The notes: generated by a model not told the origin, from the letters alone. A DNA stretch of 63,433 nt from an uncultured virus (IMG/VR IMGVR_UViG_3300043177_000093) (IMGVR_UViG_3300043177_000093:1-63433); one strand, 5' to 3'. Shown: positions 1 through 63,433, counted from the stretch's first letter. Numbers and translations are program-made.

Positions 1-32
1 GGTCTTCCAACGTGACTAAGTAGCAGACACGA

Positions 33-329
33 ATGGCTGAGTTCTATCCTTATCCACCGAAACTCTGCCTCAACGGAACGAGTTTCAGTGAGCTTCGCCG
101 TCAGAAGCAGGAATTGGCTAACAAGCTGATGGACTGCCTGAATGCCCTACAAGCAGCAGCTCCGCACGCCAGAGATTGGCAGATTGATAAGGGGACCATC
201 GACTACATGGCAGCCAAAACTGAACACAAGCTGCGCATCCAGACCCTGGAAGGAATGCTGACCGCCATCAACGTAGAACTGGAACTGTTGGAAGAGCAGA
301 AACTCCGTAGAGGAAAGATTCCTGAGTGA
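33..329 (+). CDS. hypothetical coiled-coil protein
   Basis: 98-aa ORF; its stop overlaps the next start (GTGA). Confidence 0.6.
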   Translation: MAEFYPYPPKLCLNGTSFSELRRQKQELANKLMDCLNALQAAAPHARDWQIDKGTIDYMAAKTEHKLRIQTLEGMLTAINVELELLEEQKLRRGKIPE

Positions 330-874
330 TGGTCAGCACAGTCTACAAACCGACAGACGAGGAGTTCAAATACCTCGTCAAGAAATTCCTCTCTGCAACT
401 ATGGATCTGTTTGCAGATTCAGTTTCTGCTGGCCTAGAGCCGGCTAGCCTAGCTCTCTACCAGGAACACGATGCTAAGATAACTGTTATCGGCATAGAAC
501 TAGAAAATACATCCATAAAAAGACAAGAGCAGCTTTTCCTACTGGGCAGAAGCCTGAAAGACTCTGGAAGGCAGATCCAGGCATTTATGACCAGTTTACT
601 ATCCTGGAGTGTAGCACTCAAGCCTGGAGAAGACATGCCAAAAGACCTAAGCAAAGATGCCCGAAGAAAAGAGATTGTGAGCATTCAAGCTAGAACACAT
701 GATGGAAGACAAGCAGTGTGTACTTTACACACTGGGCGGCTTCAGGAGCAGCAGCCAATGAATTATGGAGACCCCGAAACAGAGTTTTTTCCAGACCTTC
801 CAAAAGGCTATGAGGCTAAACTGGTGAATGCTTTCTGGAACGGTTACCATTACCAGCCACCGAATGCGGCCTAA
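326..874 (+). CDS. hypothetical protein
   Basis: 182-aa ORF coupled to neighbours by overlapping start/stop codons. Confidence 0.6.
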   Translation: MMVSTVYKPTDEEFKYLVKKFLSATMDLFADSVSAGLEPASLALYQEHDAKITVIGIELENTSIKRQEQLFLLGRSLKDSGRQIQAFMTSLLSWSVALKPGEDMPKDLSKDARRKEIVSIQARTHDGRQAVCTLHTGRLQEQQPMNYGDPETEFFPDLPKGYEAKLVNAFWNGYHYQPPNAA

Positions 875-1182
875 TGAGAACAGTCTACAAATACCAGTTT
901 CAGCTCGCAGATGAAACCATTCTGTTCATGCCAAGAGGATCAACCTTTCTGCATGTAGGAGAGCAGGATGGATTAGTTACCATCTGGGCGCTGGTTGATC
1001 AGAGCGCCGAACTGGAGCCCAGAAAGTTCTATGTTTATGGAACGGGCAATCCTGTTCCAAACGGCGTCGGCTTCCTGGGCACGTTTAGAGCTGACCCGTT
1101 TGTATGGCATGTTTTTTATGACGAGTTCCCGGTCTCTCTAGGAGAAAGAAAAGACGATGCTGGTCCTGGTAATCAAACGTGA
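874..1182 (+). CDS. conserved small phage protein (DUF7352-like)
   Basis: MRTVYKY...MP.G...LHV..Q.....IWALVD...R.F.V.GTG...P....FLGT.....FVWHVF pattern, typical of a widespread phage family. Confidence 0.65.
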   Translation: MRTVYKYQFQLADETILFMPRGSTFLHVGEQDGLVTIWALVDQSAELEPRKFYVYGTGNPVPNGVGFLGTFRADPFVWHVFYDEFPVSLGERKDDAGPGNQT

Positions 1183-1480
1183 CATCGAGATGGCGCAGCC
1201 TAATGAGCACAATAATCCCATTGTCAGAGCGCTAAAGCGCATTGCCCGAGGTCGGCTTGAGATCACTGCTGATAATGAAGAAGTCAAGATAGGCTGCAAG
1301 GCGTACTCCATCACTTGGAAAACACCAAGAGATATCATCAAGTTTCTCAATGAGTACTATGCCGGGACCGATATGGAGGCAAAAGCACCATTCGAATTCA
1401 AACTGGAAGTCCCGAATCCATTCTCTATCTTTGCCGACGAGACCAATCGGTACGCCATGAGGAAGTCCAAAGGAATCTAA
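1157..1480 (+). CDS. hypothetical protein
   Basis: 107-aa ORF in the co-oriented early cluster. Confidence 0.5.
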   Translation: MLVLVIKRDIEMAQPNEHNNPIVRALKRIARGRLEITADNEEVKIGCKAYSITWKTPRDIIKFLNEYYAGTDMEAKAPFEFKLEVPNPFSIFADETNRYAMRKSKGI

Positions 1481-1487
1481 CTAGGCA

Positions 1488-1736
1488 ATGCCCTATTTCC
1501 TACGCCTTCCCATCTTCCATTTTCCAGAAGAGCCATTTCGTTGTGACTGGTACGGATGTGATCGCACCCCAAAGGTCCAGTGGCCGTCAGGTGCCACTCT
1601 CTATAATGAGAAAGTCTCAATGAAACTGTGTCATAAACATGCGGAGATGATGTCCAAAGCAGAGAAACGAGTGCTTCGCATTCGACGGCACAAGGAGCAG
1701 ACAGAGAATCCAGACTCGAAAAGGCCCAACTCATGA
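1488..1736 (+). CDS. small Cys/His (Zn-finger-like) protein
   Basis: CDWYGC...LCHKH motif; ATGA overlap with the next gene. Confidence 0.5.
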   Translation: MPYFLRLPIFHFPEEPFRCDWYGCDRTPKVQWPSGATLYNEKVSMKLCHKHAEMMSKAEKRVLRIRRHKEQTENPDSKRPNS

Positions 1737-2452
1737 ATATCCAAGGACTTATGGAAGTCTGCAAGGAAATCGGAAAGATTCAGGACTTTTCGCTTCTACC
1801 TGCTTCTGCGGAGGCTAGCTTTCTCTCAGGTCTGCGGGGATCCCCATCCCTTCTCGGAGCAGAGGAGACAGTCACAATGGCAATCGAGAGAAAAGCTCTG
1901 TGGGAACCAGCCTGGAAAGGGCCGATCGAGGGTTGGACAGTCAACTTCACAGCCAAAAATCTCTGGCGTGTTGCTCCCCTGTATGAGTTCGAGGATTTGG
2001 TGCAGGAAGCCTACACCGTATTTCTCCGCTGCATCCGGGCCTACCCGGAGGTCTTCGAGCCGGCCCATTTCATGGCCCTCTACCAGCGTAGCGTAATGCG
2101 GCATCTAATCGATCTATCTAATATCCGAACAGCGGAGCGCAACATCAGGCCGCCGAAGGACCAGCTTCGGGAGCAACTCCGAGACAGGCTTGCCCAGCCC
2201 TCCAAGGAGCTTCAGGAGACCGACCTGAACCTGCTCCTGGAAGACGCCCCCAAAGCCCTCCAGGACTTCGCAGAAGCCTTCTACGCCCTACCCAGGGCTG
2301 CGAGCGCCATCTGGCGCGACCTGGACACCGGCTGGCGTGAGACCAGGGCCACCCGTGTAAGACGTTTGTTTGGGAGAAAGGGCTGGAAAGAGACTAGGAA
2401 ATGGCTTATGGATCTTGAAATTCCGATGCTGGAAAACATGCTGAGCGTATAA
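1733..2452 (+). CDS. sigma-70 region 2-like phage transcription factor
   Basis: EFEDLVQEAYTVFLRCIRAY resembles sigma region 2 (EDLxQE); true start may be the ATG at 1877. Confidence 0.5.
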   Translation: MNIQGLMEVCKEIGKIQDFSLLPASAEASFLSGLRGSPSLLGAEETVTMAIERKALWEPAWKGPIEGWTVNFTAKNLWRVAPLYEFEDLVQEAYTVFLRCIRAYPEVFEPAHFMALYQRSVMRHLIDLSNIRTAERNIRPPKDQLREQLRDRLAQPSKELQETDLNLLLEDAPKALQDFAEAFYALPRAASAIWRDLDTGWRETRATRVRRLFGRKGWKETRKWLMDLEIPMLENMLSV

Positions 2453-2482
2453 GTGAGACAAGCCATCTCCCACAAACTGTAA

Positions 2483-3382
2483 ATGGAGATTCTAGAAAAC
2501 ATGACAGAAACAATCAAATCGATTGAAGAAGAACTGGTCGAGGCCACAGGAACTACGAAGGAGGAGTCAGAATCCAGGAATAAGTACCTGAGCAGGCTGC
2601 TGCGGGCCTGTTCCAAGCTGCCGGATGAGATTTGGGAATCGTTGTCGAACGAGGCCCAACAATGGGTCAACGATGGCATTGAGGCCATGACCAGTAAGCT
2701 GGATATTCCAGAATTCCCGGGATCCGAGGCTGGGACGTTTGGCGGAGAGGGTGAGGATCCGGAAGAAATTGCAGCCGAGGTGACGGACGAGCCCGAAGAA
2801 GTCGAGGAAGTTCTTGCAGAAGCCGAGCCCGAGCCTATCCTGGCTCCTCCCGTCAAGAGGGGACCTGGACGGCCAAGGAAGAGCCCTCTGCTCCAGCAGC
2901 CAGCTCCTACTGCGCAGGTGGCTGAGGCTCCGGTCAAGCGGAAGCGGGGACGGCCTCGTAAGAACCCTCTGCCCGAGCAGTCAGTCCAACAACCGAAACA
3001 GGAGATCGTTGTACAAGAACCAGTCAAGCGGAAGCGTGGCAGACCGCCGAAGGTGGTTGCCCCGCAGCCTGTTGAAGAGCTTCCGAAGACTGGACCGCGT
3101 GCAGCTCCTCCTGAGCAAGAAGAACTGGACACAGCGGATACGAACAACGTACTCATCTTCAATCGCAGTCGGGACCGATCGACTACTGGCGGCCCTGAGT
3201 TCTACCGAGAGCTGGTTCTTGCACACCCAAATCTGACTCGGGATCAACTCCGAGCACATTGTGTCAAACAGGGCTACGAAATCCAACCTGGAACAGCAAA
3301 CTCAATCTATTACGAGGCAAGAAAACTACTGGAACTGTTGCAACGCAAGAAAATGTTGAGGCTCCCCCCCAAAGGAAACTGA
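2483..3382 (+). CDS. acidic, triple AT-hook DNA-binding protein (HMGA-like)
   Basis: KRGPGRPRK, KRKRGRPRK and KRKRGRPPK motifs after an E-rich tract; helical N- and C-terminal domains. Confidence 0.7.
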   Translation: MEILENMTETIKSIEEELVEATGTTKEESESRNKYLSRLLRACSKLPDEIWESLSNEAQQWVNDGIEAMTSKLDIPEFPGSEAGTFGGEGEDPEEIAAEVTDEPEEVEEVLAEAEPEPILAPPVKRGPGRPRKSPLLQQPAPTAQVAEAPVKRKRGRPRKNPLPEQSVQQPKQEIVVQEPVKRKRGRPPKVVAPQPVEELPKTGPRAAPPEQEELDTADTNNVLIFNRSRDRSTTGGPEFYRELVLAHPNLTRDQLRAHCVKQGYEIQPGTANSIYYEARKLLELLQRKKMLRLPPKGN

Positions 3383-3393
3383 CGGAACCCCTC

Positions 3394-3458
3394 GGGGACA
3401 GCGGAGTTTCCTCCTGAGAGAGGCATCTTTCAGGTTACTTTCTCCGCTGTCCCCCTTT
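3394..3458 (+). terminator. long stem-loop (terminator or processing hairpin)
   Basis: GGGGACAGCGGAG 3394-3406 pairs with CTCCGCTGTCCCC 3442-3454; inner CCTGAGAG/CTTTCAGG stem; only a short T run follows. Confidence 0.55.
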
Positions 3459-3476
3459 GCTCTCTAAAAACCAGAA

Positions 3477-3553
3477 CGCGGGTAACTCGACCAGAGAACA
3501 GAGGCGCGGCTCATAACCGCGTTAGCTTGGTGCGACTCCAAGGCCCGCTACCA
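3477..3553 (+). tRNA. tRNA-Met(CAT), initiator-like, atypical
   Basis: acceptor CGCGGGT/GCCCGCT with C1:U72 mismatch, A73 and encoded CCA; anticodon arm CGCGG-CTCATAA-CCGCG; T-arm CTTGG-TGCGACT-CCAAG; D-loop lacks GG. Confidence 0.8.
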
Positions 3554-3566
3554 GAACACGACTCAA

Positions 3567-3668
3567 GTGAGCTGGATGTTTTAGACCTCGGAGAAAACTC
3601 CGATGAGTGATTGACCCCCCTGACCAATGGTGGGGCCAACTCTAAAACAGAATCCATGCTCCACACCA
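3567..3668 (+). ncRNA. Y-RNA-like unit 0 with a two-hairpin apical domain
   Basis: GTGAGC/GCTCCAC terminal stem plus ACCA; TGTTTTAGA/TCTAAAACA upper stem; internal TCGGAG-AAAA-CTCCGA and TTGACCCC/GGGGCCAA hairpins. Confidence 0.6.
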
Positions 3669-3673
3669 ATCAC

Positions 3674-3733
3674 GGAGAGCCGAAGAAAGCCGGTCACAAG
3701 AAAGATCGACTTTCAGATCCAAGCTCTCCATCA
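3674..3733 (+). ncRNA. Y-RNA-like unit 1
   Basis: GGAGAGC/GCTCTCC 7-bp stem; GCCGAAG matches the bacterial Ro-binding GNCGAAN(0-1)G motif; upper stem GAAAGCCGGTC/GATCGACTTTC. Confidence 0.75.
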
Positions 3734-3738
3734 TCCAC

Positions 3739-3804
3739 GCTGGGCCGTATGATGTGGGTTATAGCTACACATAATCCCATATCAAAACTCCACGCTCAGC
3801 ACCA
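3739..3804 (+). ncRNA. Y-RNA-like unit 2
   Basis: GCTGGGC/GCTCAGC stem plus ACCA; GCCGTA; upper stem TGATGTGGG/CCCATATCA with GGTTA. Confidence 0.75.
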
Positions 3805-3809
3805 ATCAA

Positions 3810-3941
3810 GCCGAGCCGGATTGTGTTGGTTACCTCTTGGAAGGAGTGGTTGTTGGTTCGATTCCAACCTCCCCGACTAAACCGGGGAGTAGCTCAATTG
3901 GCAGAGCACTTACGCCAATGCAAAAATTACGCTCGGCGCCA
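3810..3941 (+). ncRNA. yrlA: YrlA-type Y RNA with a circularly permuted tRNA-like domain (unit 3)
   Basis: GCCGAGC/GCTCGGC stem plus GCCA; T-arm GTTGG-TTCGATT-CCAAC (3852-3868) precedes a loop-closed acceptor stem CTCCCCG/CGGGGAG (3869-3889) and D-arm GCTC-AATTGGCA-GAGC (3892-3907); lies upstream of a Ro60 gene. Confidence 0.9.
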
Positions 3942-3946
3942 ATCAC

Positions 3947-4014
3947 TGCGAGCCGGACGCGCGTGGGTTACACGACTAATGTATCCCCCACACGCACCAA
4001 CACGCTCGCAGCCA
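3947..4014 (+). ncRNA. Y-RNA-like unit 4
   Basis: TGCGAGC/GCTCGCA stem plus GCCA; GCCGGA; upper stem GCGCGTGGG/CCCACACGC with GGTTA. Confidence 0.75.
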
Positions 4015-4019
4015 ATCAC

Positions 4020-4082
4020 CCAGGGTCGGAGATGGTCGGTTATTATAGAATTACCCGATCATCGTCAACATACCCTGGACTA
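4020..4082 (+). ncRNA. Y-RNA-like unit 5
   Basis: CCAGGGT/ACCCTGG stem plus ACTA; GTCGGA; upper stem GATGGTCGG/CCGATCATC with GGTTA; ends just before the Ro60 ribosome-binding site. Confidence 0.7.
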
Positions 4083-4095
4083 CCTTGGAGGAGAA

Positions 4096-5739
4096 ATGCA
4101 GAAGTTTCATCAGTACGCTAACAAACTAGCTACCCCGCAATCCGATCAAGCCGATCCGAGGCAGGTCGAGAACTCGGCGGGAGGCTGGTCGTTCCAAGTA
4201 TCAAAGTGGTCTCAGTTGGATCGATTTCTGGTCCTTGGAACTGAGGGCGGCACTTATTATCTCACAGAAAAAGCTCTCACTCTTACCAACGTAAAGTCGG
4301 TAACCGCTTGCCTGGCTGAGGATCCAACCAGAACAATCAATCGGATTGTTGAAGTTTCACAGAACAGACTGGCTCCGAAGAACGATCCCGCAATCTTTGC
4401 GCTGGCTGTAGCATTCGGAGCCAAGCCTCAGGTTGGGCCTGAAGTCATGGAACAGGCCCTGTTGAAGGTGTGCCAGACTGGTACGGACATCCTGCACTTC
4501 TGTGAGTACGTCCAGAGTCAACTTGGTTGGGGTCGTACTCTGCGTAGAGCTGTGTCCCGCTGGTATGGCACGCGCAGTAGGTCTGTGGACGACCTGGCCT
4601 ATCAGCTCGTGAAATATCGCCAGCGTGACAACTGGGCTCAACGAGATGTTTTGCGTCTTGCGCACCCAGTATCCAGGGATCCTGTAAAGAGAGCAATCTT
4701 TGCCCTGGTGGCAGGCAAGTACGATGAGGCCCGATACCGAGAAGCCCTAGGAGAGAATCCATCTCCGAAGATGATCGAAGGCTATTTTGCAGCTAGCAAG
4801 GCGAAGACCGAGAAGGAGGTCGTCGAGGCCATCAAAACCTTCGGAATCACTAGGGAAATGGTGCCCACTGAACACCTGACTCCGAAGGTCTGGGGAGCGC
4901 TGCTGCACAAGATGCCTGTGATTGCTTCCATCAGAAATCTAGGCAATCTGTCGAAGCACGATCTTCTGAGCGAGCTGTCCGAAGGCGAGAAGAGTGTTCT
5001 GGAGCGGCTAAGTGAGCCCGTTCTCCAGAAGGCCAAGGTTCATCCTCTACAAGTCCTGAGTGCTCTATTGACCTATTCACAGGGTCATGGGACGCGCGGT
5101 TCCGGAACATGGAAAGTCAATTCCAGGATCGTCGATGCTCTGGATCGAGGTTTTGAGTATTGCTTCAAGAACGTAGAGCCGACCGGACTGCGTATTCAGG
5201 TAGCTCTGGACGTATCTGGATCGATGAGTTCAGGCACTGTTGGCGGTGTTTCTGGGCTGAGCCCTAGAATGGCGTCGGCGGCTCTGAGCATGATTTTTGC
5301 TCGTAGGGAGTCCAACTGCTACATCATGGCCTTCTCTGACAGGTTCATGCCTCTGAACATCGGACCGCGCCAGCGTCTTGATGATGTGGTTCAAGCCACT
5401 TCTCAGCTTCCTTTCATGAGAACGGACTGCTCTCTTCCAATGATCTGTGCTCTCCAGAAAAAGATCCCTACAGACCTGTTCATCGTCCTGACGGACAATG
5501 AGACCTGGGCTGGACAGATGCACCCATACCAAGCTCTGACCAAGTACCGAAACCAGATGAATATCAACTCGAAACTGGTGGTTGTCGGGATGACCGCCAA
5601 CAAGTTCACGATCGCGGTGCCTAATGATCCAGGAATGCTAGATGTGGTTGGATACTCCTCGGATATCCATCAGGTGATCACGTCTTTTGCCTCATTGCAA
5701 GAGAGGCAATCCTCGCGGCAGGGACCCCACTTAGCTTAG
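4096..5739 (+). CDS. rsr: Ro60/Rsr TROVE-vWA RNA-binding protein (547 aa)
   Basis: NSAGGWSF, RFLVLGTEGGTYY, GWGRTLRRAV, YQLVKYRQR..W..RDVLRLAHP, IRNLG, MIDAS DVSGSM, TDCSLPM, TDNETW, DPGMLDVVG; GGAGG 4087-4091 precedes ATG 4096 (the track start at 3823 lies inside the RNAs). Confidence 0.95.
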   Translation: MQKFHQYANKLATPQSDQADPRQVENSAGGWSFQVSKWSQLDRFLVLGTEGGTYYLTEKALTLTNVKSVTACLAEDPTRTINRIVEVSQNRLAPKNDPAIFALAVAFGAKPQVGPEVMEQALLKVCQTGTDILHFCEYVQSQLGWGRTLRRAVSRWYGTRSRSVDDLAYQLVKYRQRDNWAQRDVLRLAHPVSRDPVKRAIFALVAGKYDEARYREALGENPSPKMIEGYFAASKAKTEKEVVEAIKTFGITREMVPTEHLTPKVWGALLHKMPVIASIRNLGNLSKHDLLSELSEGEKSVLERLSEPVLQKAKVHPLQVLSALLTYSQGHGTRGSGTWKVNSRIVDALDRGFEYCFKNVEPTGLRIQVALDVSGSMSSGTVGGVSGLSPRMASAALSMIFARRESNCYIMAFSDRFMPLNIGPRQRLDDVVQATSQLPFMRTDCSLPMICALQKKIPTDLFIVLTDNETWAGQMHPYQALTKYRNQMNINSKLVVVGMTANKFTIAVPNDPGMLDVVGYSSDIHQVITSFASLQERQSSRQGPHLA

Positions 5740-5767
5740 CGCATAGGCTGAGTGGGGTCCCGTTTTT
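5721..5767 (+). terminator. intrinsic terminator after rsr
   Basis: GGGACCCCACTTAGC/GCTGAGTGGGGTCCC stem followed by GTTTTT. Confidence 0.75.
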
Positions 5768-5779
5768 CTGAGGTGACAG

Positions 5780-6046
5780 ATGGAAAAGAAAACAATCCGA
5801 GAGACACTACTCTTCTGTGATACTGCACGCGGAGACCATGTTCGTGTGTGGTTCCACTATGGGCCTTTTGTGCAAGCCAACATGACAGCAGTAAAGCAAG
5901 CTGCCAGCATCATCTGCGATCCTAACATGACGCTGAGGGATGTGGCTGATCATCTTGCAAAGTTTTCTGGCGTGAATGCTGTTGAGGCTCGTCCAAATGG
6001 CTTAGACGAAGAAACCGCCGAACTCACCTATAACGACTGGCCATGA
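5780..6046 (+). CDS. hypothetical protein
   Basis: 88 aa, GAGGTG ribosome-binding site. Confidence 0.55.
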   Translation: MEKKTIRETLLFCDTARGDHVRVWFHYGPFVQANMTAVKQAASIICDPNMTLRDVADHLAKFSGVNAVEARPNGLDEETAELTYNDWP

Positions 6047-6150
6047 GCACTAAATACAGACTAGCTATAGTTGGGATTTTCAGCGTGTTCTGCTGGTTGG
6101 CAGCAGGCTATTTTTTGGCCTACGTCATAATTCTCTTGGCAAGACCATGA
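6043..6150 (+). CDS. 35-aa single-TM microprotein (not in ORF track)
   Basis: MSTKYRLAIVGIFSVFCWLAAGYFLAYVIILLARP; ATGA overlap with the upstream gene. Confidence 0.45.
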   Translation: MSTKYRLAIVGIFSVFCWLAAGYFLAYVIILLARP

Positions 6151-6231
6151 AGAGTAATCCAAACTGGATCAAAAACCGCTAGCCGGCTGTCGATTGAGCA
6201 AAGATTTCCTCAAACACGCTGACCAAGAAAC

Positions 6232-8685
6232 ATGATCCTGACTCGGGAAGAAGAGGAGAGCGGGATCTCCAGTCAGAAGATCAATCCTGCTGCGCTCCAC
6301 CCAGATATGGAGCCCACGGGGTCTAATAGCCCACAACTCTATGTTCTCGGGGAGGCGCCAGGATTATCGGAGGATCTGAAAGGCGTTCAATTTATTGGCA
6401 AGAGTGGCCAATTTCTCCGTGCTCAGTTTCCAATCAAGTTCAAAGAGCACATTCGCTTCAACAATTGCTGTCGAACTCGTCCACCAGAAAACCGAACTCC
6501 GACACAAGAAGAGGTCGATTTCTACAGACAGTCAATCATTGAGGATATAGAAGTCACAAAGCCACAAGCTGTACTGCTTGCTGGAGCAATTCCTCTGGCT
6601 TGGGCACTTCCTGGAATAGGAACTATCGAGGTTTGCCGGGGACGGCGCTTTCCTCTGAGGATCGGAAGGCATCCTACTTGGGTCTATCCTGTTCACCATC
6701 CCAGCTTCATTCTTCGGATCGAACGGTCTCGTTCTGGAGGCATCACAGGATTAGAATGGAAACGTGCATTTTTTAGAGACATAAAACGGGTTTTCTGTGA
6801 TCTCAAAGATGGAATTGGTCCTCCAAAGTTTTCCGATCCCAGTCCAGTTAGAAGACTGCTGACAGAGGCCGAAGTCTTAGAAGCAGTCAAGGAATTCAGC
6901 AACAAGGCAATCTTTGCTTTTGACCTGGAGACATCCTGTTTGCGGCCACAATCGGCCAATGCTAATCTGTTGTCTATTGGACTTTCTGATGGCGAGTCTA
7001 CGGTAGCCTTTCCAATAGATCATTTTGCTCATGTATGGCCTAGAACGAGCAGAACTGCAATCAGGAATGCTTTGCGCTATCTATTTCTAGAGTCGAAGGC
7101 ATCCAAGATTGCTCACAATCTCGCCTTTGACCTGGAGTGGGTTCTAGAAGAGCTTGAAATCCCTCATGCTCATAATGTCAGATGGCATGACACTCAAGCA
7201 ATGGCCTTCCTGCTTGATGAGCGAGAAGGTGGCCATAATCTGGACTTCGTTTCCAGACTTGTGCTAGGCTATTCAACCAAGGGTCTGACCAAGATCAACG
7301 TAAAGAAGATCGAGGAGGCTCCTCTAGAAACTCTTCTAGAATACAATGGTCTAGATGCTCAGAGCACTTGCAGGATTTTTGAGAAGCTGACTGATAGAAT
7401 TGTAGATGAGAATCTAACTGAGATATACAAGGAGCACATCAAGCGGATTCCTACAGCAGTCCAAGCACAGAGAGTTGGGATGCTTGTTGATCCCGAGCGC
7501 GTGAAGTTCTTCCAAAAAGATATCGGAGACCGACTCAGGGCAGTCAAAGAGCAAATCACAACAAGTAACGAGGCTAAACGCTTCGAGAAGAAGTTCGGAA
7601 GAGAGTTTTCTCCAACATCTAACCCTAGATTAGTGCTGATGTTCCGTGATCTTCTAAAAAGAAAAGAAGGGCAACGCGGAACAAAATATAGCACCGACGA
7701 GGAAGCCTTAGCTCTGATGAAGGATGAACCGCTAGCCGAACTGATCCTAGAGATGAGAAGGCTGGCTAAGCTGAAAAGCACTTACGTAGATGTGCTTGAT
7801 CCAGGCCACAAGAAAACCGTTGTGTTTCCAGATGGAAGGATTCATCCACAATTCAACACCCTGAAAACAAGAACAGGGCGTCTTTCATCTTCCAACTGGA
7901 ATGCACAGAATGTTCCTAGACGAAAGAACGCAGAGATCCGATCTCAGATCATTGCGGATCCTGATTGTGTGCTGATCGCATCGGACCAAGGACAACTAGA
8001 AGCCCGGGTGATCGCTGCGGCATCTGGTGATAAATTCCTGATGGAGTCCATCAAAAATGGCTGGGACATCCACCGCGACTGGGCTGAGCGAGTTGCCAAA
8101 CTCGCTCCTGCTGTATTTCAGAGACGGGGGGCAAATATCGAAGTTTTTCGTGATGAAATCAAGAACGAGCTTGTGTTCCCAGCATTCTACGGAAGCCAAC
8201 CAGATGCCATAGCCAGCCGACTAGAGCTGACCAGTGGCCAGGCAAATAGGATTTTTCAGGACTTCTGGAAGTGCTTTCCTGGAGTCCGAGTGTGGCAGAG
8301 GAGCTTGTTGGAGTTCTATTATGAGCATGGGTACGTCAAGTCCCCAACTGGCAGACACTATCGAGCGCCACTCTCCGAGAACATGATTCTGAACTACGGA
8401 ATTCAAGGAAGTGCCAGTGACATCGTGGTTGACGCCATGAACCGACTGTGCAGGATTGCCGACCTGGAAGGCCCTTCCTATCTGAAGCCGGTGCTGAACG
8501 TGCATGATGACTTGACTTTCATCGTTCCCAAGAGGAAGGTGGAGAACGCAATGGAAGTCATTGTTAGGGAAATGTTAGCCTATGACGGGGCTTGGCTAAC
8601 CGTCCCGCTTGAGGTAAAAATCTCGGTGGGTCCCAATTGGCACGAGGTCAAGACTATTGGAAAATTCTCCAGTGCCTTGATCTGA
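6232..8685 (+). CDS. polA: family A DNA polymerase with N-terminal family-4 UDG-like domain (SPO1-like architecture)
   Basis: UDG motifs GEAPG, FIGKSG, RPPENRTP, HPS; exonuclease FDLET, HNLAFD, YNGLD; polymerase TGRLSS, DQGQLEARV, K....F...YG, VHDD. Confidence 0.92.
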   Translation: MILTREEEESGISSQKINPAALHPDMEPTGSNSPQLYVLGEAPGLSEDLKGVQFIGKSGQFLRAQFPIKFKEHIRFNNCCRTRPPENRTPTQEEVDFYRQSIIEDIEVTKPQAVLLAGAIPLAWALPGIGTIEVCRGRRFPLRIGRHPTWVYPVHHPSFILRIERSRSGGITGLEWKRAFFRDIKRVFCDLKDGIGPPKFSDPSPVRRLLTEAEVLEAVKEFSNKAIFAFDLETSCLRPQSANANLLSIGLSDGESTVAFPIDHFAHVWPRTSRTAIRNALRYLFLESKASKIAHNLAFDLEWVLEELEIPHAHNVRWHDTQAMAFLLDEREGGHNLDFVSRLVLGYSTKGLTKINVKKIEEAPLETLLEYNGLDAQSTCRIFEKLTDRIVDENLTEIYKEHIKRIPTAVQAQRVGMLVDPERVKFFQKDIGDRLRAVKEQITTSNEAKRFEKKFGREFSPTSNPRLVLMFRDLLKRKEGQRGTKYSTDEEALALMKDEPLAELILEMRRLAKLKSTYVDVLDPGHKKTVVFPDGRIHPQFNTLKTRTGRLSSSNWNAQNVPRRKNAEIRSQIIADPDCVLIASDQGQLEARVIAAASGDKFLMESIKNGWDIHRDWAERVAKLAPAVFQRRGANIEVFRDEIKNELVFPAFYGSQPDAIASRLELTSGQANRIFQDFWKCFPGVRVWQRSLLEFYYEHGYVKSPTGRHYRAPLSENMILNYGIQGSASDIVVDAMNRLCRIADLEGPSYLKPVLNVHDDLTFIVPKRKVENAMEVIVREMLAYDGAWLTVPLEVKISVGPNWHEVKTIGKFSSALI

Positions 8686-8751
8686 TAGCAGATGGAACGC
8701 TAGTATTCCTTCTAGTTGGTGGATGTCCCACCGACAGAACAAGCTGAAACC

Positions 8752-9198
8752 ATGACAACTCAGACGATTCAAGAAAAGATCGACACGCTCGCCCGGGCTC
8801 TTGCTGATGCTCGGACCGAGCAGTTCTACACCGAGACCAAGAACGAGCTGCTGGCAGCCCTGAAGGGCCGACTGAACGGAGGCCAAGAGGTTGCAGTCGC
8901 CACAGCGTCCGCAGTCACGATTCCGAAGCGGAAGGTTGGGCGGCCGAAGACGCAGCGCGCTGACGTGCCGGAGTCCAACGGTGGCACGCGCAGCGAGGAA
9001 GGTGAGAAGATCCGGAAGCGGATCATCTCCATCCTGAAGAGCCAGCCGAACGGAATGCTTGCTCTCGACCTCTCGGCCAAGATGAGGAAGGCCGGACTGG
9101 ACCGGAGCAAGTGGTTCTACCACCTGCACTCCCTGCGCACCGAGAAGGTCGTGGGCATGAAGGGTCAACGTCGGCAGGCCCAATACTTCCTGAAGTAG
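8752..9198 (+). CDS. small basic DNA-binding protein (AT-hook-like plus winged-helix-like C-terminus)
   Basis: KRKVGRPK motif, then IISILK...helix...GQRRQAQY; ATG 8752 preferred over TTG 8716. Confidence 0.55.
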   Translation: MTTQTIQEKIDTLARALADARTEQFYTETKNELLAALKGRLNGGQEVAVATASAVTIPKRKVGRPKTQRADVPESNGGTRSEEGEKIRKRIISILKSQPNGMLALDLSAKMRKAGLDRSKWFYHLHSLRTEKVVGMKGQRRQAQYFLK

Positions 9199-9205
9199 GC
9201 CCTAG

Positions 9206-9706
9206 GTGTCCACAGAAGAACTCCAGGCGTTCCTACAAGAGCGCCTGGAGATCAACAAGGACAATCTCGACCGGGAGCTGGTGTGGCAGGCCGAGCTTTT
9301 TCACAAGGCTGCCCATGCCTACGCCCTGGCCGTCTCCAGACGAGACGAGCTGAAGGAAGAGATCCGGCTGCTCTCTGCTGATCTTGCCCTGCTTCTACGG
9401 CGCAAGCTGGAGGCCAAAGGCAAGGTCACAGAGGGTCTAGTCCAGAACCATCTGGAGGCCGCTCCAGACTACCAGGCTCTCAGGAAGCAGCTTGCGGAAG
9501 CCAGCCGTGAGACAGAGATCCTGGCTGCGCTGAAGGAAGCGTACTCCCAGCGCTCCTGGATGCTTCGGGAGCTGTGCAGCATGTACATCGCCGGCTACTT
9601 CTCGACGACCAGCATCAGGGGTGAAGCAAGCAAACAGGTGGAAGAGGAGGCCAACCTGGAGCGGCGTCGGCGAATCATGGCGCAGGAGCGATCTACCAGA
9701 AAATAG
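9206..9706 (+). CDS. UvsY-like recombination mediator
   Basis: helical protein (LEINKDNLDREL...K.TEG.V...P.Y...AYSQR...L) directly before the SSB and RecA genes. Confidence 0.55.
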   Translation: MSTEELQAFLQERLEINKDNLDRELVWQAELFHKAAHAYALAVSRRDELKEEIRLLSADLALLLRRKLEAKGKVTEGLVQNHLEAAPDYQALRKQLAEASRETEILAALKEAYSQRSWMLRELCSMYIAGYFSTTSIRGEASKQVEEEANLERRRRIMAQERSTRK

Positions 9707-9708
9707 AA

Positions 9709-9867
9709 ATGTACTGGCCACTGAAAATCCTTTTTTGGATTGTGGTTTCTATGACAGGGGTATTCCTATTGTGGTTGCTGACCTTCACCATCGGTCATGC
9801 GTGGCACGCGGCAAAGTTCTACGAGCTGTCGCGCTTCACTGACAAAAGAATCAAGAGAGAAGAATAA
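9709..9867 (+). CDS. 52-aa single-TM protein (not in ORF track)
   Basis: MYWPLKILFWIVVSMTGVFLLWLLTFTIGHAW...; stop overlaps the next ATG (TAATG). Confidence 0.45.
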   Translation: MYWPLKILFWIVVSMTGVFLLWLLTFTIGHAWHAAKFYELSRFTDKRIKREE

Positions 9868-10928
9868 TGGCCAGGAGAGCACGATCAGATTTTGATTACG
9901 AAGAACGGAGCCCAGAGGAGATCAAACAGCGGGCCATCAGAAGATCCAGTCAGTTCGATGTCTGGTATCAGGATTTTGTGAAAACGTTCACACCAGAAAC
10001 TGGTGTGAACAAGATCAGAATTCTCCCTCCACACAAGAGCCACAAGATGAAGTGGTATGGGCTGAGCGCCTATTTCCACAGCCAGATCGGTCCTGATGCC
10101 CAGACTTATCTTTGTCTAAATAAAAACAGGGGAGAACAATGTCCGATCTGCGAAGAGCACATGCGGGCAAAGATGAACAAGGAGAGCGATGACTACATCA
10201 GAGCACTTTCCACCTACGAGCGTGTGCTCATGTGGGTGATCGATCGTGCCAACGAGGGAGAAGGTGTTCAGCTCTACGCGATGTCCACTACGCTAGATAG
10301 GGAATTCGCAGCGCAGTCAGTTGATTCTGAGACTGGAGAAGTCCTGAGAATTGACCATCCCTACGAAGGGTTCGACATCATCTTTTCGAGGGAAGGTACT
10401 GGGCTAAAGACGAAGTACAGTGGACTCAAGATCGCTCGGAATCCATCTCCGATCTCTTCTGATGAGCAGGAGATGGACGAATGGCTAGCGTTCGTGAAAG
10501 ACTATCCACTCAGCGATGCTCTGAAATTCTACGAGTACGAGAAGATCCAAAAGGCGTTTGGTGGGCAGACTTCTCGCAAGAACGATGACGAAGAAGAGCG
10601 ACCCACCAGAAAAGGACTGGAGGAAGCCCCTGCGAAGAGACATACTTCACTAGACGATGACGAGATCCCACAAACACGGAAAAAAGTCCAAACGTACGGT
10701 GAAGAAGATGTAGCCCCTCGTGGAAGTAAAAGAGGCACTCTAGATAACGACGAGGAGGCTAGACCCACTCCGGCCTCGAAAGATCGACGTTTCCAAGAAA
10801 GTCGAACAGAGTTTCGGAAGCGCATTGACGAGGTAGCTGTAGCAGCTGACGAAGATGAGGCCGAAGAGGAAGAGGTCACGGATCTGAGAAAGAAAATCCG
10901 CAAGGGTCTCCAAGCGATCGAAGACTAA
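9867..10928 (+). CDS. gp32-like single-stranded DNA-binding protein
   Basis: N.IRILPP, H...YLCL....GEQCPICE Zn motif, G.D....REG.G..TKY, long acidic tail. Confidence 0.75.
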   Translation: MARRARSDFDYEERSPEEIKQRAIRRSSQFDVWYQDFVKTFTPETGVNKIRILPPHKSHKMKWYGLSAYFHSQIGPDAQTYLCLNKNRGEQCPICEEHMRAKMNKESDDYIRALSTYERVLMWVIDRANEGEGVQLYAMSTTLDREFAAQSVDSETGEVLRIDHPYEGFDIIFSREGTGLKTKYSGLKIARNPSPISSDEQEMDEWLAFVKDYPLSDALKFYEYEKIQKAFGGQTSRKNDDEEERPTRKGLEEAPAKRHTSLDDDEIPQTRKKVQTYGEEDVAPRGSKRGTLDNDEEARPTPASKDRRFQESRTEFRKRIDEVAVAADEDEAEEEEVTDLRKKIRKGLQAIED

Positions 10929-10931
10929 GCC

Positions 10932-11948
10932 GTGGCACTAGAACGGAAGAGGCTGCCGACAGCATGGCCTGATTCCGAGAAGGAACGAGAGGGCCTCTAC
11001 TTCCGAAAGGAGCAGAGGCCCGATTGTTTCACTACCGGATGCACCCTGCTAGACTGCGCTCTTGGTGGTGGTTGGGCACGGAATCGAATCGTCAATGTTG
11101 TTGGTGATTCCAAAACCGGAAAAAGCCTGCTAGCCATAGAAGCCTGCGCTAACTTCAGAAAAGCTCTTCCAAACGGGAAGATTTTCTACATAGAGGTAGA
11201 GGCAGCATTCGATGAGGATTTTGCTGCCACACTTGGGCTTCCAAAGGGCCACGTCGAGTTTCCCACAGACATTTTCACGGTGGAAGACCTCTTCAAGAAG
11301 ATAGAAGGGATCATGAGCAAGGCCAAGGAAGACACTTTGATCATTGTGGATTCCCTGGATGCTCTATCTGACCAAGCAGAGCTAGAGAAAGAAATTGATG
11401 CTGGCAGCTTTGGAGCAGCCAAGGCCAAGAAGTTGTCAGAACTATTCCGAAGGCTTGTCCAGAAGATAGAAAGTAAAAGGGTCACGCTGATCATAGTCTC
11501 TCAGATCAGGGAAGCAATCGGCATAATGTTTGGCAAAACCCAAAGCCGTTCTGGTGGTAGGGCATTGGATTTCTATGCTAGCCAGATTGTCTGGTTGCAT
11601 CATCATGGCAAGCTCAAGAAAACTAGAGACGGAGTAGAGCGTGTGATCGGAGTCAAGATCAACGCGAAGGTAGAGAAGAACAAGATTGGAGTTCCATTCC
11701 GAGAAGCAGCATTTCCTATCTATTTCAATTACGGAGTGGAAGACGTGATTGCAGGATTGGAATTCCTAGACAAATTCTCAACAAAAGACGTAATTGCAGG
11801 CCAGCCAATCAAGAAAGTACTTGCCAACCTGCACAGATTTTCTACCGATGAGTATAGTAAGCTGCGTAAATTGGTTTCCAAAGAGGTAAAAGTCGCTTGG
11901 GATCTGATCGAAGACAAGTTTGATCTCAAGCGGCGTAAGTACGAATGA
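10932..11948 (+). CDS. recA: RecA/UvsX recombinase
   Basis: TG...LD.ALGGG, Walker A GDSKTGKS, IIVDSL, QIRE.IG.MFG, SGGRALDFYAS, KNK...PFR. Confidence 0.92.
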   Translation: MALERKRLPTAWPDSEKEREGLYFRKEQRPDCFTTGCTLLDCALGGGWARNRIVNVVGDSKTGKSLLAIEACANFRKALPNGKIFYIEVEAAFDEDFAATLGLPKGHVEFPTDIFTVEDLFKKIEGIMSKAKEDTLIIVDSLDALSDQAELEKEIDAGSFGAAKAKKLSELFRRLVQKIESKRVTLIIVSQIREAIGIMFGKTQSRSGGRALDFYASQIVWLHHHGKLKKTRDGVERVIGVKINAKVEKNKIGVPFREAAFPIYFNYGVEDVIAGLEFLDKFSTKDVIAGQPIKKVLANLHRFSTDEYSKLRKLVSKEVKVAWDLIEDKFDLKRRKYE

Positions 11949-11957
11949 AAAATACTT

Positions 11958-12018
11958 GGGTGATCCGACTCAATGCAGCGCGCATGGTGGTGCAGGGGGA
12001 GTCGGATCACCCTTTCTT
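11958..12018 (+). terminator. long hairpin with T tract after recA
   Basis: GGGTGATCCGACTC 11958-11971 pairs with GAGTCGGATCACCC 11999-12012, then TTTCTT. Confidence 0.6.
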
Positions 12019-12023
12019 TGCTT

Positions 12024-12590
12024 ATGGGCGGATTTTACAACAAACAAAAGGGAGCTAATTTTGAGAGGCAGACCTGCAAAAGGCTCAGTCTCTGGGCTTC
12101 ACATTTTACAAGAGATGACATCTTCTGGAGAAGCGCAATGTCTGGTGGCAGAGCCACGTTCAAAACCAGACAAGGAAGGGATCAGAAGACGGAAGCCCAA
12201 TCAGGAGACATCAGTGCGATCCATCCATTGGGCTACCCACTAATCTCTGAGTTCTTCCTAGAATGCAAGCACCTCAAGAACCTCCATCTTGATATAATTC
12301 CATATGGAGGGCGCGGAGAACTAAAAGACTATTGGGAAGAACCATTCCAGCGAGCCAAAGACTATAACAAGACCTTGCTGGTGATCGCCAAGGAAAATCG
12401 TCGGAATCCGATAGTTCTCACGACCAAAGACGGCTCGGATACACTGAAGCTAGCACTAAAGCCGAACCGGAAATTCACTCTGCGCGCCTATTTTCCAACA
12501 ACTAAGCCGAGCATTTTTGTGTATATGTTTCGAGACATGATAGCTAACCTGTCCTATGAGAAGCTGGTAGAGTTCATTGGAAAAAAATGA
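12024..12590 (+). CDS. Holliday junction resolvase (Hjc-like PD-(D/E)XK)
   Basis: KQKGANFER...RSAMSGG...GDI...LECK; start moved to ATG 12024, downstream of the hairpin. Confidence 0.75.
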   Translation: MGGFYNKQKGANFERQTCKRLSLWASHFTRDDIFWRSAMSGGRATFKTRQGRDQKTEAQSGDISAIHPLGYPLISEFFLECKHLKNLHLDIIPYGGRGELKDYWEEPFQRAKDYNKTLLVIAKENRRNPIVLTTKDGSDTLKLALKPNRKFTLRAYFPTTKPSIFVYMFRDMIANLSYEKLVEFIGKK

Positions 12591-13585
12591 GAGCTATATT
12601 TACTTCGGACTGGCATCTACGAACCGAGCCAGAACACGAATACCGATGGTCGATGTTCCCCTGGCTTACTCGCCAAGTGGAGAACAGGAAACTCGATGCC
12701 ATCTTTATCTTGGGGGACATAGCTGACAAGAAAGACAAGCATCCGAACCAATTCATCAACAGACTGGTCGAAGAGCTGCGCAAGCTGAGTCTGTTGGCCT
12801 CTGTTTTCCTGCTGATGGGAAACCACGACTTCGAGAAGCCGGGCGCTCCCCTCCTCCGGTTCCTTGACACACCCTCCGAGCCAACCCTCCGTTACCTGAG
12901 AGAGCCCACAAAGATCAAGATGGCAGGACTCACCTTCCATCTGATCCCACATATGAAGCAAAAAGATGGATTCTGGAAGGAAGTCGAGAAGGCCGCTACA
13001 GCAGACTTCGTATTGCTGCACCAGACGTTTTCTGGAGCTGTTGCTGAGAACGGGATGAAGATGCAGGGACTATCTCCAGTTGGGCTTCCAGAAGGTCCAA
13101 TCTACATTAGTGGGGACATTCATGTGCCACAGAAGATAGGAGAGATCATCTATTGTGGAGCCCCTCATCCTGTACGCTTCGGAGATTCATTCAAGCCCCG
13201 AGTTCTTTTCTGGGATGAAGATGCCTTGAAATCCCTATCCAGAACGACCATCAGGAAGCCAGTTCTTATCATCGAATCGGAGGAGGATCTGGAAAAGATG
13301 GATCTCTCCGATGGTGACCAAGTGCGGGTCGTGCTCAAGCTCGACCGCGCACAGTTCGGCTCCTGGGAGGAGAGACGTAAAACGATCCAGGAGCGGGCCA
13401 AGAAGGCAGGCTGGACGCTAGCTGGCCTGGAGCTGGCTGACCGCAGCGCCGCTCAGAGGCATCGTAGACTGTCAGAGCCCACAAGTCGTCCCGCAGACCT
13501 GCTCAGAGCGTTCTGCAAGGCCCACAACATCGCTCCAGAGCTGGAGTCGGTGGGTCTCTTCCTGCTGACAGACCAAAATGCTTAG
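12587..13585 (+). CDS. sbcD: SbcD/Mre11/gp47-like nuclease
   Basis: SDWH, LGD..D, GNHD, HQ, SGDIH, YCGAP metallophosphoesterase motifs. Confidence 0.88.
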   Translation: MRAIFTSDWHLRTEPEHEYRWSMFPWLTRQVENRKLDAIFILGDIADKKDKHPNQFINRLVEELRKLSLLASVFLLMGNHDFEKPGAPLLRFLDTPSEPTLRYLREPTKIKMAGLTFHLIPHMKQKDGFWKEVEKAATADFVLLHQTFSGAVAENGMKMQGLSPVGLPEGPIYISGDIHVPQKIGEIIYCGAPHPVRFGDSFKPRVLFWDEDALKSLSRTTIRKPVLIIESEEDLEKMDLSDGDQVRVVLKLDRAQFGSWEERRKTIQERAKKAGWTLAGLELADRSAAQRHRRLSEPTSRPADLLRAFCKAHNIAPELESVGLFLLTDQNA

Positions 13586-15482
13586 GTTCAACAAAATCTC
13601 GATTGAGGGCTTCCGCTCTTTCGAGCAGGATCAGGTTTTCATTTTCCCTAAAAAGGAAAATGGATTCTATCTCGTAACGGGAGAGAATCGAGTAGAACCA
13701 AAGCTCGGAGCCAATGGCTGTGGCAAGTCCACGCTTTTTGAATCTATCTGTTGGACGCTTTACGGAAAAACATCTAGAGGCTTGCGAGGAAAAGAGCTAG
13801 CCAACAGAAAAGATGAAAACCTGACTTCGGTGTGCTTGGAGTTTGAGATTGGTGGGGAACTCTATGGTGTAACCAGAAGTTGGAATCCAAATTCTCTCGT
13901 CATAGACCGTCCAGGAAAACCAACAGAGGCCATCACCCAAGAGGAATTGGTCAGCTTGGTCGGTCTCTCGTATTCTGCGTTCCTAAACACGGTACTGCTC
14001 GGGCAGTTCAACCAGTTTTTTCTTGATCTGAGTCCCACCGAAAAGCTGGAGGTGCTGTCTGAATTTCTAGAACTGGAGGTCTGGGAAAAAGCTGCAAGTA
14101 CCTCCAAGGACCAAGCCAGTGAACTGAAATCAAGAATCACTGCTCAAGAGCTGGAGCTGGTCCGAGCTGAGGACAGCTTCAAGTCACTCCGTGATCAGGT
14201 TGACTATCTTCAGAAGCTCGAGTCTGTGGCCGCTGAGGAAAAAACAGCCAGGCTGGCTAAGCTCAGAAAAAAGATTGTAGCTTTGGAATCAAACCTAGAG
14301 GACACAATAAAGAATAGGAGACTACTGGCTGCAAGCATTTCTGAGGCCAAAGAGGAGCTGGAAAAGAAGGACAGGAAATTGCTTGGCCTGAGCAGACAAC
14401 AAGCGGGCATCATCCAGACGTTACAAGAAATACGGAATGCCTATGCAGCTCTCGATCACAGACAAAAAGAACTCTCTAGGAAACTAGGCGAAATTGACTC
14501 AATCAACGCTACTTGCCCACTTTGTAGGCAAGTAGTTCTAAAAGATCAAATAGTCAATCTACTCCAAGACCTAGAATCTGACAACAAGCAGATCCACACA
14601 AAGGCTAAAGAGCTGAAGATTCTAGAACAGGGAAACCAGGCCAAGCTCTCCGAGATGGATGTGTTCAAGAAAGACATCGAGAAGGCAATGTCCATTTATA
14701 GAGAGCACATCGTTGTCGAAGAGACCAAACTAAAGGCTATCGGAGACAGAAAGAAGCAGTTGGAGTCGGATATAGAAGAGTTGCTGAGTGAACTCGGACA
14801 ACTCTCCAGCAAAGAGAATCCTCACACAGAGAAAATAGCTCAGCTTACTGAGAATTGTGCAGCCCAAGAAACCAGAATAAAATCCATAAAGTCTACTATT
14901 CAGCAGCTACGAGATGGGCTAAATGGATACGATTTCTGGATCAGCAAGTTCAAGGAGCTAAGGCTTTGGATCCTCGAATCCGCTCTGGCTGATCTAGAGC
15001 TACATATGAACAATGCCCTTGAGGAACTGGGACTGATCGGGTATCGGATCAAGATCGACGTGGAGCGCCCGAAGGCAGATGGCTCTGGTGTGGTCAAAGG
15101 CTTCACAGTGCTCATTACCTCACCAGAAGACAATACGCCCATCATATGGGAAAGTTGGAGTGGAGGTGAGACTCAGCGCTTGCGCCTCGCTGGAGCAATC
15201 GGATTCTCTGACATGATCTGCGACCGGATTGGCATCCATCCATCCTTTGAAGTCTGGGACGAAGCCAGCACCCATCTTTCAGAAGAGGGCATCGAGGACC
15301 TGGTAGAGCTTCTAGAAACTAGAAGTCAAATCAGAAATAAGCAGGTATTCCTAATAGATCATAGAACGATAAATGCTGGCAACTTTGATGATGTGATTTC
15401 TGTAATCCGCGACGGGTCCGGTAGTCGAATTCTCCCAAAAGAATTTACCAGAACCAAGAGAATTGCCCGTGCAAGTGCGTGA
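13578..15482 (+). CDS. sbcC: SbcC/Rad50/gp46-like ATPase
   Basis: NGCGKST Walker A, coiled coil with CPLC zinc hook, WSGGE signature, WDE Walker B, IDH. Confidence 0.9.
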   Translation: MLRFNKISIEGFRSFEQDQVFIFPKKENGFYLVTGENRVEPKLGANGCGKSTLFESICWTLYGKTSRGLRGKELANRKDENLTSVCLEFEIGGELYGVTRSWNPNSLVIDRPGKPTEAITQEELVSLVGLSYSAFLNTVLLGQFNQFFLDLSPTEKLEVLSEFLELEVWEKAASTSKDQASELKSRITAQELELVRAEDSFKSLRDQVDYLQKLESVAAEEKTARLAKLRKKIVALESNLEDTIKNRRLLAASISEAKEELEKKDRKLLGLSRQQAGIIQTLQEIRNAYAALDHRQKELSRKLGEIDSINATCPLCRQVVLKDQIVNLLQDLESDNKQIHTKAKELKILEQGNQAKLSEMDVFKKDIEKAMSIYREHIVVEETKLKAIGDRKKQLESDIEELLSELGQLSSKENPHTEKIAQLTENCAAQETRIKSIKSTIQQLRDGLNGYDFWISKFKELRLWILESALADLELHMNNALEELGLIGYRIKIDVERPKADGSGVVKGFTVLITSPEDNTPIIWESWSGGETQRLRLAGAIGFSDMICDRIGIHPSFEVWDEASTHLSEEGIEDLVELLETRSQIRNKQVFLIDHRTINAGNFDDVISVIRDGSGSRILPKEFTRTKRIARASA

Positions 15483-15859
15483 TAACGATGACGATATCCG
15501 TCAACTCCTTCTTGACATTCTGAATGCTGAAAGCGGTCTATCTACTTGGGAGATAGACTTCGCTGAAGACTTGATAGAGAAGATTGAAACCGGACGGTTT
15601 CTTACTCCTCGTCAGATAGCGAAGGTAGAAGAAATCCACTCTAGGCTGGAAGGAAATGACGATGACTCCGACTTCGACTACTGACCCGGCACAGTCATGT
15701 GAGGCTTGTGGCAGACCAGTTCTGGTCATGGGCCGAATGACAAAATTCTATCAACCACTCACACAGGATGATGGCCCACGATGTCAGGTCTGCGGTGGCG
15801 GAAGGGAGCCTGAGATCAAGGATCAAGAGACCACACGATTCCCACTCGGGCTAGAGTAA
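15463..15859 (+). CDS. two small ORFs: 15463-15684 (acidic) and 15656-15859 (CxxC..CxxC Zn ribbon)
   Basis: LSTWEIDFAEDL...LTPRQ motif; CEAC/CQVC. Confidence 0.5.
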
Positions 15860-15921
15860 AAGAAGGGAGACGGCCCAATCTCCGTGGATCTCTCGAAATC
15901 CGGATTCGGGCCGCTCCCTTC
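15856..15921. terminator. hairpin between the convergent genome arms
   Basis: GAAGGGAG(A)CGGCCC...GGGCCGCTCCCTTC; upstream A run gives a U tract on the minus strand. Confidence 0.55.
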
Positions 15922-15969
15922 CCCGAGCACCAAGCACAAGAGGGAGGAGGTCTCTAGTGAGACGGCGCT

Positions 15970-16122
15970 CTAAATCTTTCCTGCTCTGCGCAGGCTCATG
16001 TTGATGGCTCTGACCTGAGCTACAGCCTTCTTTCGGCTCTTGTGGCAGCGGCCTTTCTTCGCTCCACCACTAGGCTCGACAGCACAGAATTTGCCATCAA
16101 TCTTTTTGACCTTGACCGGCAT
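15970..16122 (-). CDS. 50-aa basic protein (not in ORF track)
   Basis: MPVKVKKIDGKFCAVEPSGGAKKGRCHKSRKKAVAQVRAINM...; resembles the small phage MP..V.K...C...CH...A.AQ..A motif. Confidence 0.5.
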   Translation of the reverse strand: MPVKVKKIDGKFCAVEPSGGAKKGRCHKSRKKAVAQVRAINMSLRRAGKI

Positions 16123-16654
16123 CTTTCTTTCCCTTCTTCTTTCTGCCGAACATCGAGAAAACAGCAGTCAAAATTGGCTCAACCAATCTCTTGATCACAG
16201 GTCCAGCCAGTGGCCCAAATTTGATTGCAGCTGCGGCTGCCGCCGCTCCGGCCACAGCACTAGCAGCGGCGTCGCGCTTGTCGAAGCGTTCCGTCTTGAT
16301 CTCACTGATCGTTGGCACGGGTCTACCAGGCTTGGCTCTAGTTATAGGAACCTGAATAGGAGGGGCACCCTCTTGTTCTGAAGCATCTTGCACTGGAGGA
16401 GGAGATTCCGATGCTCCCGAGGAGGGTGCCCCGTAGCGAAGCTCTTGAATCAGAGCGTAGAGATCGTCCCTGGTGATTCCGCCATCAGTCTCCTCTCCAG
16501 CCAGATCCCAGCTGAGGCCCAACTCAATCCAGGATCCATCCTCATCGTAGGAGTTCTTGGGACCATCAATTTCTCCGGAGCCAATACCGTATCGAACATC
16601 GAATCGATCTGGATACAGATCCTGGAACGCTAGGAGACAGATAACAGAAATCAT
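16097..16654 (-). CDS. exported/membrane hypothetical protein
   Basis: short signal MISVICLLAFQ, Ala-rich hydrophobic C-terminal segment. Confidence 0.55.
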   Translation of the reverse strand: MISVICLLAFQDLYPDRFDVRYGIGSGEIDGPKNSYDEDGSWIELGLSWDLAGEETDGGITRDDLYALIQELRYGAPSSGASESPPPVQDASEQEGAPPIQVPITRAKPGRPVPTISEIKTERFDKRDAAASAVAGAAAAAAAIKFGPLAGPVIKRLVEPILTAVFSMFGRKKKGKKDAGQGQKD

Positions 16655-16658
16655 GTTC

Positions 16659-17399
16659 TTATACTAATATCAGAGAAAAGGAGCTAGCCACACCCAGATC
16701 GTTCACACTGGTTGTGCCCGTAACCTTGATACGGGTCTTCTGAGCCAATTGCAGCAATAGGTCGTCTTCGTCCAAATGAGCCCACCCACTACCAGCCCGA
16801 GTAAGCTCTTGGACTGATATGACCCGCCAACCAACACCGTCTTCGGCAATCATCAGACGCATTTCCATCGAGCCATCAGTAGCTTTCAGAAGATGGTTGT
16901 GCCAACTAATGAGGAACCCGGTCTTGCCCGCCGGAATAGTATAGGCTGCCGTCCAATTTTGGCCATAGCCTGCTGGCATGACTGCAACAGCGTTCGATCC
17001 TGAAACCGTCTGAACAGTAATATCACCCTCATTGGTCTCTGAACTGCCCGTAGTTATGATCTCAACCCGATCGATGAATCGATAGTTGTTGGTCAGCGTC
17101 ACCGCAGTGGTCCCATTCATGGACACAGTTTCTAGCTGCTCATTCCAACTGGAGTCAAGACCAACCACTTTTACGGTTCTAGCACCAGTTCCAGTAGAAC
17201 TCACGTCATCAACATCAGAGCTAATGATTTCCATAGCCACAGCTGAAGTTTGCCAATTCAAAGTCCCACCCGGGCAGATATCCTCAGTAGCAGCAGTATC
17301 GATATCTCGATTCACGCCACTCCTCCGGACGTAGGTGTAGCCCTGAATCTTGCCTCTGGCGACTTCTAGGATGAAGTCTCTATCAGCTAGAAAGGTCAA
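16659..17399 (-). CDS. putative virion structural beta protein
   Basis: TGARTV.V.GLD..W.E..ETV..NGT...AAYTIPAGKTGF, typical of phage structural proteins. Confidence 0.6.
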   Translation of the reverse strand: MTFLADRDFILEVARGKIQGYTYVRRSGVNRDIDTAATEDICPGGTLNWQTSAVAMEIISSDVDDVSSTGTGARTVKVVGLDSSWNEQLETVSMNGTTAVTLTNNYRFIDRVEIITTGSSETNEGDITVQTVSGSNAVAVMPAGYGQNWTAAYTIPAGKTGFLISWHNHLLKATDGSMEMRLMIAEDGVGWRVISVQELTRAGSGWAHLDEDDLLLQLAQKTRIKVTGTTSVNDLGVASSFSLILV

Positions 17400-17554
17400 T
17401 CACGCACCTCAATCCTTCCTCCAAGTCGGCCGGTAATCGGAGACATAATGAACTTACCCTCTGGAGTAGCGTGCCAGGTGAAGACAGCCTTGGGAGGCTT
17501 GCTTCTCTTCTGAGCAGGCTTCTTTTTCCGAGCAGTGCTCTTTTTGTTTTTCAT
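17396..17554 (-). CDS. 52-aa basic microprotein (not in ORF track)
   Basis: MKNKKSTARKKKPAQKRSKPP...; overlaps both neighbours' start/stop codons. Confidence 0.4.
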   Translation of the reverse strand: MKNKKSTARKKKPAQKRSKPPKAVFTWHATPEGKFIMSPITGRLGGRIEVRD

Positions 17555-18213
17555 ACAATAAGCCAATTACTTCCGTCACATGCCAGCGTCACAGACTCAT
17601 ATTGAGTTGCTAGTTGAATAGTCAACTCACCATCAATTGTCTCTGAGGCATTTCCATCAATTGTCACCAAATAGACTAGATTTGCGTCAGTCCGCTTGAA
17701 GGTAAAAGCTCGACTCCCCGCACCGGACGCAGCTGGAAGCGTTACTGTTATATTAGCCGCACCAGCGCTGATAAGATAGATTGCTGCTTCCGACAGAGAT
17801 GCCGTAAAACTGGCTGTCTTTGAAACCACGGTCCAAGTAGGGGCTGTAGTTGGAGCTGTTGTGATTTCTACCCAGTTTGTCCCATCGTATCTGTAATCCT
17901 TGGCTTCATCGTGAACCCAAGCATCCCAACCACTCCTCGGTTGCCAAAAGACCCATGCGCTGTTGTAATAACCTGTAATATACTTCGCTTTTCCTGACCA
18001 AGCCCCAGTAGGAGATGTGCTAATTATATAGACATCTCCCTCAGTGGGAGATCCTGGGGGCGTATTTAGATCCTTGTCCAGCGCCCTTATCTTAGGAATC
18101 AGAACATCAAGGGCATTCGTGTTCTCATTGATCCGAGTTGCTTGCCCAGTTGCGTTGGCTTCGACCTTTATCAACTGGACATTCGGGGTTTTTGCTAGTG
18201 CGGTTTGTGCCAT
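17551..18213 (-). CDS. DUF2793-like tail fiber protein
   Basis: PPGSP.EGD.YII...PTGAWSGK...W.F..P..GW.AWV.DE, plus a C-terminal T.TLPAA...IDG module. Confidence 0.75.
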   Translation of the reverse strand: MAQTALAKTPNVQLIKVEANATGQATRINENTNALDVLIPKIRALDKDLNTPPGSPTEGDVYIISTSPTGAWSGKAKYITGYYNSAWVFWQPRSGWDAWVHDEAKDYRYDGTNWVEITTAPTTAPTWTVVSKTASFTASLSEAAIYLISAGAANITVTLPAASGAGSRAFTFKRTDANLVYLVTIDGNASETIDGELTIQLATQYESVTLACDGSNWLIV

Positions 18214-18216
18214 ACC

Positions 18217-18504
18217 TCACTCCACAGTGGCAAACGTGTTATCCGTTCTAATCAAAATTGTCCCAATTCTAGAACTACCAGACCACCGCTTGCCGAGTTC
18301 GATTTCTCCACGCTCATTACAAGAAACATAATCCGGTGGCAGCAACCCAAATTCTTGTAGCACCCGACACGAGCCAACAGCCCTCTCTAGAAATACAGGA
18401 TCGGGGGCTTCCGCCAGCAGAGGAGGAGAAACTTTCCAAGATTCTATTTCCTGGATTACAGCTTTCCAACACATCATAGGAAACGAGTCACCTCCAAAGT
18501 TCAT
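18217..18504 (-). CDS. hypothetical protein
   Basis: 95 aa, start overlaps the upstream stop. Confidence 0.4.
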   Translation of the reverse strand: MNFGGDSFPMMCWKAVIQEIESWKVSPPLLAEAPDPVFLERAVGSCRVLQEFGLLPPDYVSCNERGEIELGKRWSGSSRIGTILIRTDNTFATVE

Positions 18505-21500
18505 CAGAGCGTTTCCTCTGAAGCCATACCATCTTGCACAAACTTAGAAACCTGGACGATCTCTACGGTGACTGGATTTCCGGGGACTATGCCATCAGTA
18601 GATTGCTGTGTGGCGTTATAGGTAGTCGTATTACTCGTAGTGATTATCTCTCTCACTGCAACAGATGCGCCAGGAGTCAAAAGAATCCGCACCTTGTACT
18701 TTACTTCCTCTTCGTCATGAGCAGTGTTGTGATCCAGAAACTGAATCGACCGGCGTGTCTGACGTTCCCAAGTGATGGTGAGGTCGTTAGATTCATTCCT
18801 GGAGCCGGTGATATTTACAGGACGGAACGGCTTGCAGCAGCGCCCTGTGCTCGTGAAGAGACGATCCCGCGCATCCTGGATCTGCCCACCACCAGCAACG
18901 AGCTTGTAGTAGAAAGACTCGTTTATCCGATTTACTGAGTGAGGCACAAAGTAGATACCAGGACCATCTAGCCAAACAAAACGCTCGTATGGAATATGAT
19001 TAGCAATCTCTGTAAAAGTGTCCTTGAGTCCACGGAGCAGCGTGGTCAGTTCATACGTGATTTGTCCAGTGACAGAATCTTCTGCGATTGCAGTGCAATT
19101 AGCAGCTCCAATAATTTCATCCCCAATCAGGAAGCGATTCTTGCCTGCTAGCAGTTCGTCTTCTGTCACACTTTCCAAAGTGAATCCCTTCAAGAGCTGA
19201 ACTCGAAGTGTAGAAGCGTAATCGATGTTGTAGTGTGTTACAGTGAGACTCGGCAGATAGGTAACAACACCCATCACAGCTTCCTGTGCAAATCTTTCTA
19301 TCAGACGGAAGTTAGAATCCGGCTCCGGGGATTCGTAGAGACTAAACCCTCGCCAGGGCGCACGCATGTCCGAAGAGGAGCCTGCCACATAGAACCCAGG
19401 CTGATTCACTTGCTCATCCTGTAGTGGCGGTAGATCCATCATCTGCCCGACGATGCTAGGAGCCCAGGTCACAGCCCTGGGCTGGGTCTCGCCCTCACCT
19501 GTGAAGGGGATAGCTCCTTCGCCCAGAGTCGTCTGAGTGAGGATGCTCAGGTCTTCCCAGACCCCCTCACATTGGACCAAGTAGTTGTTTCCAACTTCCA
19601 CACGGGTCGTCAAGAAGTCCCAAGTGCGCCCGTAGCCTACGAAGGTTGCGCGCATGGATTCTTGAATCTGATTTATAAAAGATGGAGAAAGTGTCCAAGT
19701 GGCAGACACCCTAGACAGGTTCGACTGAGCTAGCATAGTCTCAGCAAGTTGCTGAGCTTGGTTTCCAGTCATCACCATCTGGGTATCGATTTCTCTCACA
19801 TCAGCGCTGATCTCGTCAGTCAATCTAGCGCGTTTTGCTCCTACTTGATAGCCATTGTCTGAGTCATAATATCGAACTATGACTTCCTGAACGGCCTTCA
19901 CATCACCTGCATCAGTAATCTTGAGCAATCCTGAATCAGTTGAGTCTGGCTCGTGTGCGCCAGTCAGTCCAGTGATTGTAATGTTAGAGGCAGCACCTCG
20001 TTGGAAGAACTTTATGACACCAGCATTCTGTTGGGCTAACAGTTTGTTTGTGAGCAGTATTGGTTGAAGGGCTGATTTGAGTTCAAGAGCACCACGGATT
20101 GCGAAGCCACCAAGTGTTCCAGTTACTCCAGACACATCAAAATCAGCAGTAGCCAGTCCAGCATCCAGCATTATCTCTGACAATGCTGTAGCCATTGTGT
20201 CATCATCACCAACCTCAACTACGAACTCAAAATTGGGAATACGGTTCCCGAAGTCGGTTCCTTCTAAATCCTCCACCACCATGTAGGCTTTGTTTCTGTG
20301 TGCGGGGACATTAGCAGCCCCTCCAAGACCACTTTGCTCAATCTCAACGATTAGGGGGTCTGCAATCTGATCCCTAGTGCCATTGTAGAATCTAACATCC
20401 GCAACCTGAGTCTTAGAAAACTGAGGCTGCTCTTGGAAGATGGTAACAGAATCTCCAGCACCCTTACCAGCAAATGTTGGCGTCACTAGTGAACTGGTGA
20501 CACGGAATGTCGCAGTAGAGGCATTGTTGGGCTCGTCCAACATACTAGAAACACATTGGTATGTTCCGTTGTTTCCAGAGCCGTGACCCACTGGGACTAT
20601 GACAGCATCCGCAGCTGCTGTAGATGCCAATCCTGGAGTAAATGTGACAACGTGAAGTTCAGCTGCCACACTCCACGTTCTATCTGATCTCAAAACAGTA
20701 TAGGTGCCTGCAACTCCGTTTATGGTAAAAGTGTCTCCAACATACAATGTTCCAAATGGGACAGATCCTGTAGATTCTACCACCATGTTGGTAGACCCAG
20801 CACTACGAGATGGGATGACTAATACTCCAGTTGGAAAGTCGGTAGGGATTTGTGCTTGCGTGCCGTTTACTTTCAGTTTTCCTTGCAGTGGGTGGACACC
20901 ATCTGTAAATCCAGAGATGGTTGCGTTTTTGCCACTCTGGAGCTTGGACAAGTCCATCAAAGAGTTGTCACTACTCCTCAGCGTCATCCCCCGGAAGGTA
21001 ACAGATTGCCCTGTTCCGCTATTGAAGATTTCTACCTCAGCATCGGAGGCCGAAGCACTTACAACAGAAGCAGTAATGTTGAAATCTGCATTCTGTTTGT
21101 AGAACAGCTTCCCGTCGGCGTAGACCTCTTTGATTCCCTTTATGCCCTTCCCTCGTTTTGTCCGACAGATTTCAATGGCAGCATGAGAGTAGTATTTGAA
21201 CTCGACAAACTCTCCACCACTACCACCCTTAGAGGAATGTTGGGAGTCTCGTACTTCACGCCATCTGGTTTGCCAAATGACAGTCCCTGCGACTCGAATA
21301 GCTCGCCCAAACAATCTGTTGGCAGGAGAACCCTCTTCGGTTCTTTGGATTTCTAGATTATTGAATCGATTGCCCTCTACCGGCTCAACCGGGAAAATAG
21401 CGGGATAAATCAGCTTGGCATCTATGGCAAAAGCAGCTAGGTTGGCGAAGAATGAGCCGACTGCTCCAGGAGCAAACAGCCCAATCTCAACCCCGGAAGC

Positions 21501-21548
21501 GTTTAGCGCTAGTAGTGCTGCCTGTACCATAATCCCAAAGCCAAGCAC
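18504..21548 (-). CDS. central tail fiber / baseplate protein (GTA megatron/lambda J-like)
   Basis: FG..IRVAGTVIW, PAHR..AY.V.EDL...DFGNRIPN, IGDEII, L.RG, DL.I.W.R.TR; start may be ATG 21530. Confidence 0.85.
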   Translation of the reverse strand: MLGFGIMVQAALLALNASGVEIGLFAPGAVGSFFANLAAFAIDAKLIYPAIFPVEPVEGNRFNNLEIQRTEEGSPANRLFGRAIRVAGTVIWQTRWREVRDSQHSSKGGSGGEFVEFKYYSHAAIEICRTKRGKGIKGIKEVYADGKLFYKQNADFNITASVVSASASDAEVEIFNSGTGQSVTFRGMTLRSSDNSLMDLSKLQSGKNATISGFTDGVHPLQGKLKVNGTQAQIPTDFPTGVLVIPSRSAGSTNMVVESTGSVPFGTLYVGDTFTINGVAGTYTVLRSDRTWSVAAELHVVTFTPGLASTAAADAVIVPVGHGSGNNGTYQCVSSMLDEPNNASTATFRVTSSLVTPTFAGKGAGDSVTIFQEQPQFSKTQVADVRFYNGTRDQIADPLIVEIEQSGLGGAANVPAHRNKAYMVVEDLEGTDFGNRIPNFEFVVEVGDDDTMATALSEIMLDAGLATADFDVSGVTGTLGGFAIRGALELKSALQPILLTNKLLAQQNAGVIKFFQRGAASNITITGLTGAHEPDSTDSGLLKITDAGDVKAVQEVIVRYYDSDNGYQVGAKRARLTDEISADVREIDTQMVMTGNQAQQLAETMLAQSNLSRVSATWTLSPSFINQIQESMRATFVGYGRTWDFLTTRVEVGNNYLVQCEGVWEDLSILTQTTLGEGAIPFTGEGETQPRAVTWAPSIVGQMMDLPPLQDEQVNQPGFYVAGSSSDMRAPWRGFSLYESPEPDSNFRLIERFAQEAVMGVVTYLPSLTVTHYNIDYASTLRVQLLKGFTLESVTEDELLAGKNRFLIGDEIIGAANCTAIAEDSVTGQITYELTTLLRGLKDTFTEIANHIPYERFVWLDGPGIYFVPHSVNRINESFYYKLVAGGGQIQDARDRLFTSTGRCCKPFRPVNITGSRNESNDLTITWERQTRRSIQFLDHNTAHDEEEVKYKVRILLTPGASVAVREIITTSNTTTYNATQQSTDGIVPGNPVTVEIVQVSKFVQDGMASEETL

Positions 21549-21936
21549 TCTTGATTCGTTTTTCCCACGAGGCTGTCATGGGCTCAAATCGCACAGTGCC
21601 ACCACTGGGGCGACTCATGGCATGGATAAAACCATATTGATCACGAATCCCAACGTGATGACCAATGCCCATGCGCACAAGATCAAAAAGAATAATCGAG
21701 CCCAATCGATCCGTTGCTTCCAGTTTGTCACAGTATTTATACAGAAGCTCCTCTAGGGTCCTACCAGGAACATCACGTCCATAAGCATTGAAATCTTCAT
21801 GTGGAAGCCCTTCCTTCTTGGCAATCCAAATTAGCATTCCAACGCAGTCGATGCCTGTGGCCGGATCTCTTCCTTGATGCCGGAACTTGGTTCCAATCAA
21901 GTATCTAGCATCAGCTAAAATGCTAGCTGAAATCAT
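21487..21936 (-). CDS. NlpC/P60 tail tip peptidase
   Basis: GT.FRHQGR....GIDCVG...HVGI....FIHA. Confidence 0.85.
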   Translation of the reverse strand: MISASILADARYLIGTKFRHQGRDPATGIDCVGMLIWIAKKEGLPHEDFNAYGRDVPGRTLEELLYKYCDKLEATDRLGSIILFDLVRMGIGHHVGIRDQYGFIHAMSRPSGGTVRFEPMTASWEKRIKSAWLWDYGTGSTTSAKRFRG

Positions 21937-24900
21937 CTGGTGGGCGTGTCCAACGTCTTGTCAGTAGAGGGCATGAACGCACGACCACCGAAATTTACAG
22001 CATTGTTGAATTTGTCTCGGCAATCTAACTTCAACCTTTTTCTACAACCAGGCGTAATCACAAAAGTATCATTGACAGCAATAGCATTAGGCATTGCAAA
22101 TGCCAGCTCAATTGTCTTTGTGCTATTTGTGTAGAATTTGACCTCTCCCACCAGGCCAGCGTTGCTTCCGGTCAGCCAAAGAACTCGCCCTTTGCCAAAA
22201 TAATCATCAGCAGCGATTGCTGGATTTAGTGTGGTGGCAGTGAACTTCTTTCTTGGCGTGCCATTATCTACTGTAGAAACAGCAATGTTGTAATTAGTCA
22301 ATGGGCGAATATCCTTAGTGCAGTCTTCATCACCAAGAACATATGGGCAGCTGACAGTTATGACTTCACCAACGCGCTGCTCCAGTTTGGCGGCTGGCCC
22401 TAACAATTCAGCATTCCACTTTTCAGAATCGAAGGTGATCTGCCCAACAGTGAATTGCCACTCCTTGTACGGCACAGTCCAAGGGAAGCGCCAATCCAAA
22501 AGAAACTTGCGCACGCGAGCACCACGGAAATATCCGCCACCAAGGTGATTTACTTGGATGTAATTCGATGTGATGGCTCCAGCTATCTCTGTGTTGGACT
22601 CCTTGAGTCCGGCTTCGACTCGCGTGGCTGTGTCTTGGACACCAGAAATGGGCAAGTATGTCTGCCCTGCGTGAACGAGGGCCTCACTACAATCAGTGAA
22701 GAAGTAGGCAACGCCGTCTCTGCGCACAATTTCCCAACAGGTAGCCCATCTAGCAGCCTCCTGTGGCTTTGGAGTTACTAATAGAGGACTATAGAAAAGT
22801 CCCTCGTAGACTCCGATATCATATGGAGCGTAGCGTCTATTCCCGGTAATATCAGTTGAGAAGAATGTGCCCAGACCAAGTGATCCAACATTTAACAATG
22901 GGGAACTAGAAGGCAATCTAAAATCATCTGCTGCCGCATCTCGGAATAGAGTAGAGACACTTTGACTCGTCAATGATCCAGTGCCAGTTGCAGAGGTATC
23001 TCCAGAAGCGCAGTGATCAAACAGCAAATTATCTGCTTCACCACTGTTATTCTGAAAATCCACATCTGGCCCAGTAACTGTGTTTGTGGTGGCAATCGAG
23101 ACACAGCCAGAAACCCTAGTTTTGTACGAGGATAGCTGGAGCAACAATCCGTAGGCTGAAGCGACGTTCCCACGGATGGAATGAATGATGCAATGGAGCA
23201 CGTTAGTATTGAGGCATCCAGGAGTAATCTGGATGCCCCTTGTTGCTCCAGTGTTACCGCTAGACGACCCCTTGGCTATGCAGTTAGTCAGTTGATTGAA
23301 GTTCCCTGCAACCTCGATGCAGGCTCCGATTGGTCTGGCTGCGGTTCCCGCATATCTGACAAACAACGAATCCAATTCACAGTTATTGGCAAACAGTTCG
23401 ATTCCGCCAGGGTTCCGATCAGTAACCGCACTCGTAGCAGTCTGGTCAATGCGGAAGCCTTCCAAACGGATCCAATCACAACTGATCCAGAAAACCGCTC
23501 GATCAGCGGTGGCTCCGAGATAGTTTCCAGCATATTTGAATGAGACACCTCTTCCATCAAATGGAGTGTATCTGTGATCTGTGGCGGCCCGAATGGTGAT
23601 GTTGTGGACACTGTTTGTGACGTGATTGAAATAGTCGATGTAGCAAGTTTTGCCCGCACTGAATTCGGCATCTGAATACACTTCAGCAATATGAATTTCA
23701 TTAGCCGAATACAGACTAGCAGGAACTTTGTCAGCCAACCACACACTCAAAGATTCATATTGCTTGAATCTGCCAATCGTGCTTGTTATTGTAGTAGTAG
23801 TTGATGTGTTTAGGGGAAGAGTAGCTCCCTGATAAGCCCCAACATCCCAATTACCAGCAGCTCCTGTATCTGGACGGTCAGTACCAGCAAAATCAGAGTC
23901 CGCTCCTGGACCAGTTGAGCCCAGAAATTGAGTACTCTCGTTTGAGCCGGTTTCAAGCGCGGGAGACCCAAAGCGCAATCTGAAATCTCGGCTGTTGTGA
24001 TCTAAGAATGTCCCTTGTGCTGTAGCGTTGACTGAAACATAGTTTGTGCCAGCAACAATGTTGCTTCCAGTCACATTGTTCTTGAATGTGGCATCAAAAA
24101 CTCCAGAGAAATTGCTCCCACAGTCTATTGCAATATTATTGACAAGGCTCGGAGCAGTCTGAGCTGTGTATGGGCGGAAGAATCCGTAACCACCAAGAGC
24201 TTTTATGTTGTAAAGAGTGCAATTGTAGCAGCCACCCCCACCACCAAAATCACCCCAAAGTATTCCAGCAGACAGACCATAAGCTGTTCCGGAACCCTGG
24301 ATGATTGTATTATAGACCCAATTGTTGGTTGAGATGTTTCCAGAGATTCCTTGGAAAACAATACCTGTATAGGTGTATTGTCCTTTTGAGGGATCAACGG
24401 CGTCCTCGTCTGCTGCGTCGGCGAAGAGTGGAGGTGATATGCTTACATTTTGTATTTGGTTGGCTGTAAATGTAACTGAAGCTTGAACTTGGTAGATTCC
24501 GCCAACATTGGTGATGGTTATCCAATCACCAACAGTCAAAGTTCCAGCAATTGAAGACTGTAATCGTACTTGGCTATCACCTCTGCCGTTCTGAGCGCTC
24601 GTCGCTCCAGTGGACTCAATGCTTAGTGCTCCATCCAGCGGGTGTGAGCCGGTAGTCGAAGCAACATCACCACCATGCCATGCTGCTAGGTAGCAGTTGT
24701 AGATTTTGACGTTATTACAACTACGAACATTTATTAGGCGATTTCCGATCGTATCAGTGGTGGCAGCTGTAAAACGCTTATGAAAAGAGCCAAAGATTCC
24801 AATACCAGAAATTCTGGCGAAGTTTTCATTTATATCAAATCCCTTGTCATTGGCTGTGTTGCTCCACTCAACAATTAGCTTAGGACCAGAATTTGTATAG

Positions 24901-25670
24901 GGATTATACGTGCTCTCACCTTGTAGATGCCGATAATGAGTAGCACTGACTGTTCCAGCTAGACCACTCCAAGTCAGTGTGGAGGCATTTACTCGGTGAG
25001 TTCCATTTTTTAGAACCCCAATCTCGATTCCCGTTGTTGAGGAGTTTGTTGCAGCCAGCCATGAGGCAATGGTCTTGTGGTTGGCTGCAAGGGGATCTGA
25101 AGTTCCAATCGACAGGTACGATGTGCTATAGGAGCCTTCTTCAAACTGAGCACCCCAAGCCCACACAGATCCAGTAGCAGCGCCAGTGGCAGCCGAGATG
25201 GCAAACGTGATTGCTCCGGCTGTTCCAGAAGATATCATCGCCAGCGTGAAGCGATAGTAACTATTATCTGCTGGAACAAAGTAGGCATTCGTGTAGCTAG
25301 GAGATCCCCCTGTAGCAGTTGTGAACGTGGGAACACCACTTGCCCAGGTGATGTTCATGGTCAAGCTGAGCGTTCCAGAAGTCAGAACTAATGTTGTTGT
25401 GGTGCTACTATTAGGTCTAATATAGATGCTAGCAGCATAGATTGTATTTATTGTCAACTCTGCTGCGAGCACAGTTTGAGTCAGTGTGAATGTCGCTCCA
25501 GTTTTGTTTACCAACTCTGCTGGCGTTCCAGGAACTGTAGAGATTCCAGCTACCTGGTTATCTGCTGTAACTGAGCCCGTTCCAGAACGCACCCAAGACG
25601 TAGTATTGTCCAGGATCTCAGTTCTGAGAAACCGATTCTTACTACCAGGTCCAATTGTAAGCGTGGCCAT
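21933..25670 (-). CDS. baseplate hub (DUF2163/BR0599-like C-terminus) fused to ~970 aa of CBM-like and beta-helix domains
   Basis: C-terminal ATCW.I.RRDG...FTD, CPY.LGD..C, PGC.K...C..KFNN.VNFGG..F.P; N-terminal WGAQFE.G and two DFRL...SP....G...D.G.Y beta-helix end motifs. Confidence 0.8.
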   Translation of the reverse strand: MATLTIGPGSKNRFLRTEILDNTTSWVRSGTGSVTADNQVAGISTVPGTPAELVNKTGATFTLTQTVLAAELTINTIYAASIYIRPNSSTTTTLVLTSGTLSLTMNITWASGVPTFTTATGGSPSYTNAYFVPADNSYYRFTLAMISSGTAGAITFAISAATGAATGSVWAWGAQFEEGSYSTSYLSIGTSDPLAANHKTIASWLAATNSSTTGIEIGVLKNGTHRVNASTLTWSGLAGTVSATHYRHLQGESTYNPYTNSGPKLIVEWSNTANDKGFDINENFARISGIGIFGSFHKRFTAATTDTIGNRLINVRSCNNVKIYNCYLAAWHGGDVASTTGSHPLDGALSIESTGATSAQNGRGDSQVRLQSSIAGTLTVGDWITITNVGGIYQVQASVTFTANQIQNVSISPPLFADAADEDAVDPSKGQYTYTGIVFQGISGNISTNNWVYNTIIQGSGTAYGLSAGILWGDFGGGGGCYNCTLYNIKALGGYGFFRPYTAQTAPSLVNNIAIDCGSNFSGVFDATFKNNVTGSNIVAGTNYVSVNATAQGTFLDHNSRDFRLRFGSPALETGSNESTQFLGSTGPGADSDFAGTDRPDTGAAGNWDVGAYQGATLPLNTSTTTTITSTIGRFKQYESLSVWLADKVPASLYSANEIHIAEVYSDAEFSAGKTCYIDYFNHVTNSVHNITIRAATDHRYTPFDGRGVSFKYAGNYLGATADRAVFWISCDWIRLEGFRIDQTATSAVTDRNPGGIELFANNCELDSLFVRYAGTAARPIGACIEVAGNFNQLTNCIAKGSSSGNTGATRGIQITPGCLNTNVLHCIIHSIRGNVASAYGLLLQLSSYKTRVSGCVSIATTNTVTGPDVDFQNNSGEADNLLFDHCASGDTSATGTGSLTSQSVSTLFRDAAADDFRLPSSSPLLNVGSLGLGTFFSTDITGNRRYAPYDIGVYEGLFYSPLLVTPKPQEAARWATCWEIVRRDGVAYFFTDCSEALVHAGQTYLPISGVQDTATRVEAGLKESNTEIAGAITSNYIQVNHLGGGYFRGARVRKFLLDWRFPWTVPYKEWQFTVGQITFDSEKWNAELLGPAAKLEQRVGEVITVSCPYVLGDEDCTKDIRPLTNYNIAVSTVDNGTPRKKFTATTLNPAIAADDYFGKGRVLWLTGSNAGLVGEVKFYTNSTKTIELAFAMPNAIAVNDTFVITPGCRKRLKLDCRDKFNNAVNFGGRAFMPSTDKTLDTPTR

Positions 25671-25673
25671 TTT

Positions 25674-26033
25674 CTATGGCCTCCAATCCCACTGACTCTG
25701 GTAGCCGGTCCATTCTTTGCTGCCGCTGTTATTATAGACTGAAATGATCACACCTTTTTTCGTCCCCAGGCTGAACGTAGTAAATCCAGAACCTGCAAGG
25801 TTGAAGGCGTTTGTTGATCCCCCATTGATGATGATCAGATTGTGGATTCCAACAGACAGTCTTGGATCTAACAAGTTCGGAAGTGTCACAGTCTGGCCAG
25901 AAGATGTGAGTGTGATCACCAATACACGAGGAAAGCCCAAGGTCAATTCTGCTATTGGAGGGCTCTGAAAACTGAATCCAGTCGATCGGGAGATCGCCTG
26001 CCCCCCACCATAGAAATCTGCTAGCGCTAGCAT
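25674..26033 (-). CDS. small tail protein, paralog of the Dit C-terminal extension
   Basis: FYGGG..RVL..T.TLPN..L..G..I.NGGS shared with the end of 26037-27011. Confidence 0.55.
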   Translation of the reverse strand: MLALADFYGGGQAISRSTGFSFQSPPIAELTLGFPRVLVITLTSSGQTVTLPNLLDPRLSVGIHNLIIINGGSTNAFNLAGSGFTTFSLGTKKGVIISVYNNSGSKEWTGYQSQWDWRP

Positions 26034-26036
26034 GAC

Positions 26037-27011
26037 CTAACCGTTAGTCAAAAATCCCCAAAAGTTGGTAGTCCCAGAAATATAGACAAAACTCATTGCA
26101 CTAGTAATAGAACTGCCAAGAGTGAAAAGAGTGGCTCCAGTATCATGTCGAATGAAAGTGATAGTCCTACCACTACCTCCCTCAACGATGTGATGGTACG
26201 GCCCACCAGTCTCCAACCCCGAAGGATTGGGCATGATCATTGTCGCAGAGCTTGTTCCAGTGAAAATCAAGACTCTACCCATTCCGAAACTGATCTGCCG
26301 GAATTCCCCAGAAGTTGGGTTTATGATGGTAGATCCACCGTAATAGAATCGCTCAGGACTGCTGACATCTCCAATAATCTCAGTCAGAGGAATATCAGGA
26401 ATATCACCAGAATCGAAGTTGTCGATGGACGCTTGAAGAACATCGTCAAGTTCAGCCCCGAACTGAACAGGCACATCAAACTCGCAACCAGCAGTCACAG
26501 AAACTCCGGCTCCTGGAGCTGAGTTCATCGTGATCACACCAGTATTATCATCTAATGTGAAGGATGTTGTTGGTGTTCCATTCAAAGCAACCAAAACTGT
26601 GCCATCAGTAGGTTTGGTGATTGTTCTAGTTACAGTCTGTGCTGCACTGGTGTAGATTTTCTGCAACTGGAACAGAACATTGGTTCCGTTTCCAGTAGAG
26701 GGACTCGTTGGATGATTGGTTGCAGATGGAGCACTGCGATGGTCCGAAGCTGTCGTGTAGTCCATCCAGTCACGAAATCTAAATCCATTTACTGGACCAC
26801 CCCGAGCAAGATAGAAAACCAGAACATCCTGAAGCTGCTTTAGAGTCCTGATGCCGTATCTTGCGTTGTACTTTCTACGCGCACTAGACCAACGAGCAAT
26901 TCTTTCAGAGCTTCCGGAGTCTGCTTCAATGATAGTTGTCCTAAAGCCTGGTCCACCGCGAGTCCCCAGACTGACATCACGGGGGAAAATTGCTTGATTG
27001 TGGAACGCCAT
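26037..27011 (-). other. distal tail protein Dit (DUF2460/TIGR02217-like) with C-terminal extension
   Basis: FP......GGPGF.T.I....SG...R..RW...R, GFRFRDW.D, FQL.K.Y, TAG.EFDVPV.F. Confidence 0.85.
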
Positions 27012-27064
27012 TTTTCAAGCCGCTAAACTGTCATGATAGGAGCAATTCTGGATTCCAACATCAT

Positions 27065-30000
27065 TTACAGCACCCTCCTCGTGCGATCCTTCAAATCAGC
27101 CTCAAATTGCCGTGCCGCCTTTCGGAATCCCTGATCAGGCCGAGTCCCTGGACCGAATTTGAACTCGTTCCGCACGCTGATACTCACAGCCTGACTCGAT
27201 CCACCTCCCTCTGCCTGTACGATGATCGGAGCAGATCGAATCTGGCCTCCCACAACACCTCCAGCCTGGAAGCGCTCAAGTCCCAATGGGAACAATCCAC
27301 CATCCTGGAATTCCAACAGTGGGCTCAGCAGACCTTTCAGGTCCACACCCAACTTGCCTCCAGGACCACGCACAACCGGCAGACCTCCTATTTCCTTCCG
27401 GTTGAAGAAGGCAGAAGCCGCCAATCCATTTCTTGTTCTTTCCAGAGGGACAATGGCCTCGGGACCAGCTTCACCGAACAGAGCCAGAGGAGCAACCGTG
27501 GGACTGCTCACGATTCTATTTGTGAAAACACCACCCTGAGCAAACTTGATTCCAGAAATCAGTTGCTGGAATACTTGACCAAAAATGTTCTCGAAGAAGT
27601 TTCCAAAAAATGAACTGTTTAGATTAGGCCCCTCGATCTCAGGAGCCTCCTGCTTCTTGATCTGAGTGGTCTGAGCAGCTTGAATCTGCTCCTGGCCCGC
27701 CTGGGAGAGTGTCTGGCCGGCTTCTGTGAGCACGAGTCCAGACCGATTCAACTGCACCGAGGCGGCCCTGAGTTGGTTGAGCTGCGCTGGGGTCAGCCCG
27801 GCAGTCTGGAGTCCTCCTGGAGCGCCCTGGAGGGCCTGCTGAAGCTCAGAGAACGGGATGCCCTGGAAGGCCAGTCTGGGCGGGATCTGAGGGCCTTCCG
27901 GCAGAGGTCGCCGCCCCTGGCGTTGTAGAAAATCCTCGTCCAGCTCCAGTTGTGGGGTGGGGAATTTCCTGATGGCCCTGGTCTGGTCTTCGGTGTCGTC
28001 CTGAATCTTCCGGAGTTCGACAGACTGCTGCTCTAGCTGCCTCTTGATTGGGCTTCTGACTTCTGAACGAATCTGCTCTCTGGGGATGGATTCAACGGCG
28101 CTTTCCAACTCACGGATTGAGCGCCGAAGATCAGGAGAAATGACAGGAAGCTCTCTAGGCAGTTCCAGTCGCGGAGGCTGAGTTTCCTCGCGTGTCCTCT
28201 CGAAGATGGGTTCCAACTCACGAGAAAATTCTTTGGCCTGAGCACGAACCCGAGGCAGATCCAAACCAGGGGCCTGCTTAGAGAACTGAACTTCCTTGGC
28301 TAACTGTTCGGCCTGAGCGCGCACAACTGGCAAATTCAGAGATGCTGGAGCAGGAGCAGAAGCCTCGACAGCCCGTGAGATTTCCTTCGAGATAATGGCT
28401 GCCTGATTGCGAATAGCAGGCAAATCGAGATCAGGCTGACGAGTCTCCAGAGGAATATCTGGCAGTCTACGAATGGCATCTTCAATGGCTTCCAACTGAA
28501 GTCCAACCAAAGACAACGATGTAGGAAGTTCTCCGACACTCTCTGGAGCCTGAACGCCAATTCCAAGTTTGGCCTTATTCCCCTCGATGACAGCCAGCTG
28601 CTCTCGCAGTCCTTGGCTGAACGCACTCAGAGCTTCTGAAGACTCTTCAAGGGCCTGCGTCTGTTCCGGAACAAACGGCCCTCCACCCGGAGGGCTGACT
28701 CCAGGAATGACTCCACCAGAAATCGGAGGCAGACGTTGAGCTGTAGCTCCAGCAGCTAGAGCTTGTTGCAGAGCTTGTGCTGCAAGTAGTAGTCTATTGG
28801 CAAAATCAAGTCCAATCAGATTGGCTTTTTCTAGCTGTACAGAAGCGGCTGCCAGAGAATCACCTTCAACCTCCAAACCAAGTAGCCGTTCACGCAATGT
28901 GGCAAAAGCGGCCTCTACTTCAGATGTATCAACAAAATCCTTACCAGCAGTTATTCTTTGGGCACCAGTTGACTTCCCGAAAGCCCTAGCAAGCGCATCC
29001 TCTAGAGGCTTGAATACCGTAGCATCGAGGAAAATCTCACCGATGCGCAGCAGCAAATTCTTTGCTGTCTCCTCTAGATCAGCTCCTCGAATCAGAACAT
29101 CTTTTATGGCTCCTGTAAACGCACCACCAATGTCCCGACCAAGTTGCTCCGCTCTAGCAGATTGATCCAGAGACTGAATGATGGTTTTCAGGGCAGATTC
29201 TTCTTCATCAGTTAGTGTGATACTCAAGCGCCGCTGTCTAGAAAGGACTTCTCGTTCTACATTACTCTTGCCGATGGCTTCTCGCTCAAGCTCCAAGTCC
29301 CGAATTAGTCGCTCTAGAGACGACTGCTGCTCCTTGTTGAGTTTGATCGCTTCTCGTTTTTCATCGTTTAGCTGTTCTAGAGCAGTCTCCTCTTGTAGCT
29401 GAAGTCGAACATTGGCCTCGATTGATTCAGCAAGTCCCTCGTTAGACAATTTCCGGAGTTGCGTGTCCCCAACAAGATTTCGTTCTACCTCGCGCAGTCG
29501 TACTTCGACTTCGGATATTTGTCCTGTAGCAAGTAGGCGCTCATCGAGGGCTTGCTGAAAGGCTTTCTCAGACTGCACAGCCTGACTGAGAAGAGAATCA
29601 CGAGCCTTTGCAGCAGCCTCGCTCCTAGTGTTGGCATCCTCTTCAGCTCGCGTCTGCTCACGCATGATCTCTATGAGCAGTCGGACAGCCTCAGACCGAT
29701 TGACATGCTCCTGAGCTAATCGTTTCTCAGCTTCGGATGCACCAATAAGCCGTCGCTCTAAGTTAGCGAGATTTTTGACTTCTTCTTCTGTGACGACTCC
29801 CGCCTCTTTCTGCTTGGCAATCCTAGCAATCAGCTCAATCTTATCAAGCTCATTAGCTTGTAGACTAGCTGAAAGAGCGTCTGCAAGTAGACGTTCGGCT
29901 TCAATACGTCTTTCTGTGAAAGCCCGGTCTGCTTCCTTTATACCAAATAGCTGCTGATTGGTGGATATCTCATCTTCAAGGGATTGAACAAGTTCGTTGA

Positions 30001-32758
30001 TGGCCTCCTTATTATCAGCTATTTTCTCAATCAATTCAGATCGAAGTTGGATCTGTTCAGGCGTGAGACCTGGAACGGTGTTTATCGCTTCTAACTTCTT
30101 CTTGAATTCCTCAGCCTCTTCAGTGCTCAGCTGGAACTGCTCTTGTATGAAGGGCAGCACATCAGAAATGTTGACTTGCAGCAATCGGCTAGAATCAACA
30201 AACTCTGCAACCAACCCTGATACAGCCTCTCTTAGCTGAGCAGTTTGAGTATCATCTAACTGAAGGTTTCCTGCGAGAGCCTCCCTGATTGGCGGGTTTG
30301 AAATACCCGCTTGCAATTCTGATCTAGTGTCTCTAATCAGCTTGTTTATCTGGACTTGGATCCTTCTTGCATCTTCATCAGTGACTTGAATAAGTCCTCC
30401 AGTAAAAATGTCCTCAAAACGCTCGGTGCCCGGCTGTCCCAACGTAGCAAGCAAAGCTCCCAACTTTGAGAAAGCTGTTCCAGATGATTCAACTCCTGCT
30501 ACTACAGCTTCTGAGAGGGTCTTAGTAATTGAGTCCTTGAGGACGTTCTTCTGGCGTTCTGTAACCAGCTCCTCAAATAGAGGAGTCTGGCCAATGTCTT
30601 TGAGCAGCTTTTGTACGTCTTCTAGCGGCTTGACTGCTTCTTGTGGGTTTTTTATGAGTTCGAGCTTCAACTCATCAATAATCGTCTCTATAGTCAGCAA
30701 GCGAGCCTGCATCAATTCCAAAGCCGCGTCGGACTCTCCCTCGTCAATCTTCAGTTCGATTTTTGCATCAAAATCCCTAATCTGCTTTATAAATTGCTCA
30801 AATTGCTGTCTGGTGCCAGGGTCTCCGAATTTGGCAATTTCCTCAGCAGCGCTAGTTATTTCAGGAGTAAAAGCCTTTACGGCAAGAGTGGCGGCAGCAA
30901 TTCCCCCAGCAATTAGAAGAATCGGGTGCCCAACAAGCAATGCCCTAGTTGCAGCAAGAGTTGCATTGAATCCAGTTAGCCCAACTGTGGCCAGTTTGAC
31001 TTCAGCACCGATTGCAATGATAGCTGTGCTTATGAGGACAAGTGCGCCTGCTGTTGTTACAGCCTTAGATCCAAGAAACTCAAGAACTTTAGCGAATGCA
31101 ACAGCTGAATCATTAGACTTGGCTAGATCGTCATCTACATCTGCCAGCACCTTCAGCGTGTCAGTGAAAAACTCCGTCGTGGTTCTAAGGGCACCCTGAA
31201 AGCCAGTTAGATTCAGAATATTATCCTGAAGAATGGCCCTAAAGCGCTTGAACGCACCAAGCAATGTGTCGTCTTGCAGACGAGCTAAGCGCAGAGTTTC
31301 TCCACGAGCCTTTTCGAGAGCTTGTTGAAAATCGTTTAGTGGACCAAGATTATCTTGGAGAATTAGGAAGGTTGCCGCGTTCCTTCTGTTGAAGATATCT
31401 ACAGCATCAGCGGTGGAGACAAAAGTAGATGAGAAGGATGTTAGAATAGATTCTAGACTGCTGACTGAGGGATCAAGCTCATCCAGACTCAGCCCAAGAT
31501 CACGGATGCGCTCCTTGGCCACATCTGTTGGATCAGCCAATGCTGTCAGCACTCCACGCAACGTGGTGCCAGCCAGACTGCCTTTGATTCCAGAATTAGC
31601 AAGTACGCCAAGAGCAGCAGAGATTTCCTCAAGATCACGGCCTAGAGCAGCAGCAACTGGTCCAACAAACTTGAACGACTCTGCTAGGTTCTGGACATCG
31701 GTAGCCGAGAGGTTGGCTGTTTCTGACAATACATCTACCACTCTGGAAGCATTCAGAGTGTCGATCCCGAATTGCCGCAGAACCGAGGTGACAGTCTCAG
31801 CAGCAGCACTAACCTCAATCAACTGACCTTGAGCCAGAGCCAATACTGAAGGCAGGACTTCTATGGACTCCTCAACACTAATGCCAGCCTTGGCCAGCAC
31901 CAGAAGGCCCTCTGAAGCCTCGACCGCAGTAAATCTGGTTGTCTGACCGATGTTTCTTGCAGCCTGCTCTAGTTTATTGAATTGGTCCTCCTGGGTCTTC
32001 AGTGAGGCTGTGGCATCAATGGCAACACCACGGAGAGAAGCCAGGTTCTGTTCAAACTTTCCAAGCGTGTCAATCAGAGCCCGGTTGGCAACCCGTGTAG
32101 CGATAAATCCGGCTGCCAGCAACGAGCCCAAAATACGAAACTTCGTGACGCTGGCATTGACATTATTGATTGCTTGGCTTAGATCATTTGTGCCCTTGAC
32201 TGCCGTGCGGGTGCTTGCAGACAAGTCCGTGGTCAGCCTTCCAAGACCAATGTTCCCAGTGCGAGTGCGATTCAAAGCAGCCAGATTTACAACCAACGCT
32301 CCCAGATTATTGTTGAGCGCAGTTAGTGCTGGATTAGCAGCTGCTGCTTGCTGTGCCAAACCAGTAATAGCAGGTCCAATGGCCTGTAAGCCCTTTACCT
32401 TACCCTCGATATTGGTAAGGCCAAGGCCGGTCAGATTCAGGCGCAACTGCCCGATACCAGCAACTGCTGTATTCAGAGCAGTCAATCCTGCTGTCAGTGC
32501 TGCTAGTGGGGCGGTCGCCCTGGAAGCCGCAGGACCCAAGGCAGCAGCTGCTGTGGCTAGGGCATCGATCTTTCCAGCATTCAGCTGAAGGCGAGACAAT
32601 GCAGCTAGTGTACGTTGCATCGGAGCCAGAGCTGACTGAAGACTCCGTGCGGTGCTATCCAGATGCTTTGCTGATGCTTCTAGATCAGCAAGATTCTGCG
32701 CTGCTACCTTGGCATCAGCGCTTTGGATTCTTATTTCCAGTTGTGCTAGGTCTGCCAA
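27065..32758 (-). CDS. tape measure protein (1897 aa)
   Basis: TP901-type core (T.FTA.E.S.G...LA.AG, GIKGS.AGT.LR), long helical region, C-terminal FA.GG and GEAGPEAIVPL. Confidence 0.92.
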   Translation of the reverse strand: MADLAQLEIRIQSADAKVAAQNLADLEASAKHLDSTARSLQSALAPMQRTLAALSRLQLNAGKIDALATAAAALGPAASRATAPLAALTAGLTALNTAVAGIGQLRLNLTGLGLTNIEGKVKGLQAIGPAITGLAQQAAAANPALTALNNNLGALVVNLAALNRTRTGNIGLGRLTTDLSASTRTAVKGTNDLSQAINNVNASVTKFRILGSLLAAGFIATRVANRALIDTLGKFEQNLASLRGVAIDATASLKTQEDQFNKLEQAARNIGQTTRFTAVEASEGLLVLAKAGISVEESIEVLPSVLALAQGQLIEVSAAAETVTSVLRQFGIDTLNASRVVDVLSETANLSATDVQNLAESFKFVGPVAAALGRDLEEISAALGVLANSGIKGSLAGTTLRGVLTALADPTDVAKERIRDLGLSLDELDPSVSSLESILTSFSSTFVSTADAVDIFNRRNAATFLILQDNLGPLNDFQQALEKARGETLRLARLQDDTLLGAFKRFRAILQDNILNLTGFQGALRTTTEFFTDTLKVLADVDDDLAKSNDSAVAFAKVLEFLGSKAVTTAGALVLISTAIIAIGAEVKLATVGLTGFNATLAATRALLVGHPILLIAGGIAAATLAVKAFTPEITSAAEEIAKFGDPGTRQQFEQFIKQIRDFDAKIELKIDEGESDAALELMQARLLTIETIIDELKLELIKNPQEAVKPLEDVQKLLKDIGQTPLFEELVTERQKNVLKDSITKTLSEAVVAGVESSGTAFSKLGALLATLGQPGTERFEDIFTGGLIQVTDEDARRIQVQINKLIRDTRSELQAGISNPPIREALAGNLQLDDTQTAQLREAVSGLVAEFVDSSRLLQVNISDVLPFIQEQFQLSTEEAEEFKKKLEAINTVPGLTPEQIQLRSELIEKIADNKEAINELVQSLEDEISTNQQLFGIKEADRAFTERRIEAERLLADALSASLQANELDKIELIARIAKQKEAGVVTEEEVKNLANLERRLIGASEAEKRLAQEHVNRSEAVRLLIEIMREQTRAEEDANTRSEAAAKARDSLLSQAVQSEKAFQQALDERLLATGQISEVEVRLREVERNLVGDTQLRKLSNEGLAESIEANVRLQLQEETALEQLNDEKREAIKLNKEQQSSLERLIRDLELEREAIGKSNVEREVLSRQRRLSITLTDEEESALKTIIQSLDQSARAEQLGRDIGGAFTGAIKDVLIRGADLEETAKNLLLRIGEIFLDATVFKPLEDALARAFGKSTGAQRITAGKDFVDTSEVEAAFATLRERLLGLEVEGDSLAAASVQLEKANLIGLDFANRLLLAAQALQQALAAGATAQRLPPISGGVIPGVSPPGGGPFVPEQTQALEESSEALSAFSQGLREQLAVIEGNKAKLGIGVQAPESVGELPTSLSLVGLQLEAIEDAIRRLPDIPLETRQPDLDLPAIRNQAAIISKEISRAVEASAPAPASLNLPVVRAQAEQLAKEVQFSKQAPGLDLPRVRAQAKEFSRELEPIFERTREETQPPRLELPRELPVISPDLRRSIRELESAVESIPREQIRSEVRSPIKRQLEQQSVELRKIQDDTEDQTRAIRKFPTPQLELDEDFLQRQGRRPLPEGPQIPPRLAFQGIPFSELQQALQGAPGGLQTAGLTPAQLNQLRAASVQLNRSGLVLTEAGQTLSQAGQEQIQAAQTTQIKKQEAPEIEGPNLNSSFFGNFFENIFGQVFQQLISGIKFAQGGVFTNRIVSSPTVAPLALFGEAGPEAIVPLERTRNGLAASAFFNRKEIGGLPVVRGPGGKLGVDLKGLLSPLLEFQDGGLFPLGLERFQAGGVVGGQIRSAPIIVQAEGGGSSQAVSISVRNEFKFGPGTRPDQGFRKAARQFEADLKDRTRRVL

Positions 32759-33121
32759 GGATCTTCAACCACAAATGATCTAGCCTGATAATGGTGTCGA
32801 TCTCCCACGGTGAGAGAACGACTCGCTTCAGTTGTGACCAGTTATAGATGTTGGAAAGTGTGATTGACTCTGCTCCAGTTTGTCCAACACCTCTAGAATT
32901 GGACAGCTCCACAAAAACTGCCCAAAGATATTCCAGATCCTCCGGCATCTCCTTGTCATGCCGCTGGCGGATGTAGAAATCCTCATCCAGCCCCTGTCGG
33001 ATTGCAGCATGACGTAGGTGGTCCGCAATGGAATCTTGGGACCCGGGAGATGATGGGCGGGCTAGCTCGAATGCTCCTTCAGCATAGGCGAGGAGTGATT
33101 CGATGGCTCCCCCAAGAAATT
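32715..33121 (-). CDS. tail assembly chaperone GT portion (-1 frame)
   Basis: -1 frame open from ~33119: AIESLLAYAEGAFEL...DHL...PEDLEYLW..F.ELS..R...I..W......L.PWEI..I..LD. Confidence 0.7.
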
Positions 33122-33520
33122 AGCCCGCTCCTGCACGAAGTCAGAGACTTGATCCCGAATCCAGGGAAAGCGGACGTAGAGGGCGCGGACATTGGCCTCG
33201 TTGAAAACCAATTCCTTACCATCTACCATTATATGCTTCCAACCCTTCGTACAGTGGATCAGAAGCTCCAGGGCATCCGCATCCAGCTCCTCGGCGGTCA
33301 TCTTCACGATACCACCACGAGACAGGCGCTTGTTCAGGCGCTTCGTCTGCGCCTTGTGGGTGAGAGCCTGATATTCCTTGGAATCAGCACCGATCAGCCT
33401 GATAGTGACAGCCTCACCAGTTTTTTCGTCAGTTAGAACCGCTCCACTGATAGGGTGAGCCAGCTCCAGATCAGCGCCTTCATCACATGCAGCAACAGTA
33501 TCAAGTTTTGAGAGATCCAT
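33062..33520 (-). CDS. tail assembly chaperone G
   Basis: MDLS.LD......GA.L.L.HP..G...I...G.DS...W...PWI.DQV..F...RANF; lies between tube and tape measure genes. Confidence 0.8.
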   Translation of the reverse strand: MDLSKLDTVAACDEGADLELAHPISGAVLTDEKTGEAVTIRLIGADSKEYQALTHKAQTKRLNKRLSRGGIVKMTAEELDADALELLIHCTKGWKHIMVDGKELVFNEANVRALYVRFPWIRDQVSDFVQERANFLGEPSNHSSPMLKEHSS

Positions 33521-33529
33521 TTTTATGTT

Positions 33530-34783
33530 TTAGACGGAGCGTTGAATCTGCATCACTTCTTTGTAGGAAGATGTTCCATTATAGGTGTCTTCCAATGCCT
33601 CAAAGCCGTAGGGAGCGATCACTGCACCGTTAGCCGGAGGATCAATGTCAGCAGATGTGTACTTCACCTTGAAGAAGGTGAAGGCTAGGAACTGAGAGGT
33701 TCCTAGCTCTTTGAAACGAACCTGTAACATATTCTGCACAGTTTCGTTTTGGAAGTTAGTAACGTGGGTTGTGTTTTGGTGCAGCAAAGAAAGTGTGCCA
33801 GTAATCTTGGCTACACCTTCGTAAACATCCTCAGAAGTAGTCTTCCCAATCTGGGGCAACAAACTCCTTTGGTTGTCAATTGTGAAGTCTATTGCTGAAG
33901 CGGCTACAGGAGCGTCAGTATTGAATTGCGTGTAGACCTCAGCATCCACTGAGGCAAATGGTGGATTAGTAGGTGCAGCCGTGTATGGTGTAGATCCTCC
34001 AGTAGTATCAATTGTGGCTGAGTTGTTAATATCTCCGGTCATTCCAAGAATATTGAAAGTAGCCTGCACCAATCCCTCTGGTCTAGCGGATATATTCAAG
34101 GAATTTATTGTGCAGCCACGGAAGATTTGGTACAAGTCGTCACCAGCAGCATTCAGATCCAAAATCTGCCGCTCTAGTGAGAACGTCTTCAGTCTTGATC
34201 CGTTTAGACCATAAATCAAAGCTTTGCTTCCAATATAAGTAACAGTCTCACCACCATCGCCAGATTCGTTGACCAGTGAAGTTGATTGTGCAATGGTCAA
34301 GTTTGTGGCTGTAACGGTTTTTACTCTGAACGTGCCGTTGTTGACAGAACTCGGAAAACCGGCAGTCGTAAACCAATCACCACGTCTCCAACCATGATCA
34401 ATCCAGTTCCCAGAAAGTCTGGTGAAGGTGTTGTTTCCCGTTACTGAGAGTGTGTGCGCCGCTTGAGTTGCTTGGACTGGAGTGTCCCAGGTCGGATCGT
34501 TGCCAGCGCTAGATCCTCCCAGTGTCCAGAGCAGGAAATCGTTGTATGTTGTCATTCCAAGCTCAACCGTGATTTCTCCTTCAACACGGCTGAACCCATG
34601 ACGAACATCAGAACGAAGTCGGGTAGCAGAGACCTCAGCAGACTCGATTGCGTCCTTTTTTAGATTGATATTACGACCGATAGCTCGAACAACAGTGAAG
34701 TTCGGGCTGGCCGGAGTTGTGCCGTGGGAAAGAGTGCTTTCCCCAATGTAAGCAATCGTAACATTAGTCCCGCTAGTCGGCAT
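33530..34783 (-). CDS. tail tube protein, paralog 2
   Basis: G.TP..P, IESAE....R, G...VEG.I..EL, SLERQ..D, F.GC.I, A.ITG.L. Confidence 0.8.
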   Translation of the reverse strand: MPTSGTNVTIAYIGESTLSHGTTPASPNFTVVRAIGRNINLKKDAIESAEVSATRLRSDVRHGFSRVEGEITVELGMTTYNDFLLWTLGGSSAGNDPTWDTPVQATQAAHTLSVTGNNTFTRLSGNWIDHGWRRGDWFTTAGFPSSVNNGTFRVKTVTATNLTIAQSTSLVNESGDGGETVTYIGSKALIYGLNGSRLKTFSLERQILDLNAAGDDLYQIFRGCTINSLNISARPEGLVQATFNILGMTGDINNSATIDTTGGSTPYTAAPTNPPFASVDAEVYTQFNTDAPVAASAIDFTIDNQRSLLPQIGKTTSEDVYEGVAKITGTLSLLHQNTTHVTNFQNETVQNMLQVRFKELGTSQFLAFTFFKVKYTSADIDPPANGAVIAPYGFEALEDTYNGTSSYKEVMQIQRSV

Positions 34784-34798
34784 AAGTGAACTCCGATA

Positions 34799-36121
34799 TC
34801 AAGTCGAGCGCTGAATTCTGAAGACTTCCTTACTTTCGACCGCAGCATCGAAGCCATTGTAAGTCTGCTCTAAGGCTTCAAATGTGCAAGTGATGATGAC
34901 TGGACCATTTTGCGGCGGATCGATGTCAGCAGAAGTGTATTTTACACGATCAAATGCAAATGACAAGAATTCTGCTGTGCCAAGCTCATTCAGTCGAACA
35001 ACAACTGAATTTAGTGTGGACTCATCTTGGAACGCTGTGAGATGATCTCTGTTTTCAAGAAGAAGTGAAATGGTTCCGGTGACTTTAGCTACTCCCTCAT
35101 ACACATCCTGGCTGAATTTGGAGCCTACTACAGGAAATAGTGTGCGTTGGTTGTCTAGAGTGAAATCAATGCTAGTGACGGTGGCTTGGATATGTGTCCC
35201 GTCATTTTTCACAAACAACGCTGAGCCATCGAATGCAGCAAGAGGAGAGTTTGTAGCTGCTGCGGTAGGAGTTCCAGCTGACGTAGTAGCATTATCAATG
35301 TCAGCATTCATACCAATGAATCCCATAGTTCCACCCACAATCGCATCTGGGCGAACAGTGAAACTCATTGTGCTGATTGCGCAACCTGAAAAAACTTGAA
35401 AATTCGGAACGTCAGTAAATGCTCGCTCTATTGATATTGTATTCAGCGTTGTCCCAATAGAAACCTTATGCCCATCGAAATCAATTGTATTTCCAGCAGC
35501 TCCGCTCGCCGTAGCTTGACCAGAAGCTGTGGTTGGAATTTGGCAAGTCAGATTTGCACCAGTGACTGTCATAACTCGCCACTGAGAAGGCGCATTTGCA
35601 GTCCCCGAGTTGTTATTTGCAAGACTCCACCCAGATGACACAACCCAATCCCCCGGCCGATAACCAAGATCAATCCAGTTTGTGTTAGCAGCGTTATTTA
35701 TTAGCGTGAATACGATCGTTCCAGGGGTGCTGCCGGAAGGTGGAGTGACAGAAGAAATAGAGAGGTTGGTCCCTGAAACCTGAGCGGGCATCAGCCATCC
35801 GTTATAGCCAGATCCACCAACAGCCGTGTTGTTGGCAGGCTCAATGTTTGTGTTGGCACGACCCATTGCATAAGCCAAAAGCTCATCATAGGTCGTAACA
35901 GACAACTCAAAGCCAATCTCCCCCTCAACCCTGTTGAACCCATGTCGGACATCAGAACGCTGACGAGTAGAATTGATCTCAGCAGATTCCAGAAGGTCCT
36001 TTTTCAGGTTGATGTTCCGGCTTGTGGCTCTCAGAAAAGCCCAGTTACCAGACGGAGCTGTGCCTCTAGTTGTCTCGACCTTGTATCGGAGGCTGACGTT
36101 CGTTCCTACACCAATAGCCAT
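34799..36121 (-). CDS. tail tube protein, paralog 1
   Basis: shares RNINLKKD..ESAE, SDVRHGF.RVEGEI, DVYEGVAK.TGT and VKYTSADIDPP with 33530-34783. Confidence 0.8.
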   Translation of the reverse strand: MAIGVGTNVSLRYKVETTRGTAPSGNWAFLRATSRNINLKKDLLESAEINSTRQRSDVRHGFNRVEGEIGFELSVTTYDELLAYAMGRANTNIEPANNTAVGGSGYNGWLMPAQVSGTNLSISSVTPPSGSTPGTIVFTLINNAANTNWIDLGYRPGDWVVSSGWSLANNNSGTANAPSQWRVMTVTGANLTCQIPTTASGQATASGAAGNTIDFDGHKVSIGTTLNTISIERAFTDVPNFQVFSGCAISTMSFTVRPDAIVGGTMGFIGMNADIDNATTSAGTPTAAATNSPLAAFDGSALFVKNDGTHIQATVTSIDFTLDNQRTLFPVVGSKFSQDVYEGVAKVTGTISLLLENRDHLTAFQDESTLNSVVVRLNELGTAEFLSFAFDRVKYTSADIDPPQNGPVIITCTFEALEQTYNGFDAAVESKEVFRIQRST

Positions 36122-36127
36122 GTTCTA

Positions 36128-36601
36128 TCAGCTCACTTTAGCAACAAAGGGAAAAGCAGCGGGGGCGTAAGCCCTCCAGAAAATAGACACAACTCCCATC
36201 CACCAGTGATCATCGAACTGTGTGTTTACCGAACGCTCAATGCGCTCGATCCCCACTGCAATCCCTTGGGTATTCAGGGAGTAATACTTCTCAAAAGCCT
36301 CTGATATTTTCTGTGTTAGCTCTTCAATCTTCTCTGTTCCCTTTCCAACAGGATAGAAAACAGCAAAATTGGTCTTGCCGAGGATCTGCCACAGCTCCAA
36401 CGCCGCAGGGTTCTCCAGAATGATCTGGAGAGTTTCCTGGATCCAGTAATCGTCCGTGGGGGGTGTAAAAGCCCGATTCTCCCACGCAACCCGCGCAGGG
36501 TCTAAGGCTTCGCTCAATCCGTCCAGGAAACACTCCCGAATCGTCTGACGAATCTTTCTAAGATCCGGCTTTCCCAAAACAGAAAATATAAGGCCGAGCA
36601 A
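36128..36601 (-). CDS. tail terminator-like protein
   Basis: VAWEN..FTPP....W, VFYP.GKG; position before the tube genes. Confidence 0.65.
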   Translation of the reverse strand: MLGLIFSVLGKPDLRKIRQTIRECFLDGLSEALDPARVAWENRAFTPPTDDYWIQETLQIILENPAALELWQILGKTNFAVFYPVGKGTEKIEELTQKISEAFEKYYSLNTQGIAVGIERIERSVNTQFDDHWWMGVVSIFWRAYAPAAFPFVAKVS

Positions 36602-36661
36602 ACTGAAGCGCCTCAGGCTCGGCCAGCAACGCTTCGAGAGCCCATCTAGTTATACGGATAA

Positions 36662-37099
36662 TTAGAGAATCCTGCGGAGATTAGAAGCAGATGCCGTAAT
36701 TATTGCATCGGCCTCCGCACGCAGAGCTGCTTCTGTAACTCCCACAATTCCATTTGGGGCCATCGTTCTCGATCTTCCAGATTCTAGAGCCCGAGCATAA
36801 GGAGCATCGTTGGTGATATGAACTGTATCCCCGAATTTCACATCTTCTGCAAGAAGTGACCCAAGCTCATCGAAGCTCGGATCGTCGTTGAATTGCCCGT
36901 TGTATTTGTCGTCTCTGTTGAAGCCGCTCTGGACGCTGTTCACCCCAGCCTTCCAGTTGCCCCGAAAGGCCCCAGTATCCACGGGCGAGCGCTTCAGAAC
37001 GCCCCGTAGGGCTTCCACTGCCACAGCCTTTAGCGCTCCATCCGCGCGAGACTGAGCTTTCCGATTGAAAGCCCGGATCTGATCTGTGAAGGCTCCCAT
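36662..37099 (-). CDS. HK97 gp10-like neck protein
   Basis: SPVDTG.FRGNW...I.N..PYA..LE.G.S..AP.G. Confidence 0.8.
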   Translation of the reverse strand: MGAFTDQIRAFNRKAQSRADGALKAVAVEALRGVLKRSPVDTGAFRGNWKAGVNSVQSGFNRDDKYNGQFNDDPSFDELGSLLAEDVKFGDTVHITNDAPYARALESGRSRTMAPNGIVGVTEAALRAEADAIITASASNLRRIL

Positions 37100-37102
37100 G
37101 TT

Positions 37103-37477
37103 CTATTTTCTCAATTGCAGTTCCCAGAGGGCAATCTGGTCGCCAGACTGGTGCCCTTTTACAGAAACTATTTTGTAGACGACAGAATTGAAGGTCAGGG
37201 TGTCGGTCTGAGAATCTGGAACTACAGCTAGATCCTTGGCAGCGACATAGGTTTTCAGATCCGTACGACGCACAGCTGTTCCGTCTATCTCATGGGACTT
37301 GTAATTCTCAGGAGGTGCAACTTTGATGCTGTAAGTGGTTGGCGCAGCAGCAAGATCCTCACCGAGTGCTGGATCATAGACAGGAGCAGGTGTCCTGGTC
37401 AGAGTAGATAAGTCAGAGACAAAAACACCGATCAAAGAGCTGGCGATGTCTCTGAAGGCAGTATCGAGAGCCCCCAT
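37103..37477 (-). CDS. head-tail joining (stopper) protein
   Basis: YDP..G...IDGT.V...D.K...Y.IV.V...LQLR. Confidence 0.7.
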   Translation of the reverse strand: MGALDTAFRDIASSLIGVFVSDLSTLTRTPAPVYDPALGEDLAAAPTTYSIKVAPPENYKSHEIDGTAVRRTDLKTYVAAKDLAVVPDSQTDTLTFNSVVYKIVSVKGHQSGDQIALWELQLRK

Positions 37478-37480
37478 AAA

Positions 37481-38002
37481 TTACGCTCGATCTAGTTTGA
37501 CCACAGAACTGCCTTCAGAAGCTTGACTCGTCAGAGACCCAAGCGGAGCGAGTATCAGTGCAATGTCGTCTGGGATAATTGGTTTGTTTTCCAGTGAATC
37601 TACAATCACAGACAGCGGACCAATCTTGGCTTCCTTTATTCCAAGGCCGAGAATAGATGGCTCAGCAGTGCGATCTCCTTGGAGAAGGTAAAGTGCGTAG
37701 GTAGCTGTAGCCTTTTTGATCAGTGAAGGAATTGTGTCTTGGTCGATGTAGTCCCCATCAACATCAACCAATCCAGCTCTTGGAAAACGCAGGGCCTGAG
37801 TCAAATATCGACGGGAACCCTCGAACTCAAACGAGGCATCAATCAAAAATGTGGCCCAGATTAGAGCCTGCTCACGGACCGTAGTAGTGGCTGCTGTCCA
37901 AGCAGTTATATACAGACGCTCATTGGTTAGATAGGCATTGGCCTCCGCTTCCGTTAGATAGGAATTGGAATTAGCCCCACCAATCGTTGCGTCCAGCGCC
38001 AT
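37481..38002 (-). CDS. head-tail adaptor (DnaT-like family)
   Basis: ANSY.T..EA..Y...W......E.AL..AT..ID...Q.L.FPR...IP..IK.A. Confidence 0.75.
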   Translation of the reverse strand: MALDATIGGANSNSYLTEAEANAYLTNERLYITAWTAATTTVREQALIWATFLIDASFEFEGSRRYLTQALRFPRAGLVDVDGDYIDQDTIPSLIKKATATYALYLLQGDRTAEPSILGLGIKEAKIGPLSVIVDSLENKPIIPDDIALILAPLGSLTSQASEGSSVVKLDRA

Positions 38003-38006
38003 AGGA

Positions 38007-38560
38007 TTACTCAGCCATCACTTCTTGTAGGGCCTTGATTACATCCTCTTTGGTCTTGAAAGTTCTATCTCGGATTTCCTTATACGCAGGCAGGTTTTGC
38101 AACTCCCGCAGGGACATTGTTGCCATCTGATCAGGAGAAATTGGAGACGGCTTTACTTCAACTTTTGCCGGCTCCGGTTTCTTTTCTTCTTCAGGCAACT
38201 TCTTACGCGCAGGAGTTTCCACCTTCACAGGCTCTGATTTCGGTAGATCGTGGTATTGTGGGTTGTAGGCCGCCGCATTGATCAATACCCTATGGCCATT
38301 ATTCTTTTTCACCACCCACATAGTTTCAGCAGGAGTGTCTTCAGGCATTGTCTCTAATCCTCTTTGCTATTGTCCATCTCACGCCAACACATTATCTGAC
38401 GCACTTTTATGTCTTCTAGAACTCCAATTATATTTGACCTGGTAAGAGCAGGCCTCCTAGCATCTATCACATTGATAAGTGCTTCGTACAACTCATCTAC
38501 CGGGTCTCGACCTTCGGGAAGTTCTTCGGGCAAATAATCAGGAACCTCTTGTTTGTCCAT
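38007..38560 (-). CDS. two small hypothetical ORFs (38007-38348, 38354-38560)
   Basis: co-oriented ORFs; the first ends with a Rho-N/HeH-like M..REL...K.D.I..L motif. Confidence 0.5.
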
Positions 38561-38638
38561 GAATTGAAATGGGATGAGACGGATGCAAGAGTGTGGCCGT
38601 CTGTTGAATTGTCAGCCCACCCGTTCGGCCTCATCCCA

Positions 38639-39049
38639 TTATTCTGAGTAAAGTTGGATTCGTTCTAGAACTGTTCTAACTCCGAACACCAACAAACGCA
38701 TTTGCTGTGTATTTTCTGGATTATCATCGGAGACCTCATGCACTTCAGGAATCATTTGAAGAGCTATTCCGATGACATCTGAAAAGTCAAAAGGCTCACC
38801 AGTCTCCAAATTAGAAACAACAGCTGCATCGACTAGTGCAGCAGCTTCCTTTATTTGCATTAGAGTCTCTACCAATTCGGTCTCGGACTCCATGCCAAAA
38901 ATAGCAATAGCTCCATCCAGATCCTTCTGTATCTGGATTAGTTCTTTGTGAACAATTCCAAGATCAAGCTCAGGCTCTCCGGTAATTGGATTCGTCACAC
39001 AGGCTGTGACGCTGAGTAGTAATGCCGGCAGCAGATTTTTTAGAATCAT
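38639..39049 (-). CDS. lipoprotein (possibly lysis/spanin-related)
   Basis: lipobox LLLSVTAC; adjacent to a holin-like gene. Confidence 0.55.
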   Translation of the reverse strand: MILKNLLPALLLSVTACVTNPITGEPELDLGIVHKELIQIQKDLDGAIAIFGMESETELVETLMQIKEAAALVDAAVVSNLETGEPFDFSDVIGIALQMIPEVHEVSDDNPENTQQMRLLVFGVRTVLERIQLYSE

Positions 39050-39276
39050 TTCTTAGCGTCTTTCGGAGCTGTTCCACCTTCGGACGTGATATCATCATCA
39101 CGAGCAAATAGACCCATGAGAATTGCTCCAATGCCAGCCACCAGCATCGAAAGATTTTCAGTGGCAAAAATATCAAAAAGAGTTGCTCCCTCAACACTAA
39201 AAATGTTGGAAATCAGAGAAGCAATAATTCCAACCCCAGTGGCAATGCCAGCAACCGTTGTTTTTGTGCTTTTCAT
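39046..39276 (-). CDS. holin-like 2-TM protein
   Basis: MKS.KTT.AGI...GL.ARD pattern, two hydrophobic helices. Confidence 0.6.
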   Translation of the reverse strand: MKSTKTTVAGIATGVGIIASLISNIFSVEGATLFDIFATENLSMLVAGIGAILMGLFARDDDITSEGGTAPKDAKK

Positions 39277-39277
39277 T

Positions 39278-41452
39278 TTAGGACAGCTCCACAGTGTATA
39301 CTTCTTTTGTTCTAGAAACTGTGACAGGCTCTTTCGCTCTCAGAATGATGATTCCACTCTTGGCTCGAATGACCTCAATAATGATTTTCTGAACATCGCC
39401 CCGCCTGACTGTAATTATACTCTCAAGAGACTCACCAATACTGAGAGATCGTGCTCCCAGAATTAGTTTTCCAACAGATCGGAAATCAGCTTCGCCAAGA
39501 GCAGAGACAAACGCTCTGATTCCAAGAGTTAGAGTTGTTTGATAATCTGCCTCTCCAAGAGCAAAGCAGGAGGAGCTGATAGCTCGTGATCCTGCTGCAC
39601 CAGCATCAGATTCTCCCTCCATTCGCACCTCTGCGAATTTCAGGAAACCACGAACTGAGGCATCAACCTCTCCCAGATCGAATGTACTTCCCCCACGAAT
39701 CAGCTTGACGAGAGCTTGGAGTTCAGCACTGCCCTGCTCTGTGGCCGCACCACTCACCGCACGAGCGCCAATAGCCTTCGGATCAGCCTCTCCCAAAGCC
39801 TCCAGGAGAGCCTTCAGGAGCAGAGAGCTGCCAGCTCTCATGTCAGCCTCTCCCAGGATTCGGCATTCCCCAACGACTTGCCCCGAGACTAGGATCGATC
39901 CCTCGGCTCTGGGGTCTGCCTCTCCCAAACCATTCAGGATTGCGGCTAGCAGAAGCTGGCCTGTGCTTCTGGGATCGGCTTCTCCGTTGACCCAGACATT
40001 ACCCCTGATGGCCAGTGAACCTTGACTCCGTGAATCGGCTTCGTTGACAACGAAGACCACCGCTCCGGCAATTATTTTCCCTGTGCTGGATTCTGAACTC
40101 TCCCCAGAGAAGAAGCTAGTCCCACCAAATCTTACAGAAGATGTGTTTCTAGAATCCGATTCTCCGAGATCGAAGCTGGAAGCTCTTCGATCTATTTTGG
40201 CAGTGTCAGCAAAATCCGATTCTCCGAAATCAAAACTAGAAGCGCTGAGATGGAGCTTACTGGTGACAACAGGATCTGATTCTCCGAGATCAAAACTAGA
40301 GCCCTTCAAGCTCAATCTGACTGCACTCTGTGGATCTGCTTCTCCAAGATGAAAACTAGAAGCCATCAGATTGAGCTTGCTGGTGTTGAGAGCGTCAGCC
40401 TCTCCGAGGTCTCGGCTTGCTGCTCCTAGATTCAGTTTAGCTGTTACTTGGGGATCTGACTCTCCAAGCACAAAATTGAAGCCCCCAATACTCAGCTTGG
40501 CCAGAATACTAGGGATCCCTTCACCCTCACAACGGGCCTCACCAAAAATGCTGCCGGGGCTTGTGACCGTAGCCTCCGCACGCTCTGCGATCTCTCCAAG
40601 ATCAAAGACGAAAGCCCGGACTGTCAGGCTTCCAATTGCTTGGGCATCAGCCTCAGCCTCAGTGCGTGTCTGCGCTCCCAATAGAAGCTGACCAATAGAT
40701 TGAGCATCGGCTTCAGCAAGGTTGAAGCTCCATGCACCCAGCAACAAGCGTCCTGTTGTAGATTGATCAGCCAGTCCCAAATCATTGCAAACGCCACCAC
40801 GATTTATTCTGACAGTCGCATTTTCTAGAGATTCAGCTTCAGCAAAGATATTGGTTCCACGAATTCCTGTAGCAGTAACTCTAGAATCAGCTTCGGCTTC
40901 AGTTCTGTATTCCGCTTTCAGCGCAAGACCAGCAGACGCATTGAAATCAGCATTTCCTTCAGTACGATATTCCCCCTTGATGGCTAGCTGACTAATAGTG
41001 CTGGGATCAGCTTCACCAAAAGCAAATGAGGTAGCTCCCAGATTTATCTTTGACTCTAATCTGACATCTGCCTCGCCAGTATCACGAACATTTCCACCAA
41101 GTATCAGCTTAGTTACCACTTGGGGATCCGATTCTCCTAAGCTGAAGCTGGCAACTCCCAGATTTATCTTAGTCAGATTGAAGGAATCAGCTTCAGCTAG
41201 TCCAAAAGACACAGCACCAAGATTCAATTTGGCTGTCGTCTGCTGTTCAGCTTCTCCGTTCTGGAAGCTGATTCCTCCAACTGTTAGTGCAGCTGTGACA
41301 TGCTGGAAAGCCTCCCCCTCACACCGACATTCTCCTTCTATTGTCTGCCCACTGGCAACTGCTTCTTGAGCCCTCGGTCCCGGAGGCCGAGAAACCCAAA
41401 CCTGGCGGTAGACGCCACCAGAACCACCATGCCATCGCGCACCGCCAGTCAC
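39278..41452 (-). CDS. repeat-rich virion protein (~23-aa GE[AS]D repeats)
   Basis: roughly 25-30 repeats like KLNLGASSFDLGEAD; GTG start at 41452 overlaps the upstream stop and has a GGAGG upstream. Confidence 0.65.
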   Translation of the reverse strand: MTGGARWHGGSGGVYRQVWVSRPPGPRAQEAVASGQTIEGECRCEGEAFQHVTAALTVGGISFQNGEAEQQTTAKLNLGAVSFGLAEADSFNLTKINLGVASFSLGESDPQVVTKLILGGNVRDTGEADVRLESKINLGATSFAFGEADPSTISQLAIKGEYRTEGNADFNASAGLALKAEYRTEAEADSRVTATGIRGTNIFAEAESLENATVRINRGGVCNDLGLADQSTTGRLLLGAWSFNLAEADAQSIGQLLLGAQTRTEAEADAQAIGSLTVRAFVFDLGEIAERAEATVTSPGSIFGEARCEGEGIPSILAKLSIGGFNFVLGESDPQVTAKLNLGAASRDLGEADALNTSKLNLMASSFHLGEADPQSAVRLSLKGSSFDLGESDPVVTSKLHLSASSFDFGESDFADTAKIDRRASSFDLGESDSRNTSSVRFGGTSFFSGESSESSTGKIIAGAVVFVVNEADSRSQGSLAIRGNVWVNGEADPRSTGQLLLAAILNGLGEADPRAEGSILVSGQVVGECRILGEADMRAGSSLLLKALLEALGEADPKAIGARAVSGAATEQGSAELQALVKLIRGGSTFDLGEVDASVRGFLKFAEVRMEGESDAGAAGSRAISSSCFALGEADYQTTLTLGIRAFVSALGEADFRSVGKLILGARSLSIGESLESIITVRRGDVQKIIIEVIRAKSGIIILRAKEPVTVSRTKEVYTVELS

Positions 41453-42393
41453 GCGCCGTATTCCTCCCAGACAAGTGATATGCCGACGAAGGTAGGCTGA
41501 CCAGTCCCTATAGCAACGGCAAACTGTTGTCCTGGCCGAAGGAGCCCTGGGAAACTGGGAGTCGGGAACCAGACCGTCTCGTGGATGTTCACCCACCAGA
41601 GACTGGCCATCAGCGTGAACGTGCTGATGCTCGTGATCCCGCCTGCGTTACTATGCGCTGTAGCGACGGCATCGGAACCAACTGTGTCGATCTCGTACTC
41701 GGTAAGAGCCGTCCCACCGGACCCACCAGTACCTACAAGCAGCAAGAGCGAGTGGTTCATGATCGCTGTCGAGCCAGTCTGGAAAACGCGCAGCTCAAGC
41801 AGCTCAACTCGAACGCCGCCAGGGTTGCGAAGCTGAAAGAAGTCGTTGCTAAAGCTCGGCGTCAGCCCTGTCTGTGAGACACAGTAGGTCCCAATCGGAT
41901 CAGCCACGCGCTACGCACCGTAGAGTTCCAACACGATGTTGACACCGACACCGGAGATCGTGGCACTGACGTTCAGTGACAGACCGAGCTGGTCGCTCGG
42001 CCGCAGCACGAGCGGAAACTTCGGCGTCGGAAGCCAGACGGCTGCTTGCAAAGTGTTCCAGCCGACGAAGTAAATGAGAGTCGTGGTCGATGCCCCGACG
42101 TTTGCAGAGAACGCGCCGCCGCTATTGGTGTAGGGATCTATGTTGCTGCCCGGAGCAACGCCAGCAGTATCTAGTGAATACTCTGTCGTGATTGAAGTAC
42201 CACCAGTACCACCAGTCCCACGCAGGAGGCGAATCGCGTTCATCGCCAGGGCCGTAGATCCGGTCTGGAATACGCTAATCTCTAGGATTTCGGCGCGGAT
42301 GCCGGTTGGATTACGGAGCTGAAAGAAATCGCTCGTCGTCGAGGTAGTCAGACCAGAGGTCGAGATTATGTAGGTTCCGAACGGGTTGGCCAT
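41449..42393 (-). CDS. tandem paralog pair of ~155-aa beta proteins (41449-41907, 41911-42393)
   Basis: both read MA.P.GTY..S..GLT....DFFQLRNP.G.R.E.LE..VFQTGSTA...W.PTP.FP..LRP...E.YGA. Confidence 0.7.
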
Positions 42394-42394
42394 G

Positions 42395-43696
42395 TCACAT
42401 CCTCAATGAGGTGTTGGGCGCGCGTGTGTGCTCATAACGGCGCAAGTAGTCGGCATCCGGCAAATCCTCGCCGAAGACCAAGAACGGGGCCAGGCGGTGA
42501 GATGCGATCGCCACCGGCAGGTTGACCGTGAACCCGCTCGTGTCGAACGAGACGTGCGTGAGGTCGTAGACCGAGCCGCCAGAGTTGTCTACGACTTTCG
42601 CCGTCTGCGCGACAATGCCTGAGCGCGTGTTCGAGGTGCCCGCTCCGTCCTCAACCTGAACGACAGCGCAGTTCGCCTCGCTCGCGCTGGTGATACCAAG
42701 ACAGTAGTGTGAGGCCAGGTTCGCGTTGTTGATCGTATTGATGGTGTCCAGCGCCGTAGCCAGATTGATGTGAGCCATCGGCTTGAATCCGGGGCTGGTC
42801 GTAGACTTGTTGCCGCTGGTCGTGAAGTCAGAACTCCACGTCGGCACTCCAGCCCAAACTCTCCTGTGTGGCAGCGACAATCCAAGCACGGCGACGGACA
42901 GCCCGAAAGCAGATGCGCGCGTAGTCCATTTGAACCCAGTCGGCGTGAAGCCGGTCACCTCAAGACGAGCGCCACGCGAACCGCTGCCGCTAGAAATAGT
43001 GAGCTGGGCCGCTATGCAGTCGTCACGTAACTCGCTCGTGTTCTCCGTACTTGCTGGCCTATCAGAGCTGCGGTGCGAATAGCACCACTGTCGAATCGTG
43101 CCCTGATCGTTCACCGCCACGCCAATCGACATGCGTGCTTCGTTCCCACCAAAATCGGCGGTGAACCCAGTCGAGTGATAACTAATGGCTATTAGCACAT
43201 CCGGGCGGAACCCGAATGTCTCTTCTTCCTCCACGTCCTGCGTCGCGCTGCCAGAGAACTCGGCCACGGCGGCAGTCAGGTCAGTGCCGAAGAAGTAAGC
43301 TGGGAGCACCTGAAACGCGCTCGGCATGAGGTCGCCCCAGTTCAGCGTGCTTCCGGTCGTGTTCCATTGATTGTGATCACCCTCGCCAACGATCGACTGA
43401 TCCGCAGTCCCGGACATCACAGCTACTGTAGCTGTATCCGCACGGGTGCCGGTGTCGTGCGTCGCGGTCGTCGAGCCGCCGTTCTCCCACATGCAGTAGC
43501 AGACCCGCTCAGTCGTACCGTCTGTCATCCCGACCGAGTGCCTGGCGACGCTGGCGATCGTTCCGACCGTCAGCCCGGAGGTCATCTGGTAGAGCGCAGC
43601 CTTCGGCTGGTCGATCCCGGTGATGTTGAAATCCTGGGTCGGACCGCCGGAAGTGATGGCCGCCTGAGTCATAGACCGGAGGCCGAACTTGGCCAT
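42395..43696 (-). CDS. putative structural/decoration protein
   Basis: three-fold internal repeat (..T..GF.P.A....SFD..GFT); GC-richer than flanks. Confidence 0.55.
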   Translation of the reverse strand: MAKFGLRSMTQAAITSGGPTQDFNITGIDQPKAALYQMTSGLTVGTIASVARHSVGMTDGTTERVCYCMWENGGSTTATHDTGTRADTATVAVMSGTADQSIVGEGDHNQWNTTGSTLNWGDLMPSAFQVLPAYFFGTDLTAAVAEFSGSATQDVEEEETFGFRPDVLIAISYHSTGFTADFGGNEARMSIGVAVNDQGTIRQWCYSHRSSDRPASTENTSELRDDCIAAQLTISSGSGSRGARLEVTGFTPTGFKWTTRASAFGLSVAVLGLSLPHRRVWAGVPTWSSDFTTSGNKSTTSPGFKPMAHINLATALDTINTINNANLASHYCLGITSASEANCAVVQVEDGAGTSNTRSGIVAQTAKVVDNSGGSVYDLTHVSFDTSGFTVNLPVAIASHRLAPFLVFGEDLPDADYLRRYEHTRAPNTSLRM

Positions 43697-43699
43697 GCG

Positions 43700-44434
43700 C
43701 TAGCGCTCTAGAATTACAAGTTTTCCTGCATCAATACTGAAGGTGTCGTTCACACCAACAGTCTTCTGAAGGACTTTAGCAAATCGACCAGAGCCGTTAG
43801 TTAGTGCCAAAGGAGAACCAGCGCTTTGCGTTGTGGCTATCGTAAATTGGTCCACGTTTGTTACGGCCTGAACGTAGTAGACAGTAGATTCTGAAATCTC
43901 TGTAGGAAGAGCAGCGCCAACAACGTCGATGAACATCACTTCATCGTTCAACGACAATCCGTGAGCCACAGCAGTCACATTATCATTGGTTACAGAATCG
44001 TCTACAACAAAGACCTGCGATGTGGCAAGTGCAAGTGGAGCAAAATAAAGCAGATGCCCAGCACCAGAACTATTGGTCCCAACAGCAGCAAACTTCACCG
44101 TAACAGAGCTGGTAACGTTTTGAGCAAATGAAATTGTGGAAGCATTTTCGACTTTTACGACATCTCCAGCAGCATCTGTAATTGTCCAACCACCAGCACC
44201 GGACGCCCTAGCAACAGCTTGACGAGCGTAGGAAGCCCAAGCACCGGTGCCCACCTCGTTGGTAGTTTGACTTCCGGCTATTCCAGGAGAAGAAGTATGC
44301 AACGAAACGTACAGAGAACCAGGAGTGCCAGTTGCAGCAAACCCAGAGCCCATACTTGCAAAAGCTCTTGAGGCCACTACATTGTTGAAGACAGCATAAA
44401 ACAGGTCTTCAGCCAGATCATTTCCCTTGGGCAT
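43700..44434 (-). CDS. fiber/decoration protein
   Basis: LYVSLHT..PG....E....YARQAV...N...ISF motif with an inserted AHGL..D.V...LP....YYV...F.IA barrel. Confidence 0.65.
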   Translation of the reverse strand: MPKGNDLAEDLFYAVFNNVVASRAFASMGSGFAATGTPGSLYVSLHTSSPGIAGSQTTNEVGTGAWASYARQAVARASGAGGWTITDAAGDVVKVENASTISFAQNVTSSVTVKFAAVGTNSSGAGHLLYFAPLALATSQVFVVDDSVTNDNVTAVAHGLSLNDEVMFIDVVGAALPTEISESTVYYVQAVTNVDQFTIATTQSAGSPLALTNGSGRFAKVLQKTVGVNDTFSIDAGKLVILER

Positions 44435-44443
44435 TGTAGAGTC

Positions 44444-44809
44444 CTAAACATCCGTAATTTCGGCATCTACAATGAAATCACCCTTGATTAGGGTTTTGAT
44501 GTCACTGGTGCCGAGTGCCACTTGAAGATCGTAAACGTATTTCGTGTTTGCTGCCAGTGAGCCGCTTTTCATCTTTGTAGATGAGGCTTGAAAATCAATC
44601 AGTCCAGCAGCCGGTGTTATTACAAGACCGTTTCCAGAAGAGTTTAGTTCCAGGGCCGTACTGCCACCAACTTGAGGCTTTATTCTGAGCGTTGCAGTAT
44701 ATCCAGTCAAATTCAAGGGGGTTCCAGAACCATCTTTCCAAATCACTTGGTAATCATCAAAAGTGTCACCATAGTGATAGTAAAGTGTTCTAGTCAGAAC
44801 CCGTGTCAT
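44444..44809 (-). CDS. BppU-like Ig adaptor protein
   Basis: GDTF......P.NLTGYTA...I...YVYDL.V......TL..G...V. Confidence 0.65.
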   Translation of the reverse strand: MTRVLTRTLYYHYGDTFDDYQVIWKDGSGTPLNLTGYTATLRIKPQVGGSTALELNSSGNGLVITPAAGLIDFQASSTKMKSGSLAANTKYVYDLQVALGTSDIKTLIKGDFIVDAEITDV

Positions 44810-44817
44810 TTAGATTG

Positions 44818-44855
44818 TCGGCTTGGACTCCAGATTCAACTAGAGTCCAAGCCGA
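44818..44855 (-). other. 13-bp hairpin downstream of the capsid gene
   Basis: TCGGCTTGGACTC/GAGTCCAAGCCGA; no U tract on the minus strand, so possibly an mRNA-stabilising stem. Confidence 0.5.
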
Positions 44856-44869
44856 AAGAAGTTCAGTTA

Positions 44870-46096
44870 CTAGTTCTTAGCGTGGAAGCGGACCACGAAA
44901 TTCGGGCGGACCAAATCAACACCCCACAGCATATCGTAGGAGAATCTGGTACGCTTGTATTCTCGGGTGACTTCCAGACGAAGAGCAAGACCTGACACAG
45001 GATCGATAGCAGTTTGAGAAATAGAACCCAGACCAGGCTCGGTCCCACCGAGCGGACGATTTGCGAAGGCAAAGGCGTCACGGTGGAATCCGAGGTTCAG
45101 GGAGCCGGATTCAACAGCATCAATCGCGCCAGTTTTGTAACCGCTAGCAAACGTCACTGTGTGTGTAGTCGCAGTGACTCCAGTAGTAAGAGCAGGGAAA
45201 ATCGAAACGTTACCGTTGGCTGCACCTGTCACATCAAGATCAGCCTGCACACAGTAGACCGTTGAATGATTGCTGAAGACAATCAAATCACCTTTATTGA
45301 AGGCAATGACTTCGCCGGCACCAGCAGCAAGCGGAACAGAGGTGGCACCCGCAGCAGTGGTCGTTTGCACCTCAATGGTAGCACCAGATGAAAGAGTTCC
45401 AGTAGTAAAAGACGAATTCAAATTCTGATCAATCCACCAACGGAATCCCAGCTTCTGGTTGAGATTTCCAGCCAAGATGGCGTCCACAGAACCTGACCAA
45501 GAAGCATCTTGGAAGGCCCGCATTTGCAGAGCCTGAGCTTCCGTATCAGGAGTTAGAACGACGTGACGATTTTCGTTCGGTGCGAGGGCCTTAGAGAGTT
45601 GCTTGCGGATCCCTGTAGCGTTGACAGTCGGAGTAGCTGTAGCGCTGGAAGCAGAATAATCAAAACCAACGGCCCCAAAGGTTCCCTGGAATTGGGTGAC
45701 CTTCACATACAGGTCGATACAAGAAGCATCGACTTTGTTGGCCAAGCCACGGACGGCTTCCGATGCCTGCATCGGAATAGTGCCTTCCATAGCTTCCAGC
45801 ATTTCCCTGTCGTCCAGAGTGAACGGGAAGTCCCACCACTTATTCATCACAATCGGAACAGTCGTGGGAGCAACAGCTGTAGGATCAGGAGCAAGGTTGC
45901 TTGACCCAGTAGCAATATCAATTCCGGTGACCGCGCCAGGCAGCGGAACGTCGATGGTAGAGCCGTGTTGCCCTGCCTTAGCACTGTAAGTACTATTGAC
46001 GAGGCGCGGGAACATAGCCATTTCCCGCAAAGCCATTAGCCCCTGAGCCAGCAGCTTCGGCGTAACGGCAGTCAGGGTGTTCGTAACGTGAGCCAT
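44870..46096 (-). CDS. major capsid protein (P22 coat-like HK97 fold with insertion domain)
   Basis: G.TI.VP.P, LA..VD, AP..NR.VV, GF....DQN, FHRDAFA.A.RPL, LRL......K......D.LWG...VRP; GGAGG ribosome-binding site. Confidence 0.85.
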   Translation of the reverse strand: MAHVTNTLTAVTPKLLAQGLMALREMAMFPRLVNSTYSAKAGQHGSTIDVPLPGAVTGIDIATGSSNLAPDPTAVAPTTVPIVMNKWWDFPFTLDDREMLEAMEGTIPMQASEAVRGLANKVDASCIDLYVKVTQFQGTFGAVGFDYSASSATATPTVNATGIRKQLSKALAPNENRHVVLTPDTEAQALQMRAFQDASWSGSVDAILAGNLNQKLGFRWWIDQNLNSSFTTGTLSSGATIEVQTTTAAGATSVPLAAGAGEVIAFNKGDLIVFSNHSTVYCVQADLDVTGAANGNVSIFPALTTGVTATTHTVTFASGYKTGAIDAVESGSLNLGFHRDAFAFANRPLGGTEPGLGSISQTAIDPVSGLALRLEVTREYKRTRFSYDMLWGVDLVRPNFVVRFHAKN

Positions 46097-46100
46097 TTAG

Positions 46101-46209
46101 ATTTTGACCTCCAGGGTCATAGAAAATAAAAATCAACGAGGTGAGCCCTACTCGGTAGGATGAAATATCCAGCCAGGTCGCCTCCTCACCTCGGGTGGGA
46201 GGTCAAAAT
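46101..46209 (-). promoter_or_regulatory. structured 5' leader of the capsid gene sequestering the SD sequence
   Basis: 12-bp perfect stem 46101-46112/46198-46209 covering GGAGG; inner 9-bp stem and two CCGAG-loop hairpins. Confidence 0.6.
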
Positions 46210-46267
46210 GATGCCCTAACTGAGCTTCAAAATAACTATACCGAAAAACGGCAATCGTTTTCCAGAA

Positions 46268-47101
46268 TCAACCAGCCCAACGCTTGAATCCGAGTCTGTC
46301 GAAAATCCGTTTCGCTCCGGAGACATTTAGACCCTGAAACCGAAAAGCAGACAGCTCCACATCAACGGGAGCATCAGAATTCAGAGACACAATCCGGCGC
46401 AGTTTTGCTAGGTCCGCTTTCTCAAGGTTTTCTGAAAGTTTCTCCGAAAAATCATTTCTGTGTTCTTTCACAGCGTCAGCTGATCCATATTTCTGAATAG
46501 CTTCTGTGGCTCTTTTTTCTCCAAAGCCAGCGACACCCTTCACGTTGTCAGACTGGTCCCCCATGAGAATCTTGATTTCTACAATCTTTGTTGGGGGCAC
46601 TTTCCATTTTCTAGAAACATCCTTTAGGCCCATCCACTCTTTCGTCATTGGATCTAGGATTTTCACAACCGGACTTGCCAATTGATGGAAGTCCTTATCC
46701 GAGGTGACGATGACGCAAGGAAGAGACTCTGAAGCATGACGATCGATCAGCGTGGCAATCAGATCATCTGCCTCGTAGCCATCCAATCGGACCATAGGCA
46801 GTTCTAGAGCAGCACAGAGATCGTGGATCAGCTTGAACTGGGATCCAATCTTCTCCGACTTCGGCTGAGCATCACGCTGCGCTTTGTAATCGGGATCCAG
46901 TCTCCTCCTAAGTAGCTTTTCCCTCGGGCCGTCCAGAGCCATCACCAGATGTGTGATTTCTGGATTCGCACAAATAGAATACAATGCTTTTAGAAAGAAA
47001 TAGACTCCTTTAGTAGGCTCTCCGTTGGGAGAGTAGAGATCAGGCCCCTTCACATAACAACTTCTACAGATCAGATTTCCACCATCTAATAGATAGAACA
47101 C
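46268..47101 (-). CDS. 5'-3' exonuclease / flap endonuclease (Pol I N-terminal-like)
   Basis: LLDG.N, G.PT..V, YKA.R, GYEADDLIATL, TSDKD..QL, GD.SDNV.GV.G.G.K.A. Confidence 0.9.
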   Translation of the reverse strand: MFYLLDGGNLICRSCYVKGPDLYSPNGEPTKGVYFFLKALYSICANPEITHLVMALDGPREKLLRRRLDPDYKAQRDAQPKSEKIGSQFKLIHDLCAALELPMVRLDGYEADDLIATLIDRHASESLPCVIVTSDKDFHQLASPVVKILDPMTKEWMGLKDVSRKWKVPPTKIVEIKILMGDQSDNVKGVAGFGEKRATEAIQKYGSADAVKEHRNDFSEKLSENLEKADLAKLRRIVSLNSDAPVDVELSAFRFQGLNVSGAKRIFDRLGFKRWAG

Positions 47102-47810
47102 TAATCAGGCTCCTCCGTATGTACAGAGACCGGGGGATGGTATTTTGATTGCACCCTCAGCCAAACCCTTCCAGTTTCTGTAATCTGTTGAATCTCCTCG
47201 TTTGTGAACTGCCAGCAGGAAACGTAGTCGTTCCCGACAATTTTCACTGGCAGCGAATACTTCTTACCAGTTCTCGTTGATGGTTGCAACTCACGATTCA
47301 TTGTCAAGAAGGGAATCGGTTCAGCCATGATATTTGCCTCGTGCAATCATCGTCTGGCAGATAGAACAGATTAGTGCCCCAAGTGGAGGAGCCTCAAGTC
47401 TTTGGATTCTATCAGAGATCCGCCAAATGTGATTTCCACAAATAGATTCGCTTCTATCCAAAAGCCGTTTGGGCGGATCTTCGTAGAAATGCCAACACGC
47501 CTTCCTGCCACGCTTTAGAGCCCACACAGGCCTCAAAATAGTATCATCCATAAAATAAGAACAATCGTGGAGAGCATTGTTCCAACACAGACAAACGCGA
47601 TGAAAGTGGTCAGAAGGGTGGCCAGGTCTGAAGGGGAACAACCATCTTTGCTTCGCTTGGCCATTTGTCGAGTCCTATCAGGAGAGCCTTTAGCAGATTC
47701 GTCGGGCAGTCTTCCAGAAGCAGTTCTCCGAGAGTCAACGCTTCTGCTTCGTTATGCAGGGCTGCGATGCTCTTTACTATCCTCTCGACTGGAGAAAGCC
47801 GGGGCGTCAC
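47101..47810 (-). CDS. small hypothetical ORFs (47101-47346, 47321-47641, 47610-47810)
   Basis: overlapping co-oriented ORFs; the first has SCW.FT.EE...I..TG.VWL....HPPV. Confidence 0.45.
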
Positions 47811-48300
47811 GGATGAGTCTCCTGATGTTCTCTAGTCGTTTGTGGATTGCGTGCCTACTCACTCCATCTCGTTTGGCAATTGCATCACTACTCAAGCCAT
47901 GCACCCAGTGTTGGACAGCCGTGCGTGCAAGCAGCGGAGTAGTGGCATTTCTTATGACCTTGACTAGATCCTCTAATTCTAGTTTGTGCCAAGGACGATT
48001 GGATGTTTGATCTAACAAAGATTCTGGGTTCTCTGTCAGAACTACTTTTCTGGCAGTGCCATTCCTGCTATGGGTCCATCTTCTAACATCGTCTATGACT
48101 GTATAAAGCATTTTCCGATAGACAAAGAATCGCCAAGCTGTCTTGCCAGGCTTCCATTCTTTGTCTGCTAAAACCATGCCATAGAGTGCAGAAGCATACA
48201 CTTCATCGTAGCTGACAAGAGGTTTTAGTTTTGACGAGTATTTCCGCGCGATGGATCGCGCGCAGTTCAAGGCGTATTGAAAGTCGTCTCCCTCGTTCAC
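47752..48300 (-). CDS. phage sigma-70-like factor
   Basis: A.SIA.KY...DE..A.ALYG...A...W.P...F.....Y.VID..R (region 2) and HTH GLS..AIA...GVSR.AI (region 4); GTG start 48300. Confidence 0.7.
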   Translation of the reverse strand: MNEGDDFQYALNCARSIARKYSSKLKPLVSYDEVYASALYGMVLADKEWKPGKTAWRFFVYRKMLYTVIDDVRRWTHSRNGTARKVVLTENPESLLDQTSNRPWHKLELEDLVKVIRNATTPLLARTAVQHWVHGLSSDAIAKRDGVSRHAIHKRLENIRRLIRDAPAFSSREDSKEHRSPA

Positions 48301-48305
48301 AACAC

Positions 48306-48910
48306 TCAGCCGGCAATTACCAAAACAAAAAGAATGGCTGTCATGGCAGTCACAAAAATAAAGAACACATGCTCCATAAGCTTCTCGGAAGTCATTGGCC
48401 CTCCCCATGCACTTCGCGGCCTATCTGGTTTAGGGGCCAATAGTCCATGTCCGGGAATATCAGTTTGTGGTTCCTGTCTTCTGTACAAAATGCCCTCATC
48501 TCTCTATCAAGCATTTGGGTTTGTAGATTATGAACATCCGACATCCATTTGTTCTGAGATTCCTGCTCAATGGCTAAGGCTCTGAAATTGGACTCCATTC
48601 CCTTGATCCGCTCACGAAAATCATCGATGGCTGCATTGTTATTATGAACATTCGTTGTGACAGCAGCGGTTTCTACTAAATTTTTGATTCCAAAACCAGC
48701 AGCAGCTCCCACCAGCGCTATTACAGAAAGCACAAGAGGCCAGTTGAGCTGCCGTGCTCGGAACAACTCCTCGATGCGCCGACCTTGAGCCAGAATATCC
48801 TCATGGAGGGCCTTGAAGGATTCCTGGACCTGTCCTTTGAACAGGTCAAACTCGACCCTGGTAACAGCCCCGTTGTTTTTCATCTCATCCATAACTATTT
48901 TGCTAGTCAT
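48306..48910 (-). CDS. coiled-coil/TM protein (48392-48910) plus a 29-aa TM peptide (48306-48395)
   Basis: TM NWPLVLSVIALVGAAAGFG flanked by coiled coils; ATGA overlap into the small TM ORF. Confidence 0.5.
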
Positions 48911-48933
48911 GGTGCCAATCGTGATGCAGGGAG

Positions 48934-48992
48934 AAAAAGTAGAGCACCCCCGCCGCCATGTCAGAAGATGCTGCCCCTACGGCGGGGGTGCT
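48934..48992 (-). terminator. intrinsic terminator
   Basis: AGCACCCCCGCCG/CGGCGGGGGTGCT 13-bp stem; A run at 48934-48938 gives the U tract. Confidence 0.6.
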
Positions 48993-49029
48993 GTAGCCAG
49001 TCCAGGAGGGTCAGGGACAGCATTTGTTC

Positions 49030-50205
49030 TTAGAGTCCAGCAGACCACCAATCAGCAAAACCACAATTCTTTCCTGGATTCAAGCCATACTCTACAGGAT
49101 GAGTGGTGCCATACACTTTGTTGGTGATGTGAGGAACCCAACGATCATCGAAAGCAGCTCCAGCATTGCAATCTGCAAGTTCATTAGGTGGGTAGCTGTA
49201 GATATCATAAAGCCAGGCTATCGCTCGATCTATCGCAGATGATTGCCAAGCATACGATTGGAATCCACATCTAGAGAGTAAATGTGCCTGCATCACCAAT
49301 CCCTGCATTGTTTCCCAAGCATAGCCCGTGGTAAAACCATAAGCTGCTGGGTAATCACCCAACCCACAATCTGCAACACGCCGCTGATCATCCGGGATTG
49401 ACCCATTCAACTCCCCTCCGGAACATTGACCATTACATGCAGGATTTATTCCCCTCTTGTTTGAGGAATCTACATGCCAAGAATCATTAGAATGAAATAT
49501 GAAGCCATTGTAGTAAGTGGTATCTCCAACAAATCCTCTAAAGGTTCGCATTCTAGCACACAGATAGGTGGCATTTTGGAGATATATTCCTATAGCAATA
49601 GCTGAGGCTCCACAATAGTTTCCATGATTGTTTGGACGAGCATCATGGCAACCCGCTATATTTTTATTCTTACAACCATCTCCCCCAGAGATATTGTTGG
49701 CCCAATCACTCCGCAATCTGGCTTCTTCCAACCAACCACAAAAATCTGCATAGAGAGTCGGATCTACTGTCTCTAGATCAATAGTATCAGCTGCCAATAC
49801 ATAAGATAAAGTATTTCTGCAAGCGCCAATAATTGAATAGTTTGCAGGAACAAAAGCAGGATTGGCAAATGCAAACTCAGTAATCAACTGATTCAATGCT
49901 AATGTCACTTTGGTCCTGGCAGATGTGTTACCAGAACCAGCATATACTAGGGCATTTGCAAATGTCCAAACGTCATGTGTGTTCTCTATATCTACCCAGT
50001 CACAGGTGGGTTCAGTCAAGGCTGCATAGGCGATAATAGAATCCCACGCCTGCTCTTGTTCTGGACTAATTCCTGGTTCTGACGTTATCAGAATAGAGTC
50101 CCAATCTGGGACTAGCATTTCTTGCACTTCAGGAAAAGTGGGTAGGCAAGCTGGCTGACCACCACCTTGAAACATCAAAGCAACTAGAAGCAGCATAAAT
50201 CTCAA
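49030..50205 (-). CDS. secreted alginate-lyase-like (alpha/alpha toroid) protein
   Basis: signal peptide; RPNNHG, A..A..YL, PDDQRR, Y.WE..QG motifs; paralogous to the C-terminus of 50462-52918. Confidence 0.55.
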   Translation of the reverse strand: MRFMLLLVALMFQGGGQPACLPTFPEVQEMLVPDWDSILITSEPGISPEQEQAWDSIIAYAALTEPTCDWVDIENTHDVWTFANALVYAGSGNTSARTKVTLALNQLITEFAFANPAFVPANYSIIGACRNTLSYVLAADTIDLETVDPTLYADFCGWLEEARLRSDWANNISGGDGCKNKNIAGCHDARPNNHGNYCGASAIAIGIYLQNATYLCARMRTFRGFVGDTTYYNGFIFHSNDSWHVDSSNKRGINPACNGQCSGGELNGSIPDDQRRVADCGLGDYPAAYGFTTGYAWETMQGLVMQAHLLSRCGFQSYAWQSSAIDRAIAWLYDIYSYPPNELADCNAGAAFDDRWVPHITNKVYGTTHPVEYGLNPGKNCGFADWWSAGL

Positions 50206-50471
50206 GCCTTTTCTGAGTGAATCCCTATACCGACAAGCTGATGCAAAGAACCATCACACTCAGAGCAGTAAGTAGCACCAGCAACGTCCCAGAGAATCTT
50301 ATCAACATTTTCTGCTGGAACAAGATGAAGCACACCAGAACAATTGAAGGACAAAGCCGAACAACTGCCAGATCCTGGCGTTGATGGGAGATATGTTATA
50401 GAAAGATGGTTGGCACTGTACCTAGACCCATCTTTCGTCAGCACAGTTATAGAAGAACGAATCATGGCCAT
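50202..50471 (-). CDS. hypothetical protein
   Basis: 89 aa, overlaps both neighbours. Confidence 0.4.
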   Translation of the reverse strand: MAMIRSSITVLTKDGSRYSANHLSITYLPSTPGSGSCSALSFNCSGVLHLVPAENVDKILWDVAGATYCSECDGSLHQLVGIGIHSEKA

Positions 50472-52918
50472 GTAGGAGTAAGGGTTGTCCAGTCAGTGTA
50501 CCCAACTGCTTTTCCATGAGGCGCAGGCTGGATCTGTGGCAAGTTCAATCCCGGATAAATTCTGTTCACCACCCAACTCTGCCAGCGATCATCTGACCCA
50601 TTTACAGCGTCATTAGGTGGTTGCCCATGCACAAAAGTTGCCCAATAATAAGCCCGCCGAATTGCTTGAGCTGACCATTGCCAAACATCCGGGTAGCCAT
50701 GCCGAGCAAGCAGAATTGCTTGAGCCTGGACCCCTTGTAGCCCTTCGTAGACATAGTTTGTTTTAGCAGCGTAGTTGTCTGGAAAGCTGCCACTTCTTCG
50801 TTGATCATCAGGCAGCACACCACCAATATCCAAACCCTGCTTTGTGCCTGATGGATTTATACCAACTGGCCTGGATTCATCTAGCTGCCAAGATAATTCA
50901 CCATAAGAGAAGCCACTATAGACAGAACGGTCTCCGAGGTAGCCTCGAAAAACTTCAGCGGCTCTAGCAAGATCAATATTATCACCAAGATATACTGCTG
51001 CTGCAATACGGGATGCTCCTGCATGAGTGCCCCAGTTGTTGGGTCGATCTTCGTGTGTAGAAATCAAGGTTCGACCATCCAGAATCTCTGTACGCACAGC
51101 AGCAAGCCAAGATCGGAAAGAGACATCCGAGAGCCCAATCAGATCAGCCGCCAGCACCAGGCACAAAAGATTTCGACCAAGAGCAAGGGTGCGCCCACCG
51201 TTTTCGGTCTCCATTGCATTCAGAATGGTCGAGCGAACAAAAGCAGCACGAGCTGCGTCTCCAGTCCGGGCTGCCACGAGGGCAGCCGCCAACAGATTTG
51301 AGTCATCCTGCTCGTCCTGGTCCGATAGGTTGATCGGGCCAAGGACATTTGCGTCACTAAGAAGCTCATTCCAGGCTGCCCCCGTTGTCGGTAGGAGAGC
51401 CAACTCATCCGGATCAATCCAGATTCCAGTTGAGGTCGGAGGAGGACTCGTGGGGGGACGGATACCTCGCCCTGGGGAGATCGGACTCCCAGCTTGGGGT
51501 ATGGGCTCTACAGGCACCTCGACAGCATGAGTCTCGGTGTCGCTGCCATCAGCTCCAACCACCAGCAGTGAGACCGTGTAGCGGCCCGGTGCTGGATACA
51601 GGTGCCCTGTCTGCTCACCGAGCCCTCCAGTGCCGTCTCCGAAATCCCAAATCCAACCAGAGACATCTCCAATTGAGCATCGAGCATCGAACGCAATGTG
51701 GGTGTAGTTTGTTCTCTCAGCAGTGAAACAGGCTACCGGAGGAGCGGTCGTATCATTTTTTGTGATAGAAAATCCATCTCTGGTTGTGCCATCCTGATCG
51801 ACAAAAAAGCCACGAATCTCATTCGGAGTCACATCTACATATGAAAATCCAGCAACATTCCCAATTCCAATCGCCATCAGAGGATGGTCCAGATCACCTG
51901 AACCGGTTTTGCCTGCGCACCCTGAGACAACGTAGACCGCTCCCTCTGGAGGATTCGTATAGTCACTAGGATTTGTCTGAACGATAGCACTTGCTCGCAC
52001 CAAGTAACTACGCTCGTAATTGTGGCTGTGCCCGACCAACACTAGATCGACCAGCTGCGCATCAAACAACGGGACCAAGTTCTGACGCAAAGTTCTCAGC
52101 TCGCTCTCAGCATCTGAATCGTGAGTGCCATGAGAGTAAACTGGGTGGTGCATGAAAACGATGCGCCACCGAGAATCTTGGGCAGCAATCAGATCATCCT
52201 CAGCCCACTGCCACATCGCGCCAGAAGGAGAACTGGAGCTGCTTTCAGAATCTAGACAAACAAAGTGGACCATTCCATAGTCGAAGCTGTAGTAACGCTC
52301 TGTATTGCTAGGATGCCCTGGACCACCCGTAGTTGTTGGAAGATAGAAAGCATCGTAAAATGGAGCCCCATTGCTCGTACTGGCATCGTGATTTCCGAGC
52401 GTCGGCCAGAACGTCATGCGTGGAAGCATGTCCTTGTACGGCGTGAAGAGCTTGGGATCGAAATCTGCTGCTGCCCCGCTTTCGTAGACCAGATCGCCGA
52501 GGCCCAGTGCGAAGTGGACATCCGAAACCAGCTCCATTCGGTCTGCAACCGCATACTGAGTAGAGTTTCCAGTTCCACTGTCACCAAAGGCCAAAAATCG
52601 AAAAGGCCGACCATCACCCAGACCAGGATGCGTTCGTAGGACCCCAGATCCAAGTCCAGGCTCGATCGTGTATGGGTAGGCTGTGCCTGAAGTCAATCCG
52701 GACACAGAAAAGACGTGCTGAGTCCCACTAGGACTGGAGATTGTCTGCCCACCAATATGCAGCTGAGCTGAGGTGGCGGTGTCCGTACGACAGACCACCA
52801 GCCCACCATCGTTGTCCGTAGATTGAATATAAGGACCACGAGTTACAACTGGAGGAAGACTCATCCATGCGATGGCGAGCAGAGCAACAGTCATAACAAA
52901 TAGAATCTTCTTGCTCAT
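50462..52918 (-). CDS. secreted purple-acid-phosphatase + PKD + alginate-lyase-like fusion
   Basis: signal/TM, RGPY.Q, FGDSG, GDLVY, GNHD, HHP.Y, GHSH.YER; PKD WDFGDG..H.Y..PG.YTV.L; Pro linker; RPNNWG lyase-like domain. Confidence 0.75.
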   Translation of the reverse strand: MSKKILFVMTVALLAIAWMSLPPVVTRGPYIQSTDNDGGLVVCRTDTATSAQLHIGGQTISSPSGTQHVFSVSGLTSGTAYPYTIEPGLGSGVLRTHPGLGDGRPFRFLAFGDSGTGNSTQYAVADRMELVSDVHFALGLGDLVYESGAAADFDPKLFTPYKDMLPRMTFWPTLGNHDASTSNGAPFYDAFYLPTTTGGPGHPSNTERYYSFDYGMVHFVCLDSESSSSSPSGAMWQWAEDDLIAAQDSRWRIVFMHHPVYSHGTHDSDAESELRTLRQNLVPLFDAQLVDLVLVGHSHNYERSYLVRASAIVQTNPSDYTNPPEGAVYVVSGCAGKTGSGDLDHPLMAIGIGNVAGFSYVDVTPNEIRGFFVDQDGTTRDGFSITKNDTTAPPVACFTAERTNYTHIAFDARCSIGDVSGWIWDFGDGTGGLGEQTGHLYPAPGRYTVSLLVVGADGSDTETHAVEVPVEPIPQAGSPISPGRGIRPPTSPPPTSTGIWIDPDELALLPTTGAAWNELLSDANVLGPINLSDQDEQDDSNLLAAALVAARTGDAARAAFVRSTILNAMETENGGRTLALGRNLLCLVLAADLIGLSDVSFRSWLAAVRTEILDGRTLISTHEDRPNNWGTHAGASRIAAAVYLGDNIDLARAAEVFRGYLGDRSVYSGFSYGELSWQLDESRPVGINPSGTKQGLDIGGVLPDDQRRSGSFPDNYAAKTNYVYEGLQGVQAQAILLARHGYPDVWQWSAQAIRRAYYWATFVHGQPPNDAVNGSDDRWQSWVVNRIYPGLNLPQIQPAPHGKAVGYTDWTTLTPTWP

Positions 52919-52923
52919 AGAAT

Positions 52924-53367
52924 CTAACTCTTGATTGGATAATTGTCAGAAGAAAAAGTTGGTCTGGCTCCTTTTCCATCCCAAGGAATCCCCCACCCTC
53001 CGGAGAGAAGGAGCTTCACTAGATTCAGACCACCAGGAACCATCACATCAGCTAGCCAACGACCATATTTATCACCCTTGTAGCTGCTGATTGTGATTTC
53101 TGTGCCTTCAGGACAAAAACCCCTCGAAGCGTTAGTTGCAAGAAGGCCCATTTCTCGCTCAGACCCAGAATCCTCTGGAGCCTCGTACCCATAAAGCCGA
53201 AATCGAATTCGACTTTTTACCTCGCTTGTGACAGCGGTTATGTAGAAACCCAAATCAACTTCTGCCTCAGTGAAGCAGATATCAGCATCAAAAGTATCAC
53301 CATCAATCCAACGTATTAGTCGTCCACGATACAGGCGAGGCACTGTTAGCTGTGTAGTCATGGACAT
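52924..53367 (-). CDS. thermonuclease (SNase-like)
   Basis: IDGDT, DLGF, RFRL.G.EAPE, DKYGRWLA, N....L..G.G. Confidence 0.8.
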   Translation of the reverse strand: MSMTTQLTVPRLYRGRLIRWIDGDTFDADICFTEAEVDLGFYITAVTSEVKSRIRFRLYGYEAPEDSGSEREMGLLATNASRGFCPEGTEITISSYKGDKYGRWLADVMVPGGLNLVKLLLSGGWGIPWDGKGARPTFSSDNYPIKS

Positions 53368-53917
53368 TCCAAGTTATAGTTACTGGATTGTTAGTGCTAG
53401 CGCTCGAAATGTAGCACCAGCCGACAGTATCCGGCTGTAGACAAACAACATCCTTAGATTGTTTGGTCTTATTTGCCAAAATCAGTCCAAAAAGACCTTG
53501 AAAAAATCCTCTTCTTGAAAATCCCACGATCTCCACCTCCTCAGAAAATATACCTAATACTCAGAATCCAGATGTAGAGAGATGAGGTTCTTCTAAAACT
53601 TTCACCCCTGGTAATGTCACGGCATCGTTTGAGACTACCACCAAACCATATAGATGCAGAAACCCTCTTTTTTGGAATTCAGCAGCCATTGCCTGATCTG
53701 ATTCATCTACTGGAATACAGAATGTGACAGCCCAGATTAGCCTTACCATGTCTCGGGGGAGGACAAGGAGCAGCCGCTGCTCGCTTATTCCAGATTCCCG
53801 CTTCTGTTTTATCTCTTTTAGTAAATCTCCACGAATCCGATCAGCCCACTCAATCAAACTCTCGGTTTTTCTGACTGAGTAGGAGCCCCAGTCACGCAAA
53901 GGAATTGAGTTCTCCAT
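53303..53917 (-). CDS. two small ORFs: 53561-53917 and Tat-signal ORF 53303-53536
   Basis: SRRGFF twin-arginine motif and GAGGAG RBS for the second ORF. Confidence 0.45.
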
Positions 53918-53942
53918 GAGATAAGCTATACTGGCGTTATAG

Positions 53943-53978
53943 AAAAACCCCTCTCAGCTGATTGGCAACTGAGAGGGG
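53943..53978 (-). terminator. terminator after the portal-scaffold operon
   Basis: CCCCTCTCAG/CTGAGAGGGG stem; AAAAA at 53943-53947 gives the U tract. Confidence 0.7.
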
Positions 53979-54029
53979 CTAGAAAAAGATGTGTCGGAAA
54001 ACTCGATTCAGGGCATCAAGACACCACTA

Positions 54030-54821
54030 TCACATACCTTTGATTTTGACCTTACCAGTGGCGATGCCCTCCAGGTTCCGACCAAAGACTACTGGATCTG
54101 AGCCGTCGATGACTTTGCCCTCGAAGGCTGTGTCCCTCTTCGTGCCCTCAGCCCCACCACCCTTCGATTGCTCGAAGAGAAAAGGAGCCTCCTCAGCACA
54201 ATCAGCCATCCATTCGTCTAGAGTGATGACCTCTCCACCTTTCCCAAAAATCAACTCGTCACCCTTCTTGGGTACCAGCTGTCCGCGCTCATCCAGCTTC
54301 CAGACACTCTTTGCCCGAGACATGATATCCTGGAGAGCACCCTTTCTCGGACTGCCGAACCGTTCGACGGCCTTCTGAATTTCAGTGTTGACAAGAACTT
54401 CGTCCAGCCGACGCTTCAGAACATCCCGCTCACCAATTGTGCTCTTCAGAGCTTCATCTTTTGCACTAATCTTTTTCTCGTAGTCACTTTTCATCGCCTC
54501 CGTGCGTTTGACGATGACTTCTTCCATCTTGCCATCTTTCCAAAGATTCTGATCGTCTTGATGGTTCTTCTGTTCCAGGACCTTCAGTGCCTCCTGGTAC
54601 TTATCAAGATCGACATCTTTGTATTTCTCTAGATTCGCCTTCAGCGATCCAACCTCACCAAACAGAGTCCGATTGTTCTTTCTAAACTCGTCTAGTTTGG
54701 CCTTGTAATCAGTGTCATCCAATCCCTTCAGGATGTATTGTTCTCCGTCCGGCTCGTAGAGATCACGGTATTTTTCCTCTACATCCTCCAGCGTCTTTAC
54801 AATAGATTTTAGCTTAGCCAT
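54030..54821 (-). CDS. capsid scaffolding protein
   Basis: LK.....LE.V.E.YR.LY....G..Y.L, EFR.NN, coiled coil, AP.LF..S.GGGA; directly after portal. Confidence 0.8.
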   Translation of the reverse strand: MAKLKSIVKTLEDVEEKYRDLYEPDGEQYILKGLDDTDYKAKLDEFRKNNRTLFGEVGSLKANLEKYKDVDLDKYQEALKVLEQKNHQDDQNLWKDGKMEEVIVKRTEAMKSDYEKKISAKDEALKSTIGERDVLKRRLDEVLVNTEIQKAVERFGSPRKGALQDIMSRAKSVWKLDERGQLVPKKGDELIFGKGGEVITLDEWMADCAEEAPFLFEQSKGGGAEGTKRDTAFEGKVIDGSDPVVFGRNLEGIATGKVKIKGM

Positions 54822-56283
54822 CGTCTTCTTCGGTCTCCTCAGGAGATCCGTTTGTCATGGCAGGCTCTCCCATTCTCGCAGAGAGTTCTGCCAACTGTTT
54901 ATTGATCAAGACCTTCTCATCGGAGAAAGTCCGGTGGTCAGGAATCAGCTCGCCGCGTTTCAGGTTGTAGAACAGAGTTTCGTGAGAGATTAGTCCAGCC
55001 TGAACCAGCTGCATCAGCCCAACGAGAATGTTCGGAGAAATAGTAGCCGTCTGGAAGTCCTTGTTCAGACTCACTGAAATGGATTCTACTTCTCTCTGAG
55101 AGAGACCAATCCATTGTCCGACCACTTTCATAGCCGAAGTGAGTGACGAAGAACAAGTTCCAGATATCGTAGCTAGAGTACTTGCTTCGCCAGACTGCCG
55201 AAGCCTGACAGTCTCTGCCGCCTCTGTTCCAATAGGAAGCTCCTCCAGCATCCGAGCGCCAAGGATAGCCATGAGCTTCTCTTTCGCTGCCATCCCCTCC
55301 TGAAGGTGCCCAAGGCCAGCCCCAGTAAACTCCAGGAATCCTGCTCTGGCGTTACTCTGCTCTGTTACCCAAGCCCTTGACGATCCAATGGTCAGCTGTT
55401 GGTTAGGATCAAAGCCTGCAACCCAAGCAGTAGGTAGTGCCGTGAAGTGGCGGCCGTGCTCCAGATCAGCTGAGTTCCTGTAGTGAGAAAAGTTTACGCT
55501 GACCAGATCAATCAACGGGCTTTTTTCTGGAGCTAGATTGATCGAGCTAGCATTCGTCGGGAAGAACGGGATGCTCCTGAGCAGTCTGCCTCCACGCATC
55601 TGCGGAACAATTCGATCCACCAAAATGTACTGCTCTTTATCCTCACTGGTCTTGCTAGATTCAACCTTGCACCAGATTTCCTGGTAATAAACCGGACCGC
55701 TTTCTAACTCACTAGAGGGGACCTCTTCAGGAAATCCCAGACGCAAAATCCGCCAAAAAGGCGCGAGCACCGTCTTGTAGTGATCATCATCACTCCGAGT
55801 TTCCCGAAGCTCGAACAAAACAATCTCTACCGGAGTTCCTTCGACCTCCCACCAGTTGATTATCGATTCAGCGGAATAGTTGACCAAATAGGGATCAGCT
55901 CCTTCGGTGCGCGGAGCATCCACAAACAAGCCAACCCGTCCAATTCCCACAGCTTCAGAAACAAGCTCCTTGGAAACATCCTCCAAGGTTTTGTTATTCC
56001 TTCCGATGGATTTTAGAATCTGTGAGTGCCTTTCTGGAAAGACTACTTCTGGGGCCTTCCTGAAAATTGCTCCAGTTAGCCCTTGGACTGTGCGAGAACT
56101 CGCGCCATAGAACATGGCGCGCTCCTTGTAGGAAGCGTACTCGTTGCTGTCCTGACCAGAAAGTTGTGGAAGAAAAGCTGTGCCGGCGGCCTTGACTGCC
56201 TCCTCACCCGCTATCGCAATCCGAACCTTCTCCCACTGCCCCAGGAATTTCTCGTACTGGGGATGTTTTGTAGAAATCGGCAT
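54814..56283 (-). CDS. portal protein (DUF4055-like)
   Basis: HP.Y......W......G...VK..G..FLP, Y..Y..RA.FY, PL.DL...N..HYR.SAD.EHG.H..ALP, M..LGAR. Confidence 0.88.
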   Translation of the reverse strand: MPISTKHPQYEKFLGQWEKVRIAIAGEEAVKAAGTAFLPQLSGQDSNEYASYKERAMFYGASSRTVQGLTGAIFRKAPEVVFPERHSQILKSIGRNNKTLEDVSKELVSEAVGIGRVGLFVDAPRTEGADPYLVNYSAESIINWWEVEGTPVEIVLFELRETRSDDDHYKTVLAPFWRILRLGFPEEVPSSELESGPVYYQEIWCKVESSKTSEDKEQYILVDRIVPQMRGGRLLRSIPFFPTNASSINLAPEKSPLIDLVSVNFSHYRNSADLEHGRHFTALPTAWVAGFDPNQQLTIGSSRAWVTEQSNARAGFLEFTGAGLGHLQEGMAAKEKLMAILGARMLEELPIGTEAAETVRLRQSGEASTLATISGTCSSSLTSAMKVVGQWIGLSQREVESISVSLNKDFQTATISPNILVGLMQLVQAGLISHETLFYNLKRGELIPDHRTFSDEKVLINKQLAELSARMGEPAMTNGSPEETEEDDG

Positions 56284-56333
56284 ATGGTCATCTAGATATA
56301 CTCCAGATTCCAGAACCGCCGTATGATTTCTAC

Positions 56334-56639
56334 ATGGCTACAATCTACCGCTGTGACCGTTGTGGGGCAGAGGAACTCTCCCGAGATGCAGAAGATTGGC
56401 TTGATTCTGATCAAGGAGAGCTAATCTGTGGAGCGTGCCAAAATCCAGAATTGGTTGGCACAATCCCAATAGGAATCACCCTACCCTGCCCTCACTGCCG
56501 AACACAGGGAGACATGACTATTAGAATCCAAAATCCAGAACTTGGACCAGATGTTCGCTTAGCCCATTTTATCTGTCCGAATTCTGCCTGCGGACGGATC
56601 TGGGCTCTGACACTAGAGCTGAAAACACAAGAGACATGA
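56334..56639 (+). CDS. multi-CxxC Zn-finger protein
   Basis: CDRC, CGAC, CPHC, CP..AC. Confidence 0.55.
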   Translation: MATIYRCDRCGAEELSRDAEDWLDSDQGELICGACQNPELVGTIPIGITLPCPHCRTQGDMTIRIQNPELGPDVRLAHFICPNSACGRIWALTLELKTQET

Positions 56640-57174
56640 CCAAAAAGAACCTAGTTGATCTCACCATTCTTCTCGACCGGCTGGTGATCTCAATGTCACC
56701 TTTTACCAATTCGACAGTGAGGCGTTCGATCGAGTTTGGGGGCCTGTCTCAATCTACTCGGTTTCCAAAATCCAGATCAATCCAAGAGGATGTACTCCCC
56801 TGATTGATTCCATGAACCGTGCTATCGATGAGACTGGTCAGCGCTTGGCTGCAATGCCAGAATCTGAACGTCCCGCAAAAGTGCTCTTCGTAGTAATCAC
56901 CGATGGATTAGAAAATGCCTCAGTCCATGTGACACGAGCGTATCTACAGAGAAAGGTTGTCCATCAACGCACAGTCTACAACTGGGAGTTCTTTTACTTT
57001 GGGGCAAACCAGGACGCCTTTACTGAAGCTCGGACCTACGGAATTATTCATGGAATCACTTACGCAGCTACTCCTGCTGGTGTTCGAGGAATGTCCACTG
57101 GAGTCAATCAGATCATAACAACTGCTCGCACCGAAGATAAGTTCAACATCACTACTAGCTCACATGGCAGTTAG
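56636..57174 (+). pseudogene. vWA-domain gene broken by a frameshifting deletion
   Basis: MTKKNLVDLTILLDR stops short of the expected SGSM at ~56680; a second frame continues VTFYQFD...PRG.TPL.D...VITDG.ENAS...WEF.Y.GANQDA. Confidence 0.7.
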
Positions 57175-57370
57175 AGTAATGGGTCGAGCTGAGGCTTGCG
57201 TCTGCTCGATTGGGGAGTGCAAGTACGGATACTCCCCAGTCTCTGACTGCATCAATCGACGCGCCAGAACAGAAGACTTCCTGTTAGTCTTCTGTCCAAC
57301 ATGCCATGAGTATACTTGGCATGATGAAGTCGGATTGATTTGTCAGAAGTGTGGCTGTGAAAAGGATTAG
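57164..57370 (+). CDS. Cys-rich small protein
   Basis: several CxxC motifs. Confidence 0.45.
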   Translation: MAVRVMGRAEACVCSIGECKYGYSPVSDCINRRARTEDFLLVFCPTCHEYTWHDEVGLICQKCGCEKD

Positions 57371-57565
57371 AAGATCACAGTGAGCCCCACCAGCCTCTCG
57401 CTGGCGTGCGCTCATCTTTGCGCTCGAAGCGCCTTGATAGGTTTGCCAAACGACGGGGTTTTCATCCTATCGGGTGTTGATTCACCGAGGTTGAAAGGAG
57501 GTCGGATCCTCCCGTGCCACAAGGTGACTCACTGTGACATAGTAGTTTTGGGACCCACACACAGC

Positions 57566-58423
57566 TCATACTTTCTCAACCTCAAGCAGGGTCAACTTGA
57601 GCCAAGAATTGATGACTCCCAGACTTATTTGGCCATCCCATTCGACGCGATTGTTTGGATCACAATGCTGCTCCGCAGAGACAATACGAAAGCCTTCTTG
57701 CTCTAGGATTTCAACAATCTCAGCAAGGGTCTTGCGTTCCTCCGGCCTAAAGCCATGAGCCTCAAAAACAGTCTTGCGTTCTCTGAGACTGCAAGGGCCA
57801 TTACTTACCAGCTGGTCTGTGTGTTTGTAAATTGTGCTGACACGGAATCCGTAGATCAGCAGTCTGTCTACCAATCTGGAAACATCCATTTCGGTCATTT
57901 TCGCAGCTTCCACACAAGAGGTTCCCATTCCATCTCCCCCCGGCAGACTACTGGCGTGATTTCCCAACTCTCTATTTGAATTGGAACTGGCTGCTCCCAT
58001 CCACCTTCCTTTGGCAGTAGCAGACCCGACCATTTCTCCAAGATAGGCCGCTCCAACCACCGACCATGCTGTGTCAACCAGCATTCAGGGCATGGCAGGT
58101 CTTTCTCTCGACGTGGGATGAGCCAACCAGGGTCTCCATGTTTGGGGCAGGAAGCCCCTCTGGAGTAAGCTACTGAAAGCTCAGTCTTCAAGGTGGCCTC
58201 CCCCGATTTCCATCAACTGGATAGTGATCGTGCGTCTCCGGAAGTCAACTTCCCTTATGGAGCTAGAATAGTCCGGCTCCGAGAGGGTCTTTTCCGTACT
58301 GTCTGTTACGAAGGTGACTGCCCAGTGCGCGTGCTTTCCAGAGAGCAGAACTTCTAGGGACTTGCGTACGCTGCGCGGGCTTGCAAGTCCTTCTGCTTCC
58401 AGCAGATCGTTGTGGCTGGTCAT
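57566..58423 (-). CDS. three small ORFs (57566-57898, 57895-58191, 58181-58423)
   Basis: overlap-coupled ORFs; the middle one has CPKH..CPEC. Confidence 0.45.
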
Positions 58424-58433
58424 TCCCTCTTTC

Positions 58434-58832
58434 TCAGGAAAGTCCTTGCCCCGATGAGACCTCCCTTGAGGATTGGATCACTGATTGGGGGGGGGCTTTT
58501 GCGGCTACATCAATCAGGCGCTGCCTGAAGGCAAGGGCCTCTTCCAGTGTAGAGAAGTCCAGTTCAAAGGTGGCTGTCGAAACCTTATTCGCCTTCTCAT
58601 ACACTTCGACCATCCTCCCACCACGCGCCTCAACTGCCTTGACCAGATCACTAAACAATGGAGAAAGAGAATCGGATGTGCTTGCGTAGAACTCCCATCC
58701 CATTGTGACGTACTTAGTAATGGAGAGCACATAGCCCCTCACCGCCGGTTGTTCTCTCTTGGCAGAAATTGTCATAGCGGGAACCACAACAGTAGTAGGA
58801 ATCAACATTCGGAACAGGTCTCGTCGGTTCAC
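58434..58832 (-). CDS. Tat-signal hypothetical protein
   Basis: MNRRDLF twin-arginine signal followed by a hydrophobic stretch. Confidence 0.5.
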   Translation of the reverse strand: MNRRDLFRMLIPTTVVVPAMTISAKREQPAVRGYVLSITKYVTMGWEFYASTSDSLSPLFSDLVKAVEARGGRMVEVYEKANKVSTATFELDFSTLEEALAFRQRLIDVAAKAPPQSVIQSSREVSSGQGLS

Positions 58833-58853
58833 TGTGAAGTCTCCCAGATTCTA

Positions 58854-60062
58854 TTACGGTCTCGCCTCGAACTCGTCCAGTGCCGCACGCAGTGCAGCTT
58901 CCTGCGCCGGCCAAAGCCCCATCACGTTCGTCGTCTCGCCCGGGTCGAGCAGCAGGTCGAACAACTCCTCGGTCAGTGGAGGTGCTGCCATCGGTCCCGT
59001 CCTGCGCAGCTTGAACCGCTGCCCGCGCGCGCAGCGGTCGTAGTGCCCGAGGTCGTCGTTCTCCGTGCCGCACACCACGTTCGCGTGCCCGACGCCGAAA
59101 AGCTGGAGCCCGTCAATCCCAGGTGGCGGCGCGACGCCGAACCAGAGTGCGACCGTCGGCAGCACATCTACGATGTGCGAGAGCCTGTCGCAGCCACCTC
59201 CGGACAGCCCGGGGCCTGCAACAATCAACGGAACGTGGATCCCACGCTCGAATGTCGTGGTCTTCGAGCGCTCTGGGTCAGGACTCACCTGGATTGGCGT
59301 GCCGTTATCCCCGACGAAGATCACGCCGTCTACATCGAGGTCGATGCCGGCGAGGCACTGGGCAACCCACGAGTCGAGCGCCGCAATCATCGCCTGGTAC
59401 TTCGTCGGCTTGTCAGGCGTCGGTGGGTAGCCAGGAGGCAACCACTCGGCCGGCGGCCGGTGGAACGGCCCGTGCGCGAGCTGCGGGGCGAGCACGATCA
59501 GCCTCCCGCTCCCGGGCGGCAGCGCAAGCGCCACGTCCCGCGTTGCAGCCGGCTCGTACTGGGAGGAGACCTGAGCGATCCCGTCGTCCACGCGCATCCA
59601 GTTCGTATAGCTAGGGATCCCGAACATGATGCACTCGCTGACGTTGCTCGGCTGACCAGCCTTCCAGCCGTCGAAACCGTGTGCGTAGGGCGGTGAGTTG
59701 CCGCCGGTCGGGTCTCCCCCGAGGTGCCACTTCCCAATCAGGTACGAGGGGACCGCCGGTGCCATCTCCGCAATCGAGGTGAGTGTGAGGTCCGGCTCCT
59801 TCCCCGTCAGCCCGTCCCCGGGGCACCAGGATCCAGCCTCGCCGACGGCGTAGAGCCCAAAGAAGAGAGACCGGCGCGACGGGGAGCAGACCGGGTTCGC
59901 GTAGGCGCGCGTGAACGTGACGCCGTGCGCTGCGAGCACGTCGATGTTCGGCGTGAGGCCGAGCACGCTAGCGTCCTGAAGGTCCTGGTAGCCCACGTCG
60001 TCGGCAACGATGACGTAGAGGTCGCCCTGGGCGATGGCGAGGAGGAGGGATACAAGGATCAT
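58854..60062 (-). CDS. arylsulfatase-family (formylglycine-type) sulfatase
   Basis: ADDVG, TPNID.LA..G..F..AY, CSPSR, GKWHLG, H.P.H, DNG, E.G.HVPL, D..PT, ELFDL..DPGE..N; signal MILVSLLLAIAQG; ATG 60062. Confidence 0.85.
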   Translation of the reverse strand: MILVSLLLAIAQGDLYVIVADDVGYQDLQDASVLGLTPNIDVLAAHGVTFTRAYANPVCSPSRRSLFFGLYAVGEAGSWCPGDGLTGKEPDLTLTSIAEMAPAVPSYLIGKWHLGGDPTGGNSPPYAHGFDGWKAGQPSNVSECIMFGIPSYTNWMRVDDGIAQVSSQYEPAATRDVALALPPGSGRLIVLAPQLAHGPFHRPPAEWLPPGYPPTPDKPTKYQAMIAALDSWVAQCLAGIDLDVDGVIFVGDNGTPIQVSPDPERSKTTTFERGIHVPLIVAGPGLSGGGCDRLSHIVDVLPTVALWFGVAPPPGIDGLQLFGVGHANVVCGTENDDLGHYDRCARGQRFKLRRTGPMAAPPLTEELFDLLLDPGETTNVMGLWPAQEAALRAALDEFEARP

Positions 60063-60210
60063 GCTGCACCCCAACGCATGTAGAGCGGACCGATGGCGAT
60101 GAATCGGCTTGGGGCTCCGGTCGTCGTCCACCACTGCGGACGATGCCATCTACGCCACGAGAGGCCGATGAGCGGTAGCTTAGATTCTGATGAGCGCGGA
60201 CAGAAGAGGA

Positions 60211-62046
60211 TCATGGCCAGTAGACTCCGTAATGGAACTCAGGCGGGCAACCTGACAGGCGGCGCGCAGCGCGGTCACCGCCACACTGGGGGCAGATATC
60301 CCTGCCGCCGATGAGCGTTGTGCCGCTGACGAGCGGCCTTGTCGGGTCGCAATAGGGACAGACGGTGACGCTCGGGGCGAGCCCAGCACCGCAGTTGGGG
60401 CAGGTCCAGCCGATACTCATGGTTTGGTTATCTCGATTACGACTCGTTCTCTGATTATGCGCTTAGCCTCTTCGTTGACCGCACTTCGGATTAGATCCGT
60501 CAACGGATCTCCTGAGCCGTAGGCACCCCTAGTAAGGATTTTTCTTAGCTCGGCGGCCACAATATCTCGTACCATGTTCTGCAAGTAACCAGATTGCTCA
60601 AGTTGCCGCTGCACAGTCTGCGAGATGATCTCTGCTGCAAGGCCTCGGATGCTCTCCCGAGACAAGCCCAACTCATTCATCAACACTTGCCGGACTTCGT
60701 TGATACTGCTCATGCCGGTTTCTCTTTGATCTTGACCACGAAAGTCAACCCACAGCTTCGTGATCCGTCCGTTACGATAGAGGTCACCTTCACACTCGGA
60801 TTCCAGCACCTGTCTAGGTACTCCTGGAGTGCCTCTATTACAGTCGCCTCGTTGAGGCGCAGCTCATTGTTGCCCTTCATTTCTGTTGTTCCTGATCCTT
60901 CCAGCGGAACTCCACATCTCCGTCTGGAGTAGCCACCCACTCGGCCGCACCAGCCTCCACAGCCTCTTGTCGGAAGTCGCGCTTATATACACATCTGCCG
61001 ATTAGAACACCAAGACATAGGGCACAGATCGTCAATCCAAATGCCATCACGAAGTCATGGTCATCAGTCATCGTAGTGGACTCCCTCCAAAGCCACACCG
61101 ATTTAGATAATCCAACAACCCGTCCAGAGTTTTGTCACGAGTAGTTGGATACGCTTTCATCTTACGCAGGCCCATAGCTATATCGCGCACAATCTGCCCT
61201 AATGGGTGTGCCCGACAGCAATAAACATGGGCCGTCAGTAGTTCATGTTGTGAAGCTGGCGTGCCGGATGGGTACTACTCACCACAGAAGGCGCAGGTAA
61301 GCTCAACGAGCGGATCCACCGGACCTTGATAGCTCTCGCTAACAGGACATTATTGACCTCGATCCGTAGGCTGTGGACCAGCATTGTATCGTGCCAGCCC
61401 CATCGCTGTTGGAATCCATGATCCATCTGCTTGCCGAACTGCAAAACCGAGTTCTGCAAGCTCTTTCATTGTTGCATGTGAGATTGTATCTCCTGGCCAA
61501 ACTGGGTAGTTTAGTGCTAGCCCACACAACTCATCCCATTGAACAGACTCTGATTTCATTTCTTCGCCATATCTGAGATCAGCTTTCTCAACTGCGTATC
61601 TATTTTCTTGATGCGTTCGACATTGTGCTCAAAGCACCAGTATGGAGACCATTCTGTACCAGCAGTCTTGGAGCACCCAGGCTCTATGCACGGTTTTCCA
61701 GTGTGGGATTCAGGCCAATTCCTGGGATCGTTTGGATCGTCATACCTAGTCATTTTCTAAATCTTACCTTCGCATGGAGCTTGGCACTGTTACTTGCCTG
61801 GGGAAATATAGTGAGCATGTCGTCTGCATAGACGACTACAGTCTCATGGTCAGCTTCCAATCGGATACTGATGCCCCCAAAATATACAGGCTCGTGCGCA
61901 GGCAGATAAAATTGAGGCCCATGCACACGATCTCCAGCACGAAAGAAGATTGGTGATGGAATTTGGCCCGCAATCTGCGTGCGCAGAGTTTCATTTTCCC
62001 GACGCAGCATCTCCAGTTCCCTAGATTCCTTTTTGGTCAAGCTCAT
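60211..62046 (-). CDS. cluster of small accessory ORFs (60211-60420 Zn ribbon, 60417-60713, 60710-60880, 60877-61071 TM, 61350-61559, 61556-61753, 61750-62046)
   Basis: mostly ATGA-coupled short ORFs typical of phage early regions. Confidence 0.5.
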
Positions 62047-62048
62047 GC

Positions 62049-62516
62049 TCAGTCCCTCACCGCCGCCAGCGTCATCCCATCGAGCTGGTAAGTGACCTGC
62101 GCCACGCCGCACGGCATCAGGTGGTGAGCGTGCTCCGGGTGCGTCAGGCCCTCGCCAGTCTCCAGCGGAGCGGTCAGGACCACGACCGGGCCGAGCAGCG
62201 CCTTCGAGTCGAGCAGGCGTTCGCGCAGCTCCTGCGGCAGCCGGTCGAACGTGACCCACTCGGGCATCTGCACGCCCTCGTAGACCTCGAATCCGCCACC
62301 GACAACGATGTGCCTGGAGCCGATCGTGTCTCCGACGGCGATCTGCTTCGTCCCGAGCAGCTTACCGCGCGGCCAGTCCAGGGGCATCCAGTGAAGGTAC
62401 ACATCCCCTTGGTGCATGACTTGTCCGATCTGGATGCTGCGCGCGTCGCGCACCTCGGGAGATGCGACGGCCTTGTAGATGCGTTCGATTGCTTGTTCTG
62501 CGGTCAGCGTGCTCAT
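62049..62516 (-). CDS. conserved phage protein with QGDV...GSRH...HPEH motifs
   Basis: motif set typical of the partner gene found next to DUF6745-like proteins; start ATG 62516. Confidence 0.65.
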   Translation of the reverse strand: MSTLTAEQAIERIYKAVASPEVRDARSIQIGQVMHQGDVYLHWMPLDWPRGKLLGTKQIAVGDTIGSRHIVVGGGFEVYEGVQMPEWVTFDRLPQELRERLLDSKALLGPVVVLTAPLETGEGLTHPEHAHHLMPCGVAQVTYQLDGMTLAAVRD

Positions 62517-63433
62517 GACTTGGAAATGATCCTTTCTTCCGAGAATCCGCAAAGCGCCTCATGTGCCTCGCGGCATGTCTTGACTTCTACTTCGTCTGGC
62601 ATCGGCATATAGTAGACGCGGGACGTGCTGCCGTCCGTCCCTACGAGAATCCTCTGGTATTCGTCGTCCGCTAGAAGAGCCCGAGGCGCAGCGCCCAGAG
62701 GATATCCCTCGTAGTCAGCGTCAAGCAGCTTGGCGTGCGTGTCTGCGAGATAGCGTCCTTCTCCGTATCGCTCGCGCATGATTCTGCGCACTTCGGCATT
62801 CGATTCAGACTTGATCTCTGCTAGTGTGATTTCTTCCGGGCGCATGACGACATGCTCCGGCACAAGAATGCCATGCCAGAAGTAGAGGTTTTCGATTTCC
62901 GATTCCAAGGCGGGGCCATCCTCGCTGTGGAGCCGTCTTCCCGCTGCTGTCCGCTCTACATGTACGCGAGGCTTAGCTGCCCAGTAGAGCGTGCTTTCTG
63001 TCCAATAGAGAGTCCAACATCCTGAACAGAATGCTTCCAGAAGAGGACGAGACCATGATTCCTCTTTCGAGCTTGGGCTAGCTCCGAATAATGTTGTGAC
63101 TACCCAAGACACATCTCGCCAGTACCAAGACGATTGAACCGCCCACCGGCAAAGACGATCCAGAGCGGCCCGAGCGTCCTGAGCGTCCTGAGCGTTCTGA
63201 GCGGCCCGAGCGGCCTGAGCGGCCTGAGCGGCCTGAGCGGCCTGAGCGTCCCGAGCGTCCTGAGCGTCCTGAGCGTCCTGAGCGTCCCGAGCGTCCCGAG
63301 CGGCCCGAGCGGCCCGAGCGTCCTGAGCGTCCCGAGCGGCCGGAGCGTCCAGAGCGACCTGAGCGGCCTGAGCGTCCCGAGCGTCCTGAGCGTCCTGAGC
63401 GTCCTGAGCGTCCCGAGCGTCCCGAGCGGCCTG
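62513..63433 (-). CDS. DUF6745-like protein with N-terminal tripeptide repeats (5' end outside window)
   Basis: RLH..DGPA, Y.WHG..VP, I..E.NAEVRR..., DG..ST...Y, C.EA; frame stays open from 63112 to the window end. Confidence 0.75.
   Translation of the reverse strand, partial: QAARDARDAQDAQDAQDARDAQAAQVALDAPAARDAQDARAARAARDARDAQDAQDAQDARDAQAAQAAQAAQAARAAQNAQDAQDARAALDRLCRWAVQSSWYWRDVSWVVTTLFGASPSSKEESWSRPLLEAFCSGCWTLYWTESTLYWAAKPRVHVERTAAGRRLHSEDGPALESEIENLYFWHGILVPEHVVMRPEEITLAEIKSESNAEVRRIMRERYGEGRYLADTHAKLLDADYEGYPLGAAPRALLADDEYQRILVGTDGSTSRVYYMPMPDEVEVKTCREAHEALCGFSEERIISKS
63163..63433. repeat. 9-bp tandem repeat (GAGCGKCCY)n, about 30 copies, coding (R/Q)(D/A)A
   Basis: visible directly; in frame with the minus-strand CDS. 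Confidence 0.9.

What the first reader, a model, noticed from the sequence alone, without database searches (positions are those of the whole stretch)
3658..4082. Every Y-like unit ends like a tRNA acceptor arm (7-bp stem + N-CCA) with an invariant 9-nt spacer
Seen: after each 3' stem strand come ACCA (3665), ATCA (3730), ACCA (3801), GCCA (3938), GCCA (4011) and ACTA (4079). Each is followed by 5 nt (ATCAC, TCCAC, ATCAA, ATCAC, ATCAC) before the next 5' strand, so all five junctions are exactly 9 nt, consensus RCCAATCAC. Known: 7 bp plus discriminator plus CCA is the acceptor-arm geometry read by RNase P, 3' tRNA-trimming nucleases, CCA-adding enzyme and aminoacyl-tRNA synthetases (minihelix substrates). 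Inference: the polycistron is cut into units by host tRNA-maturation enzymes, and the Y RNAs might even be aminoacylated. This would be an array-processing logic that parallels CRISPR arrays without being one.
Basis: partly seen in the sequence, partly recalled or inferred. Interest (0 to 1): 0.78.

Follow-up and report, generated by a model that had tools for sequence, protein, structure and literature searches.

The report
Phage Y-RNA array with tRNA-like ends
A phage carries six small Ro60-partner (Y-like) RNAs in a row, and their ends and the short conserved linkers between them look like the ends of tRNA genes, so the host's tRNA-trimming enzymes may cut them apart, though nothing here shows that directly.

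Summary
The strings and coordinates are right. Five units (U1-U5) have exactly 7 contiguous terminal base pairs. All five inter-unit junctions are 9 nt (RCCAAUCAC). "Every unit" is overstated, though. Exact NCCA follows 4 of 6 units, and U0's stem is interrupted, so only U2-U4 have both a 7-bp stem and NCCA.

The locus is a phage operon: a degenerate tRNA-Met(CAU)-like leader ending in ACCA, six Y-like RNAs (U3 is YrlA-like), a Ro60 (TROVE+vWA) gene, and a strong terminator.

The junction is as conserved as the Ro60-binding core (76% vs 80% pairwise identity). Other parts of the units are 37-48% identical. The junctions are predicted to be unpaired.

The geometry is not a family trait. Among 174 Y-like units called in 172 other Ro60 loci, one has 7 bp + NCCA, which equals the shuffled control. 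A motif-free scan found the same tandem geometry only here and in a genuine tRNA gene cluster.

Best reading (about 0.45): a lineage-specific tRNA-operon-style design. RNase P would cut at +1, 3' trimming would stop at CCA, and the CCA-adding enzyme could repair the ends. Aminoacylation is unsupported. No RNA data and no close relatives exist. This is a new variant of a known kind.

The parts
3394..3455 (+). Long hairpin just after the stop of the upstream ORF (2483-3382). It may be a terminator or processing hairpin ahead of the RNA array.
   Evidence: the fold of 3358-3478 has z -4.3. One search lists its inner part (3413-3434) as terminator-like. Its function is inferred.
3477..3553 (+). 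Degenerate tRNA-Met(CAU)-like leader. It has a CUCAUAA anticodon loop, a C1xU72 mismatch, A73 plus encoded CCA (3550-3553), a poor D arm and a non-canonical T loop.
   Evidence: ARAGORN calls it only at relaxed thresholds, not at default. Rfam gave no tRNA match at E<=10.
3567..3668 (+). U0, a divergent Y-like unit. Its terminal stem is interrupted (3 bp, bulge, 3 bp, bulge, 5 bp) and is followed by ACCA.
   Evidence: z -4.9. It lacks the GNCG and GGUYAY motifs (sequence).
3674..3733 (+). U1, a small Y-like unit. It has a 7-bp stem GGAGAGC/GCUCUCC and the motif GCCGAAG (an exact GNCGAAN0-1G). Its tail is AUCA, one mismatch from NCCA.
   Evidence: (z -5.35).
3739..3804 (+). U2, a small Y-like unit with a 7-bp stem, a bulged C, GGUUAU, and tail ACCA.
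   Evidence: (z -4.5).
3810..3941 (+). U3, the YrlA-like unit. It has a 7-bp terminal stem. Its internal tRNA-like domain has a T arm, a 7-bp AS stem CUCCCCG/CGGGGAG with loop ACUAAAC, and a D arm. Its tail is GCCA.
   Evidence: Rfam YrlA scores 43 bits, E 5.7e-8, below the gathering score of 69.
3947..4014 (+). U4, a small Y-like unit with a 7-bp stem (8 bp if C-1:G73 pairs) and tail GCCA.
4020..4082 (+). U5, a small Y-like unit with a 7-bp stem. Its tail is ACUA, one mismatch from NCCA. The Shine-Dalgarno sequence GGAGGAG and the Ro60 ATG follow directly.
3665..4019 (+). Five 9-nt junctions at 3665-3673, 3730-3738, 3801-3809, 3938-3946 and 4011-4019, consensus RCCAAUCAC.
   Evidence: Gap-free alignment. 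Pairwise identity 0.76 and P(unpaired) 0.77-0.94, against 0.41 overall. Repeat family D1.
4096..5739 (+). Ro60/Rsr orthologue, 547 aa.
   Evidence: Pfam TROVE 1.4e-37 and vWA_Ro60 1.6e-61. It is 40-49% identical to phage and bacterial Ro60 proteins.
5721..5771 (+). Strong intrinsic-terminator-like hairpin (18 pairs) with a U-tract, overlapping the Ro60 stop codon. It is the likely end of the transcription unit.

Best explanation
The region 3477-5771 is one phage transcription unit. It holds a tRNA-like leader, six Ro60-partner (Y-like) RNAs, the Ro60 mRNA and a terminator.

In this lineage the Ro60-binding lower stem of each Y unit is exactly 7 bp. It is followed by a purine, then CCA (or a one-off variant), then a conserved 5-nt linker. 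Each junction therefore looks like the boundary between two tRNA genes that encode their CCA.

Proposed mechanism (inferred, not shown):
- Host RNase P cuts at position +1 of each unit, using the 7-bp helix and the single-stranded RCCA.
- The 5-nt trailer left on the upstream unit is removed by 3'-5' exonucleases, which stop at the CCA next to the helix.
- The two non-CCA tails (AUCA, ACUA), and the ACUA in U3's internal loop, could be trimmed and completed by the CCA-adding enzyme.

The result would be Y RNAs with short, nuclease-resistant, repairable 3' ends that then bind the phage Ro60.

Shown: the anatomy, the conservation and the unpaired state of the junctions. Inferred: every enzymatic step.
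For: 1. Geometry. U1-U5 have 7 contiguous pairs with changes on both sides at positions 1, 2, 3 and 7. The tails are A/G-CCA in 4 of 6 units and one mismatch away in the other 2. All six discriminator positions are purines.
2. The 9-nt junction is as conserved as the Ro-binding core (0.76 vs 0.80). Other segments are 0.37-0.48, so a neutral duplication remnant is unlikely.
3. In a fold of the whole array each unit stays an independent module. The junctions have P(unpaired) 0.77-0.94, against 0.41 overall.
4. A tRNA-Met(CAU)-like element with encoded ACCA heads the same strand.
5. U3 has a 7-bp internal acceptor-like stem. Chen et al. 2014 report that the 7-bp stem of M. smegmatis YrlA is cut by RNase P and receives CCA, and that YrlA and YrlB come from one precursor (PMC4201824, passages).
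6. I ran a motif-free scan for three or more tandem '7 bp + NCCA + 3-8 nt' units over 346 strand scans. It found only this array and L062:4977-5319. ARAGORN calls four tRNAs in that L062 stretch.
7. E. coli valV-valW, with a 4-nt non-AU-rich spacer, is separated by RNase P alone, and its 3' ends are trimmed by exonucleases (PMC2190699, abstract and passages).
8. Context. In 68 of 172 other Ro60 loci, 464 of 472 ARAGORN tRNAs lie on the Ro60 strand. In all 10 hand-picked tRNA-to-Y adjacencies I examined, the called Y-like stem starts between 1 nt inside and 3 nt after the called tRNA 3' end. Y RNA ends set by tRNA processing are therefore plausible in general.
Against: 1. The geometry is not conserved among available homologues. 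7 bp + NCCA occurs in 1 of 174 units, or 2 of 270 at a looser threshold. The shuffled controls give 1 of 56 and 2 of 161.
2. Other Y units mostly have stems of 8-15 bp and A/U-rich tails.
3. Two of six tails are not CCA, and U0's stem is interrupted.
4. The AUCAC linker is conserved as strongly as RCCA. Acceptor mimicry does not explain that.
5. The small units have no T arm or elbow, and position -1 is C or A rather than U.
6. Ro60 binding to the same stem could compete with the processing enzymes.
7. The host is unknown, so its RNase P type and CCA usage are unknown.
8. There is no RNA evidence. Only two DNA runs hold the sequence.
9. There is no close relative. The best Ro60 identity is 49%.
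10. My unit finder makes many chance calls: 56 'units' in shuffled data against 174 in real data.
Confidence: 0.45

Rival explanations
1. The 9-nt junction RCCAAUCAC is a lineage-specific, sequence-specific site. It would be recognised by an endonuclease (RNase E/G/Y-type or phage-encoded) or by a binding protein. The CCA inside it is incidental, not tRNA mimicry.
For: - Both halves of the 9-mer are equally conserved.
- Other Y arrays have their own junction motifs. L020 has CGCTAGACT in 3 junctions, L070 has ACAAGGTCT in 2, and L018, L028 and L086 have U-rich 7-9-nt spacers. Junction signals therefore appear to differ by lineage.
- 9 nt is also the commonest junction length elsewhere, 6 of 46.
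Against: - It does not explain why the stem is exactly 7 bp in 5 of 5 canonical units, when other Y units show no excess of 7-bp stems over shuffles.
- It does not explain the purine at all 6 discriminator positions.
- It does not explain the tRNA-like leader ending in ACCA.
- It does not explain why the only other hit of the motif-free scan is a tRNA cluster.
Confidence: 0.3
2. The junction has no function. The array arose by tandem duplication, and the junction plus stem bases are kept alike by gene conversion or recent ancestry.
For: The units are paralogues, and the repeat finder sees a 30-nt repeat family across the junctions with 63-100% identity.
Against: - Unit bodies and outer stem positions have diverged to 37-48% identity, with compensatory pair changes. 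The spacer stays at 76%.
- Junction length is invariant at 9 nt, while unit lengths range from 56 to 128 nt.
Confidence: 0.12
3. The CCA ends are used beyond processing. The Y units might be aminoacylated, or they might act as acceptor-end decoys for enzymes or defence toxins that act on tRNA 3'-CCA ends.
For: There is only the geometry (7 bp + RCCA) and the copy number (six units). Chen et al. 2014 raise possible aminoacylation for RNase P-cleaved M. smegmatis YrlA. The existence of CCA-targeting toxins is recalled from memory and was not tested here.
Against: - No unit has G3:U70 (read).
- The small units have no anticodon or T-arm mimic.
- Two units lack CCA.
- No aminoacyl-tRNA-related or toxin-related gene turned up among the 28 ORFs scanned.
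Confidence: 0.05

Closest known systems
Bacterial and phage Y RNAs next to Ro60/Rsr (YrlA/YrlB of M. smegmatis and S. Typhimurium; Chen et al. 2014, PMC4201824; sections 5, 6, 8 and passages read)
   Same: - The units lie on the same strand just upstream of Ro60.
- A 5'/3' stem carries the GNCGAA-like motif, with YUAY after it.
- One unit has a T/AS/D tRNA-like domain.
- Several Y RNAs come from one precursor.
- A 7-bp acceptor-like stem is cut by RNase P and given CCA in M. smegmatis.
   Different: - There, the acceptor mimic is the internal AS stem of YrlA. Here the terminal Ro-binding stem of every unit has the acceptor geometry, with CCA encoded.
- There are six units rather than two.
- Rfam YrlA scores only 43 bits against a gathering score of 69.
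E. coli polycistronic tRNA operons separated by RNase P alone (valV-valW, leuQPV; Mohanty & Kushner 2007, PMC2190699; abstract and passages read)
   Same: - Tandem units end in encoded CCA.
- Spacers are very short and not AU-rich (4 nt there, 5 nt after CCA here).
- The proposed order is the same: an RNase P cut at +1, then exonucleolytic 3' trimming.
   Different: - The units here are not tRNAs. The small units have no D/T elbow.
- The linker sequence is conserved.
- Processing here is only inferred.
Thermus phage phiLo Yrl1/Yrl2 upstream of phiRo60 (PMC12135203; abstract and passages read)
   Same: Phage-encoded Ro60 with Y-like RNAs directly upstream. They were identified by the CGAA motif and a stem-bulge-stem fold.
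   Different: There are two units there. 'CCA' occurs 0 times in that paper's main text. Its supplements were not seen.
Non-tRNA RNase P substrates with an acceptor-like stem plus CCA, such as the phage P1/P7 C4 antisense RNA precursor, tmRNA and 4.5S RNA (recalled, not checked in any call)
   Same: A helix followed by a single-stranded CCA-like 3' end directs RNase P to mature a small RNA.
   Different: Those are single RNAs, not tandem arrays, and are unrelated to Ro60.
CRISPR arrays
   Same: A roughly 30-nt conserved element recurs between variable segments, and a long precursor is presumably cut into units.
   Different: - The 'repeat' is one unit's 3' strand, the linker and the next unit's 5' strand.
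- The variable parts are conserved-fold Y RNAs, not spacers.
- The spacing is irregular: 65, 71, 137, 73.
- None of the 28 ORFs scanned matched a Cas family.

Membership tests
Ro60-associated Y RNA (bacterial/phage, YrlA/YrlB-like) | Encoded within about 4 kb of a Ro60 orthologue on the same strand | tested here: met
   The units lie at 3567-4082 (+). The Ro60 ORF is at 4096-5739 (+) and carries TROVE and vWA_Ro60 domains.
Ro60-associated Y RNA (bacterial/phage, YrlA/YrlB-like) | 5' and 3' ends pair into a stem that carries the GNCGAAN0-1G-type motif near the 5' end (bulged C), with YUAY downstream | tested here: met
   U1 has GCCGAAG, an exact match. U2-U5 have GNCG(G/U)A. GGUYAY lies 8-11 nt further on. 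The folds show the bulged C followed by 2 bp. U0 lacks both motifs.
Ro60-associated Y RNA (bacterial/phage, YrlA/YrlB-like) | Match to a curated covariance model (Rfam YrlA RF02553, Y_RNA, sbRNA) | tested here: inconclusive
   U3 scores 43 bits against YrlA, E 5.7e-8, below the gathering score of 69. The small units match no Rfam family at E<=10.
Ro60-associated Y RNA (bacterial/phage, YrlA/YrlB-like) | Physical binding to Ro60 | not testable with these tools
   This needs co-immunoprecipitation or a gel-shift assay.
tRNA-type acceptor end (substrate of RNase P, 3' trimming, CCA-adding enzyme) | 7-bp helix, then an unpaired discriminator, then CCA | tested here: inconclusive
   Fully met by U2, U3 and U4. 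U0 has ACCA but an interrupted stem. U1 (AUCA) and U5 (ACUA) miss by one base.
tRNA-type acceptor end (substrate of RNase P, 3' trimming, CCA-adding enzyme) | Acceptor helix stacked on a T arm with a D/T elbow | tested here: not met
   The small units have no T loop. U3 has T and D arms, but they flank its internal AS stem, not the terminal stem.
tRNA-type acceptor end (substrate of RNase P, 3' trimming, CCA-adding enzyme) | Feature conserved in homologous Y arrays | tested here: not met
   1 of 174 units (FuzzBuster Y2, L012:2316-2383) has 7 bp + NCCA. The shuffled control gives 1 of 56. No close relative is available.
tRNA-type acceptor end (substrate of RNase P, 3' trimming, CCA-adding enzyme) | Actual cleavage at +1, an end at CCA, or aminoacylation | not testable with these tools
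   No RNA run holds the sequence.
CRISPR array | Near-identical direct repeats of 23-50 nt at regular spacing, with unrelated spacers and (usually) cas genes | tested here: not met
   The 30-nt repeats are 63-100% identical, with spacing 65, 71, 137, 73. The intervening parts share a fold and motifs. No Cas family appeared among the 28 ORFs scanned.

The most novel reading that the evidence does not exclude
In this phage lineage the Ro60-binding stems of a whole Y-RNA array have been remodelled into tRNA acceptor minihelices with encoded RCCA. The host tRNA machinery (RNase P, 3' exonucleases, CCA-adding enzyme) would then cut, finish and keep repairing six non-tRNA RNAs. This would be the first ncRNA array matured entirely by tRNA end-processing. 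Its CCA ends might further serve as decoys or substrates for enzymes that act on tRNA 3' ends.
Probability: 0.35. Interest if true: 0.65.

Novelty: new variant of a known kind. Interest (0 to 1): 0.5.

Why it matters
How bacterial and phage Y RNAs get their ends is poorly described. In what I read, Chen et al. 2014 say that YrlA and YrlB derive from one precursor and that an internal stem is cut by RNase P.

If the terminal stems here are true RNase P and CCA substrates, tRNA mimicry by Y RNAs would extend from the internal domain to the ends of the molecule. That would explain how a phage can make six stable small RNAs from one transcript without a nuclease of its own. It would also give a compact, testable design rule (7 bp + RCCA + 5 nt) for tRNA-independent use of the tRNA maturation machinery.

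The wider survey also links Ro60 and Y RNAs physically to tRNA arrays. That bears on the open question of what Ro60 does in bacteria and phages.

Tried and rejected
- **RNA evidence.** The look-up of sequencing runs listed no RNA holder. It listed only two freshwater DNA runs. Laying them gave identical contigs, with no variants, ends or joints.
- **Close relatives.**
  - The Ro60 protein alone, searched in IMG/VR and in metagenome contigs, gave at most 46% identity over near-full-length matches. Only two short C-terminal fragments scored higher (57% and 61%).
  - An alignment query gave at most 49% identity in IMG/VR and GTDB genomes.
  - blastn of 3300-5800 against GenBank phages hit only Ro60 coding sequence at about 70%.
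- **Pattern scan of IMG/VR.** The pattern was CCAATCA..GNCG..GGTYAY. All were single matches that looked like chance or coding sequence, with no NCCA-tailed stem. The pattern was too degenerate, and the scan was wasted.
- **MAFFT alignment of whole small units**. It did not keep the 3' ends in register, so I built no covariance model. I used a regex-plus-pairing finder instead, and its shuffled control shows a high chance-call rate.
- **Rfam at gathering threshold.** It found nothing in the window and no YrlA in 20 other array loci.
- **Papers not held.** The reviews by Sim & Wolin 2018 and Sim et al. 2020 were not held. Supplements of Chen et al. 2014 (phage YrlA tables and alignments) were not seen and may bear on Y RNA ends.
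- **Prior reports.** I found no paper describing terminal-stem acceptor mimicry of Y RNAs. I did not search for non-tRNA RNase P substrates, so that comparison rests on recall.
- **U0 as a tracr-like guide.** U0's GUGAUUG (3607-3613) is complementary to CAAUCAC in the junctions. I considered and set aside this idea, because 7 bp is too short for RNase III-type processing and the match is post hoc.

Full report
**What is there**

The window is a 63,433-base IMG/VR virus record, estimated at about 68% complete. It encodes tailed-phage proteins, including a major head protein and a scaffold protein. It also has a replication and recombination module: a PolA with a UDG domain, a gp32-like protein, a RecA-like protein, a PDDEXK nuclease and an SbcCD-like pair.

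The ORF at 4096-5739 (+) is a Ro60/Rsr orthologue. Pfam gives TROVE at 1.4e-37 and vWA_Ro60 at 1.6e-61. An 18-pair terminator-like hairpin with a U-tract overlaps its stop codon.

Six structured units lie directly upstream on the same strand:

| Unit | Coordinates |
|---|---|
| U0 | 3567-3664 |
| U1 | 3674-3729 |
| U2 | 3739-3800 |
| U3 | 3810-3937 |
| U4 | 3947-4010 |
| U5 | 4020-4078 |

- Each unit folds far better than its shuffles: z -3.3 to -5.4, with 0 of 200 shuffles as good.
- U1-U5 carry the motifs that Chen et al. 2014 describe for bacterial Y RNAs. These are GNCGAAN0-1G near the 5' end, and YUAY (PMC4201824, sections 5 and 6). U1 has GCCGAAG. U2-U5 have GNCG(G/U)A followed by GGUYAY.
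- U3 matches Rfam YrlA at 43 bits, E 5.7e-8, below the gathering score of 69. It has canonical-looking T and D arms around a 7-bp stem, CUCCCCG/CGGGGAG.
- U0 lacks both motifs and is a divergent member.
- ARAGORN at relaxed thresholds calls 3477-3553 a tRNA-Met(CAU)-like element. It has a C1xU72 mismatch, A73 and encoded CCA, but a poor D arm. Default ARAGORN and Rfam do not call it.

**Checking the observation**

U1-U5 have 7 contiguous pairs, with changes on both sides at stem positions 1, 2, 3 and 7.

The statement is too broad in two ways:
- U0's stem is interrupted: 3 bp, a bulge, then 3 bp.
- NCCA is exact in only 4 of 6 units.

So U2-U4 are the only units with both features. U4 can also form an 8th pair, C(-1):G73.

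**Is it more than chance or duplication?**

- Mean pairwise identity of the 9-nt junction is 0.76. The Ro-binding core is 0.80. The outer stem positions are 0.48, and two non-motif segments are 0.37-0.41.
- In an MFE and partition-function fold of 3477-4100, every unit remains a separate module. The junctions have mean P(unpaired) 0.77-0.94, against 0.41 overall.
- Four of the six exact RCCAATCAM matches in the window lie in the array.

A junction this conserved, of fixed length, between bodies this diverged argues for selection on the junction.

**Comparison with other Ro60 loci**

No close relative exists. Full-length Ro60 identity is at most 49%. I collected 172 other Ro60 loci:
- 3 GenBank phages
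- 81 IMG/VR loci
- 8 metagenome contigs
- 80 GTDB genome contigs

I scanned them with a regex-plus-pairing finder.

Tandem Y-like arrays upstream of Ro60 are common. Examples are five units in L018, six in L020 and five in L028.

- At the stricter threshold I called 174 non-redundant units in 81 loci. Stem lengths measured from the bulged C ran from 7 to 21 bp, mostly 8-10. One unit had 7 bp + NCCA: FuzzBuster Y2 at L012:2316-2383.
- The shuffled control matters here. It still yields 56 'units', one of them with 7 bp + NCCA. At a looser threshold the counts are 270 real against 161 shuffled, with 2 hits each. There is no excess of 7-bp stems over shuffles.
- About a third of my calls may therefore be chance. 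Even so, the conclusion holds: 7 bp + NCCA is not a family trait.
- The tails of the closest Ro60 relatives are mostly A/U-rich.
- Junction lengths in other arrays range from 1 to 36 nt, with 9 nt the mode at 6 of 46. Some arrays have junction motifs of their own.

I also ran a motif-free scan for three or more tandem '7 bp + NCCA + 3-8 nt' units, on both strands of 173 sources. It found only the window's array (U2-U4) and L062:4977-5319. ARAGORN calls four tRNAs in that stretch of L062.

**Mechanism**

The best-supported reading is that this lineage has given its Y units tRNA-gene-like boundaries.

Established facts that bear on it:
- E. coli tRNA precursors with encoded CCA are cut by RNase E 1-3 nt after CCA, or are separated by RNase P alone when the spacer is short and not AU-rich (valV-valW, 4 nt). 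Exonucleases then trim the 3' end (PMC2190699).
- M. smegmatis YrlA, which has a 7-bp acceptor-like stem, is cut by RNase P in vitro and in vivo and acquires CCA. YrlA RNAs with shorter stems were not seen to be cut (PMC4201824).

By analogy, RNase P would cut at +1 of each unit. The 5-nt trailer would be trimmed back to CCA. AUCA and ACUA could be completed by the CCA-adding enzyme. U3's internal loop reads ACUAAAC, which has the same layout in miniature. All of these steps are inferred.

Several points weigh against it:
- The linker AUCAC is as conserved as RCCA.
- The small units have no elbow.
- Position -1 is C or A.
- Ro60 binds the same stem.
- The host is unknown.

I give this reading 0.45. 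A sequence-specific junction site unrelated to tRNA enzymes gets 0.30. A functionless duplication legacy gets 0.12. Uses beyond processing, such as aminoacylation or decoy action, get 0.05. On aminoacylation, no unit has G3:U70 (read).

**Context supporting a tRNA link in general**

- In 68 of 172 other Ro60 loci, ARAGORN finds tRNA genes, and 464 of 472 are on the Ro60 strand.
- There are 19 non-redundant cases where a tRNA ends at most 30 nt before a Y 5' motif. Seven of them are tRNA-His.
- In all 10 hand-picked adjacencies I examined, the called Y-like stem starts between 1 nt inside and 3 nt after the called tRNA 3' end.

**Comparison with known systems**

This is a member of the Ro60-associated Y RNA kind by position, motifs and fold. 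It is not a member by any curated model threshold.

- It works most like a polycistronic tRNA operon with encoded CCA.
- It differs from published YrlA tRNA mimicry, because the mimicry is at the terminal stem of every unit.
- It is not a CRISPR array.

I found no paper describing this in the searches. Two reviews were not held, and supplements were closed.

**Verdict**

It is a new variant of a known kind, with interest 0.5.

Noticed in passing
window 3477-3553 (+): A degenerate tRNA-Met(CAU)-like element heads the array. It has an initiator-like 1:72 mismatch (CxU), a CUCAUAA anticodon loop, A73 and encoded CCA. ARAGORN calls it only at relaxed thresholds. The string ACCAGAAC occurs both just before it (3470-3477) and at its end (3550-3557).
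   Followed up: partly
window 3607-3613 versus junctions 3667-3673, 3940-3946, 4013-4019: U0 has an internal GUGAUUG that is largely unpaired in the MFE fold. It is complementary to CAAUCAC in three junctions, and over 6 nt to a fourth (3803-3808, CAAUCA). I made only a rough chance estimate (about 3% for a 7-mer in about 520 nt), and the match is post hoc and unexplained.
   Followed up: no
L094-L173 and several IMG/VR loci (e.g. L021, L117, L132, L148): Ro60 genes are often embedded in large same-strand tRNA gene arrays. 68 of 172 loci have tRNAs, and 464 of 472 of those tRNAs are on the Ro60 strand. Myxococcota and Chloroflexota MAGs are prominent among them. tRNA-His is often the last tRNA before the Y units, and tRNA-Asn is often the first after Ro60.
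   Followed up: partly
L110:298-439, L146:4004-4158, L148:4466-4666, L173:1829-1966, L114:3707-3906: In these loci the called Y-like stem starts between 1 nt inside and 3 nt after the 3' end of a same-strand tRNA, which is often an encoded CCA. Maturation of the tRNA 3' end would therefore create the Y RNA 5' end.
   Followed up: partly
L114:3804-3833; also L094:2940-3109, L124:3957-4170, L141:3670-3800: Some Y-like RNAs next to Ro60 in Myxococcota carry a loop segment, ACCGUAACUAUAACGGNCCUAAGGUAGCGA. Its L114 copy is about 97% identical to E. coli 23S rRNA positions 1907-1937. I recall that region as helix 69 and its neighbourhood. These may be rRNA-mimic Y RNAs. The listing of my one search showed no paper on this.
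   Followed up: partly
L020:1270-1900, L070, L018, L028, L086: Other Y arrays have their own conserved junction motifs. L020 has CGCTAGACT in three junctions, L070 has ACAAGGTCT in two, and L018, L028 and L086 have U-rich 7-9-nt spacers. L028's first three inter-unit gaps, as called, are 9 nt.
   Followed up: partly
L044:1687-1760, L074:3958-4025, L001:5962-6030: Small Y-like units near phage Ro60 genes match Rfam RF01656 (nematode sRNA ceN72-3_ceN74-2). Two score at or just above the gathering score, and L001 scores 34.6 against 38. I recall that family as the stem-bulge RNAs, which are Y RNA homologues.
   Followed up: no
window 6232-8685 (+): The DNA polymerase A ORF has an N-terminal uracil-DNA-glycosylase-superfamily domain ahead of its 3'-5' exonuclease and polymerase domains.
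   Followed up: no
window 50462-52918 (-) and 58854-60149 (-): One large ORF combines a metallophosphoesterase domain, a PKD domain and a weak alginate-lyase-like match. Another ORF is sulfatase-family. These are unusual phage cargo and may hint at the host's envelope or habitat.
   Followed up: no
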